A stretch of 17,515 bases of DNA from a virus. Lineage: Duplodnaviria; Heunggongvirae; Uroviricota; Caudoviricetes. Location: IMG/VR virus record IMGVR_UViG_2554235124_000002. The stretch is one strand, 5' to 3'. The notes beneath the pieces were generated by a model that saw nothing but the letters and a program-made list of their open reading frames with translations, had not been told where the DNA came from and did no database searches. Position 1 is the first letter of the stretch; the number at the start of each line of letters is the position of its first letter. Positions 1 to 17,515 of this stretch are shown piece by piece. Made by a program: the position numbers and the translations under genes.

Positions 1-2467
<2,467 letters not shown>

Positions 2468-2486
2468 TCACGCTCCAGAAACGACA

Positions 2487-2506
2487 AAACCGCCCGGAGG
2501 CGGTTT
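2487..2506 (-). terminator. Terminator-like stem-loop in the I-J intercistronic gap (sense strand AAACCGCC-UCCG-GGCGGUUU followed by a U-rich run)
   Basis: Plus strand 2487-2506 is aaaccgcc cgga ggcggttt, a perfect 8 bp inverted repeat with a 4 nt loop. On the mRNA-sense (minus) strand it is followed by UUUUGUCGUUUCU. Function not established. Confidence 0.4.
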
Positions 2507-2524
2507 CACATAAAACGTTTTTCA

Positions 2525-3198
2525 TCAACGACCAATCACCACAACCTGACCACCGTCCCCCTCGTCTGCCGTGCTGATCTCCTGAGAAACCACCCGCGAC
2601 CCCACGCGCATTTCACCGTACAGAACGGGCAGAACATTGCCCTGGGCAACCATGTTATCCAGTGAGGAGAAATAGGTGTTCTGCTTACCGTTATCCGTAC
2701 TCTGCTGTACGTGGGAGTCCTAGCTTTCGGTGCCAACATCTGCGCCACACCACCAAGCACCATACTGGCACCGAGAGAAAACAGGATACCGGTCATACCA
2801 CCGGCCCCAATGGCTGCCCCCCATGCTGCAAGGGTGGCTCCGGCAGTAAAGAATGATCCGGCAATGGCGGCAGCCCCCAGAACAATCTGGAATACGCCCC
2901 CTGACTTGGCCCCGGCGACTCTGGGAACAATATGAATCACAGCGCCGTCAGGCAGAACCTCATGTAACTGCGCCGTCAACCCGGACGTGCTGACGTCCCG
3001 CCCGGCAATCCGTACCTGATACCAGCCGTCGCTCAGTTTCTGACGAAACGCCGGGAGCTGTGTGGCAAGCGCCCGGATGGCTTCAGCCCCCGTTTTCACA
3101 CGAAGGTCGATGCGGCGGCCAAATCGTTGCAAATCCCCGTAAAGGCAGATGCGTGCCATGCCCGGTGACGCCAGAGGGAGTGTGTGCGTCGCTGCCAT
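2525..3198 (-). pseudogene. I: Tail tip assembly protein I, reading frame disrupted by a frameshift near 2711-2712
   Basis: Track ORF 2536..3198 matches lambda gpI through ...VAQMLAPKARTP (about 162 aa), then reads a non-homologous tail. The lambda-like C-terminus DNGKQNTYFSSLDNMVAQGNV...ISTADEGDGGQVVVIGR-stop is intact in a different frame and ends at 2525, exactly 60 nt before J. The frame switch is about 2 nt after the Pro codon at 2713-2715. Confidence 0.75.
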
Positions 3199-3840
3199 TT
3201 GTCGGTATACCTCTCTCGTTTGCTCAGTTGTTCAGGAATATGGTGCAGCAGCTCGCCATCACCACAGTAAATGGCGGCATGATTCGGCACCGATGAACCA
3301 AAACAGCACAGCAGCACATCGCCCGGTTGTGCTGATGACAACGGCACCTGATACAGCCCTGTGGCCTCCAGATTATCCAGATAGAGATTCTGACCGTGAC
3401 GCCACCAGTCATCCCCGCGATGAAAATCCGGCATCTCAATCCCCGCCAGATGATAAGCATCCCGGAACAGCGTGTAACAGTCCGTCACCCCGTGCTCAAA
3501 GCGCCGCCCGGTAAGATGCGGCACACAGCGGAACTTATGAATCGTCACCCCGGCAGACCAGCCACCACGGCAAATCACTCTGCACCTGCAGCCGCCGGTC
3601 AGCCTCACTCAGCCAGGGCAGACCACCGGGGTGGCTGTGGACCAGCGCCACAATCTCACCCTGCATTTCTGCCCGCAGCCAGTCCTCCGGCGACATACGG
3701 AAATACGCCTCCGGCTCACCGGAGATATTCACGCAGGGAAAATATCTTTCCCCCTCCGGCGTGCTCACCACGAAGCCACACGACTCCGCTGGCGCACATC
3801 GCCGGGCGTGCGCCAGAATCGCTGATTCTGTCTGTGTCAT
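3096..3840 (-). pseudogene. K: Tail tip assembly protein K (N-terminal MPN/JAMM-like domain plus C-terminal NlpC/P60-like domain), split by a +1 frameshift near 3546
   Basis: Track ORF 3535..3840 (101 aa) is the lambda K N-terminal part, with the HSHPGG...SEAD JAMM-like motif, and ends ...PWWLVCRG then DDS-stop. Track ORF 3096..3608 in another frame carries the rest of K from TIHKFRCVPHL... to ...TFV. Read directly: sense CTG GTC TGC CGG GGT GAC GAT TCA TAA, where one extra nucleotide separates the CRG and TIHKF frames. Start is 5 nt after the L stop; the 3' end overlaps the I start by 103 nt, as in lambda. Confidence 0.75.
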
Positions 3841-3845
3841 GGGAT

Positions 3846-4544
3846 TTACTGCGAAAGTTTGTTAATGGAAAGGAAGCCGCCAAAGTTGCCGACGTTATTG
3901 CGGAACTTACAACCGCTCAGGCATTTGCTGCATTTATCCTTCGTGATATCGGACGTCGGCTGATCATATTCATCCGCGACAGCCGGACCGCGATAACCGC
4001 ACTCATCACCGCGATAGGTCCAGGTGCAGGTGTTGGCCAGCATGATACGTCCCGGAAAAACAGCGCCATCCGTTTCCGTCGGCGTGGACAGTACAAAAGA
4101 GGCACTCACCGCGCTCAGTTCGCTGCACTGCTCAATGCGCCAGCGGCTGATCACCTCCTGCTCCGGATCGGCATAACTGTTTCCGTTGACGAAGTTCACC
4201 GCATCCAGAAAACGGGCGTAAACCTTACGCCGGACCACCGTTCCGCCGACCAGACTCTGCAGATCTTCCGCCATCCCGGTGACCATACCGTACAGGTTAG
4301 AAACCGTCAGCGTGGGGCGCGTACTGGTGCCTTTGCCATTCAGTTCAAAACCACTCCCCTGAATGGGATACGGCTGATACTGTCGCCCCTGCCAGGTGAC
4401 CGGCTCACCTTTTTCGTTCTGCTCATTACAGAAAAAATAACGTTCTCCACCGACCTCTGTCAGATCGATTTCCCAGAGCACCACGCTGGCCGACTGCTCC
4501 GCACGGGTGCATTCATTCAGTGTTTCCTGCCGGATATCCTGCAT
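3846..4544 (-). CDS. L: Tail tip assembly protein L (C-terminal cysteine cluster)
   Basis: Track ORF of 232 aa, same length as lambda gpL; sequence MQDIRQETLNECTRAEQSASVVLWEIDLTEVGGERYFF... Start overlaps the M stop by 1 nt, as in lambda. Confidence 0.93.
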   Translation of the reverse strand: MQDIRQETLNECTRAEQSASVVLWEIDLTEVGGERYFFCNEQNEKGEPVTWQGRQYQPYPIQGSGFELNGKGTSTRPTLTVSNLYGMVTGMAEDLQSLVGGTVVRRKVYARFLDAVNFVNGNSYADPEQEVISRWRIEQCSELSAVSASFVLSTPTETDGAVFPGRIMLANTCTWTYRGDECGYRGPAVADEYDQPTSDITKDKCSKCLSGCKFRNNVGNFGGFLSINKLSQ

Positions 4545-4873
4545 CAGTTCACCACCTGTTCAAACTCTGCGCTGAACTCAACACGCAACATACTGACCCG
4601 CGACGACCATTTTGCGCAGGTCACCTTTATCTGCCGCCACCCATAAGGCGGCGTCCACAGAAAGGACTTCCAGCCCCCGTGCTCAGCCAGAAACGACTCC
4701 AGCACCGTGGCCTCCTCACGGGAGACAGAAAGCGTCACGCTGTACGTTTTCAGGTCAGCATTCAGCCCGGCAGGCGCACGCTGAGAATAGCCATCACCAA
4801 AGCGCACCTCCCTGACAGAAGGAACCGAAGCCACATCCATACCGGGTTTCACTTTCCAGCGGAAGGTCTTCAT
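4544..4873 (-). CDS. M: Tail tip protein M
   Basis: Track ORF of 109 aa, MKTFRWKVKPGMDVASVPSVREVRFGDGYSQRAPAGLNADLKTYSVTL..., matching lambda gpM in length and sequence; 4 nt overlap with the H stop. Confidence 0.93.
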   Translation of the reverse strand: MKTFRWKVKPGMDVASVPSVREVRFGDGYSQRAPAGLNADLKTYSVTLSVSREEATVLESFLAEHGGWKSFLWTPPYGWRQIKVTCAKWSSRVSMLRVEFSAEFEQVVN

Positions 4874-7431
4874 CGTCCACCTCCGGAGAACAGACCACCA
4901 TCACGCATCTGTGCCTGAATTTCATCACGGGCACCCTTGCGGGCCATGTCATACACCGCCTTCAGAGCAGCCGGACCTATCTGCCCGTTCGTGCCGTCGT
5001 TGTTAATCACCACATGGTTATTCTGCTCAAACGTCCCGGACGCCTGCGACCGGCTGTCTGCCATGCTGCCCGGTGTACCGACATAACCGCCGGTGGCATA
5101 GCCGCGCATCAGCCGGTAAAGATTCCCCACGCCAATCCGGCTGGTTGCCTCCTTTGTGAAGACAAATTCACCACGGTGAACAATCCCCGCTGGCTCATAT
5201 TTGCCGCCGGTTCCCGTAAATCCTCCGGTTGCAAAATGGAATTTCGCCGCAGCGGCCTGAATGGCTGTACCGCCTGACGCGGATGCGCCGCCACCAACAG
5301 CCCCGCCAATGGCGCTGCCGATACTCCCGACAATCCCCACCATTGCCTGCTTAAGCAGAATTTCTGTCATCATGGACAGCACGGAACGGGTGAAGCTGCG
5401 CCAGTTCTGCTCACTGCCGGTCAGCATCGCCGCCATATTCTGCGCAATACCATCAAAGGTCTGCGCGGCTGCACTTTTAACCTGCGACATACTGTCCGTG
5501 GCGCTCTCTTCCCACTCACTCCAGCCGGACTTCAGGCCTGCCATCCAGCTCCCGCGAAGCTGGTCTTCAGCCGCCCAGGTCTTTTTCTGCTCTGACATGA
5601 CGTTATTCAGCGCCAGAGGATTATCGCCATACTGTTCCTTCAGGCGCTGTTCCGTGGCTTCCCGCGCTGCCTGCCGGTCAGTCAGCCCCCGGCTTTTCGC
5701 ATCAATGGCGGCCCGTTTTGCCCGTTGCTGCTGTGCGAATTTATCCGCCTGCTGCGCCAGCGCGTTCAGGCGCTCCTGATACGTAACCTTGTCGCCAAGT
5801 GCAGCCAGCTGGCGTTTGTACTCCAGCGTCTCATCTTTATGCGCCAGCAGGGATTTCTCCTGTGCAGACAGCTGGCGACGTTGCGCCGCCTCCTCCAGTA
5901 CCGCGAACTGACTCTCCGCCTTCCACAAATCCCGGCGCTGCTGGCTGATTTTCTCATTTGCTCCGGCATGCTTCTCCAGCGTCCGGAGTTCAGCCTGAAG
6001 CGTCAGCAGGGCAGCATGAGCACTGTCTTCCTGACGATCGCCCGCAGACACCTTCACGCCGGACTGCTTCGGCTTTTTCAGCGTCGCTTCATAGTCCTTT
6101 TTCGCCGCCGCCATCAGCGTGTTGTAATCTGCCTGCAGAATTTTCCCGTCCTTCAGGGCCTTATTCAGTTCTTCCTGACGGGCGGCATATTTCTCCAGCG
6201 GCGTCTGCAGCCGTTCGTAAGCCTTCTGCGCCTCTTCGGTATATTTCAGCCGTGACGCTTCAGTATCGCTCTGCTGCTGCGCATTTGTGTCCTGTTGACT
6301 CTGCTGTTCAGCCTTCTTTCGCGCGGCTTCAAGCGCAAGACGGGCCTTTTCACGATCATCCCAGTAACGCGCCCGCGCTTCATCGTTAACAAAATAATCA
6401 TCCTTGCGCAGACTCCAGATGTCGTCCGCTTTCTTAAACGCAGCCTCTGCCTTAATCAGCATCTCCTGCGCGGTATCAGGACGACCAATATCCAGCACCG
6501 CATCCCACATGGATTTGAATGCCCGCGCAGTCCTGTCTGCCCAGGTCTCCAGCGTACCCATGTTCTCTTTCAGGCGGCGGGTCTGGTCATCAAACCCTTT
6601 CGTCGCGGCCTCGTTCGCCGCCTGCAATGCCCCGGCTTCATCGCCGGAACGCTGCAACTGAGCAACATACGCAATCTGCTCCGCCGTCACGTTATGGAAC
6701 TGGCGTGCCATCGCCGTCAACCCCGACGTCGGGTCTGTGGTCAGCTTCCCGAAGGCTTCAGCGACCTTGTCCACCTCCACACCGGATGCAGAGGAGAAAC
6801 GCGCCACACTCTGGCTGATGGACGCAATCTGAGCCTCACCGCTTACCCCCGCCTTAACCAGTGCGCTGAGTGACTCGCTGGTCTGGTTAAACGTCAGCCC
6901 AGCCGCCTGCCCGGCTCTGGACAGGACCAGCATACGATCTGCCGTCAGACCCGACTGATTGCCGGAAAGGACCAGCGTTTTGTTGAAATCGGACAGGGTT
7001 GAGTTGCCCTGATACCAGGCATACGCCAGCGCACCGGTCGCCACCGCCAGCGAGGTGGCCCCGACCATCGGCAGGGTGATCGCACCGGCAAGCCCCCTGA
7101 ACATGGGGATCATCCCGCCGAAGGAGTCCTTCACCTGACCACCCTGTTGCAGCAGGATCAGCCACGGACTTTGCCCGCCTGCAAGCTGCGTGGCCACGTC
7201 GGTGAACTGTGCAGGCAGCATACGCATGGCGGCTTTATACTGCCCGACGGAAATCCCCGCTTTCTGTGCAGCCAGCGCCTGCCGGCTCAGCGACTGTTCA
7301 ACGACTGCCGCTGTTTTTTTCGCATCACTTTCCGTACCGGAAAAATGACGCCTGACTCTGGCCATCTGCTCGTCAAATCTGGCCGCATCCAGACTCAAAT
7401 CAACGACCAGATCGCCTACCGGTTCAGCCAT
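4870..7431 (-). CDS. H: Tail tape measure protein H
   Basis: Track ORF of 853 aa, identical in length to lambda gpH; coiled-coil-rich centre and Gly-rich C-terminal region; start overlaps the T stop by 8 nt, as in lambda. Confidence 0.95.
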   Translation of the reverse strand: MAEPVGDLVVDLSLDAARFDEQMARVRRHFSGTESDAKKTAAVVEQSLSRQALAAQKAGISVGQYKAAMRMLPAQFTDVATQLAGGQSPWLILLQQGGQVKDSFGGMIPMFRGLAGAITLPMVGATSLAVATGALAYAWYQGNSTLSDFNKTLVLSGNQSGLTADRMLVLSRAGQAAGLTFNQTSESLSALVKAGVSGEAQIASISQSVARFSSASGVEVDKVAEAFGKLTTDPTSGLTAMARQFHNVTAEQIAYVAQLQRSGDEAGALQAANEAATKGFDDQTRRLKENMGTLETWADRTARAFKSMWDAVLDIGRPDTAQEMLIKAEAAFKKADDIWSLRKDDYFVNDEARARYWDDREKARLALEAARKKAEQQSQQDTNAQQQSDTEASRLKYTEEAQKAYERLQTPLEKYAARQEELNKALKDGKILQADYNTLMAAAKKDYEATLKKPKQSGVKVSAGDRQEDSAHAALLTLQAELRTLEKHAGANEKISQQRRDLWKAESQFAVLEEAAQRRQLSAQEKSLLAHKDETLEYKRQLAALGDKVTYQERLNALAQQADKFAQQQRAKRAAIDAKSRGLTDRQAAREATEQRLKEQYGDNPLALNNVMSEQKKTWAAEDQLRGSWMAGLKSGWSEWEESATDSMSQVKSAAAQTFDGIAQNMAAMLTGSEQNWRSFTRSVLSMMTEILLKQAMVGIVGSIGSAIGGAVGGGASASGGTAIQAAAAKFHFATGGFTGTGGKYEPAGIVHRGEFVFTKEATSRIGVGNLYRLMRGYATGGYVGTPGSMADSRSQASGTFEQNNHVVINNDGTNGQIGPAALKAVYDMARKGARDEIQAQMRDGGLFSGGGR

Positions 7432-8262
7432 ACCTGACTCCTCCTGCGATCCCTTCTGATACTGTCATCAGCATTACGTCATCCTCCGTCATGTCCGCCA
7501 CATCCGGGGAAGCGGGGATAACTTCATTCCCGTCCGGGCCAAAGCGGACACCTCCGGCAAGCCCTGCCGCTTTCTGCATCAGCACATCATCTTCAGGCTC
7601 TTCATCAGCCTCGCGCCGGTTCAGCAGACTGAAATCCAGCGGATGCATATCCGGATCGCTGAAAAACAGGCTGAGTACGGTGTACGTCAGCCCGGAAAAG
7701 TGCATATCCAGCAGAACATCATGAAAATAATGGGTACTGTAAAAGCGGTGCCAGTCGGCATACTCCGTGGATGACATCCCGGCAAGCATGGCGCGCCAGT
7801 CGGGTCGCCCCATCTCACGCGCCAGTTTCAGGGCAAAACTCAGCTCACCGTCGAACACTTTCCCGCAGAAACAGGCTCTGCAGGCCCGGCGTCCTCTGCC
7901 TGTTCGGGGGCATTATTCACCACAAACTCATACATACCGGACAGCCGGTACACCACGTTTTCAGCATGAGAAATTGCCTCTGTGGGCCAGGTGGTAAGCA
8001 CTTCCTGCTCAATCTGTTTAACGGCTTCATTCATGGAAGGCAGCTGCGTCTTCTTCGGATGGTTATGCCACAGGGACATCGCCACCAGAAACGCGCCGGT
8101 TCTGATGACGTCTTCCACAGTAAACTGCCGGTTGCTGTCGGACCCCGCCGGTTCTGCCTGCCGTTTCATCAGGGCAAGATGCTCAATACGCTGCAGGGCT
8201 GACAGTTCAGAAAGCGTGACGGTCACACCGTTATATTCAAATGATTCGGTTTTCAGGAACAT
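7424..8262 (-). CDS. T: Tail assembly chaperone G-T fusion, made by programmed -1 ribosomal frameshift from G into the T frame
   Basis: T-frame ORF 7424..7858 (144 aa, no independent start context) overlaps the 3' end of G; slippery heptamer G GGA AAG sits at the junction. Classic lambda G/G-T arrangement. Confidence 0.85.
7840..8262 (-). CDS. G: Tail assembly chaperone G
   Basis: Track ORF of 140 aa, MFLKTESFEYNGVTVTLSELSALQRIEHLALMKRQAEP..., ending ...AGKCSTVS; same length as lambda gpG; 15 nt gap after V, as in lambda. Confidence 0.95.
   Translation of the reverse strand: MFLKTESFEYNGVTVTLSELSALQRIEHLALMKRQAEPAGSDSNRQFTVEDVIRTGAFLVAMSLWHNHPKKTQLPSMNEAVKQIEQEVLTTWPTEAISHAENVVYRLSGMYEFVVNNAPEQAEDAGPAEPVSAGKCSTVS
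7858..7864 (-). other. Programmed -1 frameshift slippery heptamer GGGAAAG (G GGA AAG in the G frame)
   Basis: Plus 7856-7864 is cactttccc, so the sense strand reads GGGAAAGTG. In the G frame it is GCG GGA AAG TGT..., in the -1 frame GGG AAA GTG TTC GAC... = the T-frame sequence (track shows MFDGELSF). Confidence 0.85.
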
Positions 8263-8277
8263 CGCTGACTCTCCGGA

Positions 8278-9018
8278 TTAACTGGCGGTGACGGTGATTT
8301 CTGCAACCGCAGCAAACTCACCATTACCAGATACAACCGGAATGTTGACCTTGCCTGCAGCAACACCGTTCACGGTGATGGTCATACCACTGACCGACAC
8401 GGTGGCTTTTGTTTTATCCGCAGACACCGCACGGAAGCTCTTGTCGGTTGCGCCCTCCGGCTGGAATGCCACGGTCAGCGTGGTGCTCTGCCCTTTCACT
8501 ACGGAAGCACTGGCGGGTGTCACCGTCATGCCGGTTGTCGCCGTCACCGTGCTGCGATCTTCTGCCATCGACGGACGTCCCACATTGGTGACCTTCACCG
8601 TGCGGGTAATCACTTCCTTCGCCGTCACCGCCTTACCGATACTGCTGACCCAGCCACGGAACACATCGACCGTGCCGTTCGGGAAGCGGATTTTATAGGC
8701 ACGGGTATCACCTTCATTAAACCACGCCAGCAGCGCCTGCTGCCCCTGCTCTCCGGGCATCCACGCCAGCGTGAAGCTGGTATCTCCGGCAGATTTCTGC
8801 CCCTGCCCGGTCGCAGTCCAGTCCGCATCTTCATCATCGAGATAGCTGTCGTCATAGGACTCAGCGCTCAGTTCGCCGGGCGTCAGGTCTTTAACTTTAG
8901 CCAGACGCGACCAGTCAACGTCTGAAAGCGGATTCGCATAAGGGTCACCGCTCCCCTTATAAACCCACAGGGTGGTCCCGGCACCTTTCACCGGCATTAC
9001 AGGATTTGGTACAGGCAT
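8278..9018 (-). CDS. V: Major tail tube protein V with C-terminal Ig-like (Big_2-type) domain
   Basis: Track ORF 8278..9048 (256 aa); homology to lambda gpV begins at the internal Met [30 protein letters not shown]..., giving 246 aa as in lambda and a 7 nt gap after U. C-terminal ~80 aa are rich in T/V/S, typical of the gpV Ig-like domain. Confidence 0.9.
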
Positions 9019-9025
9019 AGCGTCC

Positions 9026-9421
9026 TCACATTTCATAGGTAATGACATAAGTCAGATCGGCTGAACTCCACAGGCCCGCATCATCGTCGCGCCGGTAGTC
9101 ATAGCCACTGGCCACCATACTGGTGATCAAATCTGACAGTGCCGGGACATCACTCATCACCGGATAAATCCGGGACTCCATCCACGAATCCAGCTCTGAA
9201 TCCGGCACCTGAGCAGGCAGGAAAACTTCAATATGCAGCTCCGCCTGCCAGGTATCGCTGTCCAGCTCTTCGCCCGTGTATTCAGCGCCGGTGAGATAAA
9301 CGGCAACTGCCGGAAAATCCGCCTCATCAAAAACAGCGGGGCGACCATCAAAAAACGTCGCCCCGGTGTCATGCTTCTCCAGTGCATCCAGTACGGCTGC
9401 ACGGAGTTCAGTATGTTTCAT
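9026..9421 (-). CDS. U: Tail terminator protein U
   Basis: Track ORF of 131 aa, [43 protein letters not shown]..., lambda gpU length and sequence; 4 nt overlap with the Z stop. Confidence 0.95.
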
Positions 9422-9996
9422 CGCTTTATTACCATCCTCAGTTGATGCTGCAGCGCATAGCCCAGCTCTTTCGGAAGACGTTCACGCCGTATCCGCTCAA
9501 TATTCTGTTTAAACGCCGTGGTAAGCGGCACCGCCATCGGGATTTTCACCACATCAATGGGGTAACGGTTTTTCCCGGCCACACGCTGCATGACATGCCA
9601 CCGGCCATTTTTCAGTTGCTGAATAAACGCGCCGGGAATACGACGGTTTCCCACCACAAGCACGCTGCCGCCACCTTTCAGGGATGAACGCTGCCCCTTT
9701 TTACGACGCCTGCGTCGGGACAGGACAACCCGCGCGTTACCCAGCCTGATTACGGGCAAATCCCCCCGGTTAACCTTGATTCTGGCCTGCGGATTTTTGA
9801 CCGTGGCCCTTTTCAGCCTGGCCCTTTCCTTTACCAGTTTCCGGCGTACCTTTGTCTCACGGGCAACCTGTGACGCCGACTGCGATATCGCGGATGAAGC
9901 AACGCGGTTAATGGCCATTGCGGCGGCACCGGGCACCGCCGTTCTGCTGATACGGCTGAGGTTTTCAACGGCCTGCTCAAGACCTTTTATGGCCAT
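9418..9996 (-). CDS. Z: Tail completion protein Z
   Basis: Track ORF of 192 aa, MAIKGLEQAVENLSRISRTAVPGAAAMAINRVASSAISQ..., lambda gpZ length and sequence. Confidence 0.95.
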   Translation of the reverse strand: MAIKGLEQAVENLSRISRTAVPGAAAMAINRVASSAISQSASQVARETKVRRKLVKERARLKRATVKNPQARIKVNRGDLPVIRLGNARVVLSRRRRRKKGQRSSLKGGGSVLVVGNRRIPGAFIQQLKNGRWHVMQRVAGKNRYPIDVVKIPMAVPLTTAFKQNIERIRRERLPKELGYALQHQLRMVIKR

Positions 9997-10007
9997 ACAT
10001 CCCCCTT

Positions 10008-10361
10008 TCAGCGGCGACGGTTAACGGCAGGCGGTACGCCCCGCCCAAGCCAGAGATGACAGCTTCCGCCATCATCCGGCGAAACCCGGTCTATCCAGAA
10101 GTTTTCCTCACCGATGGTCAGCGTGTCGCCACGCCGCAGCTGCCGCACATCATCAGTCCGGACAAACAGGGACGGGCTGGAGCCTTCAACGCGCACGCCC
10201 TGTCCGGCATAGCTGATATTTTCAGGGTCATCAAAAACACCACGTATTACTGCGCCGGACTGCTCACCGGATGTCATGGTGGCTGACGTTCCCATGTACC
10301 CGCGTATCGTTTCATCGGCGCGGGCAATGGCAGCATCGAACAGGTTATCGAAATCAGCCAC
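10008..10361 (-). CDS. FII: Head-tail joining protein FII
   Basis: Track ORF of 117 aa, MADFDNLFDAAIARADETIRGYMGTSATMTSGEQSGAVIRGVFDDPENISYAG..., lambda gpFII length and sequence; 11 nt gaps on both sides, as in lambda. Confidence 0.95.
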   Translation of the reverse strand: MADFDNLFDAAIARADETIRGYMGTSATMTSGEQSGAVIRGVFDDPENISYAGQGVRVEGSSPSLFVRTDDVRQLRRGDTLTIGEENFWIDRVSPDDGGSCHLWLGRGVPPAVNRRR

Positions 10362-10372
10362 AGCGCCTCCCG

Positions 10373-10768
10373 TTATTGCATTCTGGCCAGGCCACGCTCT
10401 GTCATTTCAGCTGCCACACCGGCAGAGACACGAAACGCCGTTCCCGGCAGCACAAATGCCACAGCCTCATCCCGCGTGGCGTGAAGTGCATCAGTATGCA
10501 GCGTCACCAGTGCCACAACCGTGACCAGAGCAGCCGTATCAGTCACGGTATCCGGCTGCGCTGATACCACCTCATTTTCATGTCCGGTCAGCGCATTTTC
10601 CGGGCTGACAGACGTGTCCTGACCGGCAGCGTCATCCGTGTCATCAAGCTCCTCTTCCAGCTCTGCCACACGGAGCGCCAGTTCTTCTTTCGTCCCCGTC
10701 AGGCTGACATCACGGTTCAGTTGCTCACCCAGCGACCGGAGACGGGCAATCAGTTCATCTTTCGTCAT
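10373..10768 (-). CDS. FI: DNA packaging protein FI
   Basis: Track ORF 10373..10807 (144 aa); lambda gpFI homology starts at the internal Met MTKDELIARLRSLGEQLNRDVSLTGTKEELALRVAELEEELDD... The ATG at 10766-10768 is preceded by GGAGGAG and gives a 41 nt gap after E, as in lambda. Confidence 0.88.
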   Translation of the reverse strand: MTKDELIARLRSLGEQLNRDVSLTGTKEELALRVAELEEELDDTDDAAGQDTSVSPENALTGHENEVVSAQPDTVTDTAALVTVVALVTLHTDALHATRDEAVAFVLPGTAFRVSAGVAAEMTERGLARMQ

Positions 10769-10789
10769 GGACTCCTCCACAGAGAGAAA

Positions 10790-10807
10790 ATGGCCCCGAA
10801 GGGCCAT
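10790..10807 (-). terminator. Stem-loop immediately after the E stop: 7 bp stem AUGGCCC/GGGCCAU with a C(UUCG)G tetraloop, followed by UUUCUCUCU
   Basis: Plus 10790-10807 is atggccc cgaa gggccat, a perfect 7 bp inverted repeat with a 4 nt loop. On the sense (minus) strand the loop is UUCG closed by C-G; a U/C-rich run follows, then the FI Shine-Dalgarno and start. Confidence 0.45.
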
Positions 10808-10809
10808 GA

Positions 10810-11835
10810 TTACGCCAGTTGAACGGACACGAACTCATCAGGATCAGCCAGCAGCATCAGCGGTGCTGACTGAATCATGGTGAACTCACGCGCCGGATCG
10901 CCGGAGGTCACCCAGTTTTTCGGATAACGGGCAGACGCATTAATACCCTCACGCAATGCATCCGCATCCTGAATACAGCCATAGGTGCGCAGACCGCGAG
11001 CATGAGTGTTACCCAGCACCATCGTGTTGTCCGGCAGGAAGTTCTTTTTGACGCCGTTTTCCACGTACTGTCCGGAATACACGACGATGGCCACATCGCC
11101 ATACATTCCCTTATAAGACACCGCTTTGCCCAAGTCTTTTACCGCTGTCTCCAGCTCGGAATGAGAGCCGCGACGGGTATCCAGCTTCTCCCTGACGGCT
11201 TTGAAGGAACGGAACAGCGCCCAGCCTTTCGGATCAAACACGATGATATTCACCACACCGCTGGCGTTCAGCGCGTAGGCTTCGATATCGTCGGTCGGAT
11301 CATACGTGGACTTGTCACGCTTGCTCCACTCCGTGCCGCCGGACTGCGTGATGTTATTCGCCGCACTGCGGCCCATATCCACCTCAACCGGATCGAAGGC
11401 TTCACCAGTCATGGTATATTTGCCCTTAAGCACGGCAGAAACGGCCTGCATCTCTTCGACCTGAGCAATCGCCAGATCTTCATCAAGCATATTCTGCAGA
11501 ATAATACGACGACGACGGTAAGCCGGGTCAGCCAGATTCTGCGGATCTTCATCCGGCAGGCGACGCAGGGTCATCTGCGGATTCACCTCATGCTTGGGTT
11601 TGACATAACCCGGCGTAAATTCAGAGGTGGAGCCGCCACGGGAGCGGATAACCTCACCGGAAACAATCGGCGAAACGTACAGCGCCATGTTTACCAGTCC
11701 CGGAATTTGTGAGAGATAGACTTTCTCCGTAGTGAAAGGATAGCTCTCACGGAAAAACAGACGCAGAAACAGCGGATCAAACTTAAAGTGATGCTCAGTC
11801 GACGCCAGCAACTCGGCGGTTGTATACACAGACAT
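10810..11835 (-). CDS. E: Major capsid protein E
   Basis: Track ORF 10810..11862 (350 aa); lambda gpE homology begins at the internal Met MSVYTTAELLASTEHHFKFDPLFLRLFFRESYPFTTEKVYLSQIPGLVNMALYVSP..., giving 341 aa as in lambda and a 55 nt D-E gap as in lambda; ATG read at 11833-11835. Confidence 0.92.
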   Translation of the reverse strand: MSVYTTAELLASTEHHFKFDPLFLRLFFRESYPFTTEKVYLSQIPGLVNMALYVSPIVSGEVIRSRGGSTSEFTPGYVKPKHEVNPQMTLRRLPDEDPQNLADPAYRRRRIILQNMLDEDLAIAQVEEMQAVSAVLKGKYTMTGEAFDPVEVDMGRSAANNITQSGGTEWSKRDKSTYDPTDDIEAYALNASGVVNIIVFDPKGWALFRSFKAVREKLDTRRGSHSELETAVKDLGKAVSYKGMYGDVAIVVYSGQYVENGVKKNFLPDNTMVLGNTHARGLRTYGCIQDADALREGINASARYPKNWVTSGDPAREFTMIQSAPLMLLADPDEFVSVQLA

Positions 11836-11848
11836 AAAAAAATCCCAT

Positions 11849-11870
11849 AAAAAAAGCCGCACAGGCGGCC
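11849..11870 (-). terminator. Terminator-like hairpin in the D-E gap: sense GCCGC-CUGU-GCGGC followed by U7
   Basis: Plus 11849-11869 is aaaaaaa gccgc acag gcggc. On the sense (minus) strand this is a 5 bp all-GC stem with a 4 nt loop, followed directly by seven U, then AUGGGA, a second U7, and the E AUG. Confidence 0.45.
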
Positions 11871-11890
11871 TTTAGTGATGAAGGGGAAAA

Positions 11891-12223
11891 TTAAACGATG
11901 CTGATTGCCGTTCCGGCAAACGCGGTCCGTTTTTTAGTCTCGTCGCTGGCAGCCTCCGGCCAGAGCACATCCTCATAACGGAACGAGCCGGACTTGTAGA
12001 ACGTCAGTGTGGTGCTGGTCTGGTCAGCAGCAACCGCAAGAATGCCAACGGCAGCACCGTCGGTGGTGCCATCCCACACAACCAGCTTACGGGTAGAGCC
12101 ATCCAGCATCAGCGGGGTCATTGCAGGCGCTTTCGCACTCAATCCGCCAGGCGCAATTGCGGTATGAGCCGGATCACTGTTACCCAGCGGCTGGTAATGG
12201 GTAAACGCTTCTTTGCTCGCCAT
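11891..12223 (-). CDS. D: Capsid decoration protein D
   Basis: Track ORF 11891..12232 (113 aa); lambda gpD homology (110 aa) starts at the internal Met [43 protein letters not shown]..., which places the start 9 nt after the C stop, as in lambda. Confidence 0.88.
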
Positions 12224-12232
12224 AACTGCCAC

Positions 12233-12640
12233 TTATACCCGTAAAGCTTCAGGTGTATTAAGCAAATCGTTAACGGCATCAGATGCCAGGTTACCTGCAG
12301 CCAGCGGTGCCGGTGCACCCTGCATCAGACGATCCAGCGCAGTGTCACTGCGCGCCTGTGCACTCTGTGGTGCTGCAGCCAGAATGCGGCGGGCCGTTTC
12401 CACGGTCATTCCGGGGGTTTCTGCCAGAACGCGCGCCTGTTCTTCGCGTCCGTGAGCCTCCTCACAGTTGAGGATCCCCATAATGCGGCTGTTTTCTGCC
12501 GCAACCGCTGCGGTGATCTGCGCGTTCACGTCCGGCTGCGCCGCGCTGGCGTTTTCGCCCTCCGTCGCTGGCACCACGTCAGTAACGTCAGCCTGCGAAG
12601 CAGTGGCTGAAACAGTTGTTGATTGAGTCTCTTTGGTCAT
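12233..12640 (-). CDS. Nu3: Scaffolding protein Nu3, in-frame nested gene within the 3' part of C (internal start)
   Basis: In-frame internal ATG at 12638-12640 (MTKETQSTTVSATASQADVTDVVPATEGENASAAQPD...) preceded by a strong AGGAGG at 12645-12650 with a 4 nt spacer. Product is about 135 aa, acidic and Ala/Gln-rich, typical of a disordered scaffold. Lambda encodes Nu3 nested in C in this way. Exact start is uncertain; in-frame Mets further upstream (about 12832 and 12850) lack a good Shine-Dalgarno. Confidence 0.55.
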   Translation of the reverse strand: MTKETQSTTVSATASQADVTDVVPATEGENASAAQPDVNAQITAAVAAENSRIMGILNCEEAHGREEQARVLAETPGMTVETARRILAAAPQSAQARSDTALDRLMQGAPAPLAAGNLASDAVNDLLNTPEALRV

Positions 12641-13544
12641 TCGCCCTCCTGAGAGACGGGATTTACGTGCATCCAGTGCATCACGCATGACGGTGATCGC
12701 ATCGGTGCTGTTAACAAGTTCATCAGCCAGTCCGGCATCAATGGCCTCCTGACCGCTGTACACTGCAGCCTCGGTATCCAGCACAGCCTGCACGGACAGG
12801 CCGGTATATGCCGACACCTTCTGCGCAAACATCCGGCGGGTTGCATCCATCCGGGACTGCAGTGTCTCCCGGACATCATCCGGAAGATGGCTGTAGGGGT
12901 TGCCATCCACCTTATGGCTGCCGCTGTAAATCAGCGTGATTTCCACGCCCTGTTTCTCCAGCGCAGCACCGTAATTACTGTGAGCCATCATGACGCCGAT
13001 GGAGCCTGTCCGGGCGGTCTGCGTGACCAGACGCCGGGAGGCGGCGCTGGCAAGCAGCTGACCTGCACTGCAGTTCATGTCGTTGGCCAGCGCCCATACC
13101 GGCTTTATGTCACGCACACGGGCGATGATGTCAGCACAGTCAAATGCTCCCGCCACCATCCCGCCCGGCGTGTCCATATCCAGCAGAATGCCGTCCACCA
13201 TCGGATCGCTGGCAGCCTGTTGCAGACGGGCGATAATGCCGTTGTAACCGGTCATCCCCGAATACGGCTGCAGCGCCCGCGTCCGGCTGACCAGCGTACC
13301 GGACACCGGCAGCACGGCGATGCCGTTCATGACCTGATAACTGCGGGCCTGTCGTGGTCCGTCATCATCACCGGATAACGCCAGCGCCGCAAGTGCCTCC
13401 TGGGCAGTCAGGCTGTCGCCGGACACCGCATCCGTCAGGCGGCTGATCCCAAGCTGGCCTGCAAGCGCACAAAAGAAAACCCGCGCATAGGCGGGTTCAA
13501 GCATCAGCGGCTCATTAAAGGCCATGCTGGCAATATGCGGGAGA

Positions 13545-13564
<20 letters not shown>
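12233..13564 (-). CDS. C: Capsid assembly (prohead) protease C, S49/ClpP-like serine protease family
   Basis: Track ORF 12233..13699 (488 aa) extends upstream inside B. Lambda gpC homology begins at VTAELRNLPHIASMAFNEPLMLEPAYARVFFCALAGQ..., i.e. a GTG at 13562-13564 that overlaps the 3' end of B by 20 nt as in lambda. This gives 443 codons against the 439 I remember for lambda, so the start or a small indel is uncertain. Confidence 0.8.
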
Positions 13565-17245
<3,681 letters not shown>

Positions 17246-17271
<26 letters not shown>

Positions 17272-17515
17272 TCAGCAACCCCGGTATCAGTTCATCCAGC
17301 GCGGCTGCTTTGTTCATGGCTTTGATGATATCCCGTTTCAGGAAATCAACATGTCGGTTTTCCAGTTCCGGAAAACGCCGCTGCACCGACAGGGGGATCC
17401 CGTCGAGAATACTGGCAATTTCACCTGCGATCCGCGACAGCACGAAAGTACAGAATGCGGTTTCCACCACTTCAGCGGAGTCTCTGGCATTTTTCAGCTC
17501 CTGTGCGTCGGCCTG
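17246..17515 (-). CDS. Nu1: Terminase small subunit Nu1, C-terminal part only; the 5' end of the gene lies beyond the window end
   Basis: Track ORF 17246..17470 gives ...VETAFCTFVLSRIAGEIASILDGIPLSVQRRFPELENRHVDFLKRDIIKAMNKAAALDELIPGLLSEYIEQSG-stop, matching the lambda gpNu1 C-terminus from memory. The frame stays open to the window edge. A full 181 aa Nu1 would start about 275 nt past the window end, so cosB and cosN are not in the window. Confidence 0.88.

Follow-up and report, generated by a model that had tools for sequence, protein, structure and literature searches.

A one-base frameshift in tail gene K of a lambdoid prophage contig is very probably a consensus artefact that merges two common alleles

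The K protein of phage lambda (gpK) is a tail assembly protein with a JAB/MPN domain followed by an NlpC/P60 domain. Iyer et al. (2006, PMC1779556) described this architecture and linked K with the ubiquitin-like protein I. The JAMM motif of the JAB/MPN domain is taken here in the form given in PMC300881, H-S/T-H-x7-S-x-x-D. gpK is necessary for tail assembly, yet it has not been detected in virions (PMC10721106, PMC12617516). The gene has a history of sequence trouble of its own. One G is missing in K near 14266/14267 of the 1982 lambda reference (J02459 / NC_001416; L005, column 159 of our alignment A1), which led to K being annotated as a 199-aa protein starting at an internal ATG, with the JAB domain hidden. 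The missing G is common only to J02459, NC_001416, OR474059 and OR974322; it is present, and K is full length, in resequenced lambda (KT232076, LC730321), in DE3 and in lambda imm21/imm434. The length of about 248 codons that the initial annotation of the DNA described below gives for lambda K is thus right for natural and resequenced lambda, while the 1982 reference is annotated with 199 aa.

The window, i.e. the whole stretch of 17,515 nt analysed here, corresponds in full to contig APNX01000047.1 in the draft E. coli assembly GCA_000387785.2, as found by exact-protein identity, and the RefSeq names of its proteins are WP_019842962 to WP_019842970 (E. coli). The map of open reading frames together with annotated homologous regions of E. 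coli chromosomes gives a lambda-type late operon on the minus strand which from right to left reads Nu1, A, W, B, C, D, E, FI, FII, Z, U, V, G, T, H, M, L, K, I, J. Nu1 is cut at the right end of the contig and J at the left end, and contig ends inside these two genes are what one would expect, since contigs should break at sequences common to several prophages. The placement of K, in the order L-K-I-J and with its 3' end overlapping the start of I, is that of lambda. Apart from K and I the genes of the operon are full length and intact; the G and T reading frames are present with normal length. The features discussed are collected in Table 1.

Table 1. Features of the window (positions counted from its first letter; "-" denotes the minus strand).
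Feature	Position	Strand	Description
Part of J of one type	1..1850	-	LC-1302 type alone, 71/75 informative columns
Stretch of alternating types	1851..17515		Near site-by-site alternation of PSUO2/NC101-type and LC-1302-type late regions, from Nu1 to the start of J
ORF antisense to J	116..1864	+	582 codons; presumed by-product of the composition of J, not a gene
Tail assembly gene I as read	2536..3198	-	220 aa
+2 site in gene I	2699..2716	-	18 nt, against 16 nt in all 69 pattern-matched natural copies
K 3' part	3096..3545	-	TIHKFRCVPHL...AASTFV*; NlpC/P60 domain, other reading frame
K 5' part	3535..3840	-	101 aa, MTQTES...HSHPGGLPWLSEAD...LVCRGDDS*; JAB/MPN (JAMM) domain
+1 site in K	3544..3547	-	Sense GGGG-T-GA-C-GATT

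In an intact K homologue Pfam places the JAB domain at residues 3-104 and the NlpC/P60 domain at residues 111-224 of a single 247-aa protein. The window has no such joint polypeptide of about 247 aa; the domains are found in two open reading frames which are in different frames. The first matches Prok-JAB (PF14464, residues 3-97, E 1.7e-14) and has an intact JAMM motif, HSH-x7-SEAD, within HSHPGGLPWLSEAD. The second matches NlpC/P60 (PF00877, residues 34-147, covering the full profile 1-105, E 6.2e-13). The frame is broken where the two domains meet, within the final residues of JAB. The reading frames and the Pfam matches bear out the split that the initial annotation had described, with the part holding HSHPGG...SEAD running to LVCRG and the remainder, TIHKF...TFV, in the other frame. 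Its reading of the sense strand at the break, CTG GTC TGC CGG GGT GAC GAT TCA TAA, came out the same on rereading, and a GTG does open the second reading frame at 3608; taken mechanically, this reading frame covers 3096-3608 and starts within the JAB coding region. The single extra nucleotide, suspected near 3544-3549, falls at 3547 on the plus strand (sense T) when the window is aligned to lambda-type alleles, and equivalently at 3544 (sense C) when it is aligned to PSUO2-type alleles. The K query is 745 bp long versus 744 bp in every close relative among phages and E. coli chromosomes, with an identity of up to 98.9%. K in the window is an ordinary lambda K homologue, and its two-ORF state is most likely attributable to the assembly and not to the phage.

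The extra base was looked for in other genomes with an 81-bp query across the junction, which matched 4,128 of 5,426 complete E. coli genomes. It is found in none of the 8,064 homologous places, the best of which agree at 80 of 81 positions. An exact 30-mer across the junction has no match in the GTDB species genomes (one genome per species), in IMG/VR or in the JGI metagenome contigs, and the 8-nt form of the K site is in none of 82 other natural copies, of which 80 are IMG/VR loci and the remainder fetched references. Records of the 101-aa product come from APNX01000047.1 only. The comparison with K homologues that the initial annotation had called for, in order to see whether the indel is strain-specific, therefore ends with an indel that is on this contig only.

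Its uniqueness in effect rules out a natural split-gene arrangement, while it fits a private mutation as well as an error. The initial annotation had kept the possibility that two separate polypeptides are made. In such an arrangement the JAB and NlpC/P60 parts would be independent proteins, or K would be recoded by programmed +1 frameshifting. GTG 3608 and GTG 3549 offer possible restarts just upstream of the NlpC/P60 part, and a few phages do have a K homologue with NlpC/P60 only (Iyer et al., 2006, PMC1779556). However, GTG 3608 sits within the JAB coding region, no obvious shift-prone motif is seen on reading the sense sequence at the break, and no conserved two-frame arrangement is found among the K homologues, the split being shared by none of the 8,064 places, none of the 82 copies and no contig of the three collections. 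We give next to no credence to a naturally split or recoded K. The more specific proposal that the extra base is real and the two halves are separately expressed, with a restart at the GTG just before TIHKF, seems to us just as far-fetched. If it were true, this prophage would provide a natural experiment: does tail-tip assembly work only when the two peptidase domains of gpK are fused?

Some observations on related loci should be mentioned. E. coli genomes have a median of 3 places homologous to the K query. Fetched contigs which encode exactly the L or the V protein of the window are 96.8-98.7% identical to it in DNA, and of the three that reach K two have an intact 247-aa gene; no locus among 216 fetched is closer to the window than 98.7% over at least 1.5 kb. 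On the metagenome scaffold L090 (940-1539), whose L protein is identical to that of the window, the product called for K has 199 aa and NlpC/P60 only, and this call may be another K frameshift or a miscalled start site. A cluster of K N-terminal fragments at 90% identity has 1,440 members; many of those sampled (proteins P0002-P0015) are labelled 'partial', have 99-117 aa and stop a few codons past the polymorphic codon 99 (LVCRG(T/A/E)IHKF...), which suggests that contigs of draft assemblies often break just past this codon.

The K site has a length of 7 nt in all 82 natural copies, and it is 8 nt, GGGTGACG, in the window alone. The natural alleles are GGGGGCG (37 copies, Gly-Ala), GGGGACG (25 copies, Gly-Thr, as in lambda), GGGTGAG (18 copies, Gly-Glu) and CGGGGCG (2 copies), and GGGTGACG is the shortest common supersequence of GGGTGAG and GGGGACG. 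The first of these two belongs to the type found in PSUO2 and NC101, called A in the following (locus L069, 100% identical to the prophage of PSUO2, NC101, NGF1 and others), and the second to the type of lambda and of LC-1302-2020, the latter called B (locus L003); A and B are about 3.6% apart. With their surroundings the PSUO2/NC101-type allele is CGGGGTGA-GATT and the lambda/LC-1302-type allele CGGGG-GACGATT, and the site in the window, CGGGGTGACGATT, is a gap-free merge of these two common alleles. In a three-way alignment A (PSUO2) reads CCGGGGTGA-GATT, the window CCGGGGTGACGATT and B (LC-1302) CCGGGG-GACGATT. At codons 98-99 the alleles differ at three adjacent bases, GGT GAG versus GGG ACG, and the window holds both the T at 3547, which is present only in the PSUO2-type allele, and the C at 3544, which is present only in the lambda/LC-1302-type allele.

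These data can be set against the reading that the frameshift is a real single-base insertion, accompanied by a second lesion in I, in a decaying prophage which would make heads but no tail tips. The frameshift is indeed present in the deposited sequence, prophage tail genes often carry frameshifts, those of K and I in decaying prophages included, and as gpK is needed for tail assembly (PMC12617516) a frameshift in K would be inactivating. The insertion would, however, have to fall in the single 3-nt polymorphic cluster of K and to match the other common allele. A rough estimate of the chance that a random insertion hits this cluster and supplies just the base of the other allele is about 1 in 1,000, and the site in gene I, described below, would make the coincidence much less likely still. 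What might mark a pseudogene, an inherited lesion or else IS elements, deletions and stop codons, was not found; the lesion is on this contig only, and the other genes are all intact.

A second frameshift, of +2 and similar in kind to that of K, lies in the adjacent gene I, whose N-terminal Lambda_tail_I/ubiquitin-like part is intact according to Pfam. The last approximately 60 conserved residues are out of frame, so that the protein reads ...APKARTPTYSRVRITVSRTPISPHW... in place of ...APKARTPRTQTTDNGKQNTYFSSLDNMVAQG..., and the natural stop would be at 2525-2527. Alignment to E. coli LC-1302-2020 places two single-base insertions at about 2702 and 2709. The natural 16-nt alleles in the 69 copies fall into two families, and in a hand alignment every base of the window can be traced to one of these families, the source changing eight times in 18 columns; in a MAFFT alignment one column, 2712, is unmatched by either family. 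Among complete E. coli genomes 6,758 places match the I query, the best with 91% identity, and none has the variant of the window; among the matches listed every span is 54 nt versus 56 nt in the query. The exact junction pattern has zero matches in the genome, viral and metagenome collections. Compared with its best complete-genome match, E. coli LC-1302-2020, the window has 97.86% identity and 14 gap openings, and only at two of these places, the K site and the I site, are reading frames disturbed; the remaining indels relative to B are the A (PSUO2) allele.

Both insertions in I and two substitutions there match the alternative allele just as the insertion in K does, and neither the K lesion nor the I lesion is in any other genome, which again argues against real lesions. 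On the other side, the databases have several further I proteins with frameshifts, most of them singletons. Taken together with the surroundings of the two sites, which alternate site by site between two natural types and are without private substitutions, the data leave a real lesion in the strain an improbable reading, to which we would still give more weight than to a split gene. As to the frameshifted I proteins in other assemblies, P0018, P0019 and P0023, their shift sites, back-inferred by hand from the proteins, resemble hybrids between the two I alleles seen here. In P0019, encoded on an ENA contig of 988 kb, apparently the same two bases are inserted, in surroundings purely of PSUO2 type. 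Insertions of this type may reflect a consensus or polishing artefact that recurs at this polymorphic patch, or a rare real allele.

The alternation between the two types is a property of nearly the whole contig. From 1599 to 5045, A and B together account for every column of the window except three inserted bases, 3547, 2712 and 2705. At the 147 sites in these 3.4 kb where the two donors differ, the window always has the base of one donor, and the sites fall in 61-63 runs versus about 72 expected at random. The same search for a best pair of donors was carried out as a control with 58 natural sequences. Those with at most 8 unexplained sites need 2-24 runs, i.e. they are block mosaics, and those with near-random runs have 31-44 private sites; compared with these 58 the window alone joins near-random runs with only 3 unexplained sites. 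A simple tree of three lineages would also give alternation, and the telling feature is therefore the window's want of private substitutions.

Along the contig, positions 1-1850 have 4 sites with the A base only, 71 with the B base only and 1 with neither; positions 1851-8000 have 120, 87 and 1 (an inserted base), respectively; and positions 8001-14000 have 189, 92 and 39. Origin of every base from one of two parents is thus only partly seen in 8001-14000, where the 39 sites are private relative to stand-in references and suggest that these references differ there from the true parents. Beyond 14,000 one private site is listed, 15445. There are about 229 switches between A and B in the 17.5 kb, with a mean tract of roughly 75 bp and many single-site runs, and the run counts per kb are close to random, but the blending is uneven with some long runs, e.g. 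mostly A from 7.5 to 9 kb.

Three 32-mers of the window spanning A/B switches have 0, 0 and 1 match in IMG/VR, the lone match being in a phage with no more than 93% identity to the window; one of the three has 0 matches in the JGI metagenomes, and its A version is matched at least 120 times in IMG/VR. Among about 15 billion proteins, the M, H, G, E and C proteins (WP_019842963, WP_019842964, WP_019842965, WP_019842968 and WP_019842970) are found on no contig but this one, whereas natural variants sampled from the same clusters are on up to 1,000 contigs. Other statistics are less discriminating. The fraction of private 32-mers is 12% in the window versus a panel median of 3%, but several divergent natural loci are higher, so the window is not singled out by it. 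An exact-match parse needs 42 phrases for the window versus 38 for a natural locus whose nearest donor is equally distant, and a copying model with a sparse panel of 83 donors describes the window with 49 scattered mismatches and 3 switches.

A biological process which might produce such a pattern is gene conversion between co-resident prophages, in which patchy repair of heteroduplexes would leave a fine mosaic and bulged bases would be retained at complex sites. Both parental types are apparently represented, since positions 1-1850 are purely B and the 7.5-9 kb region is mostly A, and co-resident copies are common in E. coli, as seen from the median number of K-homologous places per genome. 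But homologous exchange in register cannot alter length, the number of switches is far from the natural block mosaics with their 2-24 runs in 3.4 kb, and no such mosaic is in any complete genome searched. We regard gene conversion as very improbable, more so than a real lesion although not quite as much as a naturally split gene.

The reading that we prefer, and hold with considerable confidence, is that the K frameshift is an artefact of the way in which the consensus of this draft contig was built. The choice offered by the initial annotation was between a mutation and a local sequencing error; the error side of this choice is favoured, although in the form of an allele merge within a contig-wide blend, and a simple local miscall does not fit. 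The sequenced DNA would have held two lambdoid late regions, one PSUO2/NC101-like (A) and one LC-1302-2020-like (B), possibly two co-resident prophages which an overlap-type assembler had collapsed; another possibility is that reads of one type were placed on a reference of the other. With both templates stacked in one alignment and columns called separately, the consensus would hop between A and B at each variant site. An indel-tolerant aligner would write the adjacent multi-base difference in K as one insertion plus one deletion, and if a base is kept in both gap columns the result would be GGGGTGACG, one base too long. The same process at the 16-nt polymorphic patch of I would give +2. We infer this behaviour of the assembler from the merge structure of the sites, the alternation, the want of private substitutions and the uniqueness of the junctions, all of which are observed. 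Parental states alternate by site and not in blocks, and frame-breaking indels occur only at complex parental differences, where they amount to gap-free merges of alleles. A de Bruijn assembler is unable to emit k-mers which are absent from the reads, and an overlap-consensus or mapping pipeline is therefore implied. If the consensus is at fault the reads would carry GGGGTGAGATT or GGGGGACGATT and none of them GGGGTGACGATT, and the true K and I genes of the strain would be intact.

The cell most likely does not carry the frameshift, which would then have little biological weight. The finding is mainly one of data hygiene, as the contig seemingly blends two prophages. If the blend is true, the frameshifted K and I and the unique M, H, G, E and C variants are probably encoded by no organism, and the latter five proteins may be artificial hybrids. 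The I frameshifts in other assemblies which resemble allele merges suggest that false pseudogenes arise repeatedly from complex polymorphisms in prophage genes present in several copies.

The known system closest to the window gene is lambda gpK (TAPK; 'C40 family peptidase' in RefSeq), which has the same place between L and I and the same overlap with I. In DNA the window gene is 97-99% identical to K of many lambdoid phages, and it has the same two domains as lambda gpK, JAB/MPN with an intact JAMM motif and NlpC/P60. The difference is that K as deposited is one base too long and forms two reading frames, while each natural copy examined is a single 744-nt reading frame. The window resembles collapsed-repeat or mixed-template consensus errors in draft assemblies in that two natural parents explain it, with near-random alternation, no private substitutions and indels at merge sites; at the level of reads such errors would show as doubled depth and biallelic pile-ups. 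The programmed -1 frameshift in lambda G/G-T belongs to the same operon and also joins two overlapping frames, but the two reference prophages compared both have an annotated G-T arrangement, whereas the K split is in no relative. The omission in the 1982 lambda sequence is likewise a one-base sequence error in K, but it is a plain miscall, a missing G in the JAB part, whereas the window has a base added at codon 98/99, very probably by the merging of two alleles.

Follow-up and report, generated by a model that had tools for sequence, protein, structure and literature searches.

A Composite Frameshift in Tail Gene I of a Lambda-Type Prophage Contig Probably Reflects the Merging of Two Natural Alleles

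Introduction

The closest described counterpart of the protein considered here is gpI of phage lambda, the tail tip assembly or "insertion" protein. In the lambda virion, residues 135–223 of gpI form a trimeric plug that seals the lumen of the tail tip; this plug holds the C terminus of gpH and binds gpJ via β-sheet augmentation (PMC10721106). The product of the neighboring gene, gpK, is undetected in virions and is thought to act as an assembly factor (PMC10721106).

We analyzed a 17,515-bp stretch of DNA (the window), all of whose genes lie on the minus strand and in which gene I is out of frame as deposited. A first-pass annotation made from the sequence had described a frameshift with an intact, displaced C terminus and had left it open whether the lesion was recent or an error. 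Below we show that the frameshift is composite, that a lesion of the same kind is present in the neighboring gene K, and that both can be composed from natural alleles. Neither the composite nature of the I lesion nor the lesion in K had been noticed in the first pass.

Results

Gene I lies between K, which encodes the JAB and NlpC/P60 domains, and J. As called, its ORF (2536..3198, minus strand) encodes 220 amino acids. Codons 1–162 (2713..3198, minus strand) are in the original frame; they encode the PF06805 domain and a hydrophobic Gly/Ala-rich segment, extend to ...APKARTP, and terminate in ...VAQMLAPKARTP; the Pro codon, CCC, occupies 2715–2713. This part differs from HK630 gpI at a single residue (T81V). 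The Lambda_tail_I domain (PF06805) was found at residues 14–97 of the product (E = 1.1e-27), and a Pfam search with the 220-aa product gave no match past residue 97. The domain, the place between K and J, and the match to lambda over codons 1–162 bear out the earlier assignment of the ORF to tail gene I.

Beyond codon 162, the deposited frame continues through 58 codons with no relation to gpI, beginning with TYSRVRITVSRTPISPHW..., and ends at a stop codon at 2538–2536 (2536..2712, minus strand). The 3′ part of I is displaced to the −1 frame (2525..2698, minus strand), where it reads TDNGKQ...VVIGR followed by a stop; in lambda, the larger share of the gpI plug domain is encoded here. Its last 57 residues are identical, 57 of 57, to HK630/lambda gpI. 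The −1 frame is open from 2719, being preceded by TAG at 2722–2720; it reads DSHVQQS-TDNGKQNTYFSSLDNMVAQGNV...GGQVVVIGR (given alternatively as ...STDNGKQNTYFSSLDNMVAQGNV...GGQVVVIGR), with the stop codon at 2527–2525. The ATG of J is located at 2464–2462, leaving a lambda-like 60-nt spacer between I and J; only the first 821 codons of J (1..2464, minus strand) precede the contig end that cuts the gene. The non-homologous tail to 2536, the intact out-of-frame C terminus ending at 2525, and the 60-nt distance to J had all been read correctly in the first pass. As deposited, no single frame joins the C-terminal plug domain (lambda residues ~135–223) to the N-terminal part.

The displaced C terminus differs from its relatives in DNA at synonymous sites, while its protein sequence is that of lambda gpI. 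We therefore conclude that there has been no decay since the I "lesion" arose. Consistently, I contains no substitutions private to this contig, and the only private columns in the K-I region are the two lesion columns.

Nucleotide alignment with 2G7b and HK630 placed the frame break in I at 2702–2712, within a variable patch, and defined it as a net gain of 2 nt. The first-pass annotation had placed the switch 2 nt after the Pro codon at 2713–2715. The position was right, but a single event does not describe the break, which is a net +2 nt within a 27-nt patch and not one simple indel. We measured the spacer from GGCACCGAAAGC to GATAACGG in 126 other loci, drawn from IMG/VR, phages, and E. 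coli; it is 25 nt long in 125 of them and 27 nt long in the window, where it reads TAGGACTCCCACGTACAGCAGAGTACG (2696..2722, minus strand). The same 125 loci carry I in frame, which speaks against related phages having I as two ORFs, the finding that the first pass had named as able to overturn its reading.

The linker of gpI that follows ...APKA is hypervariable in sequence and fixed in length. We counted at least 15 DNA alleles (encoding RTQTT, RIQTT, TAAST, TATST, TTTST, and others), all of them 25 nt long. The sole other out-of-frame I allele in the IMG/VR sample (L028, IMGVR_UViG_2531839454_000013) has a 23-nt patch that corresponds to an A-type allele (see below) minus two T's; with 135 private columns over 1.7 kb, the locus looks like a low-quality assembly.

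Two natural alleles account for the patch in the window. Allele A, TAGAACTCCCCGTACACAGACAACG, represents class A (...ACTCCC-CGTACA-CAGACAACG), which encodes RTQTT, and allele B, CAGGACGCCCACGGCAGCAAGTACA, represents class B (...ACGCCCACG-GCAGCA-AGTACA), which encodes TAAST. The two classes are separated by an edit distance of 11 with compensating 1-nt gaps, compared with ~13 mismatches in an ungapped hand count. Every column of the window patch agrees with either A or B; the substitution states alternate between the two alleles, and all four A/B gap columns are filled. The window patch gains A2712 and G2705 over allele A, and T2709 and G2702 over allele B. The lesion is thus a composite of two separate extra bases and three hybrid substitutions in a hypervariable patch. 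Since the patch lies at an edit distance of 5 from A and 6 from B, and A and B are 11 apart, it sits on a shortest edit path between them. When 20,000 random derivatives of A carrying two insertions and three substitutions were generated, none fell on such a path (0/20,000). Once either of these pairs of extra bases is deleted, I again encodes a 223-aa product, which, depending on the pair, is identical to HK630 gpI at 220 or 218 of 223 positions.

A similar lesion was found in gene K. The 5′ ORF of K (3535..3840, minus strand; 101 aa) encodes the JAB/MPN domain (PF14464, E = 2e-14) and is truncated after ...LVCRG by a +1 break, and the NlpC/P60 domain (PF00877, E = 4e-13) is encoded in a displaced frame by the 3′ part of the gene (3096..3543, minus strand). 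The lesion, CCGGGG[T]GA[C]GATT (3544..3547, minus strand), is a merge of CCGGGG-GACGATT (G T I) and CCGGGGTGA-GATT (G E I), both of which are natural alleles. The in-frame forms at 3544–3547 are GGGGGACG and GGGGTGAG, and the lesion form is GGGGTGACG. Among the 43 possible 1-nt insertions into the first K allele, one is also a single edit from the second allele, and it is the insertion seen in the window (1/43). K returns to its full 247 aa if either T3547 or C3544 is taken out. In neither gene do the inserted bases simply lengthen a homopolymer; T3547 interrupts the G-run of K. Indels, whether real or due to sequencing, recur at that G-run: in the finished genomes A13 and PNUSAE008512, K has G6 in place of G5 at the same position and is labeled "frameshifted" by PGAP.

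The window is the entire draft WGS contig APNX01000047.1 of E. coli assembly GCA_000387785.2, and an exact-protein look-up of the 220-aa I product returned this record as the sole match; the RefSeq names of the other proteins point to E. coli as the organism. Our literature search with the accession retrieved nothing relevant. The contig holds the conserved lambda-type head-tail module alone, nu1 and A through J, in reverse complement, and its ends cut within nu1 on one side and after codon 821 of J on the other. These ends coincide with the points where lambdoid prophages cease to resemble one another, as would be expected of a repeat node in an assembly graph. Among complete E. coli genomes with at least one match to the whole window, the median number of matching places was three. 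The closest phage is 2G7b (98.5% identity), and the closest finished E. coli prophage is 98.1% identical.

Alignment of the whole 17.5 kb with 2G7b and HK630 revealed two frame-breaking indels in coding DNA, those in the adjacent genes K and I, less than 840 nt apart; the remaining ~17 genes are intact. Two other features of the window deserve mention. Between the end of C/Nu3 and the start of D (~12236–12260, minus strand), the window differs in length from 2G7b and HK630 by 12 nt and includes a divergent stretch; here it follows the allele of the type found in locus L036, which looks like a natural alternative at a module boundary. At the end of G, the motif GGGAAAG (7858–7864, minus strand) is found where G (7840..8262) overlaps T (7424..7858), a known feature.

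We searched for the lesions elsewhere. No 28-mer across the I patch is shared with any of 5,426 complete E. coli genomes, in which 11,480 places match a K-I-J query; the K lesion was likewise not found in these genomes. Neither half of the I patch was found in IMG/VR, and a pattern covering the window patch and a related hybrid had no match in IMG/VR or JGI metagenomes. A degenerate 16-mer pattern gave only chance matches in unrelated taxa when run against IMG/VR and GTDB genomes. No natural in-frame allele was found one event away from the window patch, and the best matches to its "repaired" versions were 64/67 and 63/67.

The 90%-identity cluster of the 220-aa I product has three further members. 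One, P0004 (ENA; a 988-kb contig of another assembly), implies allele A with the same two extra bases (+2); the corresponding patch was not found in the 5,426 complete E. coli genomes. The second, P0003 (ENA; a 1.55-Mb contig of another assembly), implies a different A/B hybrid that is 4 nt longer, and the third, P0002 (NCTC), simply lacks one nucleotide at AAAG. In a collection of 5.8 billion proteins, most other frameshifted I products break elsewhere, for example at DNMVA|Q. Among the DNA collections searched, only this contig has the two lesions, although the P0004 and P0003 proteins imply A/B hybrids too. Judged from these protein sequences, hybrids of other lengths would fit a recurrent mixing process better than one inherited mutation.

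We also asked whether the contig as a whole is a mixture. In three-way phasing with 2G7b and L036, allelic states alternated almost at random, non-synonymous sites included. By a best-two-parent test and by the rates of switching at synonymous versus non-synonymous sites, the window resembles a site-wise mixture. It had the most novel-combination 21-mers in two panels, and the window also stood out in the K-I panel when nearest-neighbor distance and greedy exact cover were examined (31 segments, against a median of 7, and two private columns). At the start of E, an 81-nt stretch (11780–11860) shares no 28-mer with any of the 5,426 complete E. coli genomes, and a 30-mer taken from it was not found in IMG/VR or JGI metagenomes. 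Yet this alternation is also seen in the V, L, Z, U, FII, and FI proteins, exact copies of which are encoded on independent contigs and in metagenomes. The alternation therefore appears to be natural and to reflect sparse sampling of a haplotype from a highly recombining gene pool, and we do not use these tests as evidence that the contig is a site-wise chimera of 2G7b-like and L036-like haplotypes. The number of contigs with the exact protein was at least 1,000 each for FII and Z, 380 for U, eight for FI, and three others each for L and V. The exact proteins of E and D (together 10810–12223), G (7840–8262), and M (4544–4873) were found on no other contig in a search of ~15 billion proteins.

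Discussion

Both lesions are exact merges of natural alleles, and dropping the extra bases gives back full-length gpI and gpK. The I frameshift is present in the deposited sequence and is probably absent from the bacterium. We consider it likely that the frameshift is a consensus or polishing artefact, which arose when reads of two lambdoid prophages resident in one strain were combined. The first-pass annotation's hedge between a recent lesion and an error is upheld, and the merge of alleles, the draft status of the contig, and the absence of the lesion from all finished genomes searched favor error.

Such an artefact could arise as follows. A typical E. coli genome has about three copies of the head-tail module, and at two places the natural alleles of K and I differ by tight clusters of substitutions, which an aligner turns into 1-nt gaps that compensate each other. 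The two prophage alleles, present together in the reads or in a polishing pile-up, would then be merged column by column, and if a base won over a gap in every gap column, I would gain 2 nt and K would gain 1 nt. On this account the strain should hold a second prophage with the other alleles, and the merge would be computational. Consensus calling per column would be expected to yield independent choices of this kind and to keep inserted bases.

We favor an artefact because the record is a draft, the module is repeated, there are two like lesions, neither gene shows decay, and no finished genome searched has either lesion. The case rests on the two lesions themselves, contig-wide alternation having been withdrawn. 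Merge-type lesions occur more than once in the contig, at 2696–2722 (I) and 3544–3547 (K), where the alleles differ by clustered changes. Some observations point the other way. The rest of the contig gives no usable sign of mixing and does not look like a global chimera. The P0004 protein would also be explicable, from its sequence, by a real, rare, segregating allele. Finally, real K frameshifts exist in finished prophages, such as the change from G5 to G6 in A13 and PNUSAE008512.

In the alternative that survives best, the hybrid alleles exist in the bacterium. Two lambdoid prophages in the same host could have undergone ectopic recombination or gene conversion that left a heteroduplex across K-I, the mismatches and 1-nt loops of which were resolved piecemeal; K and I would then be frameshifted, and the tail tip would not be built. 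Because the lesions are composed of two natural alleles, the second allele must have been present, and several such modules are usual in E. coli genomes. The distance of less than 840 nt between the lesions is what one heteroduplex tract predicts, and P0004 and P0003, on large contigs of other assemblies, imply similar hybrids. Against this stands the number of events required: ~9 independent switches in 27 nt, with all six loops resolved to insertion. Homologous exchange of the ordinary kind preserves length, and known mismatch repair co-repairs close markers a few bases apart. We know of no biological process whose outcome is the independent repair of ~9 differences within 27 nt. In addition, no such hybrid was present at the 11,480 K-I-J matching places of the 5,426 finished genomes, and I and K have no further signs of decay. 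We consider real hybrid alleles unlikely.

A related proposal is that the "compensated-frameshift" allele classes of K and I are built-in incompatibility sites that inactivate recombinant tail modules. Exchange of DNA across such sites between two prophages of one host would yield an out-of-frame mixture. We regard this as quite doubtful. If it were true, such sites would help to domesticate prophages and would also act as a barrier that separates lambdoid lineages, and the P0004 and P0003 hybrids would be independent occurrences.

Ordinary pseudogenization would require spontaneous small insertions in a decaying prophage, two in I and one in K. Frameshifted prophage tail genes are common; K of A13 and PNUSAE008512 is frameshifted at the same G-run, and the protein collection contains other frameshifted I products. 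Yet the inserted bases together with the neighboring substitutions reproduce a second natural allele, an outcome seen in none of the 20,000 simulated derivatives for I and in one of 43 insertions for K, and the insertions are not simple homopolymer extensions (T3547 lies inside the G-run of K). The other ~17 genes are intact, and there are no signs of relaxed selection downstream of the lesion (no private changes, and a C-terminal 57 aa equal to that of lambda gpI). The same lesion was not found in independent finished assemblies; only the draft/ENA relatives in the protein cluster imply similar hybrids. Independent pseudogenization is thus highly improbable.

Programmed recoding by a −1 ribosomal shift, as in G/GT, or a genuine two-ORF I is barely credible and was rejected: although the −1 frame opens at 2719, just ahead of the homology switch, and this module has a programmed −1 shift for G/GT at GGGAAAG (7864–7858), I contains no heptamer of the form X XXY YYZ (the frame overlap is AGGACTCCCACGTACAGCAGAGTACGG), I is in a single frame in 125 of 126 other loci and in all of the closest phages, the displaced part has no start codon before M182 and no sign of stand-alone translation, and a break at residue 162 would split the gpI plug domain (residues 135–223).

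With a consensus or polishing artefact as the likely origin, the frameshift is nothing biologically novel, and the I and K "pseudogenes" of this record should not be taken as evidence for a defective prophage or for a two-ORF I. Were the lesion real, a prophage lacking the gpI plug domain and an intact gpK could not assemble its tail tip, would make no infectious tails, and would be an ordinary defective prophage. The signature described here is a lesion that falls exactly midway along the edit path from one natural in-frame allele to another and has every gap column filled; it offers a cheap, read-free diagnostic of consensus errors in repeated prophage modules.

The I locus can be compared with several known systems. 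With gpI of lambda, HK630, 2G7b, and Perceval it shares its position between K and J, the 60-nt spacer to J, and the hydrophobic segment GILFSLGASMVLGGVA; after removal of two bases its product is identical to HK630 gpI at 220 of 223 positions, with an identical C-terminal 57 aa. It differs from these lambda-type proteins in that the frame breaks past residue 162, in the plug domain, and in that the linker patch is 27 rather than 25 nt long. The −1 frameshift of lambda G/GT belongs to the same module and involves the same −1 frame relation, but I has no slippery heptamer and its two-frame layout is not conserved in relatives. The stf frameshift of laboratory lambda, which is real and fixed, likewise splits a tail gene and leaves both halves recognizable (PMC10721106). 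In contrast to the composite hybrid in I, stf carries a simple 1-nt change inherited by all descendants, whereas the DNA of the I lesion was found in this contig only, with two protein-cluster relatives implying similar patches. A further likeness is to the errors that consensus calling or polishing introduces where repeats of draft bacterial assemblies are collapsed or cross-mapped: in both cases lesions occur only at clustered differences between paralogous alleles, alleles are merged column by column, finished genomes lack the lesion, and the contig consists of a repeated prophage module alone. Compared with such errors, the rest of this contig does not have the look of a global chimera.

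Follow-up and report, generated by a model that had tools for sequence, protein, structure and literature searches.

[quoted passage not shown] The part of gpI from residue 134/135 to 222/223 builds a trimeric plug inside the tail-tip lumen, where it touches gpJ and the gpH C-terminus (PMC10721106; PMC12617516). The Escherichia phages 2G7b, PhiR11_1, Perceval and HK630/lambda and the E. coli PSUO2 prophage share the gene order of the window (the whole stretch of DNA that we analysed, 17,515 nucleotides) at 96.9–98.5% DNA identity over 17.5 kb, and their K and I proteins have the same domains. In these relatives, K (247 aa) and I (223 aa) each occupy one uninterrupted reading frame, whereas the window carries one additional nucleotide in K and two in I. 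Identity over the whole window is highest with Escherichia phage 2G7b (98.5%), compared with 96.9% for lambda-type phages such as HK630 and 98.1% for prophages in complete E. coli genomes. At the DNA level, nearly each base of the window is seen in some relative.

An exact-protein look-up showed that the window corresponds to a whole contig, APNX01000047.1 (17,515 bp), from the E. coli draft assembly GCA_000387785.2. Its genes are all encoded on the minus strand, in the order Nu1-A-W-B-C-D-E-FI-FII-Z-U-V-G-T-H-M-L-K-I-J. Both contig termini fall inside phage genes, J on the left (codon 821) and Nu1 on the right, and are assembly breaks. Based on gene calls and on the annotation of relatives, the 5' part of J (821 codons, positions 1–2464) runs off the left end, and the segment at 3846–17515 harbors L, M, H, T, G, V, U, Z, FII, FI, E, D, C/Nu3, B, W, A and the 3' end of Nu1, which runs off the right end. 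A first-pass annotation had described the genes other than K and I as intact, and this holds: 16 genes are complete and of normal length (A 641, W 68, B 533, C 443, D 110, E 341, FI 131, FII 117, Z 192, U 131, V 246, G 140, T 144, H 853, M 109 and L 232 aa), with only J and Nu1 truncated by the contig ends. Apart from the K and I lesions, we detected no deletion, IS insertion, pseudogene or module loss within the 17.5 kb of this contig.

Several other features of the window are worth recording. The heptamer GGGAAAG of the programmed −1 G-T frameshift is intact at 7858–7864 of the minus strand, just upstream of the G stop codon, as is the 144-aa T ORF that overlaps G. Among about 15 billion proteins, exact matches to the C, D, E, G, H and M products (within 4544–13564) were found on this contig only, and those to A, B, FI, FII, Z, U and T also occur on 8 to more than 1,000 other contigs. 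A six-way alignment revealed only two window-private substitutions, at 12231 and 12240, remote from the K and I lesions. Both sit at the C/Nu3-D junction, adjoining a 12-nt indel polymorphism, and a megablast comparison of the surrounding 111 nt (12185–12295) with complete E. coli genomes gave nothing above 83%.

Gene K, which encodes the lambda tail-tip assembly protein with a JAB/MPN domain followed by an NlpC/P60 domain, spans positions 3096–3840 of the minus strand and is split by a +1 insertion, as judged from its translation and from alignment to phage and E. coli relatives. Translation starts at 3840 and is normal up to Gly98, after which three wrong residues precede a stop codon (..LVCRG-DDS). 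The ORF as written (3535–3840, minus strand) thus encodes 101 residues ending in ..LVCRGDDS and comprises the JAB domain only (Pfam PF14464). The NlpC/P60 part follows in another frame that extends to 3096, and K as written therefore does not specify the single two-domain gpK polypeptide. The exact 101-residue product was found on this contig only. Deletion of one nucleotide restores a 247-aa protein with Prok-JAB at residues 3–104 and NLPC_P60 at residues 111–224.

The six-way alignment places the extra base of K at 3544–3547, in the plus-strand context AATCGTCACCCC. On the minus strand, the window reads CCGGGGTGACGATT where the five close relatives carry either CCGGGGGACGATT or CCGGGGTGAGATT. 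The natural alleles, aligned on the plus strand as AATCGTC-CCCC and AATC-TCACCCC, correspond on the minus strand to a lambda/2G7b type, CCGGGG-GACGATT, coding for G-T-I, and to a Perceval/PSUO2 type, CCGGGGTGA-GATT, coding for G-E-I. The window sequence at this site, GGGGTGACGATT, equals GGGG-GACGATT merged with GGGGTGA-GATT, with both optional bases present; the in-frame haplotypes would be GGGGGACGATT and GGGGTGAGATT.

The 90%-identity cluster of K N-terminal fragments has 1,440 members, of which the named ones listed are mostly labelled 'partial', and the fragments that we retrieved (P0006–P0019) end at residues 99–117, residue 99 being polymorphic (T, E or A). Draft contigs seem to break often near the K lesion site (3520–3560), as if the polymorphism were a common fork in assembly graphs. 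The annotated start of K varies among public records (3693–3840): the classic lambda start yields 199 aa in HK630, other records have a K of 224 aa, and in newer annotation K reaches 247 aa and includes the whole JAB domain.

Gene I, which encodes a lambda tail-tip protein, occupies positions 2525–3198 of the minus strand, as indicated by its translation and by the Pfam Lambda_tail_I domain, with the normal frame ending at 2525. Alignments locate its lesion at 2699–2719 (minus strand CCCACGTACAGCAGAGTACGG) as a net gain of two nucleotides in a multi-base patch of allele differences, with the two extra bases placed within 2702–2712. The ORF as written spans 2536–3198 and encodes 220 aa, compared with 223 aa in lambda, but it is out of frame beyond about codon 163 (..APKARTP-TYSRVRITVSRTPISPHW..VVRLW, then stop), leaving about 57 C-terminal residues wrong. 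The wrong frame (2536–2712, minus strand) stays open for about 57 codons and terminates 10 nt short of the normal stop. An ORF length check alone would consequently call I intact (220 versus 223 aa), and frameshifts can be missed in this way. The ubiquitin-like domain PF06805 (Lambda_tail_I) is recognized at residues 14–97 with E = 1e-27 in both the written and the repaired protein, which identifies the N-terminal part of gpI, whereas the C-terminal plug region (134/135 to 222/223) is lost from about codon 164 as written. Removal of two nucleotides yields 223 aa and brings back the conserved C-terminus (..TDNGKQNTYFSSLDNMVAQG..VVVIGR).

The natural alleles at the I site are, on the minus strand, CCCCGTACACAGACAACGG or CCCACGGCAGCAAGTACAG; they can be aligned as one type with CCC-CGTACA-CAGACAACGG and another with CCCACG....GCAGCAAGTACAG. 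Between fixed anchors, this segment measures 39 nt in the window; of about 125 natural loci, drawn from IMG/VR and the reference phages, all except one have 37 nt. The window differs from the Perceval-type I allele by five edits, every one of which runs toward the 2G7b type. We considered a hidden, 21-nt in-frame third allele at this site, from which the window would have lost one base, and rejected it, as none such exists among the approximately 125 natural loci. One virus record (IMGVR_UViG_2531839454_000013, positions 10978–11041) has an I segment of 35 nt (−2), CAGAACCCCCGACACAGACAACGG, which also breaks the frame. Public records annotate I with 190, 201, 210 or 223 aa.

The frame disruptions reported for K and I by the first-pass annotation are thus both present on the minus strand, at these positions of the deposited sequence. 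Its description of two independent lesions is accurate as to the number of sites, but three bases have been inserted, which is not what two simple events would give, and the I ORF is hardly shortened. The two lesions also prove not to be independent in kind, since they share one unusual signature.

In the alignment of the full 17.5 kb with the five relatives, no indels besides the K and I lesions are private to the window, and the remaining indel columns are polymorphisms common to some relatives. Repair of both sites, by removing 1 nt from K and 2 nt from I, opens both genes and leaves no further defect. Neither insertion lengthens a homopolymer run, and neither is of the slippage type. We aligned the 2G7b-type and Perceval-type alleles with each other over 1896–4700 using blastn-like affine scoring, and compensated gap pairs appeared at only two coding sites in these 2.8 kb, which coincide exactly with the lesions in K and I; apart from these, the alignment has just two gaps, both true 1-nt indels between genes. 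Looser linear gap costs proposed four more candidate sites, at all of which the length of the window is unchanged. By a rough estimate, the chance that two random indels hit both patches of about 12 nt is near 1e-4. The bases at the K site and the whole I patch in the window can each be read from one or the other allele.

Over 1900–4700, the window has no private alleles and its nearest natural sequence is 47 differences away. A PSUO2-type and an R11-type parent account for this region save the three inserted bases, with 43 switches and 0 unexplained substitutions, whereas for natural sequences with a similar nearest-neighbour distance the best pair of parents leaves 11–28 bases unexplained. 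The window further contains 13 clusters of local 15-mers that none of the other natural representatives has (36 sequences in all), again with 0 private alleles; as natural sequences show up to about 6 excess clusters, the count of 13 is only suggestive. We treat the two-parent make-up and the unique proteins as supporting evidence only. The fine mosaic of 2G7b-type and Perceval-type variants was rejected as standalone proof of a chimera, because two-state sites make any third sequence a mosaic and the pattern spans the whole contig.

Neither lesion recurs in finished genomes. A 111-nt query across the K lesion returned 8,408 matches in 4,194 of 5,426 complete E. coli genomes, the best of which (110/111) is identical to the window but without the extra base; a 111-nt query across the I lesion gave, in complete E. 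coli genomes, full-length matches that at best span 109 nt. Neither the K nor the I lesion is thus present in about 8,000 copies from 5,426 finished E. coli genomes. The exact K or I lesion patterns are likewise missing from IMG/VR and from GTDB representative genomes, and the I hybrid core from IMG/VR, JGI metagenomes and GTDB representatives. A pattern designed to cover all observed I-site hybrids gave two matches in JGI metagenomes, both in unrelated DNA. Among about 15 billion proteins, the exact frameshifted K and I products were found on this contig only. A search for the same haplotype without the lesions, through exact matches to the L and V proteins, retrieved short metagenome contigs only, and as these are 97–98.7% identical to the window at the DNA level they do not belong to its lineage.

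The 90%-identity cluster of the frameshifted I protein has three other members, two of which are encoded by metagenome contigs of great length (988 kb and 1.55 Mb). In ERZ28759310 contig_245, the I site reads CCCACGTACAGCAGACAACGG (+2) and contains the hybrid core of the window between different flanks; this hybrid was not found in 7,772 copies from complete genomes, where the best match is 112/114. The K protein of this contig has 205 aa, owing to a +2 change near window position 3395. In ERZ28762391 contig_7591, the I site reads CCCACGTACAGCAAGTACAACGG (+4), V is 160 aa long and J is split into 550 and 628 aa. One pair of alleles has thus been joined out of register in three distinct ways, each in a single unfinished assembly. 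Because the three joins differ and none occurs in finished genomes, the I patch looks more like a place where consensus errors readily arise than like an inherited allele.

We interpret the K and I frameshifts as probable consensus errors of the draft assembly, arising from co-resident lambdoid prophages and not from mutations in the bacterium. The lesions are present in the deposited sequence; in the organism, they are probably not real. Merged near-identical copies in assemblies can yield frameshifts, and the K-I region is multi-copy in most E. coli genomes, with a median of 3 copies. In the scenario that we propose, the strain would, in common with most E. coli, contain two or more closely related lambda-like prophages, the second copy being one that we infer, with K-I regions of the two common allele types. 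In two short patches, these copies would differ at several adjacent bases, which an aligner would place as a compensating gap pair. If reads or alignments from both copies were then merged into one consensus, each gap column would be filled, and the outcome would be a sequence with bases from both alleles and an excess length of 1 nt in K or 2 nt in I.

This interpretation agrees with the anatomy of the lesions, with their location at sites of allele difference, with their absence elsewhere and with the draft-contig context, all of which we observed directly. As expected of an artefact, the lesions fall where the two allele types differ and contain bases of both, and the contig derives from a draft assembly and ends in repeated sequence. 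The breaks in J and Nu1 fit a repeated region and are typical for breaks at multi-copy prophage sequence. The first-pass annotation had offered two readings, a prophage in early decay with defective tails as its headline and local assembly error as its fallback. Our data favor the fallback, since the window is a whole draft contig, both alleles are joined out of register, the lesions are missing from finished genomes and hybrids recur at the I site. The headline is not favored, and the argument that two hits in one module indicate decay is weakened because both hits bear the same artefact-like signature.

Two considerations count against an assembly error. A pure de Bruijn assembler cannot make hybrid words that are absent from the reads. 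In addition, the window switches between variants 1–3 nt apart at 2588/2589, 3991/3992 and 4640/4641, and a plain majority vote per column would not easily yield switches as close as these. Taking all routes together, we find it somewhat unlikely that the lesions are real.

Real recombination between co-resident prophages could in principle leave an identical signature, and the strongest of the alternatives, if an unlikely one, is that the lesions are real and stem from recombination or gene conversion involving two lambdoid phages, either co-resident or co-infecting. A heteroduplex across K and I would have formed small bulges at the two mismatched patches, and repair of each bulge toward the extra base would have generated the frameshifts, leaving a prophage unable to build tail tips unaided. 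Such an exchange accounts for the presence of bases from both alleles exactly at the two compensated-gap sites and for the exact two-parent composition of 1900–4700. Co-residence of lambdoid prophages is the rule in E. coli, and the downstream frames of K and I are still perfect, as expected for a recent event. However, since co-residence is common, natural recombination hybrids should recur in finished genomes, and no such hybrid was found in the approximately 8,000 finished-genome copies, in IMG/VR or in JGI metagenomes. The other hybrids are confined to error-rich long metagenome contigs and their sequences differ. Moreover, two such rare outcomes are required in one element, and long-patch mismatch repair corrects neighbouring mismatches jointly, not independently. 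A broader version, in which the hybrids are real and out-of-register exchange between prophages is a recurrent, site-specific route to tail loss in otherwise intact prophages, appears more doubtful, and nothing in the finished genomes supports out-of-register exchange as a source of frameshifts.

Prophage decay is common, and independent spontaneous frameshifts in a prophage at the start of decay would also be real lesions; K would then yield a JAB domain only, I would lose its C-terminal tail-tip part, and heads would form without infectious tails. The lesions do stand in the deposited sequence, and either would be disabling given the roles of gpK and of the gpI C-terminus (PMC12617516, PMC10721106). 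We nevertheless regard this origin as improbable. The insertions are not of the slippage type and both lie at allele-difference patches, the base inserted in K being that of the other allele, and the I site requires two insertions and two substitutions within 20 nt, all toward the other allele. Spontaneous mutation produces far more substitutions than indels, whereas in 17.5 kb the window has three inserted bases of its own and no more than two private substitutions. No other decay is seen in 18 genes, and the K and I frameshift products are found in no other assembly. Programmed frameshifts resembling the lambda G-T site, of which the window holds a true −1 example as a general precedent, can be dismissed, since neither lesion has a slippery heptamer, none of the approximately 8,000 natural copies has the extra bases, the site is not conserved and all relatives read K and I in one frame.

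Were the lesions real, that of K would part the JAB domain from the NlpC/P60 domain, and that of I would put other residues in place of roughly two thirds of the structural part of gpI. Each of them should prevent infectious tails from forming, so the functional reasoning of the first-pass annotation is sound. The element would then be an ordinary defective prophage at an early stage, capable of making heads but no tail tips, which is a well-known kind of object. If they are artefacts, it would be wrong to class this lambda-like prophage module as defective, and multi-copy prophage genes in draft or metagenome assemblies can gain frameshifts at predictable sites of clustered differences. The finding is ordinary in both cases, being either an error of assembly or a defective prophage of a common kind.

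The window can finally be set beside three kinds of described cases. The E. coli K-12 elements DLP12, Rac, Qin and e14 have lost whole modules and contain IS elements and large deletions. Like these defective lambdoid prophages, the window represents a lambda-family prophage in an E. coli chromosome with morphogenesis genes inactivated, if the lesions are real; unlike them, it has all 18 module genes in colinear order and is three extra bases away from a functional module. The single stf frameshift of laboratory lambda, which the literature describes as a laboratory adaptation of known effect, removes a tail component (PMC10721106) and leaves the phage infectious. Both cases involve frameshifted tail genes in the lambda family, whereas the K and I changes occur in one draft contig and hit proteins required for the tail tip. 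The third likeness is to consensus errors from merged repeats or strains, in which, as here, a draft contig is broken in repeated phage genes, indels occur only at clustered allele differences and the bases of both alleles are kept. Kindred, non-identical hybrids are found in the two long metagenome contigs that have other broken genes, a likeness that holds at the level of sequence.
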